Shown here piece by piece: positions 1 through 64,000 of a DNA stretch of 64,000 nt. Both the position numbers and the translations under genes were made by a program. Where the stretch lies: the NCBI RefSeq assembly GCF_022846255.1, contig NZ_AP025682.1; one strand, given 5' to 3'. Within the stretch, counting starts at the first letter, position 1; the number at the start of each line of letters is the position of its first letter. A model generated the notes under the pieces. That model saw nothing but the letters and a program-made list of their open reading frames with translations. It made no database searches and was not told the origin of the DNA. This DNA is from Escherichia coli (GTDB lineage: Bacteria > Pseudomonadota > Gammaproteobacteria > Enterobacterales > Enterobacteriaceae).

Positions 1-698
1 ATAGCTTGCGGTGATTCTGGATGCACCAGTATGGCAGCATCCGGGTATTCTTCTTGCAAGCGGGTTAACGCCTGAGTCTTAAACTCATCATGCACAATGC
101 AGGCACCCTGCCAGCATAAAATGTCTGCGCCCGTCAGTTTTTGCACGTAACGCCCCAGATGTTTGTCAGGTGCCCAGATGATTTTTTCACCCAAACTATC
201 CAGATGATCAATAAGTTCGACGGCAATGCTTGAAGTTACCACCCAATCTGCGCGCGCTTTTACCGCAGCAGAAGTGTTGGCGTAGACGACGACAGTACGA
301 TCGGGATGGGCATCGCAAAATGCGTTAAATTCTTCAACAGGGCAGCCGAGATCCAGTGAACATTCAGCCTGAAGTGTCGGCATCAGAATTGTTTTTTCCG
401 GACTGAGAATTTTGGCGGTTTCTCCCATAAATCTCACCCCAGCAACTAACAACGTAGAAGCGGGATGCTTTGCACCGAAGCGCGCCATTTCCAGAGAATC
501 AGAAATACAGCCACCGGTTTCTTCTGCCAGTTGTTGAATTTCGGGATCGGTATAGTAGTGGGCAACCATCACCGCATTACGTTCTTTTAGTAGACGTTTT
601 ATCTTCTCGCGGTAATACGCTTTTTCATCAATGCTTAACGGCGTCGGCTTCGGGGGGAAAGGATAAATCGCCGTGTCTGGATCAAACATCACGCTCAT
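1..698 (-). CDS. nadA: Quinolinate synthase NadA, N-terminal part (gene continues beyond window start)
   Basis: Not in ORF track (runs off edge). Hand translation of minus strand from ATG at complement 696-698 gives [13 protein letters not shown]...; reverse complement of 1-60 gives [20 protein letters not shown], matching remembered NadA. Confidence 0.85.
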
Positions 699-944
699 CT
701 TACCATCTCGTTTTACAGGCTTAACGTTAAAACCGACTTAAGCGTGATATTCGCTATTATCGGCGTAATTTGTTTTATATGCTAAACAAGATAGTCGAAT
801 GGTGGGGAAAAGTCACTCGAATTACGTATGAGATGCCGAATGCCACACTTTGCGTCTTATTCCTCCGACGTAGAGTTGTTTACGCAGCAAGCGCGGAGTA
901 TGTCATCAGGGTCAAGAATTGAAATTGAGAGATGCCTGAATAGC

Positions 945-971
945 AAAAAAGCGCCTTTAGGGCGCTTTTTT
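945..971 (-). terminator. Rho-independent terminator downstream of lysQ (GC hairpin flanked by A-run/T-run, bidirectional in form)
   Basis: aaaaaagcgcctttagggcgcttttttg palindrome directly after the last tRNA on the minus strand. Confidence 0.6.
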
Positions 972-975
972 GCAT

Positions 976-1051
976 TGGTGGGTCGTGCAGGATTCGAACC
1001 TGCGACCAATTGATTAAAAGTCAACTGCTCTACCAACTGAGCTAACGACCC
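976..1051 (-). tRNA. lysQ: tRNA-Lys (UUU anticodon)
   Basis: 76-nt reverse complement of GGGTCGTTAGCTCAGTTGGTAGAGCAGTTGACTTTTAATCAATTGGTCGCAGGTTCGAATCCTGCACGACCCACCA; gene name from position in the 7-tRNA operon. Confidence 0.9.
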
Positions 1052-1084
1052 CTTGCGGGATTATGCTGCTTTAATCATTCAGGA

Positions 1085-1160
1085 TGGTGGGTCGTGCAGG
1101 ATTCGAACCTGCGACCAATTGATTAAAAGTCAACTGCTCTACCAACTGAGCTAACGACCC
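1085..1160 (-). tRNA. lysZ: tRNA-Lys (UUU)
   Basis: Identical 76-nt tRNA-Lys copy. Confidence 0.9.
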
Positions 1161-1208
1161 ATACGGGTGTTACCTGAAAGATTTCTACTCGGAACCAATG
1201 TTTAAAAT

Positions 1209-1284
1209 TGGTGGGTCGTGCAGGATTCGAACCTGCGACCAATTGATTAAAAGTCAACTGCTCTACCAACTGAGCTAACGACCC
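1209..1284 (-). tRNA. lysY: tRNA-Lys (UUU)
   Basis: Identical 76-nt tRNA-Lys copy. Confidence 0.9.
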
Positions 1285-1287
1285 GAG

Positions 1288-1363
1288 TGGTGGGTGATGA
1301 CGGGATCGAACCGCCGACCCCCTCCTTGTAAGGGAGGTGCTCTCCCAGCTGAGCTAATCACCC
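1288..1363 (-). tRNA. valZ: tRNA-Val (UAC)
   Basis: Reverse complement of GGGTGATTAGCTCAGCTGGGAGAGCACCTCCCTTACAAGGAGGGGGTCGGCGGTTCGATCCCGTCATCACCCACCA. Confidence 0.9.
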
Positions 1364-1414
1364 GATACTGCGCTGGATACTACAAACTACTTCCACCGAA
1401 CCCACCGTAATCAG

Positions 1415-1490
1415 TGGTGGGTCGTGCAGGATTCGAACCTGCGACCAATTGATTAAAAGTCAACTGCTCTACCAACTGAGCTAACGACCC
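1415..1490 (-). tRNA. lysW: tRNA-Lys (UUU)
   Basis: Identical 76-nt tRNA-Lys copy. Confidence 0.9.
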
Positions 1491-1492
1491 GG

Positions 1493-1568
1493 TGGTGGGT
1501 GATGACGGGATCGAACCGCCGACCCCCTCCTTGTAAGGGAGGTGCTCTCCCAGCTGAGCTAATCACCC
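1493..1568 (-). tRNA. valT: tRNA-Val (UAC)
   Basis: Second tRNA-Val copy, 2 nt after lysW. Confidence 0.9.
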
Positions 1569-1603
1569 GATACTACGCTGGATACTACAACTAACTATGT
1601 TAG

Positions 1604-1679
1604 TGGTGGGTCGTGCAGGATTCGAACCTGCGACCAATTGATTAAAAGTCAACTGCTCTACCAACTGAGCTAACGACCC
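1604..1679 (-). tRNA. lysT: tRNA-Lys (UUU)
   Basis: First tRNA of the operon on the minus strand; identical tRNA-Lys sequence. Confidence 0.9.
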
Positions 1680-1802
1680 ACTTTTTCGTTGCTTTCGGTT
1701 TTTTTGATATCCCGTGGCAACGGCGGCATATATTACTGATTTCAGACTTGAGCGCAACAAAAATTTCGATGTAGATCACTCAACTGCTTATGATTCGCAC
1801 GA

Positions 1803-1836
1803 CACGACCAGAAATAATGCGACTTCTGGTCGTGTG
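1803..1836 (-). other. 12-bp perfect-stem hairpin immediately 3' of cpoB, without a U-tract
   Basis: acacgaccagaa / ttctggtcgtgt with 10-nt loop, seen directly. Confidence 0.4.
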
Positions 1837-1843
1837 TTATGCA

Positions 1844-2635
1844 TTACATCGCGTTCAGACGTTTTTGCGCCTGTTTAGCGCCATCAGTACCAGGGTATTT
1901 ACTGATAACCTGCTGGTATACGGCTTTCGCTTTTGCGGTGTCACCTTTGTCCTGCATGATGACGCCGACTTTAAACATCGCATCTGCAGCCTTCGGTGAC
2001 TTCGGATAGTTTTTCACTACCGAAGCAAAATAATACGCCGCATCATCTTTTTTACCCTTGTTGTAGTTTAACTGACCCAGCCAATAATTGGCGTTTGGCA
2101 GGTAAGTTGAATCAGGGTAATTTTTGATGAAATTCTGAAATGCCACCATTGCGTCATCCTGGCGGGATTTATCCTGCACCAGCGCAATAGCTGCATTGTA
2201 ATCCGTGTTTGCATCACCGCTTTTCACCGGCGCGCCAGCATTCGCAGTACCAGCATCAGCTGTCGGCGTCGTTGATGCCGCCACACCGCTTTGATCGCCG
2301 CTGGTTGATTGCGCCGCTGCACCACCGCTGCTGAGGCTGTCGATCTGCAACAGGATCTGCTTTTGCCGCTCCACGACCTGATTCAGTTGATACTGATTTT
2401 CCTGAATCTGACCACGCAGGGAATCAATATCGGATTGATTATCAGAGAGTTGTTGCTGGAGTTGGGTTAAAAGCTGGCTGTGAGCATTAGAAATACGCTC
2501 AAGTTGAGTGACGCGGTCTTCGACCGAGCCTGAGCCGACACTACTGATTGGTGCCTGAGCAAAAGCGGCCCAGGGGGCCGCTATACCAACCAGTAACGAC
2601 AGACTCAATAGTTGATGTCTGAAGTTACTGCTCAT
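1844..2635 (-). CDS. cpoB: Cell division coordinator CpoB (YbgF), TPR periplasmic protein
   Basis: 263-aa ORF; translation matches remembered CpoB, last gene of tol-pal cluster. Confidence 0.95.
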   Translation of the reverse strand: MSSNFRHQLLSLSLLVGIAAPWAAFAQAPISSVGSGSVEDRVTQLERISNAHSQLLTQLQQQLSDNQSDIDSLRGQIQENQYQLNQVVERQKQILLQIDSLSSGGAAAQSTSGDQSGVAASTTPTADAGTANAGAPVKSGDANTDYNAAIALVQDKSRQDDAMVAFQNFIKNYPDSTYLPNANYWLGQLNYNKGKKDDAAYYFASVVKNYPKSPKAADAMFKVGVIMQDKGDTAKAKAVYQQVISKYPGTDGAKQAQKRLNAM

Positions 2636-2644
2636 GCAATTCTC

Positions 2645-3190
<546 letters not shown>

Positions 3191-3200
3191 TTAATTATTA

Positions 3201-4493
3201 TCACAGATACGGCGACCAGGCAGGGAATTTGACCTGTCCATCAGTTGCCGGAAGACGCGCTTTGAAACGCCCATCTGTAGAAACCAAATTCAGCACGGAT
3301 CCCATCCCCTGAGAAGAGCTGTAGATTACCATAGTGCCGTTAGGTGCCAGACTTGGCGTTTCATCCAGGAACGTGGACGACAGAACTTGTACGCCTCCCG
3401 TTGCCAGATCTTGTTTGGCAATGTGCTGCTGCCCACCGTTGGAGCTGACCATTACCATAAATTTACCGTCGCTGCTGACATCCGCATCCTGGTTCTGCGA
3501 ACCTTCCCAGGTAATACGTTGTGGCGCACCGCCGTTGATATTCACTTTATAAACCTGCGGACGACCGGCCTGGTCAGAAGTAAATGCCAGGTTCTGGCTG
3601 TCCGGGAACCAAGTCGGTTCGGTATTGTTACTGCGACCATCAGTTACCTGGCGGATCTGACCAGAAGCCAAATCCATTACGTACAGGTTCAGGCTACCGG
3701 TTTTCGACAAGGCGAATGCCAGTTTGCTGCCGTCTGGCGAGAATGCAGGTGCACCGTTGTGACGCGGGAATGAAGCCACCTGACGTACAGCGCCATTTGC
3801 CAGCGTCTGAATAACCAGCGCGGAACGACCGCTTTCGAAGGTCACATAAGCCAGTTTAGAACCGTCTGGTGACCACGCCGGAGACATCAGCGGTTGCGGT
3901 GAACGGTGAACGACAAACTGGTTGTAACCGTCATAGTCAGATACGCGCAGTTCATACGGGAACTGACCGCCGTTAGTCTGAACAACGTAGGCAATACGGG
4001 TACGGAACGCACCTTTAATACCGGTCAGTTTTTCAAATACTTCGTCACTGGCGGTATGACCTGCATAACGCAGCCACTGCTTGTTCACTTTGTACGAGTT
4101 CTGAGCAAGTACAGTACCCGGTGCGCCGCCAGTGTCAACAAGTTGATAAGCGACATTGTAAGAACCATCCGGATTCGGAGTGACCTGACCGACAACCACA
4201 GCGTCAATGCCCAGCGCGGACCATGCAGCTGGTTGTACTTCCTGCGCACTACCCGGCTGCTGTGGCAGACGAGCACGATCTAACGGATTAAATTTACCGC
4301 TGTTACGCAAGTCAGCAGCAACGATGCCGCCAATATCTTCAGGTGCCGCACCAGGCCCCGCCCACTGGAAAGGAACAACACCAATAGGACGACCGGAATC
4401 TACACCGCTGTCGATCACAATGCGGACTTCAGCATGCAGAACTGATGCCCACAGTATGAGAAAACCAAATGCTACTCGTAATGCCTGCTTCAT
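3201..4493 (-). CDS. tolB: Tol-Pal system periplasmic beta-propeller protein TolB
   Basis: Translation [30 protein letters not shown]...; start taken at second Met of the track ORF. Confidence 0.95.
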
Positions 4494-4625
4494 CATATCT
4501 CCCTTATCTGGACCGATGGCCCACGATAATTTAGCAGAATGTTAACAAACTAAAATACACAAAACTACCAGAACCCCGTGGCAACCGGTGCCTGATGTTG
4601 ACCGTCGGAACAGTCAACATCGCGA

Positions 4626-5891
4626 TTACGGTTTGAAGTCCAATGGCGCGTTTTTGAACACTTCATATACTGCCTGGCTTGGTGGTTTCGGGATCTTCGC
4701 AAGTTTAGCTGCTGCCAACGCAGCCTGACAAAGTGCGGGATCGCCACCTTCAGGTTTGATATCCAGTAACATACCATCGGGTGCCAGTTTTATGCGCAGC
4801 GTACAGGTTTTGCCTGCATAGGACGATGCGTCATAGAACTTACTTTCGATAGCAGATTTAATCTGCCCGGCATAGTTATTGATATCGGCCCCTGATGCGC
4901 CATTGTTTTTAGTATTACCACTCCCGGCTGGCGAAGCATTGTTCCCTTTCGCCCCTCCCCCCGTTTTCGGTGCATTCTTACCAGAGCTTAGCTCACCGAA
5001 AATATCATCTGCCTCTGCGGCAGCTTTTGCTGCAGCGGCTTTTTCAGCTGCTGCTTTTGCCGCTGCCGCTTTTTTGTCTGCGGCGGCTTTTTCTGCCGCT
5101 GCTTTCTTATCAGCTGCTGCCTTTTCAGCAGCCGCTTTTTCTGCTGCTTTTTTGTCGGCTGCCGCTTTCTCTGCTGCCGCTTTCTTATCAGCTGCAGCCT
5201 TTTCAGCAGCCGCTTTCTTCTCAGCTTCTGCTTTGGCTTTTTCAGCAGCTTCAGTTGCCGCTTTCTTTCTTGCTTCAGCTGCAGCTGCTTCTGCCGCTTC
5301 CGCTTTCTTCTTCAGTGCCGCCGCGGCTGCCTCGGCTTTTTTCTGCGCTTCGGCTGCGGCTTTGGCGGCTTCTGCTTCTGCTTTTTTCTTCGCGTCTGCA
5401 GCCGCTTTCTTCGCTGCTTCTTCCGCAGCTTTTGCATCCGCTTCAGCCTTCGCTTTAGCATCTGCCGCCGCTTTCGCTGCCGCTTCTTCCGCTTGCTTCT
5501 GCTTTAACTCGGCCTGTTTTGCGGCTTCTTCAGCCTGCTTTTTCTGTTCCTGAGCCGCTAACCGCTCTTTCTCAAGTTGCTTCAGGCGTTCCTGTTCAGC
5601 CGCTTGTTTCTCACGCAGTTCTTCAGCAGCCTGCTGTTCCTTCATCTTGCGCTGCTCATCAGAACGCTTCGCGCTTGATTCCTGGCTTTGCATGCGTTTG
5701 TACTGCTCAACTACCGCACCTGAATCAACCATGACAGCGTCGATGGACGAACCACCGCCGCCTCCGGCTGAAGCTTCTATATTCTCATCGAACGAACTCC
5801 AGATCAGCGCCGCAAATAAGATGACATGCAGCACTGCTGAAATAATTATCGCCCGTTTGAGCTTGTCGTTTTGTTCGGTTGCCTTTGACAC
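4626..5891 (-). CDS. tolA: Tol-Pal system protein TolA
   Basis: 421-aa ORF with N-terminal TM segment, long Ala/Lys/Glu-rich helical domain II and C-terminal domain III. Confidence 0.95.
   Translation of the reverse strand: MSKATEQNDKLKRAIIISAVLHVILFAALIWSSFDENIEASAGGGGGSSIDAVMVDSGAVVEQYKRMQSQESSAKRSDEQRKMKEQQAAEELREKQAAEQERLKQLEKERLAAQEQKKQAEEAAKQAELKQKQAEEAAAKAAADAKAKAEADAKAAEEAAKKAAADAKKKAEAEAAKAAAEAQKKAEAAAAALKKKAEAAEAAAAEARKKAATEAAEKAKAEAEKKAAAEKAAADKKAAAEKAAADKKAAEKAAAEKAAADKKAAAEKAAADKKAAAAKAAAEKAAAAKAAAEADDIFGELSSGKNAPKTGGGAKGNNASPAGSGNTKNNGASGADINNYAGQIKSAIESKFYDASSYAGKTCTLRIKLAPDGMLLDIKPEGGDPALCQAALAAAKLAKIPKPPSQAVYEVFKNAPLDFKP
4990..5600 (-). repeat. Imperfect tandem nucleotide repeats encoding the Ala/Lys-rich TolA domain II
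   Basis: Recurring gctgc(c/a)gc.. ttt(c/t)t.. units on the plus strand; protein repeats of KAAAEKAAADKKAAA type. Confidence 0.8.
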
Positions 5892-5955
5892 TCTCGGTTT
5901 CCAAAAACTGTTCGCCTGTTACCCGCTCTCTTTCAAGCAAGGGAAACGCAGATGT

Positions 5956-6384
5956 TTAGATAGGCTGCGTCATTAAACCAACCGATTTCACACCCGCACT
6001 ATGTAACAAGTTCAGTGCTTTAATTATTTCATCGTAAGGCACATCTTTTGCGCCACCGATCAGAAAGACCGTTTTCGGGTTGGCCTTGAAACGGCTGGAC
6101 ACTTCCGCCACCACCTGCTCTGGTGGTAAACGCTCCAGACGATCTTTCTCAACCACCACGGTGTACTGACCAATACCAGACACTTCAACAATCACTGGCG
6201 GATTATCGTTACTGCTCACCGCCTGTGATTCAGTAGCGTCTGGCAGATCGACCTCCACGCTCTGGGTGATGATGGGCGCTGTCGCCATAAAGATCAGCAA
6301 CAGCACCAGCAGTACGTCCAGCAACGGTACAATGTTGATTTCGGACTTGAGATCGCGACGACCTCGTCCACGCGCTCTGGCCAT
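5956..6384 (-). CDS. tolR: Tol-Pal system protein TolR
   Basis: 142-aa ORF, ExbD/TolR-like, in operon position. Confidence 0.95.
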   Translation of the reverse strand: MARARGRGRRDLKSEINIVPLLDVLLVLLLIFMATAPIITQSVEVDLPDATESQAVSSNDNPPVIVEVSGIGQYTVVVEKDRLERLPPEQVVAEVSSRFKANPKTVFLIGGAKDVPYDEIIKALNLLHSAGVKSVGLMTQPI

Positions 6385-6387
6385 GGC

Positions 6388-7481
<1,094 letters not shown>

Positions 7482-7580
7482 TTTACATCCCGGTAATGCA
7501 ACAAAAGTTAGAGCTTTTAAACGCTGCTACTATACGCGCGCGATTGAGGTTTGGGAATGAGGGCAAGTTAAGGGAGCGTA

Positions 7581-7616
7581 AAAATTTATGGGCCTGACTC
7601 GGCCCATAAATTTTTA
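7581..7616 (-). terminator. Rho-independent terminator after ybgE (end of cydAB-cydX-ybgE unit)
   Basis: tttatgggcc-tgactc-ggcccataaa hairpin flanked by A/T runs. Confidence 0.6.
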
Positions 7617-7630
7617 AAGAGAATTCTGAT

Positions 7631-7924
7631 TTAAAAGAAGAAGAAAATCAGCCCGACAATGAGAACAATATCGGCAAGCAATGGGCAAAAAATCCCTTGC
7701 CAGAGAACCTTCTGCGGACGAAAGCCCACGCCGTGAATCACACCAGCACAGACGGCCCACATAAGCAGTAAACCATGCCAGATTTCCAGTTCACTGGTCT
7801 TCGCGGCGAAACGTGATGGGTCCCAAAACATACATCCTGCTAACAGAAGTGCCATCACGAAGGAAAGCGCCCGCAGGGGGCGCTTGTCCATTACCGCATA
7901 CAAGGTTGCGATAATCTTACTCAT
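7631..7924 (-). CDS. ybgE: Small membrane protein YbgE (cyd operon)
   Basis: 97-aa hydrophobic ORF; its ATG overlaps the cydX stop. Confidence 0.85.
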   Translation of the reverse strand: MSKIIATLYAVMDKRPLRALSFVMALLLAGCMFWDPSRFAAKTSELEIWHGLLLMWAVCAGVIHGVGFRPQKVLWQGIFCPLLADIVLIVGLIFFFF

Positions 7925-8037
7925 CAGATGTCTTCTTGACCGGCTTTGCCTGATTCGACGTGCTCAAGCGCCAGCGCGGTGATTACCCCAAACGAACAGG
8001 CAAGAAGCGTTCCCAGAATCCATGCGAAATACCACAT
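7924..8037 (-). CDS. cydX: Cytochrome bd-I small subunit CydX (YbgT), 37 aa
   Basis: Hand translation of minus strand: MWYFAWILGTLLACSFGVITALALEHVESGKAGQEDI; below ORF-track length cutoff. Confidence 0.85.
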   Translation of the reverse strand: MWYFAWILGTLLACSFGVITALALEHVESGKAGQEDI

Positions 8038-8051
8038 TTTTAGCTCCTTAC

Positions 8052-9191
8052 TTAGTACAGAGAGTGGGTGTTACGTTCAATATCTTCTTTGGTGATACGA
8101 CCGAACATTTTCCAGTAACACCAGGCGGTGTAGAGCAGAATGATCGGTACCAGAACCACCGCAACCCAGGTCATGACGTTAAGCGTCAGCTGGCTGGAAG
8201 TTGCATCCCACATTGTCAGACTTGCGTTCATCATGGTGCTGGACGGCATCACAAACGGGAACATTGCGATACCGGCAGTCAGGATGATGCAGGCCAGCGT
8301 CAGGGAGGAGAACACAAACGCCCACGCGGCTTTATCCATACGTGCAGTCAGGATGGTCAGCAGCGGCAGAACCACACCCAGTGCCGGAATAGCCCACAGA
8401 ATTGGCGTGTTGTTGAAGTTAACCAGCCATGCGCCAGCTTCACGAACCACTTCTTTATTCAGCGGGTTAGAGGCTGCGTAATGGTCCATTGTCGATTTCA
8501 CGACATAACCATCGATACCGTACATCACCCATACGCCAGCCAGTGCGAAGCAGACCAGCGTCACCAGTGCCGCCACCTGAGCCGTTGCACGGGTACGCAG
8601 GTGCAGTTCGCCCACGGTACGCATTTGCAGATAGGTTGCGCCCTGAGTAATGATCATCCCTACGCTCACCACACCTGCCAGCAGGCCGAACGGGTTAAGC
8701 AGCTGGAAGAAGTTACCGGTGTAGTACAGACGCAGATATTCATCAACGTTGAATGGTACGCCCTGCAACAGGTTACCGAACGCTACACCAATCACCAGCG
8801 GCGGAACGAAGCTACCAATGAAGATGCCCCAGTCCCACATGTTACGCCAGCGGGTTTCTTCAATCTTGGAGCGGTAATCAAAACCGACCGGACGGAAGAA
8901 CAAAGACGCCAGCACGAGGATCATCGCCACATAGAAGCCGGAGAACGCAGCGGCATAGACCATCGGCCAGGCAGCAAACAGTGCGCCGCCTGCGGTGATC
9001 AGCCAAACCTGGTTACCGTCCCAGTGTGGTGCGATGGAGTTAATCATAATTCGACGCTCGGTGTCGTTACGACCGAGGAAACGGGTGAGCATGCCCACCC
9101 CCATGTCGAAACCGTCAGTGACTGCAAAACCAATCAGCAGAACGCCAACCAGCAGCCACCAGATAAAACGCAATACTTCATAATCGATCAT
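8052..9191 (-). CDS. cydB: Cytochrome bd-I ubiquinol oxidase subunit II
   Basis: 379-aa polytopic membrane ORF. Confidence 0.95.
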   Translation of the reverse strand: MIDYEVLRFIWWLLVGVLLIGFAVTDGFDMGVGMLTRFLGRNDTERRIMINSIAPHWDGNQVWLITAGGALFAAWPMVYAAAFSGFYVAMILVLASLFFRPVGFDYRSKIEETRWRNMWDWGIFIGSFVPPLVIGVAFGNLLQGVPFNVDEYLRLYYTGNFFQLLNPFGLLAGVVSVGMIITQGATYLQMRTVGELHLRTRATAQVAALVTLVCFALAGVWVMYGIDGYVVKSTMDHYAASNPLNKEVVREAGAWLVNFNNTPILWAIPALGVVLPLLTILTARMDKAAWAFVFSSLTLACIILTAGIAMFPFVMPSSTMMNASLTMWDATSSQLTLNVMTWVAVVLVPIILLYTAWCYWKMFGRITKEDIERNTHSLY

Positions 9192-9206
9192 TTGACGACT
9201 CCTGTC

Positions 9207-10775
9207 TTAGCGTGCCGGCTGAGTAGTCGTGGAAGACTGCTCAAAGTGATAGCGACCGGTTTTCAGGCTGCTTGGGCCGAGGCGTGCAAACTTGAACATT
9301 AAGAACAATTCTGCCACCAGGAACAGGGTATACAGGCCGCAAATCAGCACCATTGAGAAGATGAGATCGCCTGCGGTCAGTGACGAGTTCGCCACAGCTG
9401 TCGGCAGCACTTCACCGATAGCCCACGGTTGGCGGCCATATTCAGCCACGAACCAGCCCGCTTCTACAGCAATCCACGGCAGCGGAATACCGTACAGCGC
9501 GGCGCGCAGCAGCCATTTTTTCTCGCCAATGCGGTTGCGGATGACACTCCAGAAAGAGAGCGCAATGATTGCCAGCAGCAGGAAGCCACACGCCACCATG
9601 ATACGGAACGCGAAGTACAGCGGCGCTACACGCGGAATGGAGTCTTTGGTTGCCTGTTGAATCTGAGCTTCAGTCGCATCAGCCACGTTTGGCGTATAGC
9701 GTTTCAGCAGCAGACCGTAACCGAGATCTTTCTTCATGCTATTGAACTGGTCACGAACGGCCTGGTCGGTAGAACCAGAACGCAGTTGTTCGAGCAGAGA
9801 GTACGCCTTCATCCCGTTACGAATGCGTTCTTCATGCTGCACCATCAGTTCTTTCAGGCCGATAACTGGAGTATCCACGGAACGCGTTGCAATGATGCCC
9901 AGCGCGTAAGGGATCTGGATCGCAAATTTGTTCGTCTCCTCTTCCTGATCAGGAATGCCGAACAGAGTAAAGGCAGCAGGTGCAGGTTGCGTTTCCCACT
10001 CGGCTTCGATAGCAGCCAGTTTGGTTTTCTGCACGTCGCCCATTTCGTAACCGGATTCATCACCCAGAACAATAACAGACAGAACGGCAGCCATACCGAA
10101 GCTGGCAGCGATAGCAAAGGAGCGTTTAGCGAAGGCGAAGTCACGACCTTTCAGCATATACCATGCGCTGATACCGAGGATGAACATCGCGCCAGTCACA
10201 TAACCAGAAGCTACGGTGTGAACGAATTTCACCTGAGCAACCGGGTTAAGCACCAGCTCGGAGAAGCTCACCATCTCCATACGCATAGTTTCAAAGTTGA
10301 AATCGGACGCGATTGGGTTTTGCATCCAGCCGTTTGCAACCAGAATCCACAGTGCGGACAGGTTTGAACCGAGCGCCACCAGCCAGGTGACACACATATG
10401 CTGAACTTTACCCAGACGATCCCAACCGAAGAAGAACAGACCTACAAAGGTGGATTCGAGGAAGAAGGCCATCAGACCTTCGATTGCCAGCGGCGCACCG
10501 AAGATATCCCCTACATAGTGGGAATAGTAAGACCAGTTAGTCCCGAACTGGAACTCCATGGTCAGACCGGTAGCCACACCCAGAGCAAAGTTGATACCAA
10601 ACAACTTGCCCCAGAACTTGGTCATATCTTTATAAATCTGTTTGCCGGAAAGGACGTAGACCGTTTCCATAATGGCCAGCAGGAACGCCATACCGAGCGT
10701 CAGTGGCACAAAAAGGAAGTGGTACATCGCGGTCAAGGCAAACTGTAAGCGCGACAGTTCGACTATATCTAACAT
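9207..10775 (-). CDS. cydA: Cytochrome bd-I ubiquinol oxidase subunit I
   Basis: Translation [20 protein letters not shown]...; start taken at second Met of track ORF (522 aa). Confidence 0.95.
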
Positions 10776-11450
10776 CATGACTCCTTGCTCATCGCATGAA
10801 GACTCCGAGAGTGAACCCCGTTAGAAAGGGTCACACGCATGCCCCAATACAAAATTATTTGCTCGCCTCTATCGTTGCCATTTCATCAAAAGAGGAAAAG
10901 ACAATGATAAAAAAGTTACAAATGTGTTAATGAATAAACCAAATTGATCCCGTAATTATATTACGCCGCAAAATCCTTACAATAAACAGGTTTTTATTGA
11001 GCAAATTTGCATTTTTCGACAGTGATCAATTTATAGCGAAATTGTCACGATCTCACCAATTTGATCTACAACAATTTATCGTGTTTTGCAGATTTTTTTC
11101 AAGAATTAAAAATTGATTTATATCAAAATCAACCACATATGTTAATTATGTGTGAATCATGAGCCACTGGTAACTTTATTGTTAATTTATTGTAACAAAA
11201 CAGCACGGTAAATTACCCACATGGAAATATATAGATAAAAAACCAGTATTTTATTTAACAAAGCCGCTTTATCGACTTTTTATAATACTAATTAGTTAGA
11301 GTAGCTACTTTATTGCCATTTTACATAACATATTTTTATCAACGTTAATTGATTGTTGTCTTTATGAGCAACGTACTGTAAATCCGTCACTTATTGTTTC
11401 ATTGGTAATAATCACAAGAAGAAATAGATACCTTAGGTATAGTCAGATGG
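10776..11450. promoter_or_regulatory. AT-rich region upstream of cydA; probably includes the cydAB promoter/regulatory region, extent uncertain
   Basis: Non-coding AT-rich DNA immediately 5' of cydA; cydAB is known to have a long complex upstream control region. Confidence 0.4.
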
Positions 11451-12103
11451 AACAAGGATTTTTAAAATAAAATATATATGGTATTAATATTTCCCGATCT
11501 GTATTCAATGATTCGCTCAAAGATTGAAAATCAAGAGAAATTGTTATAGCAGTGATACGAAACAACAAAACGGAATGATTGCCAGCCGTTAGAAAACACC
11601 GGACACTCTCGTGTAAAAAGCTACCCTGTCTATGGATATAGCGATATCCACTCATCAAGCGTGGACTGAATGATATTCAGCTCCATATGGGCGGAAACCT
11701 GGAGGATAAATACGATTTCGCCGTTGGAATCAAGGTTGTTCTGCAATATCTACCAGACTGCTTCAATTTATCTGTTTTGGCAGTGCAATAATCTTAATTT
11801 AACTATTTGAAGATGATGATATTGTCAGATGCCAGAAATTTAGTAATCTGGAGAACCGTGTCTATGATCACTAAATATTAAAGTAATAGTCGATAATTCA
11901 GTAGCACATCGGGTAATATAACGTATTGATACATAATCATATTAAAAAATTCGTGATTAAATAACATAAGAATATGTTTTATTATCATTAAAAAACCTTC
12001 TATTTCCATCATCCTTAAGATAATAAAACAGCGAATGATGGATAACTTGACCAGAAAAACAAGCAAGCATATAAAATTAAAAAATATGATTCCACTTTCA
12101 TTT

Positions 12104-13219
12104 TTATAAAATGGCATCGTGAAGAGCGAGTTGATAATGCTGCAATGCATCAGCGTCCTGTCCAGCAGTTTCATAAATTTTGGCAATGTTATAATAGGAG
12201 TTAGCGCGCGTTGTCGCCGCATTTACCCCACTCGCTAACGAGATCGCTTTACGATTTGCCCAAATTGCTTCCGCTATGTTGCCATTTTTCTGATACGCCA
12301 GACCCAGGTTACTAAATGCCTGTCCGTAATTGCCGTCTAATTCTGTTGCCTGTTGGAAGAGTTGAATGGCTTGCTCAAGTTGACCGGTTTTATAAACAGC
12401 TTCACCTTCGCGATTATATTTTCTTGCCAGTTGAGTATCTCCACTGTTTTGCATCGCAGGCGAAGCCGGAGCTGAAGAGTCCGTCGCAGGCATTATCACA
12501 GTGGCTAAATCCCTGACGTCTAATGTGGTGTCGTTAAAATTGGCGCTGGTAACAGAGTTGATATCTTCAAACTCGCCGTTTGGATTGAGTTTAAACACGG
12601 TCCAGATGTTCCCTCGTTTTCCAGCAGGGACACTATAACTACGTACCAGGGAGCTCCCTACATAAACAAACACTCTTGCCTTACTGGCAGAGAGATAATT
12701 ACTGTTGGGCAACCCTTTATTGCTATAGTCCTGCACGGCATAGATGTAACTTTCACCAAAATGCTTTTTGCTGATAGTGACAGTTTCTGGTCCATAGCTA
12801 TCCGTATCATCAACATCCAGATTGGCATCAGTTCCCTCTTTACTATCAAAATAGATATGTCCGCCAGGGAAGATCAAATGCGAATCAAGATCAAAAGGCT
12901 TTTCGCCCCAGCTCAAAACTACACGCATGCCATCCAGATTCGTCATCACCGGACTGATAGCATAAGTCATGCCAGCGCACGGACATTTGACCACCAGATT
13001 GGAATACCCCTCTTTTTTGACGATTAATAGAGCATCTTTATTATCAGCAAATGAAGTCCCCAAACTAATGCTGCCCGAAGTATTTGTGGTTCCAGAAACA
13101 GATTGTGCGCCATTGCGTTGCAGCGTCATCGATGCTCCTTCAATGCGTTTATCTTTCACTGTCGCACTTAAAATATCGATATTTACATCGGCCGCATAAA
13201 CGTCCGAATTTATACCCAT
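12104..13219 (-). CDS. Hypothetical protein, probably exported: N-terminal beta-rich region (PEGA/carboxypeptidase-regulatory-like, then a region with DLDSHL and LDVDDTDSYGPE motifs), low-complexity linker, C-terminal TPR repeats. Possible N-terminal extension to 13267 with no canonical start
   Basis: 371-aa ORF in track; TPR-like helical repeats near C-terminus (AFSNLGLAYQKNGNIAEAI..., YYNIAKIYETAGQDADAL); in-frame upstream codons encode a signal-peptide-like KKKIVLPVALALMGINSDVYA-ADV. Confidence 0.7.
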   Translation of the reverse strand: MGINSDVYAADVNIDILSATVKDKRIEGASMTLQRNGAQSVSGTTNTSGSISLGTSFADNKDALLIVKKEGYSNLVVKCPCAGMTYAISPVMTNLDGMRVVLSWGEKPFDLDSHLIFPGGHIYFDSKEGTDANLDVDDTDSYGPETVTISKKHFGESYIYAVQDYSNKGLPNSNYLSASKARVFVYVGSSLVRSYSVPAGKRGNIWTVFKLNPNGEFEDINSVTSANFNDTTLDVRDLATVIMPATDSSAPASPAMQNSGDTQLARKYNREGEAVYKTGQLEQAIQLFQQATELDGNYGQAFSNLGLAYQKNGNIAEAIWANRKAISLASGVNAATTRANSYYNIAKIYETAGQDADALQHYQLALHDAIL

Positions 13220-13357
13220 CAGGGCCAGAGCAACCGGCAGAACAATTTTCTTCTTGTATAAATGCTTTTACAGAACGGAGAGGGGATATTTTGCCGGGCA
13301 TTATTGCGCAGAAGATGGGAAAAAAGCAGTGGGCAAACTTTTCAGATTAGTGCCCGA

Positions 13358-13458
13358 ATAAAAAAGGCCATCATAAGATGGCCAACCATGTCGAAACCGA
13401 CAGCCCTTCGCCCCTCCTGTAGAGGGAAGCGGCGAGGGCTATTTCTTATTACAGATAT
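13358..13458 (-). ncRNA. sdhX: sucD 3'-UTR, expected position of the 3'-UTR-derived sRNA SdhX (RybD), ending at the sucD terminator
   Basis: Region directly 3' of sucD stop on minus strand, ending in hairpin ggccatc-ataa-gatggcc plus U-run (13358-13383); SdhX is known to derive from the sucD 3'-UTR. The sRNA sequence itself was not checked from memory. Confidence 0.55.
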
Positions 13459-14328
13459 TTATTTCAGAACAGTTTTCAGTGCTTCACCGATATCCGCCAG
13501 GCTGCGAACGGTTTTCACGCCTGCGGCTTCCAGAGCAGCGAATTTCTCATCCGCAGTCCCTTTACCACCGGCAATGATCGCACCTGCGTGACCCATACGT
13601 TTGCCTTTCGGCGCAGTCACACCAGCGATGTAACCCACAACTGGCTTGGTAACGTGCTCCTTGATGTACGCCGCTGCTTCTTCTTCAGCGCTACCGCCGA
13701 TCTCACCGATCATCACGATCGCTTCGGTCTGCGGATCTTTTTCGAACATTTCGAGGATGTCGATAAAGTTAGAACCAGGGATCGGGTCGCCGCCGATACC
13801 GACACAGGTCGACTGACCGAAACCGTAATCCGTGGTCTGTTTAACCGCTTCATAGGTCAGCGTACCGGAACGGGAAACGATACCCACTTTACCCGGTTTG
13901 TGAATGTGACCCGGCTGGATACCGATTTTGCATTCCCCCGGGGTGATAACGCCTGGGCAGTTCGGGCCGATCATACGAACGCCTGCTTCATCCAGTTTCA
14001 CTTTCACCGTCAGCATATCCAGCGTCGGGATGCCTTCAGTGATGGTGATAATCAGTTTGATGCCTGCATCGATAGCTTCCAGAATGGAGTCTTTGCAGAA
14101 CGGTGCTGGTACGTAGATAACAGAGGCGGTAGCGCCAGTAGCAGCAACAGCTTCACGCACGGTGTTGAACACCGGCAGGCCGAGGTGGGTAGTACCGCCT
14201 TTACCTGGGGTTACGCCGCCAACCATTTTAGTGCCGTATGCAATGGCCTGCTCTGAGTGGAAAGTCCCCTGGCTACCGGTAAAGCCCTGGCAGATAACCT
14301 TGGTGTTTTTATCAATTAAAATGGACAT
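13459..14328 (-). CDS. sucD: Succinyl-CoA synthetase alpha subunit
   Basis: 289-aa [48 protein letters not shown]. Confidence 0.95.
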
Positions 14329-15494
14329 TATTTCCCCTCCACTGCGGCAACAACCTGCTGAGCTGCATCCGTCAGACCTTTTGCTGCAATAATATTCAGG
14401 CCGCTGTCAGCCAGTTTCTTCGCGCCGAGTTCGGCGTTGTTACCTTCCAGACGTACCACGACCGGTACGTTAACACCCACTTCTGCTACCGCGCCGATGA
14501 TACCGTCAGCGATCAGGTCGCAACGAACGATACCGCCGAAGATGTTAACCAGAACGGCTTTCACTTTGTCGTCAGAGAGGATGATTTTGAACGCTTCGGT
14601 TACACGTTCTTTGGTTGCGCCGCCGCCAACGTCCAGGAAGTTAGCCGGTTCGCCGCCGTGCAGTTTAACGATGTCCATCGTACCCATCGCCAGACCTGCG
14701 CCGTTAACCATACAACCGATGTTACCGTCCAGCGCAACGTAGTTCAGTTCCCACTGTGCAGCCTGTGCTTCACGCGGATCTTCCTGCGACTGGTCACGCA
14801 TTTCACGCAGATCAGGCTGGCGGAACAGTGCGTTGCCATCAGCGCCCAGTTTGCCGTCGAGGCAAATCAGATCGCCCTGTTTGGTAATAACCAGCGGGTT
14901 GATTTCGATAAGCGCAAGGTCGCGCTCCAGGAAAATGGTCGCCAGGCCCATGAAGATTTTGGTGAACTGCTGAACCAGTTTACCTTCCAGACCCAGTTTA
15001 AACGCCAGTTCGCGTCCCTGATACGGCATCGGGCCAGTCAGCGGATCAAGCGCAACTTTGTGGATCAGGTGCGGAGTTTCTTCCGCCACTTTTTCGATTT
15101 CCACGCCGCCTTCGGTGGAGGCCATAAAGACCACGCGACGGGAACTACGGTCAACAACGGCACCGAGATACAGCTCTTTAGCGATATCGGTCGCTGCTTC
15201 AACCAGAATCTGGTTAACCGGTTGGCCATTAGCATCTGTTTGATACGTTACCAGACGCTTGCCCAGCCAGTTTTCTGCAAAAGCACGGATGTCTTCTTTG
15301 CTGTTTACAACTTTCACACCGCCCGCTTTACCGCGGCCACCAGCGTGAACCTGACATTTCACTACCCACGGACCGGCACCGATTTTTGAAGCGGCTTCTT
15401 CTGCTTCGCGCGGAGTAGTACAGGCATAACCCACCGGTGCTGGTAAGCCATAGCGGGCAAAAAGTTGTTTTGCCTGATATTCATGTAAGTTCAT
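14328..15494 (-). CDS. sucC: Succinyl-CoA synthetase beta subunit
   Basis: 388-aa [23 protein letters not shown]. Confidence 0.95.
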
Positions 15495-15534
15495 GTGTTC
15501 TGTCCATCCTTCAGTAATCGTTATCTTTTAAACC

Positions 15535-15565
15535 GTAGACCGACACCCTATCCACGTCGGTCTAC
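15535..15565 (-). other. Intra-operon stem-loop in the sucB-sucC intergenic spacer (10-bp perfect stem)
   Basis: gtagaccgac / gtcggtctac with 11-nt loop, seen directly. Confidence 0.45.
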
Positions 15566-15587
15566 AGTGCAGGTGAAGCTTAAACTA

Positions 15588-16805
15588 CTAAACGTCCAGC
15601 AGCAGACGCGTCGGATCTTCCAGCAACTCTTTGATCGTTACAAGGAAGCCCACGGATTCGCGACCATCGATCAAACGGTGATCGTAGGACAGCGCCAGGT
15701 ACATCATCGGCAGGATCTCAACCTGACCATTCACTGCCATCGGACGATCTTTGATAGCGTGCATACCCAGAATTGCGCTCTGCGGTGGGTTGATGATAGG
15801 CGTTGACATCAGGGAACCGAACACACCACCGTTGGTGATGGTGAAGTTACCACCGGTCAGATCTTCAACCGTCAGCTTGCCGTCACGGCCTTTAACTGCC
15901 AGCTCTTTGATTTTCTTCTCGATGTCTGCCATGCCTAGGGTATCGACATCACGCAGTACTGGCGTCACCAGGCCGCGCGGCGTAGAAACCGCCATGCTGA
16001 CGTCGAAATAGTTGTGGTAAACCACATCATCGCCGTCGATAGACGCGTTCACTTCCGGGTAACGTTTCAGGGCTTCAACCACCGCTTTCACGTAGAAGGA
16101 CATAAAGCCCAGACGGATGCCATGACGTTTTTCAAACGCTTCACCGTACTGCTTACGCAGATCCATAATCGGCTTCATGTTGACTTCGTTGAACGTGGTC
16201 AGCATAGCGGTGGAGTTTTTCGCTTCCAGCAGACGCTCTGCCACACGCTTACGCAGGCGAGTCATCGGGACACGTTTTTCGCTACGTGCAGCCAGAGCCG
16301 GTTGCGCCGCCGGAGCAGCCGCTGCCGGAGCAGACTCTTTCGCCGGGGCTTTCGCCAGATGTTTTTCCACATCTTCACGGGTCAGACGACCACCCACACC
16401 CGTGCCTTTAATAGCGCTGGCGTCGAGGTTATGTTCAGCCAGCAGGCGACGGATCGCCGGGCTTAACGCATCGTTGTTTTGCTCTTCCAGAGACGCCTGC
16501 TGGCGTTGCGCCGGAGTGGACGCTTTCTCTTCAGATTTGGCGCTGGTTTCTTTACCCGCGCTGTTGCCTTCACGCAGGCGACCAAGGATCTGACGAGACG
16601 TTACCGTTGTACCTTCATCTTCCAGAACCGCATCCAGAATGCCGTCTGCTGATGCCGGTACTTCCAGTACCACTTTGTCAGTTTCGATTTCTACCAGCAC
16701 TTCATCACGTACGACTGCGTCGCCGGGTTTTTTATGCCAGGTTGCGACGGTGGCATCGGCTACGGATTCAGGCAGGTCAGGGACCAGAATATCTACGCTA
16801 CTCAT
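15588..16805 (-). CDS. sucB: 2-oxoglutarate dehydrogenase E2 (dihydrolipoyl succinyltransferase)
   Basis: 405-aa ORF with lipoyl domain and Ala/Pro linker. Confidence 0.95.
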
Positions 16806-16819
16806 TGTGTATCCTTTAT

Positions 16820-19621
16820 TTATTCGACGTTCAGCGCGTCATTAACCAGATCTTGTTGCTGTTTCTGGTGAACGGACATATACCCTACCGCCGGAGAGGC
16901 GGAGGCTGGGCGGCCTGCATAACGCAGAGAAGCCCCAAACGGAATCACTTCACGGAAATGATGCTGGCTGCAGTACCATGCGCCCTGGTTGAGCGGCTCT
17001 TCCTGGCACCAGACAAAATCCTTGACGTGAGCAAACTGCTGCAACACTTCCTGCATCGCTTTATGCGGGAACGGGTAGAGTTGCTCGATACGCACAATGG
17101 CGACATCGTGTTGATTGTTCTTACGACGTTGTTCCAGCAGGTCGTAATAAACCTTACCAGAACACATCACTACGCGCTTCACGCCCTTCGGATCAAGCTC
17201 GTCGATTTCACCGATGGCTGGCAGGAAGGTGCCGTTCGCCAGTTCTTCGAGGCTGGATACCGCCAGCGGATGACGCAGCAGGGATTTCGGCGACATCACG
17301 ACCAGTGGACGACGCATCCCGCGCAACGCCTGACGACGCAGCATGTGGTAAACCTGTGCCGGGGTAGAAGGTACGCAAACCTGCATGTTTTGCTCAGCGC
17401 AAAGTTGCAGATAACGTTCCAGACGCGCGGAGGAGTGCTCCGGCCCCTGCCCTTCGTAACCGTGCGGCAGCAACATCACCAGGCCACACATCCGGCCCCA
17501 TTTCTGTTCGCCAGAGGAGATGAACTGGTCGATAACCACCTGTGCACCGTTGGCGAAGTCACCGAACTGTGCTTCCCAGATGGTCAGGGTACGTGGTTCT
17601 GCGGTGGCATAACCGTATTCAAACGCCAGTACGGCTTCTTCAGACAGTACAGAGTCCCAGACGCGGAACGCGCCCTGGCCGTTATGGATATGTTGCAGCG
17701 GCGTGTAAGTGGAACCGTTAGACTGGTTGTGGATCACCGCGTGGCGGTGGAAGAAGGTACCGCGACCGGAGTCTTCACCCGACAGGCGAACCGGAATGCC
17801 TTCGTCAACCAGCGTGGCGTAAGCGAGGTTTTCCGCGCCGCCCCAGTCGAACAGTTTCTCACCGGCAGCCATTGCCTGGCGATCGCCATAAATCTTGGCA
17901 ACGCGAGACTGCATTTCAACCGCTTCCGGCACCGTGCTGATGCGTTTAGCCAGTTCCTGCAGGCGCTTCATCTCAACTTTGTTCGGGTACTCTTCGTCCC
18001 ATTCGTGGTTGAGGTACGGCGACCAGGTGAAAGAGTGCATGTTCATCGGACGCCACTCTGCTACAACGCAATCGCCAGCATCCAGCGCATCGCGGTACAG
18101 GTTAACCATCTCGGTGGCATCTTCCAGCGTCGCGACTTTTTCCTGCTCCAGCTTGTCAGCGTAGATTTTGCGCGGCGTCGGATGTTTTTTGATTTTCTGA
18201 TACATCAGCGGCTGGGTTGCGCTCGGCTCGTCGGCTTCGTTGTGGCCGTGACGGCGGTAGCACACCAGATCGATGAAGACATCACGTTTAAAGGTGTTAC
18301 GGAAATCGAGCGCCAGACGGGTCACAAAGGCAACGGCTTCCGGATCATCCGCATTAACGTGGAAAATCGGTGCCTGTACCATCTTGCCGATATCAGTACA
18401 GTACGGCGTAGAACGGGCATCCAGCGGGTTAGAGGTGGTGAAGCCAACCTGGTTGTTGATAACGATACGTACCGTACCGCCAACTTCATAACCACGCGCT
18501 TTCGACATGTTCAGGGTTTCCTGAACTACGCCCTGCCCGGTCACTGCGGCGTCACCATGAATGGTGATTGGCAGCACTTTGTTGCTGCTCGGCTCATCAA
18601 GTCTGTCCAGACGGGCACGAACAGAACCGATAACGACCGGGCTTACAATCTCAAGGTGAGACGGGTTAAACGCCAGCGCCAGGTGAACCAGGCCGCCATC
18701 GGTCTGGAAGTCAGACGAGAAGCCCATGTGGTATTTCACGTCGCCCGTGCCGAGGTGTTCTTTATGTTTACCGGCAAACTCGTCGAACAAGTCTTGCGGT
18801 TTTTTACCCAGCACGTTCACCAGAACGTTCAGACGACCACGGTGCGCCATCCCGAGAACCACTTCGCGTGTGCCGCTGTTGCCAGCGTGGCGGATCATCT
18901 CTTTAAGCATCGGGATTAACGCGTCACCGCCTTCCAGCGAGAAGCGTTTTGCGCCAGGGAATTTTGCGCCAAGGTAACGTTCAAGGCCTTCAGCGGCGGT
19001 CAGTTCGCTTAAGAAGCGTTTTTTCTCTTCGCTATTGAAAGTCGCGCGACCAGACTCAATACGCTGTTGGATCCAGCGTTTTTCTTCAGTGCTGGTAATG
19101 TGCATATACTCGGCACCAATCGGGCCGCAGTAGGTTTGCTTGAGTGCTTCCAGCAGTTCGCCGAGTTTCATGGTTTCTTTGCCGCTGGCAAATGAACCGA
19201 CGTTGAAGGTCTCCTGGAAGTCTGCTTCGGTCAGATCGTGGAAAGACGGATCCAGATCGGCCACTTTATCTTGCTGCCACAGTCCCAGCGGATCGAGATT
19301 CGCATGCTGGTGACCACGGAAGCGGTATGCGTTAATGAGCTGCAGGACTTTAACCTGCTTCACATTGGTGTCAGGGTCGGAGATCGTTGAAGAGTAACGT
19401 GAAGCGTCTTTCGCCAGGCGGCGGAAATATTCACGCGTTTGAGAGTGGAATTGATCCGGTTTGACTCCCGTACCAGGTAACTGCTGGAACGTCGAACGCC
19501 AGTTAGCGTCAACCGAGTCAGGATCGGTTAAGAAGTCTTCATAGAGCTGTTCTATCCAGCTCTGGTTTGCGCCAGAGAGGTAAGAAGAGTCCAACCAGGC
19601 TTTCAAAGCGCTGTTCTGCAT
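16820..19621 (-). CDS. sucA: 2-oxoglutarate dehydrogenase E1
   Basis: 933-aa [37 protein letters not shown]. Confidence 0.95.
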
Positions 19622-19794
19622 CGTGATCCCTTAAGCATCTTTTTTATGCTTACTTCGCCGTGGATACTACCACGCACATTTCATATCTGATGTGCGTGCC
19701 GGGGTTCACTTGTTGCGGACTTGTCGTGTTTTCTGCGTCCGCTAAGGAACCTTTAAAAACTGTCTTAGTGTCAGGGGCAGTTTTTAAAGATTTC

Positions 19795-20075
19795 CTGCAT
19801 TTCTTTTGTAGGCCGGATAAGGCATTCACGCCGCATCCGGCGCTGTTTGCCTGATGCGACGCTTGCGCGTCTTATCAGGCCTACGGTTTCTGCATTTCTT
19901 TTGTAGGCCGGATAAGGCGTTCACGCCGCATCCGGCACTGGTTGCCTGATGCGACGCTTGTGCGTCTTATCAGGCCTACGGTTTCTGCATTTCTTTTGTA
20001 GGCCGGATAAGGCGTTCACGCCGCATCCGGCACTGGTTGCCTGATGCGACGCTTGCGCGTCTTATCAGGCCTACG
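19795..20075. repeat. Three tandem REP/BIME-type palindromic units between sucA and sdhB
   Basis: Near-identical ~98-bp units containing gccggataaggcgttcacgccgcatccggc and gatgcgacgcttgcgcgtcttatcaggcctac. Confidence 0.85.
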
Positions 20076-20077
20076 GT

Positions 20078-20794
20078 TTACGCATTACGTTGCAACAACA
20101 TCGACTTGATATGGCCGATGGCGCGCGTCGGGTTCAGCCCCTTCGGACATACACTGACGCAGTTCATGATGCTGTGACAGCGGAATACACTGAATGCATC
20201 GCTCAAACCGTCGAGGCGGCTGTCAGTCTCGGTATCACGGCTATCGATCAGGAAACGATATGCCGCTAACAAGCCTGCCGGGCCGATAAACTTATCGGGA
20301 TTCCACCAGAAAGACGGACAAGAGGTTGAACAACATGCGCAGAGAATACATTCATACAACCCGTCGAGTTTTTCGCGCTGCTCTGGCATCTGTAAATGCT
20401 CGCGAGCTGGCGGATTTTGTCCATTATTCAACAGGTAAGGTTTAATTTTCTCATATTGCGCATAGAATTGTCCCATGTCTACCACCAAATCGCGGATCAC
20501 CGGTAAACCTGGCAGCGGGCGAATCACAATCTTCTTGCCCGGCTGGTTGAGTGCCGAAATCGGGGTAATACAGGCCAGACCATTCTTACCGTTCATGTTC
20601 AGACCGTCGGAACCGCACACACCTTCACGGCAGGAGCGGCGGAACGACAGGCTGGGATCTTTCTCTTTCAGCTGAATAAGCGCATCCAGCAGCATCATGT
20701 CGCGACCTTCTTCCGCTTCCAGGGTGTAATCCTGCATACGCGGAGCATCATCAACATCCGGGTTATAGCGATAAATTGAAAACTCGAGTCTCAT
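20078..20794 (-). CDS. sdhB: Succinate dehydrogenase iron-sulfur subunit
   Basis: 238-aa ORF with Cys clusters. Confidence 0.95.
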   Translation of the reverse strand: MRLEFSIYRYNPDVDDAPRMQDYTLEAEEGRDMMLLDALIQLKEKDPSLSFRRSCREGVCGSDGLNMNGKNGLACITPISALNQPGKKIVIRPLPGLPVIRDLVVDMGQFYAQYEKIKPYLLNNGQNPPAREHLQMPEQREKLDGLYECILCACCSTSCPSFWWNPDKFIGPAGLLAAYRFLIDSRDTETDSRLDGLSDAFSVFRCHSIMNCVSVCPKGLNPTRAIGHIKSMLLQRNA

Positions 20795-20809
20795 TTTCCT
20801 GTCTCCGCA

Positions 20810-22576
20810 TTAGTAAGTACGAATCTTCGGCGGGAATGCCGGGCGCAGTTTCGGTTCCATGTTGACGCTTCGGCGCGTCATGGATTCCGACTCTGGCAGA
20901 TACAGGGAGTGGCACAGCCAGTTTTCATCATCGCGATCCGGGAAGTCGAAGCGGCTATGCGCGCCACGGCTTTCGGTACGGAAGTTGGCAGAAACAGCCG
21001 TTGCATACGCCGTTTCCATCAGGTTATCCAGTTCCAGGCACTCAACGCGCTGCGTGTTGAACTCGCTGGAAGTGTCATCCAGACGGGCATTTTTCAGACG
21101 CTCGCGGATAACTTTCAACTGCTCAAGCCCTTTCGCCATCGCATCACCTTCACGGAAGACCGAGAAGTTATGCTGCATACATTCTTGCAGTGCTTTACGG
21201 ATCGCCACCGGATCTTCACCGTTACGGTTATTGTTCCAGCGGTTCAGGCGATCCAGAGACGCTTCTACATCAGACTCGCTGGCATCGCGCAGTGCGCCCT
21301 GCTCGGCGATAGACTCTTGCAGATGCAGACCTGCCGCACGACCAAATACGACCAGGTCCAGCAGCGAGTTGCCGCCCAGACGGTTAGCGCCATGTACCGA
21401 TACACAAGCGATTTCACCAACGGCAAACAGCCCCGGAACAACCACATCTTCGCCTTTCTCATTCACCGTCAGCGCCTGACCGGTCACTTTGGTCGGAATA
21501 CCGCCCATCATGTAGTGACAGGTTGGGATAACCGGAATCGGCTCTTTCACCGGATCGACGTGAGCGAAGGTACGGGAGAGTTCCAGAATACCCGGCAGAC
21601 GGGATTCGAGAACTTCTTTCCCCAGATGGTCAAGTTTCAGTTTTGCGTGTGGCCCCCACGGACCATCACAACCGCGACCTTCACGGATTTCGATCATGAT
21701 GGAACGCGCCACCACGTCACGGCCCGCCAGGTCTTTGGCGTTCGGCGCATAACGTTCCATAAAGCGTTCGCCATGTTTGTTCAGCAGATAACCGCCTTCA
21801 CCACGGCAACCTTCGGTGACCAGTACGCCCGCACCGGCAATACCGGTCGGGTGGAACTGCCACATTTCCATATCCTGTACCGGTACGCCTGCACGGATAG
21901 CCATGCCGACACCGTCGCCAGTGTTAATGTGGGCGTTAGTGGTGGACTGATAAATACGCCCTGCCCCGCCAGTCGCCAGCACTGTCGCGCGAGCTTTAAA
22001 GTAAACCACTTCACCAGTTTCGATGCACAGTGCGGTACAACCGACCACTGCGCCATCCTGGTTTTTCACCAGATCCAGCGCATACCACTCGGAGAAAATG
22101 GTGGTGTGGTTTTTCAGGTTCTGCTGATAAAGGGTGTGCAACAGTGCGTGACCGGTACGGTCGGCAGCCGCCGCAGTACGTGCCGCCTGCTCGCCGCCGA
22201 AGTTTTTCGACTGACCGCCAAACGGACGTTGATAGATACGACCATCATCAAGACGCGAGAACGGCAGGCCCATATGTTCCAGTTCCAGAATCGCTTCCGG
22301 CCCGGTTTTACACATATATTCAATCGCGTCCTGGTCACCGATATAGTCCGACCCTTTTACGGTGTCGTACATATGCCATTCCCAGTTATCTTCATGGGTA
22401 TTACCCAGCGCAACGGTAATACCACCTTGCGCAGAAACGGTATGGGAACGGGTCGGGAAGACTTTAGAGAGCAGCGCACAGGTCTGGCCACTCTGGGAAA
22501 TTTGCAGCGCCGCGCGCATACCTGCGCCGCCAGCACCAATCACAACTGCATCAAATTCTCTGACTGGCAATTTCAT
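20810..22576 (-). CDS. sdhA: Succinate dehydrogenase flavoprotein subunit
   Basis: Start taken at [19 protein letters not shown] (FAD motif); ATG overlaps sdhD stop. Confidence 0.95.
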
Positions 22577-35341: not shown

Positions 35342-37014
35342 TGGCTGCGCAAGGGTTCTTACTGATTGCCACGTTTTTACTGGTATTAATAGTGCTGGCG
35401 CGTCCCTTAGGTAGCGGGCTGGCGCGGCTGATTAATGATATTCCTCTTCCTGGTACGACGGGCGTTGAACGCGTACTCTTTAGCGCGCTTGGCGTCTCTG
35501 ACCGCGAGATGAACTGGAAGCAGTATCTCTCAGCCATTCTTGGCCTGAATATGCTGGGGCTGGCGGTGCTGTTTTTTATGTTGCTCGGTCAGCACTATCT
35601 GCCGCTTAATCCACAGCAGTTGCCGGGGCTGTCGTGGGATCTGGCGCTGAATACCGCCGTCAGCTTTGTCACCAATACCAACTGGCAATCTTATAGCGGT
35701 GAAACCACGTTGAGCTATTTCAGCCAGATGGCGGGCTTAACGGTGCAAAACTTTCTTTCTGCCGCCAGCGGGATTGCGGTGATTTTTGCCCTCATCCGTG
35801 CGTTTACCCGCCAGAGCATGAGCACACTCGGGAATGCCTGGGTCGATCTGCTACGCATCACGTTATGGGTGCTAGTCCCTGTGGCGTTGTTGATCGCACT
35901 GTTTTTTATTCAACAAGGTGCACTGCAAAACTTTCTGCCCTATCAGGCGGTGAATACCATTGAAGGAGCGCAACAGCTGTTACCAATGGGGCCAGTAGCT
36001 TCTCAGGAAGCGATCAAGATGCTCGGTACTAACGGCGGTGGCTTCTTTAATGCCAACTCGTCGCATCCGTTTGAAAACCCAACCGCACTGACCAACTTCG
36101 TGCAAATGCTGGCGATTTTCTTGATCCCAACAGCGCTGTGCTTTGCCTTTGGTGAAGTGGCGGGCGATCGTCGCCAGGGGCGCATGTTGCTGTGGGCGAT
36201 GTCGGTGATTTTTGTCATCTGCGTAGGCGTAGTGATGTGGGCAGAAGTTCAGGGTAATCCTCATCTGCTGGCGCTGGGTGCGGACAGCAGCATCAATATG
36301 GAAGGTAAAGAGAGCCGTTTCGGTGTGCTGGTCAGTAGCCTGTTTGCAGTCGTGACCACGGCAGCTTCCTGCGGTGCGGTGATTGCGATGCATGATTCAT
36401 TTACCGCTCTCGGTGGCATGGTACCGATGTGGTTGATGCAAATTGGTGAAGTGGTATTCGGCGGTGTCGGTTCTGGTCTTTACGGCATGATGCTGTTTGT
36501 CCTGCTGGCGGTGTTTATTGCCGGGCTGATGATTGGTCGTACACCGGAATATCTGGGTAAAAAAATCGACGTACGCGAGATGAAACTGACTGCACTGGCG
36601 ATTCTGGTTACTCCAACACTGGTGCTGATGGGCGCGGCGTTGGCGATGATGACCGACGCCGGACGTAGCGCCATGCTCAACCCTGGCCCGCATGGTTTTA
36701 GCGAAGTGCTGTACGCCGTGTCGTCCGCCGCTAACAACAACGGCAGCGCCTTTGCCGGATTAAGCGCCAACTCTCCATTCTGGAACTGTTTGCTGGCGTT
36801 CTGCATGTTTGTCGGTCGCTTCGGGGTGATTATCCCGGTGATGGCAATTGCCGGTTCGCTGGTGAGTAAAAAGAGCCAACCCGCCAGCTCCGGCACGCTG
36901 CCAACGCACGGCCCGCTGTTTGTTGGCCTGTTAATCGGCACCGTGTTGCTGGTTGGCGCACTGACCTTTATCCCTGCCCTGGCGCTTGGTCCGGTGGCGG
37001 AATATCTCTCCTGA
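35341..37014 (+). CDS. kdpA: K+-transporting ATPase subunit A
   Basis: Start at [14 protein letters not shown]; 557 aa. Confidence 0.95.
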
Positions 37015-37036
37015 TGATATTGAGTGAGCACTGAAT

Positions 37037-39085
37037 ATGAGTCGTAAACAACTGGCGCTATTCGAACCAACACTTGTCGTTCAGGCGCTGAAAGAAGCGG
37101 TGAAAAAATTAAACCCGCAGGCGCAATGGCGCAATCCGGTGATGTTTATCGTCTGGATCGGCAGTCTGTTAACCACCTTTATTTGCATCGCAATGGCAAG
37201 CGGTGCGATGCCTGGCAATGCGCTGTTTAGCGCGGCAATTAGCGGCTGGCTGTGGGTCACCGTACTGTTCGCTAATTTCGCCGAGGCGCTGGCAGAAGGC
37301 CGCAGTAAAGCGCAGGCCAACAGTCTGAAAGGGGTGAAAAAAACTGCCTTTGCCCGCAAGCTTCGTGAGCCGAAATATGGCGCTGCGGCGGACAAAGTTC
37401 CTGCCGATCAACTGCGTAAAGGCGATATCGTGCTGGTAGAAGCAGGCGATATTATCCCCTGCGATGGTGAAGTCATTGAAGGGGGCGCATCGGTCGATGA
37501 AAGCGCCATCACCGGGGAATCGGCACCGGTGATCCGTGAATCCGGCGGCGATTTTGCCTCCGTCACTGGCGGCACGCGTATTCTTTCTGACTGGCTGGTA
37601 ATTGAGTGCAGCGTTAATCCCGGCGAGACATTTCTGGATCGGATGATCGCGATGGTGGAAGGCGCACAGCGACGCAAAACGCCAAACGAGATTGCCCTGA
37701 CCATTCTCCTGATTGCCCTGACTATCGTCTTTTTACTGGCAACCGCCACGCTGTGGCCGTTTTCCGCGTGGGGCGGCAACGCGGTCAGCGTAACGGTACT
37801 GGTGGCGCTACTGGTCTGTCTGATCCCAACCACTATTGGCGGCCTGTTGTCAGCGATCGGCGTCGCCGGGATGAGTCGGATGCTGGGCGCGAATGTGATT
37901 GCCACCAGCGGACGTGCAGTTGAAGCGGCAGGTGACGTTGACGTTCTGCTACTGGATAAAACCGGCACCATCACACTCGGTAACCGTCAGGCGTCGGAGT
38001 TTATCCCCGCGCAGGGCGTGGATGAAAAAACGCTGGCTGACGCCGCACAACTGGCTTCGCTAGCTGATGAAACGCCGGAAGGCCGCAGTATTGTGATCCT
38101 CGCCAAGCAGCGTTTTAACCTGCGTGAGCGCGATGTGCAGTCGCTTCACGCCACCTTTGTACCGTTTACTGCGCAAAGCCGGATGAGCGGGATCAACATC
38201 GACAACCGCATGATCCGTAAAGGTTCTGTCGATGCCATTCGCCGCCATGTTGAGGCTAACGGTGGTCACTTCCCTGCCGATGTTGATCAAAAAGTCGATC
38301 AGGTTGCGCGTCAGGGAGCTACGCCGCTGGTGGTGGTGGAAGGTTCTCGTGTGCTGGGCGTTATTGCGCTGAAAGATATCGTCAAAGGCGGTATTAAAGA
38401 GCGCTTCGCCCAGCTGCGCAAAATGGGCATTAAAACGGTGATGATTACCGGTGATAACCGTCTGACTGCCGCCGCGATAGCTGCGGAAGCGGGTGTCGAT
38501 GATTTTCTCGCCGAAGCGACACCGGAGGCCAAGCTGGCATTGATTCGTCAGTATCAGGCGGAAGGCCGTTTGGTGGCGATGACCGGCGACGGCACCAACG
38601 ATGCTCCGGCGCTGGCGCAGGCAGATGTCGCGGTGGCGATGAACTCTGGTACTCAGGCGGCGAAAGAAGCGGGCAATATGGTGGATCTCGACTCTAACCC
38701 GACCAAGTTGATCGAGGTGGTACATATTGGCAAACAGATGCTGATGACCCGTGGCTCGCTGACCACCTTCAGCATTGCCAACGATGTGGCGAAATACTTC
38801 GCCATTATTCCGGCGGCGTTCGCGGCAACGTATCCGCAGTTAAATGCGCTGAACATCATGCGCCTGCATTCGCCCGACTCCGCCATTCTCAGTGCGGTGA
38901 TTTTCAACGCCTTGATTATCGTCTTTTTGATTCCCCTGGCGTTAAAAGGCGTGAGTTATAAACCGCTTACCGCTTCTGCCATGTTGCGCCGTAACTTATG
39001 GATTTACGGTCTGGGTGGGCTGCTGGTGCCGTTTATTGGTATCAAAGTCATTGATTTACTGCTAACCGTTTGCGGTCTGGTGTGA
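37037..39085 (+). CDS. kdpB: K+-transporting P-type ATPase subunit B
   Basis: 682-aa ORF with DKTGT phosphorylation motif. Confidence 0.95.
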
Positions 39086-39093
39086 GGTTTACC

Positions 39094-39666
39094 ATGAGTG
39101 GATTACGTCCGGCATTATCGACATTTCTCTTTCTGTTATTGATTACTGGCGGCGTTTACCCGCTGCTGACCACCGCGCTGGGGCAATGGTGGTTTCCCTG
39201 GCAGGCCAACGGTTCGTTGATTCGTGAAGGTGATACGGTGCGCGGTTCGGCATTGATCGGGCAGAATTTTACTGGCAACGGCTATTTTCATGGTCGCCCG
39301 TCGGCAACGGCAGAAATGCCCTATAATCCACAGGCTTCTGGCGGGAGCAATCTGGCGGTCAGTAACCCTGAGCTGGATAAACTAATAACCGCACGCGTTG
39401 CTGCATTACGGGCCGCTAACCCGGATGCCAGCGCGAGCGTTCCGGTTGAGCTGGTGACGGCATCGGCAAGCGGGCTGGACAATAATATCACCCCGCAAGC
39501 GGCGGCATGGCAGATCCCACGCGTGGCGAAAGCGCGTAATCTCAGCGTTGAACAGCTCACGCAACTGATCGCAAAATACAGCCAACAACCGCTGGTGAAA
39601 TATATCGGCCAGCCGGTCGTCAACATTGTCGAACTCAATCTGGCGCTGGATAAGCTTGATGAATAA
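39094..39666 (+). CDS. kdpC: K+-transporting ATPase subunit C
   Basis: Start at [16 protein letters not shown]; 190 aa. Confidence 0.9.
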
Positions 39667-42343
39667 CGAACCCTTACGTCCCGACCCCGATCGTCTGCTG
39701 GAACAAACTGCCACGCCGCATCGGGGGAAGCTGAAAGTTTTCTTCGGTGCCTGCGCAGGCGTCGGGAAGACCTGGGCGATGCTGGCAGAGGCCCAGCGAC
39801 TGCGGGCGCAAGGGCTGGATATTGTGGTTGGCGTGGTTGAAACCCATGGGCGGAAAGATACCGCCGCAATGCTGGAAGGGCTGGCTGTTCTGCCGCCCAA
39901 ACGCCAGGCGTACCGTGGGCGGCACATCAGCGAGTTTGATCTCGATGCCGCCCTCGCCCGCCGTCCGGCACTGATCTTAATGGACGAACTGGCGCACAGT
40001 AATGCGCCAGGTTCACGTCATCCTAAACGCTGGCAGGACATTGAAGAGCTGCTGGAAGCTGGCATTGATGTTTTCACAACCGTCAACGTTCAGCATCTGG
40101 AAAGTCTGAATGATGTGGTCAGCGGCGTCACCGGAATTCAGGTACGGGAAACCGTGCCCGATCCTTTTTTCGATGCCGCCGACGACGTGGTGCTGGTGGA
40201 CTTGCCCCCGGACGATCTGCGCCAGCGGCTGAAAGAAGGCAAAGTCTATATTGCCGGGCAGGCGGAGCGCGCCATTGAACATTTTTTCCGCAAAGGCAAT
40301 CTGATCGCCCTGCGCGAACTGGCACTGCGCCGTACTGCCGATCGCGTTGATGAGCAAATGCGCGCCTGGCGGGGGCATCCTGGCGAAGAGAAAGTCTGGC
40401 ACACACGCGACGCGATCCTTTTATGCATCGGGCATAACACCGGCAGTGAGAAACTGGTCCGCGCGGCGGCGCGGTTGGCCTCGCGCCTGGGTAGTGTCTG
40501 GCACGCGGTGTATGTTGAAACCCCTGCCCTGCATCGCTTACCGGAGAAAAAACGTCGGGCAATTCTCAGCGCCTTACGTCTGGCGCAGGAGCTGGGCGCG
40601 GAGACGGCAACACTTTCTGATCCAGCGGAAGAGAAAGCGGTAGTGCGTTATGCCCGTGAACATAATCTCGGCAAGATTATTCTCGGTCGCCCGGCCTCGC
40701 GCCGCTGGTGGCGTCGGGAAACGTTTGCTGACCGACTGGCGCGAATCGCCCCCGATCTCGATCAGGTGCTGGTCGCGCTTGATGAACCACCCGCCCGCAC
40801 GATTAACAACGCGCCGGATAGCCGCTCTTTTAAAGACAAGTGGCGGGTACAGATTCAGGGATGCGTGGTTGCCGCCGCGTTATGCGCCGTTATCACCTTA
40901 ATTGCCATGCAGTGGCTGATGGCGTTTGATGCCGCCAACCTGGTGATGCTGTATCTGCTTGGCGTGGTTGTGGTGGCGCTATTTTATGGACGCTGGCCTT
41001 CGGTGGTTGCTACCGTCATTAATGTGGTGAGTTTCGATCTCTTTTTTATCGCCCCACGCGGCACGCTCGCCGTCTCTGATGTGCAATATCTGCTGACCTT
41101 CGCGGTGATGTTAACCGTCGGGCTGGTGATCGGGAACCTTACTGCTGGCGTGCGTTATCAGGCGCGGGTAGCCCGTTACCGCGAGCAACGCACACGGCAC
41201 TTATATGAAATGTCGAAAGCTCTGGCTGTGGGCCGCAGTCCGCAGGACATCGCCGCCACTAGCGAACAATTTATTGCTTCCACATTTCATGCCCGCAGTC
41301 AGGTGCTGTTACCCGATGACAACGGTAAATTGCAGCCGTTAACACATCCGCAAGGAATGACGCCGTGGGACGATGCCATCGCGCAGTGGAGTTTTGATAA
41401 AGGCCTGCCTGCGGGCGCGGGCACCGACACGTTACCCGGTGTACCGTACCAGATTTTGCCGCTAAAAAGCGGCGAGAAAACCTACGGGCTGGTGGTGGTG
41501 GAACCGGGGAATCTGCGCCAGTTGATGATCCCGGAACAGCAACGCCTGCTGGAGACGTTTACGCTGTTAGTCGCCAATGCCCTTGAGCGGCTGACACTGA
41601 CCGCCAGCGAAGAACAGGCGCGGATGGCAAGCGAACGAGAACAGATCCGCAACGCCCTGCTGGCGGCACTTTCGCATGATTTACGCACGCCGCTTACGGT
41701 GCTGTTCGGTCAGGCAGAAATCTTAACGCTCGATCTGGCAAGCGAAGGATCGCCCCACGCCCGCCAGGCCAGCGAGATTCGCCAGCATGTGCTGAACACG
41801 ACCCGACTGGTGAATAATCTACTGGATATGGCGCGAATTCAGTCCGGCGGCTTTAATTTGAAGAAAGAGTGGTTAACGCTGGAAGAAGTGGTCGGCAGCG
41901 CGCTGCAAATGCTGGAACCGGGTTTATCGTCGCCCATCAATCTTTCTCTGCCAGAACCGCTGACCTTAATCCACGTTGACGGGCCACTGTTTGAACGGGT
42001 GCTGATTAATCTGCTGGAGAACGCGGTGAAATACGCGGGTGCGCAGGCCGAAATTGGTATCGATGCCCACGTTGAGGGCGAAAATCTACAACTGGATGTC
42101 TGGGATAATGGCCCCGGTCTTCCACCAGGCCAGGAGCAGACGATATTTGATAAGTTTGCTCGCGGGAATAAAGAGTCGGCGGTGCCGGGGGTAGGGCTTG
42201 GGTTGGCAATTTGTCGGGCGATTGTGGATGTACACGGCGGCACCATTACCGCGTTCAACCGACCGGAAGGTGGTGCCTGTTTTCGTGTTACACTTCCCCA
42301 GCAAACTGCCCCTGAACTTGAAGAATTTCATGAGGATATGTGA
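39659..42343 (+). CDS. kdpD: Sensor histidine kinase KdpD
   Basis: Start at [16 protein letters not shown] overlapping kdpC end; 894 aa. Confidence 0.95.
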
Positions 42344-43017
42344 CAAACGTTCTGATTGTTGAAGATGAACAGGCTATTCGTCGCTTTCTGCGCACGGCGC
42401 TGGAGGGCGACGGGATGCGCGTCTTTGAGGCCGAAACGCTGCAACGCGGCTTGCTGGAAGCGGCAACCCGTAAGCCAGATTTGATTATTCTCGATCTCGG
42501 CCTGCCCGATGGTGATGGGATTGAGTTTATCCGCGACCTGCGCCAGTGGAGCGCGGTGCCGGTGATTGTGCTTTCCGCACGCAGCGAAGAGAGCGACAAA
42601 ATCGCCGCGCTGGATGCCGGAGCGGATGATTACCTGAGTAAGCCGTTTGGCATTGGCGAATTGCAGGCCCGTCTGCGCGTCGCTTTACGCCGCCACTCCG
42701 CCACCACCGCGCCCGATCCGCTGGTGAAATTTTCCGATGTGACCGTCGATTTAGCCGCCCGCGTGATCCATCGCGGTGAGGAAGAGGTGCATCTCACCCC
42801 GATTGAGTTTCGCCTGCTGGCGGTGCTGCTCAACAATGCCGGAAAAGTGCTCACCCAGCGCCAGCTCCTTAACCAGGTGTGGGGGCCAAACGCGGTCGAA
42901 CACAGCCATTATTTGCGTATTTATATGGGACATCTGCGACAAAAACTGGAACAGGATCCCGCTCGCCCCCGCCATTTCATTACTGAAACCGGTATTGGGT
43001 ATCGGTTTATGCTTTGA
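42340..43017 (+). CDS. kdpE: Response regulator KdpE (OmpR family)
   Basis: 225-aa ORF, receiver plus winged-helix. Confidence 0.95.
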   Translation: MTNVLIVEDEQAIRRFLRTALEGDGMRVFEAETLQRGLLEAATRKPDLIILDLGLPDGDGIEFIRDLRQWSAVPVIVLSARSEESDKIAALDAGADDYLSKPFGIGELQARLRVALRRHSATTAPDPLVKFSDVTVDLAARVIHRGEEEVHLTPIEFRLLAVLLNNAGKVLTQRQLLNQVWGPNAVEHSHYLRIYMGHLRQKLEQDPARPRHFITETGIGYRFML

Positions 43018-43052
43018 ATATTAATTTTAATACATCCTGCCTTTTATTAATT

Positions 43053-43082
43053 AAAGCCGTAATAATAAATACGGCTTTTTAT
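43053..43082 (+). terminator. Rho-independent terminator of kdp operon
   Basis: aagccgt...acggctt hairpin followed by ttttt. Confidence 0.6.
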
Positions 43083-43250
43083 CTTAAACAACACACAAAA
43101 ATAACAATTCAATATTTTATATTACTGAGTAAAAAGCTCATCATTAAATAAATTAAGATTGATCATTTTTTATTGATCACCTTCACAGTTCAACCGTATT
43201 TCCTGGATAGAATACCTTCACCTTCATTCACATCAGGAAAGGTAAATTAA

Positions 43251-43355
43251 ATGGAAAATAACAGCCGCACTATGCCCCATATAAGGCGGACAACTCATAT
43301 TATGAAGTTTGCTCATCGCAATAGCTTCGACTTTCACTTCTTCAATGCCCGTTAG
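43251..43355 (+). CDS. speFL: speF leader peptide SpeFL (34 aa), ornithine-sensing ribosome-arrest peptide
   Basis: Hand translation: MENNSRTMPHIRRTTHIMKFAHRNSFDFHFFNAR; below ORF-track cutoff. Confidence 0.8.
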   Translation: MENNSRTMPHIRRTTHIMKFAHRNSFDFHFFNAR

Positions 43356-43612
43356 TCTACCGACTAAGGGCACTTCAGCGTACAGGTCTTCCTGACTCTC
43401 TGTATTACAGGCATATGCCTGTATTCCGCAGTGCTCATTCTCTGTTAACCCTTGTATTATCAGCCACCGGACTGATAAGGGTTTCTGCATTCTGAAAAAA
43501 GCAAACTTCTGATTAATTTATCAGCAGGGTAACTTTGCTTTTTTTCCGGCACGATCGATTTCTCATTCGAGAAATTGAGGACCTGCTATTACCAAAAATA
43601 AAGAGTTGGAAA

Positions 43613-45811
43613 ATGTCAAAATTAAAAATTGCGGTTAGTGATTCTTGCCCGGACTGTTTTACCACGCAGCGAGAATGTATCTATATTAATGAAAACAGTA
43701 ATATCGATGTGGCGGCAATAGTTTTATCGCTCAACGATGTTACACGCGGAAAACTCGATGAAATCGATGCCACGGGTTATGGCATCCCGGTATTTATTGC
43801 TACTGAAAATCAAGAACGTGTACCCGCAGAGTATTTGCCCCGTATTTCGGGTGTCTTTGAGAATTGCGAATCGCGACGAGAATTTTATGGTCGTCAGTTA
43901 GAAACCGCAGCCAGCCATTATGAAACTCAACTGCGCCCGCCCTTCTTCCGCGCACTGGTCGATTATGTCAATCAGGGTAACAGCGCGTTTGATTGCCCCG
44001 GTCATCAGGGCGGCGAATTTTTCCGTCGCCATCCGGCGGGGAATCAGTTTGTGGAATACTTTGGTGAGGCGCTGTTCCGTGCTGACTTGTGCAACGCGGA
44101 TGTGGCAATGGGCGATCTGCTGATTCACGAAGGCGCGCCATGCATTGCACAGCAACATGCGGCAAAAGTGTTTAATGCCGATAAAACATACTTCGTTCTA
44201 AATGGCACTTCATCTTCTAACAAAGTGGTTTTAAACGCCCTGTTAACACCGGGGGATCTGGTGCTGTTTGACCGTAATAACCATAAATCTAATCACCACG
44301 GAGCGTTGCTACAGGCTGGCGCAACACCAGTTTATCTGGAAACCGCACGCAACCCGTATGGCTTTATCGGTGGTATTGATGCCCACTGCTTCGAAGAAAA
44401 TTACCTGCGCGAACTGATTACAGAAGTCGCACCGCAGCGGGCAAAAGAGGCGCGTCCTTTCCGCCTCGCCGTTATTCAGCTAGGCACTTACGACGGTACG
44501 ATTTATAACGCCCGTCAGGTGGTGGATAAAATTGGTCATCTGTGTGACTACATCCTCTTTGACTCCGCATGGGTCGGCTATGAGCAGTTTATCCCGATGA
44601 TGGCGGACTGTTCACCACTGTTGCTGGATCTTAATGAGAACGATCCGGGTATTCTGGTTACGCAATCTGTGCATAAACAGCAGGCTGGTTTTTCCCAGAC
44701 TTCACAAATCCATAAAAAAGACAGCCATATCAAAGGGCAACAGCGTTATGTACCGCACAAACGCATGAACAACGCCTTTATGATGCATGCCTCCACCAGC
44801 CCGTTCTATCCGCTGTTTGCCGCACTGGATATCAACGCCAAAATGCATGAAGGTGTCAGCGGTCGTAATATGTGGATGGATTGTGTGGTAAATGGCATTA
44901 ATGCCCGCAAACTGATCCTCGATAACTGTCAGCATATTCGTCCATTCGTACCTGAACTGGTGGATGGTAAACCCTGGCAGTCGTATGAAACAGCGCAAAT
45001 TGCGGTTGATCTGCGCTTCTTCCAGTTTGTACCAGGTGAGCACTGGCATTCTTTTGAAGGCTATGCAGAGAATCAATACTTTGTCGATCCGTGCAAACTG
45101 TTGCTGACAACCCCAGGTATTGATGCACGTAACGGCGAATATGAAGCGTTCGGTGTACCCGCGACGATTCTTGCTAACTTCCTGCGCGAAAATGGCGTAG
45201 TGCCGGAAAAATGCGATCTTAACTCCATCCTCTTTCTGCTGACTCCGGCAGAAGATATGGCCAAACTTCAGCAACTTGCTGCTCTGCTGGTACGCTTCGA
45301 AAAACTGCTTGAGTCCGACGCGCCATTATCAGAAGTACTGCCTTCCATCTACAAACAGCATGAAGAGCGCTACACCGGTTATACCCTGCGTCAGTTGTGT
45401 CAGGAAATGCATGATTTGTATGCCCGTCACAACGTGAAACAACTGCAAAAAGAGATGTTTCGTAAGGAACACTTCCCACGTGTCAGCATGAATCCACAAG
45501 AAGCCAACTACGCCTATTTACGCGGTGAAGTGGAGCTGGTTCGTCTGCCGGATGCAGAAGGCCGTATCGCTGCAGAAGGTGCGCTTCCTTATCCTCCGGG
45601 TGTGCTGTGTGTTGTTCCGGGTGAAATCTGGGGTGGTGCTGTTCTGCGTTACTTCAGCGCTCTGGAAGAAGGGATCAACCTGCTGCCAGGTTTTGCACCG
45701 GAGCTTCAGGGTGTCTATATCGAAGAACATGATGGTCGTAAGCAAGTTTGGTGCTATGTCATCAAGCCTCGTGATGCGCAAAGCATCCTGTTGAAAGGGG
45801 AAAAATTATGA
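43613..45811 (+). CDS. speF: Inducible ornithine decarboxylase
   Basis: Start at MSKLKIAVSDSCPDCF; 732 aa. Confidence 0.95.
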   Translation: MSKLKIAVSDSCPDCFTTQRECIYINENSNIDVAAIVLSLNDVTRGKLDEIDATGYGIPVFIATENQERVPAEYLPRISGVFENCESRREFYGRQLETAASHYETQLRPPFFRALVDYVNQGNSAFDCPGHQGGEFFRRHPAGNQFVEYFGEALFRADLCNADVAMGDLLIHEGAPCIAQQHAAKVFNADKTYFVLNGTSSSNKVVLNALLTPGDLVLFDRNNHKSNHHGALLQAGATPVYLETARNPYGFIGGIDAHCFEENYLRELITEVAPQRAKEARPFRLAVIQLGTYDGTIYNARQVVDKIGHLCDYILFDSAWVGYEQFIPMMADCSPLLLDLNENDPGILVTQSVHKQQAGFSQTSQIHKKDSHIKGQQRYVPHKRMNNAFMMHASTSPFYPLFAALDINAKMHEGVSGRNMWMDCVVNGINARKLILDNCQHIRPFVPELVDGKPWQSYETAQIAVDLRFFQFVPGEHWHSFEGYAENQYFVDPCKLLLTTPGIDARNGEYEAFGVPATILANFLRENGVVPEKCDLNSILFLLTPAEDMAKLQQLAALLVRFEKLLESDAPLSEVLPSIYKQHEERYTGYTLRQLCQEMHDLYARHNVKQLQKEMFRKEHFPRVSMNPQEANYAYLRGEVELVRLPDAEGRIAAEGALPYPPGVLCVVPGEIWGGAVLRYFSALEEGINLLPGFAPELQGVYIEEHDGRKQVWCYVIKPRDAQSILLKGEKL

Positions 45812-47127
45812 GTCAGGCTAAATCGAACAAAATGGGCGTCGTTCAGTTAACCATACTGACGATGGTCAACATGATGGGCTCCGGTATCATCATGCTGCCG
45901 ACAAAGCTTGCCGAAGTTGGGACAATCTCAATAATCTCCTGGTTGGTGACTGCCGTAGGCTCAATGGCGCTGGCATGGGCATTCGCAAAATGCGGCATGT
46001 TCAGCCGTAAATCAGGCGGTATGGGCGGTTATGCGGAGTATGCTTTCGGTAAATCAGGGAACTTTATGGCGAACTACACCTACGGTGTCTCGCTGCTGAT
46101 TGCTAACGTCGCAATTGCTATTTCGGCGGTTGGTTACGGCACCGAACTGCTCGGCGCGAGTTTGTCGCCAGTGCAGATTGGTCTTGCGACCATCGGGGTG
46201 CTGTGGATTTGTACCGTGGCTAACTTCGGTGGTGCGCGCATTACCGGGCAAATCAGTAGCATTACTGTGTGGGGGGTCATTATTCCGGTCGTCGGTCTGT
46301 GCATTATCGGCTGGTTCTGGTTTAGCCCGACGCTATACGCTAACTCATGGAACCCGCACCATGTGCCGTTCTTTAGCGCTGTAGGTTCTTCCATCGCTAT
46401 GACGTTGTGGGCTTTCCTTGGTCTGGAGTCAGCCTGTGCCAACGCCGAAGTAGTGGAAAACCCGGAACGTAACGTGCCAATAGCAGTCCTTGGCGGTACG
46501 TTAGGTGCGGCGGTGATTTATATCGTCTCCACCAACGTGATTGCCGGGATTGTGCCAAATATGGAGCTGGCAAATTCAACGGCACCATTTGGCCTGGCCT
46601 TCGCACAGATGTTCACACCAGAAGTGGGTAAAGTCATTATGGCGCTGATGGTGATGTCCTGCTGCGGTTCACTGCTTGGCTGGCAGTTCACCATTGCCCA
46701 GGTGTTTAAATCTTCATCTGATGAAGGCTACTTCCCTAAAATTTTCTCCCGTGTAACCAAAGTGGATGCACCGGTTCAGGGAATGTTGACCATTGTGATT
46801 ATTCAGAGTGGATTGGCACTGATGACCATTAGCCCGTCACTGAACAGCCAGTTCAACGTGCTGGTTAACCTGGCCGTGGTGACCAATATCATCCCGTATA
46901 TTCTGTCGATGGCAGCATTAGTTATTATTCAGCAGGTCGCCAATGTGCCACCGTCAAAAGCGAAAGTAGCAAACTTTGTTGCCTTTGTTGGTGCGATGTA
47001 CAGTTTCTATGCGCTGTACTCATCCGGGGAAGAAGCCATGCTGTACGGTTCCATCGTGACCTTCCTTGGTTGGACACTGTATGGTCTGGTATCTCCACGC
47101 TTTGAACTGAAAAATAAACACGGTTAA
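45808..47127 (+). CDS. potE: Putrescine:ornithine antiporter
   Basis: 439-aa APC-family ORF. Confidence 0.95.
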   Translation: MSQAKSNKMGVVQLTILTMVNMMGSGIIMLPTKLAEVGTISIISWLVTAVGSMALAWAFAKCGMFSRKSGGMGGYAEYAFGKSGNFMANYTYGVSLLIANVAIAISAVGYGTELLGASLSPVQIGLATIGVLWICTVANFGGARITGQISSITVWGVIIPVVGLCIIGWFWFSPTLYANSWNPHHVPFFSAVGSSIAMTLWAFLGLESACANAEVVENPERNVPIAVLGGTLGAAVIYIVSTNVIAGIVPNMELANSTAPFGLAFAQMFTPEVGKVIMALMVMSCCGSLLGWQFTIAQVFKSSSDEGYFPKIFSRVTKVDAPVQGMLTIVIIQSGLALMTISPSLNSQFNVLVNLAVVTNIIPYILSMAALVIIQQVANVPPSKAKVANFVAFVGAMYSFYALYSSGEEAMLYGSIVTFLGWTLYGLVSPRFELKNKHG

Positions 47128-47137
47128 TAAAGCAAAG

Positions 47138-47171
47138 TAAAAAAGGGCGATCTTCTGACCGCCCTTTTTCT
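47138..47171. terminator. Bidirectional Rho-independent terminator between convergent potE and pgm
   Basis: aaaaagggcg...cgcccttttt. Confidence 0.6.
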
Positions 47172-47183
47172 TATTAAATGTGT

Positions 47184-48824
47184 TTACGCGTTTTTCAGAA
47201 CTTCGCTAACAATCTCAACCGCTTCTTTCTCAATCTGCTTGCGATGTTCTTCCCCGAGGAAGCTTTCGCAGTAGATTTTGTATGCGTCTTCTGTGCCTGA
47301 CGGACGCGCGGCGAACCAGCCGTTGTCAGTCATCACTTTCAGACCGCCAATAGAAGCACCGTTGCCCGGAGCAGCAGTCAGGCGCGCGGTGATCGGGTCA
47401 CCTGCCAGGGTGCTGGCGCTCACCATTTCCGGAGACAGCTTAGACAGCGCCGCTTTTTGTGCGGAAGTCGCAGCTGCCTGCAAACGGTTGTAGCTCGGCG
47501 CACCAAAGCGTTTTGCCAGTTCGTTGTAGTGTTCCTGCGGGTTCTTACCGGTGACAGCGGTGATTTCCGCCGCCAGCAGACACATAATGATGCCGTCTTT
47601 GTCGGTGGACCACGGCGTGCCGTCGAAACGCAGGAAGGAAGCCCCTGCGCTCTCTTCGCCGCCAAAGCCGAAGCTGCCGTCGAACAAGCCATCAACAAAC
47701 CATTTGAAGCCTACCGGCACTTCCACCAGCCTGCGGCCCAAATCATTGACCACACGGTCGATCATCGCAGAAGAAACCAGCGTTTTACCAACGGCAACAT
47801 CTTTGCCCCACTGCGGACGATGCTGGAACAGGTAATTGATCGCCACCGCCAGGTAGTGGTTCGGATTCATCAAACCTGCCGGAGTGACGATACCGTGACG
47901 GTCATAATCCGGGTCGTTAGCAAACGCCAGATCGAACTTATCACGCAGTGCCAGCAGACCCGCCATCGCACACTCGGAGGAGCAGTCCATACGGATCGCG
48001 CCGTCTTTATCGAGGTGCATAAAGCGGAAGGTTTGATCGACCTGATCGTTAACGATGGTCAGGTTAAGGTTGTAATACTCGCCAATACGCTTCCAGTATT
48101 CGATACCGGAACCGCCCAGCGGATCAACGCCCAGCGTCAGGCCCGCTTTCTGAATCGCCGCCATATCAACGATATCGGCCAGACCTTCCACAAACGGCTG
48201 CACCAGATCCTGCTCTTTCACATGACCGGATGCCATCGCTTCGTCGAGGGAGATACGCTTCACGCCTTTCAGGCCATCGGCCAGCAGTGCGTTGGCACGA
48301 TCTTCCACCACTTTAGTGACGTTGGTATCAGCCGGGCCACCATTTGGCGGATTGTACTTGATACCACCATCTTCCGGCGGGTTATGGGACGGTGTAATCA
48401 CGATACCGTCTGCCAGTGGGCCACCTTTTTTATTGTGAACCAGGATGGCATTGGAAACGGCAGGCGTCGGAGTGAAGCCATTGTTTTCCTGCACAATAAC
48501 ATCAACGCCGTTCGCTGCCAGCACTTCCAGAACGGAAATGAACGCAGGTTCGGACAGGGCGTGAGTATCTTTACCCACATAGCAAGGGCCAGTGATGCCG
48601 TTTTTCGCACGTTCTTCAGCAATTGCCTGAGCGATCGCCAGAATATGCGGCTCGTTAAAGCTGTGGCGCGCTGCACTGCCACGGTGACCGGAAGTACCGA
48701 ATTTCACCGCGTGCTCCGCATTCCCTGCTTCTGGTTTCAGTACATAATATTGCGCCGTCAGTTGGGCGACGTTAATCAAATCACTCTGTTGTGCAGGTTG
48801 GCCTGCACGGTTGTGGATAGCCAT
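47184..48824 (-). CDS. pgm: Phosphoglucomutase
   Basis: Start at [16 protein letters not shown]; 546 aa. Confidence 0.95.
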
Positions 48825-48849
48825 TGCTTTGTCCTTTGTCTGCAACGTT

Positions 48850-49395
48850 TTAGATAGTTCCGCAAACCTTCTCAATCAATTCCGCCGGGAATTGCATCGA
48901 CTGCATGATGTGTTCGATCATGCTGCATTTACGGCCGGTGTTGGTGTTGGTGATCACCCAATACGGCGTACCAGGCACATGTTTCGGCTTGGTCTGATTA
49001 CCATTTTTCAGCAGCGTTTGTTCATCTGCCGCAAAGTAAACGCGTGTACGACCGTGCAACGATTCCGTGGCCTCGGCAAACGCCTGGGCGTCAAGAGAAT
49101 ATAGTGTAGACAACAGCAGCATGAAGCGATTGACCGCTCGCTTTTGCTCTGCGTATTCATCCGAAAGCAAAAGTTCACGCATTGCGCGAACCTTGTCTTT
49201 AATCGTTTTGACCGGCTTCGCTTCGACGATAGCAGGTGACGCAACGCGAACCTCTTTCGTCACCGGAGCAGCAGGCTGTGATGCGGCGGAAAATTTCAAC
49301 ATACGCCGTAAAATGTCGGATGCGCTCTCGCCGATATGCTTAGTGTGGCTGGCAATATAGCTGTAGAGTTCATCATCAACTTCAATCGTTTTCAT
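48850..49395 (-). CDS. seqA: Replication initiation negative regulator SeqA
   Basis: Start at [35 protein letters not shown]; 181 aa. Confidence 0.95.
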
Positions 49396-49579
49396 CTTAA
49401 TCCAGTGCAGTGTCTTAGCTGAATACAAGTCGCCAGGAGTATATGAATAAATCCCGGCAGCGGATAGCGTCAAGCCTGGCTTGCAGAAAAACTCGGAATA
49501 AACCTTATTTGTTGCAGCCCTGTGGCACAATGGTCAACATAATACCCTAACCCGACAACGCGAAAAAAAGAACTTTGCC

Positions 49580-50344
49580 ATGAAATTGAATATCCGCGCG
49601 CAAACTGCACAAAACCAGCACAATAATTCTCCCATCGTTCTTGTCCATGGTCTGTTTGGTAGCCTCGACAACCTTGGCGTACTGGCTCGCGATCTGGTAA
49701 ACGATCACAATATCATCCAGGTTGATATGCGTAACCACGGTCTTTCACCGAGAGATCCGGTAATGAATTACCCGGCGATGGCGCAGGATCTTGTTGATAC
49801 CCTGGATGCACAGCAGATCGACAAAGCAACATTTATCGGTCACTCCATGGGCGGTAAAGCGGTAATGGCTCTTACTGCACTAGCCCCCGATCGCATTGAC
49901 AAGCTGGTGGCGATTGATATTGCGCCGGTCGACTATCACGTACGCCGTCATGATGAGATTTTCGCGGCCATCAACGCAGTCAGTGAATCAGACGCACAAA
50001 CACGCCAGCAAGCAGCGGCAATAATGCGCCAGCATCTTAATGAAGAAGGGGTGATTCAGTTTCTGTTGAAATCTTTTGTTGACGGGGAGTGGCGCTTTAA
50101 CGTGCCAGTATTGTGGGATCAGTATCCGCATATTGTGGGTTGGGAGAAAATCCCGGCATGGGATCATCCTACCCTGTTTATCCCTGGCGGCAATTCTCCG
50201 TATGTTAGCGAGCAGTACCGTGATGATTTACTGGCACAATTTCCACAGGCTCGGGCGCATGTGATTGCAGGCGCGGGTCACTGGGTCCATGCTGAAAAAC
50301 CGGATGCGGTATTACGCGCTATCCGTCGCTATCTCAATGATTAA
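49580..50344 (+). CDS. ybfF: Alpha/beta-hydrolase esterase YbfF
   Basis: 254-aa ORF with GHSMGG nucleophile-elbow motif. Confidence 0.9.
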   Translation: MKLNIRAQTAQNQHNNSPIVLVHGLFGSLDNLGVLARDLVNDHNIIQVDMRNHGLSPRDPVMNYPAMAQDLVDTLDAQQIDKATFIGHSMGGKAVMALTALAPDRIDKLVAIDIAPVDYHVRRHDEIFAAINAVSESDAQTRQQAAAIMRQHLNEEGVIQFLLKSFVDGEWRFNVPVLWDQYPHIVGWEKIPAWDHPTLFIPGGNSPYVSEQYRDDLLAQFPQARAHVIAGAGHWVHAEKPDAVLRAIRRYLND

Positions 50345-50347
50345 CGC

Positions 50348-50367
50348 AACTGATTAAAAACCCAGCG
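50348..50367 (+). promoter_or_regulatory. Putative LexA (SOS) box upstream of ybfE
   Basis: aaCTGattaaaaaccCAGcg has CTG-N10-CAG spacing; ybfE is remembered as SOS-regulated. Confidence 0.4.
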
Positions 50368-50483
50368 TCCGCGTCGCTTTCCGCGCGTGGACGTTGGCGT
50401 GACTCCTCACGCTGATGTATTATGGCGCGCTATCCATCCGGGCAGAGGCCTGGCTGATTGTTTCCCCCGAAGTCACCAAGATC

Positions 50484-50777
50484 ATGGCCAAAGAACAAAC
50501 GGACCGTACGACATTAGATCTGTTCGCGCACGAGCGTCGACCGGGACGACCGAAAACTAATCCGCTTTCGCGCGATGAACAGCTGCGTATTAATAAACGT
50601 AACCAACTAAAACGCGACAAAGTACGTGGCCTTAAGCGTGTCGAACTGAAGCTGAACGCGGAAGCTGTCGAGGCACTGAACGAGCTGGCGGAGTCGCGCA
50701 ATATGAGCCGTAGCGAACTGATCGAAGAGATGTTAATGCAGCAACTGGCGGCGCTGCGTAGTCAGGGCATCGTTTAA
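50484..50777 (+). CDS. ybfE: CopG-like DNA-binding protein YbfE
   Basis: Start trimmed to [24 protein letters not shown]; 97 aa. Confidence 0.8.
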
Positions 50778-50916
50778 ATTTCCACTTTCATGTAGCACAG
50801 TGTGCAGTCCTGCTCGTTTGCTGATTCCGCAAGACTGCCTGTTCTGCTATGATTGCCTTTATCCGTGGGCAATTTTCCACCCCCATTTCAATAAGTTTCA
50901 AGAGGTTATTTCACTC

Positions 50917-51447
50917 ATGGCTATCACTGGCATCTTTTTCGGCAGCGACACCGGTAATACCGAAAATATCGCAAAAATGATTCAAAAACAGCTTGGTAAA
51001 GACGTTGCCGATGTCCATGACATTGCAAAAAGCAGCAAAGAAGATCTGGAAGCTTATGACATTCTGCTGCTGGGCATCCCAACCTGGTATTACGGCGAAG
51101 CGCAGTGTGACTGGGATGACTTCTTCCCGACTCTCGAAGAGATTGATTTTAATGGTAAACTGGTTGCGCTGTTTGGTTGTGGCGACCAGGAAGATTACGC
51201 AGAATACTTCTGCGATGCATTGGGCACCATCCGCGACATCATTGAACCGCGCGGCGCAACTATCGTTGGTCACTGGTCAACTGCGGGCTACCACTTCGAA
51301 GCGTCAAAAGGTCTGGCTGATGATGACCACTTTGTCGGTCTGGCTATCGACGAAGATCGTCAGCCGGAACTGACCGCTGAACGTGTAGAAAAATGGGTTA
51401 AACAAATTTCTGAAGAGCTGCATCTCGACGAAATTCTCAATGCCTGA
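50917..51447 (+). CDS. fldA: Flavodoxin 1
   Basis: Start at [20 protein letters not shown]; 176 aa. Confidence 0.95.
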
Positions 51448-51652
51448 TGTGATGCGGCGTAGACTCATGTCTACGCCGTATTAATAGATAATGCCAATCA
51501 AAATAATTGCTACAAATTTGTAACTTTTGCTGTTGTACCTGTACAATGTCCCGGTGTTCAAGTGGCCTTGCCGTTGTAAATGTAAGCTGTGCCACGTTTT
51601 TATTAACAATATTTGCCAGGGACTTGTGGTTTTCATTTAGGCGTGGCAATTC

Positions 51653-51671
51653 TATAATGATACGCATTATC
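51653..51671 (+). promoter_or_regulatory. Fur box (autoregulation of uof-fur)
   Basis: tataatgatacgcattatc closely matches Fur consensus GATAATGATAATCATTATC. Confidence 0.65.
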
Positions 51672-51743
51672 TCAAGAGCAAATTCTGTCACTTCTTCTAA
51701 TGAAGTGAACCGCTTAGTAACAGGACAGATTCCGCATGACTGA
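51657..51743 (+). CDS. uof: Upstream-of-fur leader peptide Uof (28 aa), translationally coupled to fur
   Basis: Internal Met of track ORF 51507..51743: MIRIISRANSVTSSNEVNRLVTGQIPHD; overlaps fur start. Confidence 0.75.
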   Translation: MIRIISRANSVTSSNEVNRLVTGQIPHD

Positions 51744-52182
51744 TAACAATACCGCCCTAAAGAAAGCTGGCCTGAAAGTAACGCTTCCTCGTTTAAAAAT
51801 CCTGGAAGTTCTTCAGGAACCGGACAACCATCACGTCAGTGCGGAAGATTTATACAAACGTCTGATCGATATGGGTGAAGAAATTGGTCTGGCTACGGTA
51901 TATCGCGTACTGAACCAGTTTGACGACGCTGGTATCGTCACCCGCCACAATTTTGAAGGCGGTAAATCCGTATTTGAACTGACACAGCAACATCACCACG
52001 ATCACCTGATCTGCCTCGACTGCGGCAAGGTAATCGAATTTAGTGATGATTCCATCGAAGCGCGTCAGCGTGAAATTGCCGCAAAACATGGCATTCGCCT
52101 GACTAACCACAGTCTCTATCTTTACGGTCACTGTGCCGAAGGCGATTGCCGCGAAGATGAGCACGCGCACGAAGGCAAATAA
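51736..52182 (+). CDS. fur: Ferric uptake regulator
   Basis: 148-aa ORF, MTDNNTALKKAGLKVTLPRLKILEVL. Confidence 0.95.
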   Translation: MTDNNTALKKAGLKVTLPRLKILEVLQEPDNHHVSAEDLYKRLIDMGEEIGLATVYRVLNQFDDAGIVTRHNFEGGKSVFELTQQHHHDHLICLDCGKVIEFSDDSIEARQREIAAKHGIRLTNHSLYLYGHCAEGDCREDEHAHEGK

Positions 52183-52197
52183 GCCAGCCTGAACGAG

Positions 52198-52227
52198 AAA
52201 AGCCAACCTGCGGGTTGGCTTTTTTAT
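52198..52227. terminator. Bidirectional terminator between convergent fur and chiQ
   Basis: aaaagccaacc-tgcg-ggttggctttttt. Confidence 0.6.
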
Positions 52228-52265
52228 GCAAGGGAAATAAGAAAAGCGAGAGTTACAGCTCTCAC

Positions 52266-52592
52266 TTATTTGTTATTACTGCGAATTTCCTGCCAGACCT
52301 TATCACAATCGGCTTTCACCGCCTGATCATTTCCGGTTTGCGTTGCGCGCAGACACTGCTGATAATCCAGTACGCGGACACTTTCCTGGTCGGCAAACTG
52401 CTGATGTTGTTTCTCTTTCTTCAGCACGTTTAACACGCTCTGGCAGGCTTCAATTTTTTCTGGCGAACCTTGTGCGGTGTTGATACAGGCGCTGTATGCC
52501 TCTTTCAGACGACTGTCTTCCTGTGGCGCGGTTGATTGCACACAAGCTATCAGCCCCGATGCCATTATGGCGATGAGAATCAGTTTTTTCAT
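52266..52592 (-). CDS. chiQ: Lipoprotein ChiQ (YbfN)
   Basis: 108-aa ORF with lipobox LIAC. Confidence 0.85.
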   Translation of the reverse strand: MKKLILIAIMASGLIACVQSTAPQEDSRLKEAYSACINTAQGSPEKIEACQSVLNVLKKEKQHQQFADQESVRVLDYQQCLRATQTGNDQAVKADCDKVWQEIRSNNK

Positions 52593-52641
52593 AGCAAATT
52601 CCTCAAACGTGCGGCAGGCACAAAACCTGCCGCGTCGGGCA

Positions 52642-54048
52642 TCAGAAGATGGTGAATGGTGCGATTACCATAAATTTCACGTCACGCTCATCCTGGAAGA
52701 TGTTGCCGTAACCACCGCCCCAGCTTGGGATGTCGGAGTGGTTGTCGTATTCGGTGAAGTGCAGTTTGAACATCGTGCCTTTGGCGCGACCGTCCTGAAT
52801 GGTGTACACCGCATCCAGGCTGTAGGCAGACTCTTCAATAGTCCGGTTTTTATCGTAGTACGCATCCGGATTGCTCTGCCAGGTAGCGGGTTTAGCATCC
52901 CATGCGTAAACGTAGGAAGCGCCGATGGCGAAGCCTGGAAGATTCCAGTTTTTCAGGTCATACATCGCACCGAAGAAGACCGCTTTTTCGCCGTTAGCGT
53001 TGAAGTCGGAACGGTTATCCCACCAGATATCCAGGCGGCCGTTGGAGGAAGCGTAGGTTGGAGTCATACGTTGCAGGAAGTATCCCTGCTGACCGTCAGC
53101 CTTAACCCAGGTACCTTCGAGGCGCAAATCCACTACGTCAGCCGCCCGGTAACCAAAGGTCAACGCCTGCAGCCAGGCGGTGCCGTCATAAAGATCGTTG
53201 ACGCTGCGATCGTCAACTTTATCGCGCGTACCGTAGAACTGGTAGCTGGTGGTTAACGGGCTACCGGCGATATCAAATTTGTAGCTGGCTTTGGCAAAGT
53301 ATTGATCGATATACCCTTCCGCCTGACCAAACGCTGCTTCCAGTACAAAGTTATTTTTGAAGTCGTACTTCGCACCGATGGAGTGCAGATAATCAACTTT
53401 GGTGGTTTTATCGTTCTGATAAAACTCATCCATTTCCAGATGCCACGGTGCTTTGTATTCGTTGGTCCACATGTAGGAGAAACTCAACGCACCAGCATCG
53501 CCGTAATCAAAATTCGCCCCGGCCTCCGCCCCCTGATAAGTACCCGGCATAAAGCTCCAGTGTGGCGCTAACAGCGTCTGACCGGTTGGCTGAATATAAC
53601 CTGCCCTCGCCCATACCGGACCGTATTTAAATTTGGCCGCTGCTTTATACAGGCTTATACCGCTTTTATCGCCGGACCAGTCTTCGTCATAGGCTTTATT
53701 ACTTTTTGAAAACGCGATTTCGTTCGGGTGAGAGCTGTCGCCGTTTTCTGCCATTTCAATCGCTGTAAACGCGGCAATATCCAGACCGAACATATCAGCG
53801 GCATAGCCAGACTGAAAATCGAGATTAGCGTTCCAGGTGGAGTGAGAAAGGTTGGTTTTATATTTGTCGCCGTCGGTAACATCTTTACGGTCACGTTCAC
53901 GCTGCCAGTAATAGATACCGCCGGTTAAGGTTGAATCTTCGAAGAATCCTTCGGCGCGAGCCTCTGGCATTGCCACAAAGCCCGACATTGCTGTAACACC
54001 GGCGATAGCCAGCGCCAGCGTACTACGTTTGCCACTAAACGCACGCAT
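52642..54048 (-). CDS. chiP: Chitoporin ChiP (YbfM), OprD-family outer-membrane porin
   Basis: 468-aa ORF, signal peptide, C-terminal F. Confidence 0.9.
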
Positions 54049-54399
54049 GGGTTAATCCTCTTTGACGTATAAATTGCTGCACCAAAGGTGAACAGCGAAA
54101 AAAATAAAAATTAAAAAAGTAGCGTTGAGAAAAGTCTCGCTGACTACAGGAACAGACTATTTTTCGCGACGCGAATTATCAATCTCTTTCTGTAACCAGA
54201 ATGTAAGAACATGAGCAACCGCACATATTTTGATGATTTTTGTTACAAGGCTTAAGTTGTAGTTGAAAGGTGTGTTGAAGAAAAAATGCGTGAATTTCCA
54301 GCAAGATGAAAGCGGTTACATTTTATTTAATTATGATTTGTAATTTTAAATTTGCTTTATGAATAAATTACGAAGCGGAATTAATTCGCGAAGAAAAGC

Positions 54400-54428
54400 A
54401 GAAAAAAAACGCCGCGGAGCGCGGCGTT
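54400..54428 (-). terminator. Rho-independent terminator of glnS
   Basis: cgccgcg-gag-cgcggcg hairpin with U-run on minus strand. Confidence 0.6.
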
Positions 54429-54488
54429 TGGGTTTGTTTGCTATTTTTTGCCGGATGCGGCGTGAACGCTCTATCCGACAACGTAAAC

Positions 54489-56153
54489 TTACTCGCCTAC
54501 TTTCGCCCAGGTATCACGCAACCCAACGGTGCGGTTAAATACCGGTTTTTCCGCCGTAGAATGGCGGCTGTCGAGACAGAAGTAACCTTCACGCTCAAAC
54601 TGGAATGCTTTACCCGCTACCGCATCTTTCAGCGACGGTTCAGCAAAGCCCTGTTTGATCACCAGCGATTCCGGGTTAATCACCGACAGGAAATCATCCG
54701 CAGCACCTGGGTTCGGCACGCTGAACAGACGATCGTACAGGCGGATTTCAACCGGCAGCGCATGTGCCGCGCTCACCCAGTGAATAACGCCTTTCACTTT
54801 ACGACCATCTGCCGGATCTTTGCTTAAGGTGTCGGCGTCATAAGTACAGAAGATGGTGGTGATATTGCCTTCGGCATCTTTCTCCACGCGTTCTGCCTTA
54901 ATGACGTAAGCATTACGCAGACGCACTTCTTTACCCAGCACCAGACGTTTGTACTGCTTGTTAGCTTCTTCGCGGAAATCGGCGCGATCGATCCAAATCT
55001 CACCGCTAAACGGCACCTGACGGCTGCCCATTTCCGGTTTATTCGGATGGTTCGGCATGGTAACCATTTCGCCTTCGCCCTGGTAGTTTTCGATAACCAG
55101 TTTCACCGGATCGATAACCGCCATTGCGCGCGGGGCGTTTTCGTTGAGATCTTCACGGATGCAGGATTCCAGCGACGCCATTTCAATGGTGTTGTCCTGC
55201 TTGGTCACGCCGATGCGTTTGCAGAACTCACGAATAGAAGCAGCAGTGTAACCACGACGACGCAGACCGGAAATGGTCGGCATACGCGGGTCATCCCAGC
55301 CTTCAACGTGCTTGTCGGTCACCAGCAGGTTCAGCTTACGCTTGGACATCACAGTGTATTCCAGATTCAGGCGCGAGAATTCGTACTGGCGCGGGTGAAC
55401 AGGAATGGTGATATTGTCCAGTACCCAGTCATACAGACGACGGTTATCCTGGAACTCCAGCGTACACAGAGAGTGCGTAATACCTTCCAGCGCATCGCTG
55501 ATGCAGTGGGTGAAGTCGTACATCGGGTAGATGCACCACTTGTTGCCAGTCTGGTGGTGTTCAGCAAATTTAATGCGGTACAGCACCGGATCGCGCATTA
55601 CGATAAATGGCGACGCCATGTCGATTTTCGCACGCAGGCAGGCTTTACCTTCTTCAAAACCACCGGTACGCATTTTTTCGAACAGCGCCAGGTTCTCTTC
55701 AACGCTGCGGTCGCGGTACGGGCTGTTTTTACCCGGCTGCGTCAGGGTGCCGCGATATTCGCGGATCTGTTCCGGTGTCAGTTCATCAACGTACGCCAGG
55801 CCTTTATTGATCAGTTCGATCGCATAGGCGTGGAGCTGATCAAAATAATCGGAGGAGTAACGGACGTTACCAGACCAGTGAAAACCTAACCACTCAACGT
55901 CGTTTTTGATCGACTCAACATACTCGATATCTTCTTTTACCGGGTTAGTGTCGTCGAAACGCAGGTTGCACTGGCCTTTATAGTCCTGGGCGATCCCGAA
56001 GTTCAGGCAGATAGATTTCGCATGGCCAATATGCAGATAGCCATTCGGCTCCGGCGGGAAACGGGTGTGTACTGTGGTGTGCTTACCACTGGCCAGATCT
56101 TCATCGATGATCTGACGAATAAAGTTAGTCGGGCGGGCTTCTGCCTCACTCAT
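54489..56153 (-). CDS. glnS: Glutaminyl-tRNA synthetase
   Basis: 554-aa ORF with HIGH motif (HIGH at [14 protein letters not shown]) and VMSKR. Confidence 0.95.
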
Positions 56154-56317
56154 CGTGGATTCCTCAAAGCGTAAACAACGTATAACGGCGTATGATCTTA
56201 TAAGCGGGACAGGCTGACAACTGTTAGTTAGTGAAAATCGAAAATCTCACTGAGATTATGGGGATGATTGATGAAAAAAAAAGCGGCAGAGAAGATCTCC
56301 ACCGCTTGTCATTGTTG

Positions 56318-56346
56318 GATGCGACGCTCAAGCGTCGCATCAGGCA
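56318..56346. repeat. REP-like palindrome in glnS-nagE spacer
   Basis: gatgcgacgctcaagcgtcgcatcaggc. Confidence 0.55.
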
Positions 56347-56355
56347 TAAAGAAGA

Positions 56356-58302
56356 TTACTTTTTGATTTCATACAGCGGCGTTTGACCCGCAACGACATG
56401 GCCCTGAGCTTTAATGATCAAGCCGCTGAAATCGTCGATATTGCTGCAAACCACCGGGCTAATCATCGAGCGGGCGTTTTCGTTCAGATAATCCAGATCC
56501 ATTTCCAGAATCGGTTGCCCTGCGCTTACTTGCGCGCCCTCTTCCACCAGACGTTTAAAGCCTTTACCTTCCAGCGCTACGGTGTCGATACCCATATGGA
56601 CGACAATCTCCGCGCCTTTTTCAGTTTCCAGGCAGAATGCGTGGTTGGTGTTGAAGATTTTCACGATAGTCCCTGCGGCTGGTGATACGACGATTTTATC
56701 TGTCGGTTTCACCGCCACACCGTCACCCACCGCTTTGCTGGCGAATGCTTCGTCAGGAACCTGATCCAGTGCCACAACATCACCGGTAATCGGCGATACC
56801 AGCTCCGCGATAGATACTGCGTTTGGTACAGCCTGCGGTTTTGCTACAGGCGCGGCAGTTGCCGGAGCAGTTTCAGCAGAGGCAGCGGCTACCGGACCGC
56901 GGGCAACGACTTTCTTCATCGCATCGCCGATGGATTCTGCTTTCGCGCCAACAATCACCTGAATAGTCTGTTTGTTCAGTTTCACTACCCCAGAAGCACC
57001 CAGACGTTTACACATCGTATCGTTAACGCGGGCAGAGTCAGCCACTGTAAGGCGCAGACGGGTGATACAGGCGTCAATTGCTTTCAGGTTGTCAGTGCCG
57101 CCAACCGCAGCAATATAGTTGGTTGCCAGTTGATTGAGACCTTCTTCAGTATTGCTGTTAGCCTCTTCAGTAACGATCTCGTCTTCTTTATCTTCACGAC
57201 CCGGCGTTTTCAGGTTGAACATGCGGATAACCAAACTGAACACCACGAAGTAGATAGCGAAGAAGACAACCCCCATCACCAGCAGCATCCAGACGTTCTG
57301 GCTGGCGGCCGGCAGGTTATACATCAACGCGTAGTCGATAGCCCCCGCAGAGAAAGAGAAGCCGGCATGGATACCCAGCAGCGTTGCCACAAACAGGCTG
57401 ATACCGGTCAGCAGTGCGTGCAGGAGGTACAGCAGCGGTGCAAGGAACATGAACAGGAATTCCAGCGGCTCAGTCACACCGGTCAGGAACGCAGTAACAG
57501 CAACAGAAAGCAGCATCCCGCCAACCATCGGACGACGCTCTTTCGGTGCTGCGAAGTACATCGCCAGCGCCGCACCCGGCAGACCGAACATCATAATCGG
57601 GAAGAAGCCGGACATGAACATCCCCGCGGTGCCGTCACCGGCATAGAAGCGGTTGATATCACCGTGGAAAACCGTTCCCGCCGCGTTGGTGAATTCACCA
57701 ATCTGGAACCAGGCGATGGTGTTCAGCACCTGATGCAGACCAGTTGGGATCAGCAGACGGTTGATGAAACCAAAGATACCGGAACCCAGCGCGCCCGCAG
57801 AAACGATCCACTCGCCGCCTGCATGGATAGCGTGCTGTACCGGTGGCCAGACGTAACCAAAAATGGCCGCCAGCACCAGACAGAAGAAGCCGGTGGCGAT
57901 CGGCACAAAGCGTTTGCCGCCGAAGAAGCTCAGGAAGTCCGGCAGTTTAATATCGGACCAACGGTTATAGGCTGCGCCACCAACCAGACCGGTAATGATA
58001 CCCGCCAGTACACCCATGTTAATTTCTGGGTTGATGGTCACCATCGCTTTGGTTAACACAAAGTAACCTACCGCACCCGCCAGTGCCGCCGCACCTGCGC
58101 TGTCTTTCGACCAGCTGGATGCCACGCCGATGGCGAAGATTAATGCGAGGTTATCAAAAATCGCACCGCCCGCCTGGGCAATAAACGCAACGTTAAGTAA
58201 ATCTGGCTGACCGAATCGCAGCAACAGCGCCGCCACCGGCAGCACCGCGATAGGGAGCTGTAACGCCCTACCGAGTCGCTGGAAAAAACCTAAAATATTC
58301 AT
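56356..58302 (-). CDS. nagE: PTS N-acetylglucosamine-specific EIICBA
   Basis: 648-aa ORF. Confidence 0.95.
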   Translation of the reverse strand: MNILGFFQRLGRALQLPIAVLPVAALLLRFGQPDLLNVAFIAQAGGAIFDNLALIFAIGVASSWSKDSAGAAALAGAVGYFVLTKAMVTINPEINMGVLAGIITGLVGGAAYNRWSDIKLPDFLSFFGGKRFVPIATGFFCLVLAAIFGYVWPPVQHAIHAGGEWIVSAGALGSGIFGFINRLLIPTGLHQVLNTIAWFQIGEFTNAAGTVFHGDINRFYAGDGTAGMFMSGFFPIMMFGLPGAALAMYFAAPKERRPMVGGMLLSVAVTAFLTGVTEPLEFLFMFLAPLLYLLHALLTGISLFVATLLGIHAGFSFSAGAIDYALMYNLPAASQNVWMLLVMGVVFFAIYFVVFSLVIRMFNLKTPGREDKEDEIVTEEANSNTEEGLNQLATNYIAAVGGTDNLKAIDACITRLRLTVADSARVNDTMCKRLGASGVVKLNKQTIQVIVGAKAESIGDAMKKVVARGPVAAASAETAPATAAPVAKPQAVPNAVSIAELVSPITGDVVALDQVPDEAFASKAVGDGVAVKPTDKIVVSPAAGTIVKIFNTNHAFCLETEKGAEIVVHMGIDTVALEGKGFKRLVEEGAQVSAGQPILEMDLDYLNENARSMISPVVCSNIDDFSGLIIKAQGHVVAGQTPLYEIKK

Positions 58303-58634
58303 CTTATTCCCCCTACGAGAACCCTATTTGGCTCGTTTAAAGCCGTATTTTTATTTTGCTGCAAATTGTACTGCCGATGTTCTGTAATCAGATTGTTAGA
58401 TCATCTGCTACAGAGTGTGTGAAAATTTAATTCGTATCGCAAATTAAACGCGTGTCTTTTGTGAGTTTTGTCACCAAATATCGTTATCATCACTCCCTTT
58501 TACTGGCTAAACCAGAAAACTTATTTTATCATTCAAAAAATCAGGTCGGATTGACGCCTGTCTGCGCAAATCCAGGTTACGCTTAAAGATGCCTAATCCG
58601 CCAACGGCTTACATTTTACTTATTGAGGTGAATA
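58303..58634. promoter_or_regulatory. Divergent nagE / nagBACD promoter region
   Basis: AT-rich spacer between divergent nag operons; individual NagC/CRP operators not pinpointed. Confidence 0.5.
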
Positions 58635-60643
<2,009 letters not shown>

Positions 60644-60651
60644 GAGAAAGT

Positions 60652-64000: not shown

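Follow-up and report, generated by a model that had tools for sequence, protein, structure and literature searches.

REP elements and the BIME-2 arrays built from them, with their copy polymorphism and their stabilizer, attenuator and gyrase roles, have been described since the 1980s-1990s. In work from Newbury et al. in 1987 and Stern et al. in 1988, the intercistronic REPs of malE-malF and hisJ-hisQ reportedly blocked 3'-to-5' exonucleases and raised upstream expression. These classical stabilizers lie in other operons and usually comprise one or two REPs, whereas the locus described here carries a tandem array. An E. coli REP is a 30-40-nt imperfect palindrome with GTAG 5' of the stem foot, and binding and cleavage by TnpA-REP need both the GTAG and a two-base stem mismatch (PMC3333891). 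In a BIME-2, an inverted z2 and y REP are joined by a short inner S linker; tandem copies are alike within a locus, linkers differ in length and sequence, and the number of units differs between strains (PMC3333891). Inverted REP pairs with GTAG and a stem mismatch, as found here, are also the form of the REPIN/RAYT systems (Pseudomonas REPINs, E. coli TnpA-REP), although local duplication, not transposition, accounts for the growth of our array.

REP325, in the yjdM-yjdN spacer (naRNA1-6), resembles our locus in being an intra-operon tandem BIME-2 located 3' of a cistron, with nearly identical y and z2 hairpins. It consists of six 77-bp units plus spacer and has a 13-nt inner linker, compared with 7 nt here. 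Our units run from z2 to y relative to transcription, which is the complement of the orientation of naRNA4, itself one Y-l-Z2 unit of REP325 (PMC4550694). A preprint (10.64898/2026.03.23.713779) reports that the upstream mRNA of yjdMN is stabilized by REP325 and the downstream mRNA attenuated ~8-10-fold, in part through Rho, and that the element yields a ladder of hairpin-ended RNAs.

The spacer itself has been studied in K-12. A read-through transcript of sdhCDAB-sucABCD, ~10 kb long, is reported for that strain (Miyakoshi 2019, 2022; Conway 2014, all citing Cunningham & Guest 1998), in agreement with an earlier note on the DNA analyzed here, which had placed sdh and suc on one transcript. 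Also reported for the K-12 spacer are an internal terminator with partial read-through, a secondary promoter (PMC4161252) and RNase III sites, for which Gordon 2017 gives the coordinate 758515. This coordinate corresponds to position 110 of the K-12 spacer and falls within its short third REP, where read mapping is ambiguous because of the repeats.

The window, by which we mean the whole 64-kb stretch of E. coli DNA under analysis, shares this locus and its flanks with K-12 MG1655 (REPs at NC_000913.3 758406-758705). The first z2-S-y of MG1655 is the same as unit 1 of the window, and downstream the two are alike in the AU-rich hairpin, the GlnZ site and the sucA leader. They differ in that MG1655 has a single z2-y pair, then another linker, AAGTCATTACCC, and then a z1-like short REP, all within a spacer of 300 nt, whereas the window has three 95-bp units in 456 nt. 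A further BIME-2 of K-12 lies in the same operon, between sucB and sucC; it too is made of y-z2-type pairs and is polymorphic between strains, but its REPs show more degeneration and just one of its units reaches the RF02564 threshold, at 59.8 bits. That K-12 spacer is 274 bp long, with two BIME pairs between GTAGACCG and CGGTCTAC; its counterpart in the window (15495-15587) is 93 bp, with no REP and a hairpin GTAGACCGAC...GTCGGTCTAC. The REP loads of the sdhB-sucA and sucB-sucC spacers are therefore opposite in the window strain and in K-12.

The array of the window is a textbook BIME-2 and of little importance in itself: its element type, its copy-number polymorphism and the presence of REPs at this site in K-12 are all known already, and the K-12 version of the spacer has been studied. 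What we add is a count of the alleles at this locus across 5,426 genomes, evidence for local duplication, and a hairpin present at this position in six genera with its sequence family exchanged.

A three-unit BIME-2 array downstream of sdhB

The sdhCDAB-sucABCD operon occupies the minus strand of the window, with sdhA, sdhB, sucA and sucB all identified through NCBIfam equivalog or subfamily models at E values from 1e-112 to 0 (Table 1). The untranslated spacer between sdhB and sucA is 456 bp long (19622-20077). Tandem Repeats Finder detects a 95-bp period at 19795-20086 with 3.1 copies, 96% matches, 0 indels and a score of 542, and a repeat search likewise returns 3 copies at spacings of 95 and 95. 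When read in the register AAACC...GCAG, units 1-3 fill 19795-20079 exactly. Pairwise comparison of the units gives 1, 3 and 4 differences per 95 nt, a degree of similarity among three copies far in excess of what chance would give. The C>T change in the y stem of unit 3 gives a G-U pair in the mRNA sense, and this terminal type of unit is found in all multi-unit E. coli alleles examined.

Table 1. Features of the sdh-suc region of the window
Feature	Position	Strand	Basis or remark
sdhA	20810-22588	-	NCBIfam equivalog or subfamily model
sdhB, upstream cistron; TAA stop 20078-20080	20078-20794	-	NCBIfam NF004616, E 2e-112
BIME-2 array, three tandem 95-bp units, head-to-tail	19795-20079	-	Tandem Repeats Finder and register; initial 2 nt are the final two bases of the sdhB TAA
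Unit 1: AAACC, z2 REP, AACCAGT, y iREP, AAAAGAAATGCAG	19985-20079	-	
z2 REP of unit 1, GTAGGCCTGATAAGACGCGCAAGCGTCGCATCAGGC; GTAG begins 3 nt past the sdhB stop	20039-20074	-	Pattern search and Rfam alignment
y REP of unit 1, GTAGGCCGGATAAGGCGTTCACGCCGCATCCGGC	19998-20031	+	Pattern search and Rfam alignment
Unit 2: one G>A relative to unit 1, in the z2 loop	19890-19984	-	
z2 REP of unit 2	19944-19979	-	Pattern search
y REP of unit 2	19903-19936	+	Pattern search
Unit 3, sucA-proximal: two S-linker changes and one C>T in the y stem	19795-19889	-	
z2 REP of unit 3	19849-19884	-	Pattern search
y REP of unit 3	19808-19841	+	Pattern search
AU-rich long hairpin GGAAAUCUUUAAAAACUG...CAGUUUUUAAAGGUUCC, ~19 bp	19746-19795	-	Inverted repeat, folds; adjoins the array on its mRNA 3' side
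GlnZ-complementary AUCCACGGCGAA in the sucA leader, downstream of the array	19654-19665	-	Compared with published seed UUGCCGUGGAAA (PMC9731577); conserved here
sucA, downstream cistron	16820-19621	-	NCBIfam TIGR00239, E 0
sucB	15588-16805	-	NCBIfam equivalog or subfamily model

In the mRNA sense each unit reads AAACC, GTAGGCCTGATAAGACGCGCAAGCGTCGCATCAGGC (36 nt), AACCAGT (7 nt), GCCGGATGCGGCGTGAACGCCTTATCCGGCCTAC (34 nt) and AAAAGAAATGCAG. The minus strand thus holds three z2 REPs of 36 nt and the plus strand three y REPs of 34 nt, all of which start with GTAGGCC and fold into a foot of 7 bp, a 2x2 internal AA/GC loop, an upper stem of 4-5 bp and a tetraloop. Each has the GTAG, the palindrome and the stem mismatch of an E. 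coli REP, the site is extragenic, and such sequences are present in many copies per genome: an 801-bp query matches at least 8-50 places in each genome, with a median of at least 26. z2(-), 7 nt and y(+) alternate three times in like tandem copies whose number varies between strains, which shows the array to be a BIME-2 of E. coli REP elements. The head-to-head linker measures 7 nt, and the tail-to-tail linker, AAAAGAAATGCAGAAACC, measures 18 nt and is specific to the locus.

The composition of the units can also be judged against an Rfam model. RF02564 (naRNA4) matches over its whole length on the plus strand of each unit, with 79.6, 86.8 and 88.4 bits against a gathering score of 59.5, while the operon-sense strand scores 46.7-53.7 bits, below that threshold. 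Aligned with the model, the hairpins of the array hardly deviate from its Y and Z2 consensus, and the only real difference is an inner linker shorter by 6 nt. As naRNA4 is defined as a Y-l-Z2 unit of REP325, these matches are an independent test of y/z2 composition; they are evidence for that make-up and none for an sRNA gene. Automatic annotation with RF02564 would place three false sRNA genes at 19811-20071 on the plus strand.

The earlier note had described three near-identical tandem BIME/REP units of ~98 bp at 19795-20075, between sucA and sdhB. Their number and near identity agree with the repeat searches, and the BIME/REP assignment agrees with the six GTAG palindromes in z2/y pairs and the full-length RF02564 matches. 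The extent was correct within 4 nt, the true limits being 19795-20079, and the unit length is 95 bp instead. Profiles confirm both flanking genes, with the correction that they lie on the minus strand.

We found no second array of like kind elsewhere in the 64-kb window, and a strict REP pattern search across all of it returned no REPs beyond the six of the array. Other repeats and structured elements of the window include a cluster of seven tRNA genes (979-1679, minus strand) with a ~205-bp tandem periodicity (Tandem Repeats Finder, 1209-1679) and a match to the Rfam CpoB/ybgF thermometer (2606-2744, minus strand, 153.7 bits). At 5014-5234 there are degenerate 15-78-bp repeats rich in GCTGC/GCCGC, which may belong to a tolA-like gene and encode its Ala/Lys-rich repeats.

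The array grew in place by local duplication

The linker between units records how the array arose. It reads AAAAGAAATGCAG followed by AAACC, 18 nt in all, and joins sequence from both flanks. Its opening 13 nt repeat the 3' flank, as found after the last unit (…CTACAAAAGAAATGCAG, then GAAATC), and its closing 5 nt repeat the 5' flank, as found ahead of the first (…AATGCGT, then AAACCGTAGG). Such a fused-flank linker is what is left when one BIME is duplicated in tandem along with the sequence on either side, and the joint of the duplication lies at an imperfect AATGC(GT/AG) microhomology. As the linker derives from the two flanks of this very site, the array grew in place through local tandem duplication and did not arrive as several units already joined. 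A 45-mer spanning the junction occurs at 1,835 places in 1,377 genomes, all of them chromosomal, and only where the locus has at least two units.

Allelic variation across E. coli

We searched 5,426 complete E. coli genomes with diagnostic queries and recovered three classes of allele. The most frequent is the K-12 type, with one z2-y pair and a short REP, in 2,260 genomes (~42%), among them MG1655, O157:H7 and a BL21 derivative. A second class, found in 1,761 genomes (~32%) and exemplified by O104:H4 and HS, has no REP in a spacer of 200 nt and carries at the position a small GC hairpin, GCCGGGGAAATCCCCCGGC, instead. Tandem-unit alleles make up the remaining class (1,377 genomes), with 1-4 junctions each, or 2-5 units. 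Together the classes account for 5,398 of the 5,426 genomes (99.5%), so there is hardly any overlap between them, and the linker is confined to this locus. The earlier note's statement that copy number at the site varies between strains thus holds in these genomes, where 0 to 5 units were found.

The spacer measures 349 or 361 nt with two units, the number present in an ST131 strain, 456 nt with three (the window and strain AR_0017) and 550 nt with four (ABU 83972; Nissle 1917 also has four). Among the matches listed, two spread samples gave ratios of two-, three- and four-unit alleles of 47:5:8 and 11:3:1, from which we estimate the three-unit form to be a minority allele of roughly 2-5% of genomes. 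Alleles of the same length need not have the same composition: the order of units is A-B-T in the window and B-B-T in AR_0017, the type of the sucA-proximal unit being constant. This difference indicates recurrent unequal exchange among the upstream units.

In the arrays of RIVM_C036569, ABU 83972 and E. albertii the first z2 REP has no GTAG (ACCCAGGCC or ACCCAGTCC in place of ACCGTAGGCC). From its sequence, such a stop-proximal REP would have lost recognition by TnpA-REP and retained the hairpin.

A hairpin at the same position in six genera

Scanning one genome of each species with a degenerate pattern yielded 19 loci, with the whole spacer present in 16. At the equivalent site, the type strain of E. 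albertii has four z2-y units, and units 1-3 are alike in the species-specific variants of their two linkers, AACCAGAG and AAAAGGAATGCAG. The shared variants indicate concerted evolution within the array. Salmonella arizonae, diarizonae and several Citrobacter have no REP and instead a small hairpin, GCCGGGGAAG.GATTCCCCGG, that resembles the no-REP allele of E. coli; this small-hairpin form is probably the older state. Three Citrobacter-like genomes carry an independent pair of a y REP and a short REP, and Kluyvera, Phytobacter and Kosakonia have other GC palindromes at the position.

We folded 19 spacers from Escherichia, Salmonella, Citrobacter, Kluyvera, Phytobacter and Kosakonia. A strong GC hairpin begins at most 13 nt from the sdhB stop in all 19, and the first 60 nt have folding energies of -18 to -40 kcal/mol with z-scores of -2.7 to -7.4. 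These stop-proximal hairpins belong to different families (REP, a small GCCGGGG hairpin and CCCTCTCCC palindromes). As the family differs among the spacers, it is the position that is conserved, and the sequence is interchangeable.

The AU-rich hairpin next to the array is kept in every E. coli allele. Its arms are recognizable in Salmonella, Citrobacter and Kluyvera, which have large insertions inside the loop. This hairpin is a candidate RNase III substrate and perhaps one of the published sites. Further towards sucA, the leader holds two more polymorphic hairpins 3' of the array, at 19715-19742 and 19671-19698 (minus strand). One stem reads GCGGAC...GTCCGC in the window, ABU 83972, E. albertii and S. 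arizonae and GCGAGC...GCTCGC in K-12 and the no-REP allele, with a similar form in Citrobacter FP75, and the changes on its two sides maintain pairing. The loop of the next hairpin is 8 nt longer in the window allele. Both leader-hairpin alleles appear to be old.

A probable role in the mRNA

On balance, we think it likely that this three-unit BIME-2 array, of local-duplication origin, acts mainly at the level of RNA. By analogy with REP325 and the classical REP work, its most likely function would be to provide RNA hairpins that shield the 3' end of the sdh mRNA and attenuate read-through into suc. Each unit, once transcribed, would fold into very stable hairpins of about -43 to -49 kcal/mol that may block 3'-to-5' exonucleases and so protect the 3' end of sdhCDAB after cleavage by RNase III or RNase E or after termination. 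The same hairpins may also form a leaky attenuator and reduce the read-through that reaches sucABCD, with every added unit acting as an additional barrier. At the DNA level, binding of gyrase to the y REPs would be a likely parallel property.

The position of the first hairpin, 3-7 nt and thus less than 15 nt from the stop, may in addition slow termination of SdhB translation. Liang, Rudd & Deutscher are said to have suggested in 2015 that a REP within 15 nt of a stop codon could impede translation termination.

Folding predictions are consistent with such hairpins, with z-scores of -5.5 to -8.1 for single units and -11.7 for the spacer in its entirety. Folded in the mRNA sense, a unit can adopt either one long z2:y hairpin (-46 to -49 kcal/mol) or two REP hairpins (-42.5 to -44.3 kcal/mol). 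The minimum-energy fold is the z2:y hairpin, with ~30 bp including mismatches, where we took at least about 22 bp of double-stranded RNA as the criterion for an RNase III site. The two folds are only 3-5 kcal/mol apart, and co-transcriptional folding should favor the form with two hairpins. The terminator, secondary promoter and RNase III sites published for the K-12 spacer lend further support to a role in the mRNA, as does the hairpin kept close to the sdhB stop in all 19 folded spacers.

Several observations weigh against a role in the RNA. REPs are absent from the spacer in about a third of genomes and arranged differently in the K-12-type alleles, so the array as such is dispensable and one small hairpin may suffice. 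A scan of 19400-20300 for promoters and terminators on both strands found no sigma-70-like site and no hairpin followed by a U-tract, and so lends no support to an intrinsic terminator, a plus-strand naRNA-like promoter or a location for Psuc. No clear rut-like tract, C-rich and G-poor, was found downstream in the mRNA-sense spacer, where the C/G ratio is at most 1.44. The preprint on REP325 also describes REP effects as context-dependent and terminal REPs as not generally tied to longer mRNA half-lives (10.64898/2026.03.23.713779). The small energy gap between the two folds of a unit also makes its predicted structure in the mRNA ambiguous.

Competing explanations

The best-surviving alternative, unlikely in our judgment and yet one to take seriously, is that the array is neutral or selfish, a REP at a permissive post-stop site whose unit number drifts without phenotype. 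REPs would have been spread by the REP-associated transposase and then multiplied by slippage or unequal crossing-over between the 95-bp repeats, any hairpin being sufficient for what the site needs. The coexistence of the no-REP, K-12-type and tandem classes at high frequency agrees with drift, as do the opposite REP loads of the sucB-sucC spacer in the window and K-12. The A-B-T and B-B-T arrays imply recurrent gain, loss or conversion, and a linker made of local flanks is what simple tandem duplication would leave. TnpA-REP promotes recombination and amplification of BIMEs in vitro (PMC3333891). With one third of E. coli having a single small hairpin, unit multiplicity may indeed be neutral. 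Set against this, a strong hairpin at the exact position in six genera argues that the hairpin is selected, though it is silent on multiplicity; REP325 measurably affects its own operon, and E. albertii also keeps a multi-unit array.

Another explanation, to which we give little credence, assigns the array a role in the DNA, as a transcription-independent site of gyrase binding and cleavage or a topological insulator between the halves of the operon. Both halves would be heavily transcribed, and more y REPs would mean more gyrase sites; the window array has three canonical ones. Gyrase cleavage sites are over-represented in BIME-2, preferentially at y REPs, with a signal that rises with rifampicin, and the sucB-sucC BIME-2 of K-12 is a cleavage hot spot (PMC6379681). 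BIME-2 sites also lie mostly at the borders of supercoiling regions (PMC10592627). However, Salmonella, Citrobacter and 32% of E. coli have hairpins other than REPs at the position, which fits a role in the RNA better. Gyrase and RNA hairpin roles are compatible and not mutually exclusive.

The idea that the units are naRNA4-like sRNA genes, giving discrete transcripts of ~77 nt from the plus strand that bind HU and condense the chromosome, draws on the three plus-strand RF02564 matches above threshold and is very improbable: those matches are antisense to the operon, with the sense strand below threshold, no sigma-70-like promoter was found on either strand of 19400-20300, the model is generic for y-z2 units and also matches the BIMEs of K-12, ABU 83972 and sucB-sucC, and a preprint that includes the laboratory that first described naRNA4 reports REP325 and naRNA4 to be without measurable nucleoid compaction (10.64898/2026.03.23.713779). 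We rejected sRNA-gene identity on these grounds: a generic y-z2 model, antisense matches and a disputed nucleoid function.

Implications for the sdh-suc operon

The earlier note had proposed that copy number can affect mRNA processing, mRNA stability and differential expression of sdh and suc. By analogy with REP325 and given the RNase III sites of the spacer, such an effect is plausible. A further reading, that unit number is a lineage-specific expression dial setting the ratio of succinate dehydrogenase to 2-oxoglutarate dehydrogenase, seems to us rather improbable. The dial would work through graded 3'-end protection, attenuation or RNase III processing, with z2:y duplexes as the processing sites. 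Arrays of 2-5 units are present, for example, in ST131, Nissle 1917, ABU 83972 and E. albertii, and single-hairpin or K-12-type alleles in K-12, O157:H7 and O104:H4.

The site is a convenient natural allelic series for asking if expression within an operon is tuned by how many REP units it holds. If unit number does act as such a dial, the array would contribute to metabolic differences between E. coli lineages.

Follow-up and report, generated by a model that had tools for sequence, protein, structure and literature searches.

The leader gene speFL of Escherichia coli encodes a peptide of 34 residues, ends with a UAG stop codon, and is separated from speF by a spacer of 257 nt (Herrero del Valle et al., bioRxiv 10.1101/604074, later Nature Microbiology 2020). 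Ornithine-dependent stalling at codons 33/34 has been observed by toeprinting and cryo-EM with a peptide identical to the one examined here, and the ornithine pocket is lined by Pro9, Arg12 and Arg13, with residues 10-16 forming an HIRRXXH loop (bioRxiv 10.1101/604074). The effector domain is built on residues F20, F26, F28, F30 and F31, and N32 displaces U2585 such that RF1 is blocked (bioRxiv 10.1101/604074). Arginine codons 12 and 13 are rare in E. coli and their role has been probed by synonymous replacement; in the published model, the rare codons slow ribosomes and thereby leave the rut site free of polysomes (bioRxiv 10.1101/604074). Rho dependence of the K-12 leader was demonstrated with bicyclomycin, and a proposed RNA polymerase pause hairpin at the end of speFL has been described for both E. 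coli and Salmonella (bioRxiv 10.1101/604074). Frameshift and start-codon mutants of the leader ORF lose regulation (bioRxiv 10.1101/604074; PMC6386406).

The corresponding ORF of Salmonella Typhimurium, orf34, likewise carries 34 codons with AGG-CGG at positions 12-13, and is subject to Rho-dependent premature termination just after the hairpin at the end of the ORF, as in the published E. coli model (PMC6386406). This ORF begins at +32 of the transcript, uses AGGA as its Shine-Dalgarno sequence, and differs from its E. coli counterpart by a UGA stop codon, a speF start at mRNA position +516 and a spacer of roughly 380 nt (PMC6386406). The 3′ part of orf34 pairs over a long distance with the speF ribosome-binding site, and both this anti-RBS helix and a ‘ring’ in the Salmonella leader have been validated by compensatory mutations (Ben-Zvi et al. 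2019, PMC6386406). A third system, TnaC of tnaCAB, resembles SpeFL in its logic: a free amino acid lodges in the exit tunnel and prevents release at the stop codon of the leader peptide, and the stalled ribosome masks a rut site (bioRxiv 10.1101/604074). However, TnaC has no sequence relationship to SpeFL, and its ligand is tryptophan rather than ornithine, bound in another pocket. Moreover, TnaC acts on RF2 at UGA (PMC8450073), in contrast to RF1 at UAG for SpeFL.

We examined a 64,000-nucleotide stretch of E. coli genomic DNA (hereafter, the window) in which kdpD and kdpE (ending at 43017) are followed by a 34-codon ORF, by speF and potE on the same strand as this ORF, and then by pgm and seqA on the opposite strand (Table 1). 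We are nearly certain that the 34-codon ORF is speFL, the ornithine-sensing leader gene of the E. coli speFL-speF-potE operon, in its ordinary and intact form. The existence of an ORF of this length is no proof by itself because 117 ORFs of at least 25 amino acids overlap the surrounding 9 kb. Given that chance ORFs are so common, the case for speFL therefore rests on comparisons with the Protein Data Bank (PDB), with K-12, and between E. coli haplotypes.

Table 1. Positions of leader, operon and antisense features in the window.
Feature	Position	Strand	Basis or remark
Intrinsic-terminator-like hairpin and T-run just after the kdpE stop	43053..43078	+	Terminator scan; upstream boundary of the speFL-speF-potE unit
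Candidate -10 hexamer TAGAAT of the speFL-speF promoter	43208..43213	+	In block TGGATAGAATA, invariant between two E. coli haplotypes
85-codon antisense ORF, spurious	43233..43490	-	Longest ORF in the kdpE-speF intergenic region
speFL Shine-Dalgarno region AGGAAAGGT	43235..43243	+	Read from sequence
speFL CDS	43251..43355	+	ATG start, 34 codons, TAG stop; encodes MENNSRTMPHIRRTTHIMKFAHRNSFDFHFFNAR
HIRRTTH, ornithine-recognition loop (HIRRXXH) in the sensor domain (codons 10-16)	43278..43298	+	Translation; kept in family representatives
Rare codons ATA AGG CGG (codons 11-13)	43281..43289	+	Read directly; invariant in second haplotype despite 12 other third-position changes
Effector domain (codons 14-34)	43290..43352	+	F20, F26, F28, F30, F31, N32 present; then A33-R34-TAG
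Predicted long-range helix 1, 5′ arm (speFL codons 27-32)	43329..43344	+	RNAalifold, 6 leaders
Hairpin GCCCGUUAGUC-UACC-GACUAAGGGC, the proposed RNA polymerase pause hairpin	43346..43372	+	Spans last two speFL codons and TAG
speFL-speF spacer, 257 nt, structured RNA; site of Rho-dependent attenuation in the published model	43356..43612	+	Length equals the published 257 nt
Predicted long-range helix 2 (‘ring’-closing), 5′ arm	43376..43389	+	RNAalifold, 6 leaders
Terminator-like hairpin GAAAAAAGCAAAC...GUUUGCUUUUUUUC within the leader	43491..43549	+	A-run and T7-run; -15 to -19 kcal/mol
Predicted long-range helix 2 (‘ring’-closing), 3′ arm, GGACCUGCUAUUACC block	43579..43595	+	RNAalifold, 6 leaders
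Predicted long-range helix 1, 3′ arm (speF Shine-Dalgarno and AUG)	43599..43617	+	RNAalifold, 6 leaders
speF, inducible ornithine decarboxylase	43613..45811	+	TIGR04301 ODC_inducible, 1430.8 bits versus cut-off 1310
potE, putrescine-ornithine antiporter	45808..47127	+	NF007938, 854 bits versus 409; TIGR04299, 845 versus 560

The ORF reads ATG GAA AAT AAC AGC CGC ACT ATG CCC CAT ATA AGG for codons 1-12, CGG ACA ACT CAT ATT ATG AAG TTT GCT CAT CGC AAT for codons 13-24, and AGC TTC GAC TTT CAC TTC TTC AAT GCC CGT TAG for codons 25-34 and the stop. A search of PDB chains with the encoded peptide returned a single sequence, the chain labelled ‘SpeFL’ in the stalled-ribosome structures 6TBV/6TC3, which matches at 34/34 residues (E = 7.6e-20), and the DNA of the ORF is identical to that of K-12 speFL (b4803) at 105/105 nucleotides. 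The initial annotation had proposed that an intact 34-codon leader lies here, and both the ORF and the peptide it quoted proved exact. Its suggested comparison with published speFL yields no mismatch, and every residue of the arrest motif is present. The locus is the type member of the SpeFL family and not merely a relative, and nothing in the sequence counts against reading it as speFL. The Pfam model PF10940 ‘SpeFL’ (DUF2618), of which this peptide is the namesake, nevertheless scores only 23.8 bits (E = 4e-5) against a gathering cut-off of 25, a marginal shortfall that reflects the shortness of the 34-residue peptide and that we do not hold against its membership. An NCBIfam scan of the peptide yielded no matching model.

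All residues named as important in the published work are present in the window peptide. These include E2, P9, H10, I11, R12, R13, H16, F20, R23 and N24, together with F26, F28, F30, F31, N32, A33 and R34, after which the UAG stop follows. Pro9 directly precedes the recognition loop, such that this portion of the peptide reads P9-H10-I11-R12-R13-T14-T15-H16.

Beyond the ORF, the window and K-12 also share the TAG stop codon, the pause hairpin, a spacer length of 257 nt and the sequence of its first ~100 nt. Over the 623-nt kdpE-speF region, K-12 and the window differ by 12 substituted positions and two single-base indels, and none of these differences touches the ORF, the hairpin or the ~100 nt beyond it. 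Two of the substitutions are upstream of speFL and the rest are in the distal spacer from 43469 on, including a difference next to the speF Shine-Dalgarno sequence, where the window carries GAGTTGGAAAATG and K-12 carries GAGATGAAAAATG. Downstream of potE, the window is without the ybfP/ybfG/ybfI segment of K-12.

A megablast search with the leader found a match in only 1706 of 5426 complete E. coli genomes (31%). A search artefact was considered as the cause of this modest number and was rejected, since wider and second queries recovered a genuine second haplotype of the kdpE-speF region as well as some genomes that are without the operon. The second haplotype (positions 1179-1867 of the retrieved loci L003 and L004, corresponding to window 43018-43612) is carried by O157:H7 Sakai, ST131, PC-NDM34 and others, and accounts for 3352/5426 genomes versus 1706 of the window/K-12 type. 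At least 368 of the 5426 genomes match neither leader haplotype. In strain L26 (L005, NZ_CP146250.1, 1179-1962), which is among the E. coli without speFL-speF-potE, kdpE is followed by a gene for a 164-amino-acid hypothetical protein and then by pgm.

The second haplotype shares with the window the operon and its position, the TAG stop, the rare codons, the pause hairpin and distal conserved blocks. It carries unrelated sequence just after kdpE, and a 51-nt insertion after window position ~43457 lengthens its spacer to 310 nt, versus 257 nt. Within speFL, 15 of 105 bases differ (~14%), of which 12 are at codon position 3, one at position 1 and two at position 2 (binomial P for at least 12/15 changes at position 3 = 2.9e-4). 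The resulting peptide is altered only by S5N and T7L, with 11 codons changed synonymously and with residues 8-34 and ATA-AGG-CGG unchanged. This third-position bias is an independent sign, read from the aligned sequences, that selection acts on the speFL frame.

The same substitution pattern bears on the proposal that the 34-codon ORF arose by chance in an AT-rich intergenic region, and that control of speF is purely RNA-based or promoter-dependent. The abundance of comparable ORFs nearby and the strongly structured leader RNA (see below) are both compatible with this proposal. However, the identical peptide is visible by cryo-EM within the ribosome tunnel, the haplotype substitutions gather at third codon positions, the peptide is also conserved ahead of speF homologues located in different neighbourhoods, and published frameshift and start-codon mutants abolish regulation. 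These four observations already refute a chance ORF, and we assign it a negligible probability.

A second proposal, which places the real gene on the opposite strand and equates it with the 85-codon ORF, draws on the fact that it is the longest ORF in the intergenic region. This reading is exceedingly improbable, as evident by the lack of any match in Pfam and NCBIfam scans of the antisense product and of any annotation for it in identical RefSeq DNA. Furthermore, in the second haplotype the antisense frame spans only 45 codons and both begins and ends elsewhere, and about one third of its aligned residues differ between the haplotypes because silent changes in speFL fall on the first codon positions of the opposite frame. 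The suspicion voiced in the initial annotation that this overlapping ORF is spurious was therefore well founded.

Both speF and potE pass the NCBIfam equivalog/exception cut-offs, and the speF product carries the Pfam domains OKR_DC_1_N, OKR_DC_1 and OKR_DC_1_C. We place the speF start at ATG 43613, as in 100%-identical RefSeq DNA, rather than at TTG 43535, which was given by a mechanical ORF list. With this start, the interval of ‘about 250 nt’ estimated previously between leader ORF and speF is exactly 257 nt, which equals the spacer of the E. coli reporter construct in the published work.

Folding of the leader RNA indicates that the entire 395-nt region is more structured than shuffled sequences (z = -4.36). 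The segment spanning 43330-43400, which includes the proposed pause hairpin, folds at -21.7 kcal/mol compared to -11.1 +/- 2.6 kcal/mol for shuffles (z = -4.07). The second haplotype and one other genus (L010) retain this predicted hairpin around the stop codon, which was not found in the most distant homologue examined. Over approximately 43296-43475, C exceeds G (C/G 1.4-1.7), a modest bias that is compatible with a rut site and not diagnostic of one. An Rfam scan of 43018-43612 gave no match at E <= 1 or at the gathering score, and the leader belongs to no curated RNA family. In the Term-seq supplement of Adams et al. 2021, no 3′ end is listed in the speF leader, and the only one there is antisense and lies inside speF.

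An RNAalifold consensus was computed from six leaders, two of each type. The consensus recovers the pause hairpin, local hairpins with a few compensatory changes (e.g. C-G to U-A in the stem at 43406-43423), and two long-range helices. The first of these is a predicted anti-RBS helix, whose duplex alone is worth -8.4 kcal/mol and which corresponds to the pairing known from Salmonella. The second is a predicted ‘ring’-closing helix with a duplex energy of -15.1 kcal/mol, and both of its arms are mostly invariant in the six leaders. No compensatory changes occur in either long-range helix among the six aligned leaders, where most columns are invariant, and covariation support is absent because the helices are built largely from such columns. 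Therefore, the long-range helices in E. coli are best regarded as a prediction that draws its support from likeness to Salmonella and not from covariation.

The peptide identity and the presence of the relevant sequence elements and predicted structures are demonstrated at this locus. Stalling, Rho dependence and ornithine specificity are expected to apply here by transfer from the literature on the strength of sequence identity. The initial annotation had considered the locus consistent with attenuation by ornithine-sensing ribosome arrest, and this view is supported by a peptide identical to characterised SpeFL that is followed by speF and potE. By this mechanism, RNA polymerase would pause at the hairpin holding the 3′ end of speFL, and the first ribosome to translate speFL would melt the hairpin and release the polymerase. 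When ornithine is scarce, the ribosome would terminate at UAG and depart while rare codons 11-13 hold back later ribosomes, such that the C-rich rut region would be exposed and Rho would terminate transcription just after the hairpin and before speF. When ornithine is abundant, a single L-ornithine would be captured in a pocket made by 23S rRNA and the HIRRXXH loop of nascent SpeFL, the Phe-rich C-terminal domain would compact in the exit tunnel, and Asn32 would displace U2585 so that RF1 could not act. Stalled and queued ribosomes would then cover the rut site and preclude Rho termination. Moreover, a stalled ribosome occupying codons 27-32 would keep the anti-RBS helix open, and speF and potE would be transcribed and translated.

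A different role for the leader ORF has been proposed for Salmonella orf34 (Ben-Zvi et al. 2019, PMC6386406), where the ORF is described as mainly a sensor of arginine supply. At low arginine, pausing at arginine codons 12-13 would determine whether the speF mRNA adopts a fold that is sensitive to RNase G or one that is resistant to it. Several features of the window leader fit such a scheme: the consecutive AGG-CGG codons are present and are invariant in both E. coli haplotypes, the ‘ring’ and anti-RBS layout of Salmonella is recovered as a prediction, and an arginine/RNase G layer is reported for Salmonella itself (PMC6386406). However, this scheme adds to the ornithine mechanism without displacing it, and the same Salmonella study also reports positive regulation by ornithine (PMC6386406). 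Direct capture of ornithine has been documented by toeprinting and cryo-EM with the identical E. coli peptide (bioRxiv 10.1101/604074). In addition, the spacer is 257 nt in E. coli versus roughly 380 nt in Salmonella, and so the RNase G-sensitive structure need not match between the two. We therefore consider it somewhat unlikely that arginine sensing is the main function in E. coli and favor ornithine sensing, while an arginine/RNase G layer may also operate in this species by analogy with Salmonella.

At the terminator-like hairpin in the distal spacer, the T7-run stops ~65 nt short of the speF ATG. Both E. coli haplotypes retain this hairpin, and the A-run and T-run are absent in L010/L011, which derive from another genus. 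A role for this hairpin as a conserved second attenuator was rejected on the basis that these runs are absent in the other genus sampled, and it is probably only a structural element.

The existence of two E. coli leader haplotypes, of which the experimentally studied one is in the minority, is the point we believe should be carried forward from this locus. The mechanistic work on E. coli cited here appears to have been conducted entirely with the minority K-12-like type, because that type supplies both the SpeFL seen in the solved structures and the spacer of 257 nt. The haplotypes also differ next to the speF ribosome-binding site, and we entertain the rather doubtful idea that speF-potE is induced at different thresholds, or expressed at different basal levels, under the two leaders. 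If this is so, findings made in K-12 might not carry over quantitatively to most pathogenic lineages (O157, ST131, B1). In a weaker variant of this idea, the distal hairpin with its T7-run may give E. coli a second checkpoint that does not require Rho.

Upstream of speFL, a strict sigma-70 consensus scan detected no promoter. With the candidate hexamer TAGAAT as -10 element, transcription would begin ~30 nt ahead of the speFL ATG, in line with the start mapped in Salmonella. A direct repeat, ATTGATCA ... ATTGATCA, is located at 43159-43179, preceding the candidate -10 element by ~40-60 nt, and is partly kept in the second haplotype as TATGATCG ... GTTGATCT. A regulator involved in the acid/anaerobic induction of speF might bind at this repeat.

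An exhaustive HMMER search of 1.84 billion representative proteins returned only 13 related small proteins. All 13 carry the core H-I-[RQ]-R-x-[TS]-H, and most full-length members also carry the tail F-D-F-H-x-F-N-A-R; the two most diverged relatives keep the core and not the full tail. In two of the contexts examined, the homologous ORF immediately precedes paired genes for an ornithine decarboxylase and an antiporter, in neighbourhoods that bear no relation to kdp. That only 13 representatives are present in so large a collection indicates that the initial annotation was largely right about gene-caller-based resources when it stated that automated annotation usually misses this ORF, and the same is true of older annotations such as that of O157:H7 Sakai. 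The statement no longer holds for RefSeq/PGAP, where ‘leader peptide SpeFL’ is annotated under the match in 15/15 of the best E. coli records listed and at this locus in the feature table of IAI39 (100%-identical RefSeq DNA), and where K-12 carries b4803. Because the element, its ribosome-bound structure and its mechanism are published and present in reference annotation, the locus is already known and of little discovery value. Its value is that of a positive control, in that a 34-codon regulatory ORF was recognised correctly from raw sequence.

Some copies of speFL are disrupted. In some E. coli contigs (18 read), IS1 is inserted at approximately codon 8 (e.g. L008, 3001-3105; L009, 226-330), yielding a chimeric called ORF that begins MNKLESLPPHIRR..., the first ~23 nt of which we take to be the IS1 terminal repeat. 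In L009, a fragment of the IS1 transposase is directly upstream of the chimeric ORF. Such an insertion should inactivate ornithine sensing because the native start codon, the N-terminal hairpin residues and the promoter are removed. A diverged SpeFL-like ORF, MENNNRFWPHIRRTTHFMMFYHRSCFNFKGFCTHR, with a TGA stop is found at 3001-3108 of L012 (P0012). These contigs have no called decarboxylase downstream and include long stretches without called genes, and L012 may represent a decayed operon.

At the other end of the operon, the convergent genes potE and pgm are separated by just 56 nt (47128-47183), as in O157:H7 Sakai. In K-12 and IAI39, ~1.7 kb separates these two genes and contains either ybfP with ybfG/ybfI pseudogenes or a DUF2625 gene. 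With its Sakai-like 56-nt gap and K-12-like leader, the window therefore joins a K-12-type leader to a Sakai-type potE-pgm junction. Elsewhere in the window, matches at the level of the Rfam gathering score mark a cluster of seven tRNA genes (979-1679, minus strand), the cpoB/ybgF RNA thermometer (2606-2744, minus strand), and three tandem naRNA4 (REP-type) elements (19811-20071, plus strand).

Follow-up and report, generated by a model that had tools for sequence, protein, structure and literature searches.

The convergent potE-pgm junction of an Escherichia coli genome: a shared hairpin resembling a two-way terminator at a common compact allele

The potE-pgm junction and its hairpin

The window, that is, the whole stretch of 64,000 nucleotides of Escherichia coli DNA analysed here, carries two genes that run towards each other. 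The plus-strand gene potE (45808..47127; an ORF of 439 aa with its stop at 47125-47127) encodes the putrescine-ornithine antiporter and stands at the end of speFL-speF-potE, whereas the minus-strand gene pgm (47184-48824; an ORF of 546 aa with its stop at 47184-47186; annotation transferred from E7-1N7) encodes phosphoglucomutase. The encoded PotE is 98.6% identical to that of K-12 and matches the one annotated in E7-1N7 at 100%, and Pgm is 99.8% identical to its K-12 counterpart. The two stop codons enclose an intergenic spacer of 56 bp (47128..47183), which reads TAAAGCAAAGTAAAAAAGGGCGATCTTCTGACCGCCCTTTTTCTTATTAAATGTGT. The ORF list has no entry within these 56 bp, and a REP palindrome of the GCCGGATGCGGCG type is absent from 47128-47183. 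The initial annotation had described convergent genes about 55 bp apart that share one hairpin, and this picture holds: the spacer, with an exact length of 56 bp, contains a single palindrome, which can fold on either strand and is followed both ways by a U-rich tail. The spacer at the annotated junction of E7-1N7 is identical to that of the window; the two sequences are 99.9% identical at the junction and 98.2% identical over 44 kb, and the first 13 kb are not collinear. At the nucleotide level, the potE allele of the window (45900-46900) is rare and divergent, with matches of at least 99% identity in 51 genomes, of 95-99% in 238 and of 90-95% in 4756. The last 450 nt of potE diverge by up to 8% among E. 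coli strains.

The palindrome is a bidirectional, intrinsic-terminator-like hairpin (47139..47170) and is the only hairpin between the two converging stops. It consists of a run of six A (47139-47144), the stem arm GGGCGATC (47145-47152), the loop TTCT (47153-47156), the stem arm GACCGCCC (47157-47164) and a run of five T (47165-47169), which is followed on its 3' side by further T-rich sequence. The stem comprises eight pairs, five of them G-C, and is closed by a loop of 4 nt, as expected of the GC-rich stem-loop of an intrinsic terminator; likewise, the tails contain the expected U-tract, with seven U out of eight positions on the plus strand (TTTTTCTT) and six out of eight on the minus strand (TTTTTTAC). 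With an A-run on one side of the GC-rich stem-loop and a T-run on the other, both strands encode a hairpin with a U-tract behind it. The two strands are not equivalent, since at the sixth pair of the stem the plus strand has an A.C mismatch and the minus strand a G.U wobble. The energy of the core stem is −13.6 kcal/mol on the minus strand (pgm sense) versus −10.1 kcal/mol on the plus strand (potE sense). A 71-nt stretch around the hairpin folds with −21.5 kcal/mol on the pgm-sense strand (z = −4.0; none of 200 shuffles was as good) and with −18.0 kcal/mol on the potE-sense strand (z = −2.3; 6 of 200 shuffles were as good). A consensus terminator scan matched the minus strand only (14 pairs, 6 GC), and the same scan of the plus strand did not call the hairpin. 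At gathering thresholds, Rfam gave no matches in the window between 43 and 50 kb.

Compact and island-bearing alleles in E. coli

In K-12, the stops of potE and pgm are 1747 bp apart, compared with 56 bp in the window. This interval is annotated with ybfH, a partial winged-helix (wHTH) fragment; ybfG, a DUF2625 pseudogene interrupted by a stop, both halves of which match DUF2625 in Pfam; and ybfP, a lipoprotein gene for whose product Pfam returned no matches. Thus, the initial annotation named the three K-12 genes correctly, and the comparison it proposed across potE-pgm yielded no direct junction in K-12. The window aligns to K-12 on both sides, and what is missing is the 1.69 kb between two copies of the hairpin. 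Indeed, the blastn blocks overlap in a 31-nt unit (47137..47167) that is single in the window and doubled in K-12, where a repeat search placed the direct repeats at positions 4309-4339 and 6001-6031 of the K-12 locus (L001), 81% identical and spaced by 1692 nt. One K-12 copy, hp1, follows potE and has the loop region GATTGAATGATC; the other, hp2, follows pgm and has GATCTTGCGACC; the 1.69-kb island lies between them. The unit in the window is of the pgm-proximal hp2 type. The window therefore shares with K-12 potE-ybfH-ybfG-ybfP-pgm (b0689-b0691) the flanking genes and the type of the pgm-proximal hairpin, with the loop TTCT versus TTGC in K-12 hp2, but lacks the kdpE 3' fragment, the DUF2625 gene, ybfP and the REP/BIME repeats that the K-12 island segment also carries. 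A second, REP-containing direct repeat of ~44 nt brackets the island genes.

The fragment annotated as ybfH derives from kdpE, which lies upstream in the window on the plus strand (42340..43017). It is a 145-nt copy, 90.3% identical, of the last 48 codons of kdpE plus the stop (blastn, kdpE 535-679 against K-12 intergenic positions 81-225), its source being the last 144 nt of the gene and one further base. The copy occupies positions 4381-4525 of the K-12 locus, its counterpart in the window is 42874-43018, and it is interrupted by an in-frame stop; the window junction does not contain it. Hence, ybfH is a decayed kdpE 3' end and not the remnant of an independent gene. A reading of island positions 82-226 as a multi-copy repeat, based on matches 'near kdpE', was rejected, as this segment is the copy of the kdpE 3' end.

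A census of 5426 complete E. coli genomes found the compact junction in one piece in 3196 of them (59%), including O157:H7, and the K-12-type island in 1851; potE is absent from 381 (about 7%), and these three numbers add up to about the whole set. Only 2 of the 3196 one-piece junctions belong to a 222-bp form that has a BIME and two hairpins; this form corresponds to the island allele collapsed at the ~44-nt repeat. Further alleles have the orders kdpE-BIME-hp2-pgm and kdpE-...-ybfP-hp2-pgm, or are islands with an IS200C insertion or with an intact DUF2625 gene. REP/BIME copies were found in two-hairpin, island and potE-less alleles. In the three potE-less loci that were inspected (L085, 5886-6050; L095, 2391-3362; L096, 2644-3455), speFL-speF-potE is absent; in L085, kdpE is followed by BIME-hp2-pgm, L095 retains a BIME, a kdpE 3' fragment and ybfP, and ybfP is annotated in L096 as well. 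Judging from their sequences, these loci are consistent with a deletion between kdpE and its downstream copy. Variation at this position is not new, as ybfP is listed as a variable gene in an E. coli pan-genome table (PMC11390585). The compact form pointed out by the initial annotation is thus correct but ordinary, a strain-variable spot of a well-known kind.

The initial annotation had also grouped the potE-pgm junction with two others, ybfA/ybgA and gltA/abrB, as signs of a backbone lacking several K-12 segments. Alignment of the whole window against 93 kb of K-12 bears out both absences. At ybfA/ybgA, the 9.6-kb K-12 rhsC element is missing (window 34670/34681); this element comprises rhsC, ybfB, an RHS fragment, ybfC and ISAs1 remnants, and the gap between ybgA and ybfA in the window is ~100 bp. 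At gltA/abrB, 4.8 kb are missing (window 25394/25428), namely, ybgD-ybgQ-ybgP and the 5' part of ybgO from the ybgDQPO fimbrial operon, so that between gltA and abrB the fimbrial gene ybgO is reduced to ~390 nt from its 3' end (window 25394-25830). Because of this remnant, the site is a deletion scar and not a never-occupied position. Consequently, the absences stand, but they should not be read as segments that the lineage never had: the ybgO remnant and the haplotypes at the potE-pgm hairpin (see below) point to secondary loss. A fourth difference consists in the replacement of K-12 mngR-mngA-mngB (5.9 kb) by 2.2 kb (window 11151-13360) that include a minus-strand gene for a TPR-repeat protein of 371 aa (12104-13219). 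The TPR-gene form occupies this site in 1104 genomes, including LF82 and NRG 857C, and E7-1N7 has a methylaspartate-mutase cluster there instead. Between sucA and sdhB, the window is ~155 nt longer than K-12 and contains three tandem matches of ~71 nt to the REP-derived Rfam family naRNA4, spaced by 95 nt (19811-20071). Beside each indel junction, a stretch of 0.5-2 kb (25001-26500, 32501-34500 and 46001-46500) is 89-93% identical to K-12, versus 96-99% elsewhere. Over window positions 30000-54000, none of the complete E. coli genomes compared exceeds 98.4% identity, and the best matches, FDAARGOS_1285, CE10 and IAI39, all bear the island. Given this ceiling, the lineage is not closely represented among complete genomes and the region is a mosaic.

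The junction and its hairpin in other species

For comparison with other species, we used 80 loci from one PotE scan of species-representative genomes, none of which comes from E. fergusonii, E. marmotae or E. ruysiae. The order kdpE-speF-potE-pgm is present in 54 of the 80 loci, and among the 55 loci with pgm after potE, 38 have a spacer of at most 165 bp that contains no gene. Compact spacers measure 57 bp in E. albertii, 40-48 bp in Cedecea, 54-56 bp in Atlantibacter and 70-71 bp in Citrobacter. The compact form being both the majority allele of E. coli and the usual architecture of the family, it is K-12 that represents the special case. Ten loci, from Salmonella and some Kluyvera, Citrobacter, Yokenella, Trabulsiella and Intestinirhabdus, carry in the potE-pgm spacer a gene of ~160 aa (158-173 aa) assigned by Pfam to Pyridox_ox_2 (L014, 8321-8999; L015, L016, L018, L031, L041, L043, L049, L050 and L052). 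Its product is unrelated to ybfG or ybfP and therefore gives no clue to where the K-12 island came from; the presence of an unrelated gene in the spacer of other genera does, however, mark the spacer as an insertion hot spot across the family.

The A-run, GC-rich hairpin and T-run adjoining the pgm stop are kept in almost all of these loci, with differing stem sequences. In an alignment of 30-nt segments, each centred on its hairpin, pairing is maintained in 26 elements from at least 14 genera, with 86% of cells paired versus 69% in shuffles, where two Cedecea rows shifted by 2 columns were counted as gaps or mismatches. Changes on both sides of the stem occur in 8 of 13 pairs, and double-change cells number 70 versus 23 in shuffles. 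The covariation score of 0.49, compared with at most 0.14 in slid controls and reached by none of 500 shuffles, is inflated because each sequence was centred on its own palindrome. The firm point of the comparison is the conserved position and architecture of the hairpin. The E. albertii junction (L008) is similar to that of the window in having a short spacer and a single hairpin with an A-run and a T-run, but it has an hp1-type loop and inner stem (GATCGAATGATC), with a stem that is perfect on both strands (−14.2 kcal/mol), whereas the window has the hp2 type (GATCTTCTGACC). One further locus, L010 (CP089930, 'E. coli E69'), combines E. coli-like KdpE (99.1%) and Pgm (99.8%) with SpeF and PotE of 92.6% and 95.4% identity, respectively, as distant from the window as those of E. 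albertii, and has a two-hairpin allele with the exact E. albertii hp1 loop. In this genome, speF-potE may have been introgressed.

Termination at the hairpin and origin of the compact allele

Taken together, these data make it very probable that potE and pgm share a terminator acting in both directions, and that the kdpE-speFL-speF-potE/pgm-seqA junction of the window has its ordinary, widespread compact form, set apart from K-12 by the absence of the island; this assessment concerns the element and the allele, and the direction of the indel is a separate matter. We infer from the sequence that termination could occur in either direction. In the proposed mechanism, potE and pgm would be transcribed towards each other and end at one common Rho-independent terminator, where a pause of RNA polymerase at the U-tract, whichever gene it came from, would be accompanied by hairpin formation and release of the transcript. 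Termination would be expected to be somewhat better for pgm, whose transcript has the G.U pair (−13.6 kcal/mol), than for potE with the A.C mismatch (−10.1 kcal/mol). The element resembles the bidirectional Rho-independent terminators of E. coli in its single GC-rich hairpin, its A-run and T-run flanks and its location within ~60 bp of converging stops, and differs from them in the asymmetry of its stem and in being known here as a sequence. It is conceivable, but in our judgement improbable, that the hairpin is not an intrinsic terminator and is only a pause or collision site, at which head-on collisions of RNA polymerases end transcription. The genes are indeed convergent, the A.C mismatch weakens the potE-sense stem, and one preprint (bioRxiv 10.1101/2022.10.23.513370) describes the collision model in convergent E. 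coli gene pairs numbering in the hundreds. However, that source describes the RNAs encoded by collision-dependent bidirectional terminators (the SEnd-seq class; Ju et al. 2019) as unlike intrinsic terminators, whereas the potE-pgm element displays the full canonical set on both strands, i.e. a GC-rich stem of eight pairs, a tetraloop and a U-rich tail. Due to this resemblance, we do not assign it to the collision-driven class. Moreover, each of the hairpins in K-12 follows a gene whose neighbour runs in the same direction (pgm then ybfP; potE then ybfG), with no convergent partner adjacent.

As to how a one-hairpin junction came about in this lineage, the compact allele is probably the product of recombination, or of slippage, between hp1 and hp2, and the island would thereby have been removed without a scar; such deletions would have happened repeatedly, the crossover falling in the left arm, where 16 nt are identical. 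The evidence on the direction of the indel comes from six direct, three island and two two-hairpin alleles, and flank haplotypes could also have been mixed by homologous exchange between lineages. The hairpin of the window and the adjoining 450 nt of pgm are 100% identical to hp2 and pgm of the island-bearing AJ5, the potE-side flank of the window is identical to that of the island-bearing E06, and the hairpin in the direct allele of STEC435 is exactly K-12 hp2. Copies of the island differ by 2-5% between lineages, roughly as their flanks do, which implies that the island is old in the species. With compact and island alleles sharing flank haplotypes and an old island, repeated deletion between hp1 and hp2 is the simplest explanation. 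A credible, if less probable, alternative is that the compact form is the uninterrupted ancestral state and that the island entered another E. coli lineage in a single insertion and was then spread by homologous recombination. The outgroups on their own would suggest such retention, since the compact, one-hairpin junctions of E. albertii and most Enterobacteriaceae are equally predicted by it; the compact allele is the majority form in E. coli, and the hp2-type hairpin adjoins pgm in every E. coli allele examined, so that it could be the species' own version of the terminator. This account is harder to reconcile with the island alleles residing on very different potE-side haplotypes (92-96% identical), each of which is matched by a compact allele up to the hairpin, as seen in the window (E06 on the left, AJ5 on the right) and in STEC435; spread by recombination would require repeated crossovers within a few bases of hp1. 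Furthermore, hp1 of the island alleles has the E. albertii loop, but all six sampled compact E. coli alleles have the hp2-type loop, and a synthetic junction query retrieved no compact E. coli allele with the hp1/E. albertii loop (the best match, at 95.7% identity, corresponds to five loop differences). Finally, the short junction could in principle be an assembly collapse of near-identical hairpin repeats in a genome that really has the island, as 31-nt repeats bound the island and might mislead assemblers. This is extremely improbable: repeats of 31 nt are much too short for an assembler to lose the 1.7 kb of unique sequence between them, and the same junction is present in 3196 complete genomes from many laboratories and platforms, among them O157:H7.

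Extending the deletion reading to the neighbouring repeats, we lean slightly towards the view that the whole kdpE-pgm interval is a locus of repeat-driven switching, in which the shared terminator of the window would be a deletion product and not the primitive state. The interval has three nested pairs of direct repeats: the hairpins of 31 nt, the ~44-nt repeat with its REP, and the 145 nt that 'ybfH' has in common with the 3' end of kdpE. If the ybfG-ybfP island were lost repeatedly and without a scar, the allele of the window would result; loss of the island genes alone would give the two-hairpin allele, and loss of the whole speFL-speF-potE operon would give the potE-less allele found in 7% of genomes. 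The island allele thus resembles known systems of short-direct-repeat deletion and hot spots of REP/BIME rearrangement in its nested direct repeats and in the occurrence of alleles that match collapse at each pair; it differs from them in that the deletions and the direction of change at potE-pgm are deduced from the alleles.

These results have a few modest consequences for how this part of the E. coli chromosome is viewed. K-12 is not the reference state at potE-pgm; in E. coli and its relatives, the two genes normally meet at a compact junction with one shared terminator. The origin of 'ybfH' from kdpE bears on the annotation of K-12, and ~7% of complete E. coli genomes lack speF-potE, the inducible operon for ornithine decarboxylase and the antiporter. 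If the switching interpretation is right, the interval would be a small recombination hot spot, the repeats of which explain the alleles seen, and it may offer a simple natural system for measuring the rates of short-repeat deletion.

Follow-up and report, generated by a model that had tools for sequence, protein, structure and literature searches.

The native fldA-uof-fur control region in an Escherichia coli chromosome segment: Fur box, upstream reading frame and comparison across the Enterobacterales

Genes and identity of the locus

The control region lies in a 64-kb stretch of Escherichia coli DNA, the whole of which is called the window here, and its genes are all on the plus strand: fldA, encoding flavodoxin 1 (50917-51447), the 28-codon upstream reading frame uof, or 'fur leader peptide' (51657-51743, stop included), and fur, encoding a protein of 148 aa (51736-52182, stop included). 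All three were found in the list of open reading frames. An earlier sequence-only reading had taken this to be the known arrangement with its regulatory sequence intact, and the alignment with K-12 that it proposed as a check bears this out: the region 51440-51800 has 100% identity with E. coli K-12 and with many other strains, and uof and fur are at the same positions. The RefSeq record of the K-12 strain AB1157 has fldA, uof ('fur leader peptide') and fur annotated beneath the match, and its feature coordinates map exactly onto those given above. The stretch 51440-51800 was found in 5424 of the 5426 complete E. coli genomes, and 5423 carry at least 80% of it; the identity is at least 99% in 5267 genomes and 95-99% in 157.

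The protein families agree with the annotation. The Fur protein scores 309 bits against the NCBIfam model NF006999 (cutoff 146) over residues 1-147 of 148, as a Fur protein should (NF006999 / Pfam PF01475), and the uof peptide matches NF011344, 'fur leader peptide', over its full length (1-28/28) with 85.2 bits, where the cutoff is 71. No Rfam family was found within 51400-51850, the sole matches being two chance miRNA hits with E above 2, and ryhB is absent from the 64-kb window. We conclude that this is the native E. coli locus, whose arrangement is already known at textbook level and annotated. The window is a normal segment of the E. coli chromosome, with the Fur feedback circuit in its wild-type sequence; the anatomy, the identity to K-12, the family membership and the conservation of each element are direct observations.

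The uof frame starts with ATG at 51657-51659, encodes MIRIISRANSVTSSNEVNRLVTGQIPHD and stops with TGA at 51741-51743. Since the fur ATG is at 51736, uof ends 8 nt into fur as the earlier reading had described, and the two genes share ATGACTGA (51736-51743), in which the fur start codon is followed by the uof stop. A 28-codon frame directly 5' of fur whose stop overlaps the fur start is the geometry of translational coupling, and coupling of fur translation to uof, also claimed in the earlier reading, has been described for this arrangement, together with a block of uof initiation and hence of Fur synthesis by RyhB (PMC7534054, PMC12683245). Descriptions of the coupling, the RyhB block of uof and Fur autoregulation are also given in PMC11448259, PMC6191717 and PMC7867234. 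The sixth uof codon is UCA (TCA, 51672-51674), an early serine codon of the kind that makes the decoding of uof dependent on MiaB (PMC11448259).

The uof-fur leader of E. coli K-12 was reportedly the subject of work by Vecerek, Moll and Blasi (2007, EMBO J 26:965). The locus here is that locus: it has the same nucleotides over 51440-51800, the same 28-codon frame, the overlap ATGACTGA, UCA as codon 6 and the same position 3' of fldA, and we found no difference. Among other known systems thrL and ivbL with GcvB are similar to uof in that a short upstream reading frame sets downstream expression and is the target of an Hfq-dependent sRNA (PMC7534054). The uof type differs from them in using termination and re-initiation across an overlapping stop and start rather than transcription attenuation, and no terminator follows uof.

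Two hairpins read from the sequence flank the region on the plus strand. The first, just 3' of the fldA stop (51456-51477), has the stem GGCGTAGAC-tcat-GTCTACGCC without a T-run, and in the alignment its stem is kept with other sequences in relatives (GGCGCAGCC/GACTGCGCC and GGCGCAACC/GGTTGCGCC). It is possibly a leaky terminator or a stabiliser. Co-transcription of fldA with uof-fur has been described (PMC4161252, PMC12683245), and this hairpin may set the amount of fldA transcription that enters uof-fur. The second, 3' of fur (52200-52225), resembles an intrinsic terminator, AAGCCAACC-tgcg-GGTTGGCTT followed by Ts; our simple scan did not call it.

Fur operator, promoters and transcript classes

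Of the 19 bp of the Fur box consensus GATAATGATAATCATTATC, the sequence TATAATGATACGCATTATC at 51653-51671 matches 16, the mismatches being at positions 1, 11 and 12, and the uof ATG occupies positions 5-7 of the box. The near-consensus Fur box across the uof start, claimed in the sequence-only reading, is therefore present. It is the same 19-bp box, on the -10 of the proximal fur promoter, as the operator of de Lorenzo et al. 1988, from whose consensus GATAATGATAATCATTATC it differs at the three mismatches, which fits the 'moderate' autoregulation in the literature. E. albertii, Salmonella and several Citrobacter have a box identical to it, and in other Enterobacteriaceae 13-15 of the 19 positions match the consensus.

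One could argue that an AT-rich promoter region produced this match by chance and that it has no operator function, given its three mismatches and the fact that its left end is merely a consensus -10 hexamer. However, it is the only match with at most three mismatches on both strands of the window (128 kb), while 0.02 matches would be expected in shuffled sequence and only 1 of 100 shuffles gave any match. In addition, the right half-site GCATTATC, which lies outside the -10, is kept in Escherichia, Salmonella, Citrobacter, Enterobacter and Pluralibacter, and moderate autoregulation of fur through this box has been reported (PMC7867234, PMC12683245). A chance match is hence very improbable in our view. 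Fur binding and autoregulation are reported in the literature, and in the DNA studied here 51653-51671 is a predicted operator. The fur gene is further described as activated by OxyR and by SoxRS, the latter via fldA (PMC7867234, PMC12683245).

The box covers core promoter elements. Our promoter scan gave a downstream promoter, Pfur, at 51630-51658 on the plus strand (TTTTCA-17-TATAAT, 10/12), and its -10 hexamer (51653-51658) lies under the Fur box. An overlap of the box with the -10 of Pfura, and fur start sites within uof, have been described (PMC7867234). The Pfur block GTTTTCATTT...TTCTATAATGA(G/T)ACGCATT is conserved in all the Enterobacteriaceae examined and recognisable in Serratia and Yersinia. 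The uof ATG itself is formed by the last three letters of TATAATG, i.e. the end of the Pfur -10 hexamer and the next base. By the usual spacing the Pfur start is expected near 51665, downstream of the uof ATG. Pfur transcripts would begin after the uof AUG and therefore could not translate uof, so that with the Pfur start sites inside uof only longer transcripts, from an upstream promoter at 51518-51547 or from fldA, would allow its translation.

The upstream site is sigma-70 promoter-like (51518-51547, plus strand, TTGTAA-18-TACAAT, 9/12 in the promoter scan) and has a TG directly 5' of the -10, as in an extended -10. In the alignment TTTGTAAC...TGTACAAT is nearly invariant across the Enterobacteriaceae and recognisable in Serratia and Yersinia. 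A uof promoter 5' of the fur promoters has been described (PMC7867234, PMC6191717), and we regard 51518-51547 as a candidate for this Puof, with a start expected near 51554; it would be the nearest source of transcripts that carry the uof AUG. Two transcript classes, from Puof and from Pfur, are known (PMC6191717, PMC4161252), the fur mRNA arising from a Pfur 'located within the uof ORF' and the longer uof-fur mRNA from Puof (PMC6191717). Just 5' of the upstream promoter, back to about 51480, we also observed a conserved block ATAGATAA..CAATC.AAAATAATTGCTACAAATTTGTAAC, and 51480-51547 is probably the upstream promoter region for uof, possibly an OxyR-dependent one.

The uof frame stays open for 150 nt further 5', back to 51507. 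Another in-frame ATG at 51546 again consists of a -10 hexamer plus G (TACAATG), and on fldA read-through transcripts it would give a 65-codon reading frame (51546-51743). This 5' extension is not conserved in E. albertii or in another E. coli lineage, where the frame is open for 106 and 175 nt only.

The Fur box and uof therefore occupy the same DNA, but their targets differ: the box represses Pfur, and the uof coupling and RyhB concern mRNAs that arise from elsewhere. The claim of a Fur box at the uof start thus holds for a DNA operator over the Pfur -10, but the box is not itself a control on uof translation.

Leader RNA, RyhB pairing and the proposed control scheme

Within uof, over codons 11-18, the RNA is predicted to form a hairpin UCACUUC-uucuaau-GAAGUGA (51688-51708, plus strand), which appears in both the MFE and the centroid folds and lies 48 to 28 nt 5' of the fur AUG. 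RNAalifold on the MAFFT alignment missed it, because the outgroups are misaligned around the hairpin, and found only an invariant GGA/UCC mini-stem. We therefore tested the hairpin as a named structure and also searched each sequence for hairpins against shuffles. In the 29-species alignment 81% of the cells are paired, compared to 38-48% when the partners are slid by 1-3 columns, and five of the seven pairs have changes on both sides. The covariation score is 0.232 vs 0.170 in shuffles, a value reached by 4 of 500 shuffles. Unrelated stems are found at the same distance from fur in sequences that the alignment misplaces, namely CGCUCA/UGAGCG in Cedecea, ACUCCC/GGGGGU in strain LSJC7, AGGCG/CGCCU in Serratia and AGGCU/AGCCU in Yersinia and Pectobacterium, each hairpin being matched by 0.3-13% of the shuffles of its own 40-nt zone. 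We regard the uof-internal hairpin as real, on the strength of folding and covariation models. The fold of the whole region is not unusually stable (z = 0.44), with no sign of a large structured leader.

The fur Shine-Dalgarno AGGA (51722-51725, plus strand) is part of a block ACAGGAC..CCGCATGAC that is invariant in 29 of 29 aligned species. Both the MFE fold and the consensus fold have its GGA paired to UCC (51731-51733). The predicted unpaired fraction of the Shine-Dalgarno is only 25-27% in short and long transcripts, and that of the fur AUG 76-94%. A paired Shine-Dalgarno agrees with, without proving, a need for upstream translation to open it. The dependence of fur translation on uof translation is reported in the literature, and the structure predicted for the locus here would support it. 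The Fur-box palindrome (51654-51670) has a counterpart in the long transcript as a weak predicted RNA hairpin, AUAAUG-auacg-CAUUAU, with the uof AUG inside it. This AUG is predicted to be 8% unpaired on the long transcript, and the Fur-box RNA hairpin could limit uof initiation independently of RyhB.

The RyhB pairing was less clear. The RyhB query sequence has a G44/C45 that agrees with PMC6191717. Its core (nt 37-57) forms a best duplex of -13.8 kcal/mol within 51540-51790, compared to a mean best value of -18 in random 250-nt stretches taken from the window as background. Two plausible sites include G44/C45, one of -11.0 kcal/mol at 51638-51653, just 5' of the uof AUG, and a second of -11.9 kcal/mol at 51675-51690, over uof codons 7-12. 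The RyhB-target duplexes (-11 to -14 kcal/mol) are thus weaker than the background mean. A search with full-length RyhB was rejected, as it gave unrealistic long-range pairings. The duplex energies neither confirm nor refute RyhB control of uof, and the published RyhB-uof model was found not to be recoverable by prediction programs (PMC3018821). It has also been reported that RyhB lowered the short fur mRNA and not the uof-fur mRNA (PMC6191717), a result that fits the simple uof/RyhB model imperfectly. Control by Fur and RyhB, as the earlier reading had it, is published for the identical sequence, but the RyhB pairing does not rise above background by duplex energy; RyhB control may be presumed here from the sequence identity with the experimentally tested allele.

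We are highly confident that this is a native, K-12-identical E. coli fldA-uof-fur control region in which three layers of control meet. At the DNA level iron-loaded Fur on 51653-51671 would cover the -10 of the proximal promoter (51653-51658), giving a modest negative autoregulation of fur. At the transcript level the proximal promoter would start a few bases 3' of the uof ATG and give mRNAs without the uof start, and mRNAs from the 51518-51547 promoter or from fldA/ybfE would contain the whole uof. On these long transcripts ribosomes would translate the 28-codon uof as far as its TGA, 8 nt into fur, and termination there would open the partly paired fur Shine-Dalgarno and allow re-initiation at the fur AUG, i.e. 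translational coupling. In low iron RyhB, which is itself Fur-repressed, would pair near the uof start and block uof translation and thus Fur synthesis. In addition, UCA at codon 6 would make uof decoding dependent on the iron-sulfur enzyme MiaB. Fur binding, the coupling and the RyhB and MiaB effects are taken from the literature; the exact start sites, which are second-hand, and the role of the internal hairpin we infer.

Variation of uof across the Enterobacterales

We collected 120 Enterobacterales loci using a degenerate DNA pattern for the Fur N-terminus. The promoters, the Fur box, the fur Shine-Dalgarno block and the covarying uof hairpin are conserved across the Enterobacterales. The overlap ATGACTGA is found in most of the 120 loci because fur begins with Met-Thr(ACT)-Asp. 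The uof frame is intact, with 28 or 29 codons ending at ATGACTGA, in Escherichia, most Citrobacter, the Enterobacter cloacae group, Leclercia, Kosakonia, Phytobacter, Pseudescherichia, Pluralibacter gergoviae, Pseudocitrobacter and some others. The frame is shifted or broken off in Salmonella enterica subsp. arizonae (locus L119), Citrobacter sp. Awk4, Klebsiella oxytoca, Cedecea, Mangrovibacter, Shimwellia and two Pluralibacter MAGs, and those of the 120 loci that come from Serratia, Yersinia, Pectobacterium, Pantoea and others have no uof; its absence in Y. enterocolitica has been noted before (PMC7867234). Overall, lengths that break the frame (75, 78, 74 and 65 nt) are no rarer than those that keep it (76 and 79 nt).

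For Salmonella enterica an exact-protein look-up of its common Fur gave six contigs (L122-L127) with one upstream sequence. Its Fur box and -10 are identical to those of E. coli, and it shares with E. coli the -35, the Shine-Dalgarno block and ATGACTGA at the fur start. The hairpin stem CACUUC/GAAGUG is also the same, and the frameshift, a 1-nt deletion, falls in the loop, which is one base shorter than in E. coli, leaving the stem intact. As a consequence of this missing base the ATG of TATAATG opens a 16-codon frame MIRIILSAISVTSLMK with its stop 28 nt 5' of the fur AUG. In this region (positions 500-612 of L122-L127) the frame does not overlap fur, and the E. coli-type coupling geometry is therefore absent there. 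The shorter loop and the 16-codon frame were noted for L119 of subsp. arizonae too.

Where the frame is kept, we compared 16 distinct sequences with the ATG at -79. The uof frame has no stop in any of them, and the other two frames have 3.6 and 1.8 stops per sequence. The variability by codon position is 0.43, 0.31 and 0.42 bits, so in this small sample of related sequences there is no third-position excess and no sign of selection at the amino-acid level. Such a stop-free frame would fit selection for being translated through and not for a particular peptide.

These data could also be explained if the overlap of the Fur box and the uof start were in essence a promoter and operator feature, the ATG existing since a -10 hexamer TATAAT precedes a G, with uof as a lineage-restricted by-product. 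The selected units would then be the promoters, the operator, the 5'-UTR hairpin and the Shine-Dalgarno block, and not a coupled leader peptide. That TATAATGA(G/T)ACGCA is kept without a uof reading frame in Cedecea, Mangrovibacter, Shimwellia, Klebsiella oxytoca, Serratia and Yersinia speaks for this, as do the identical Fur box of S. enterica with its shortened frame, the frequency of the frame-breaking lengths, the lack of a third-position excess, the covariation of the hairpin inside uof and the absence of uof in Y. enterocolitica. On the other side, coupling and RyhB control of uof have been shown experimentally in E. coli, according to several reviews, the uof reading frame hardly varies within E. 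coli, and all 16 of the distinct sequences are stop-free in this frame, with 1.8-3.6 stops per sequence in the other two. We consider this explanation rather unlikely, and it and the coupled uof are not mutually exclusive.

A related view that we give slightly less than an even chance is that the conserved unit 5' of fur consists of two tandem promoters, an operator on the proximal -10, a covarying hairpin about 30-50 nt 5' of the start codon and the invariant Shine-Dalgarno block, to which uof, with its peptide unselected, is added in certain lineages only, i.e. Escherichia, most Citrobacter, the Enterobacter cloacae group, Kosakonia and others. If this is true, the E. coli uof coupling and RyhB circuit would not transfer as such to Salmonella, and the hairpin would have an undescribed role, e.g. 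as a docking site for Hfq or an sRNA or as an mRNA stabiliser. The coupling is not universal for this region, as the frame is shifted in Salmonella and several genera. The uof-fur coupling is often cited as general; its defining geometry is missing in Salmonella enterica and several other enteric genera, which keep the promoter and operator and the RNA hairpin.

The MiaB-related codon varies as well. Codon 6 is CCA (Pro) in Enterobacter, Leclercia, Kosakonia and Phytobacter (loci L047, L025 and L106 were compared), which would restrict the iron-responsive decoding of uof to Escherichia, Citrobacter and Pseudescherichia. A further variation was observed in Enterobacter asburiae (locus L031), in which codon 2 of fur is ACA and not ACT, so that uof loses its overlapping TGA and stays open for more than 60 nt within fur.
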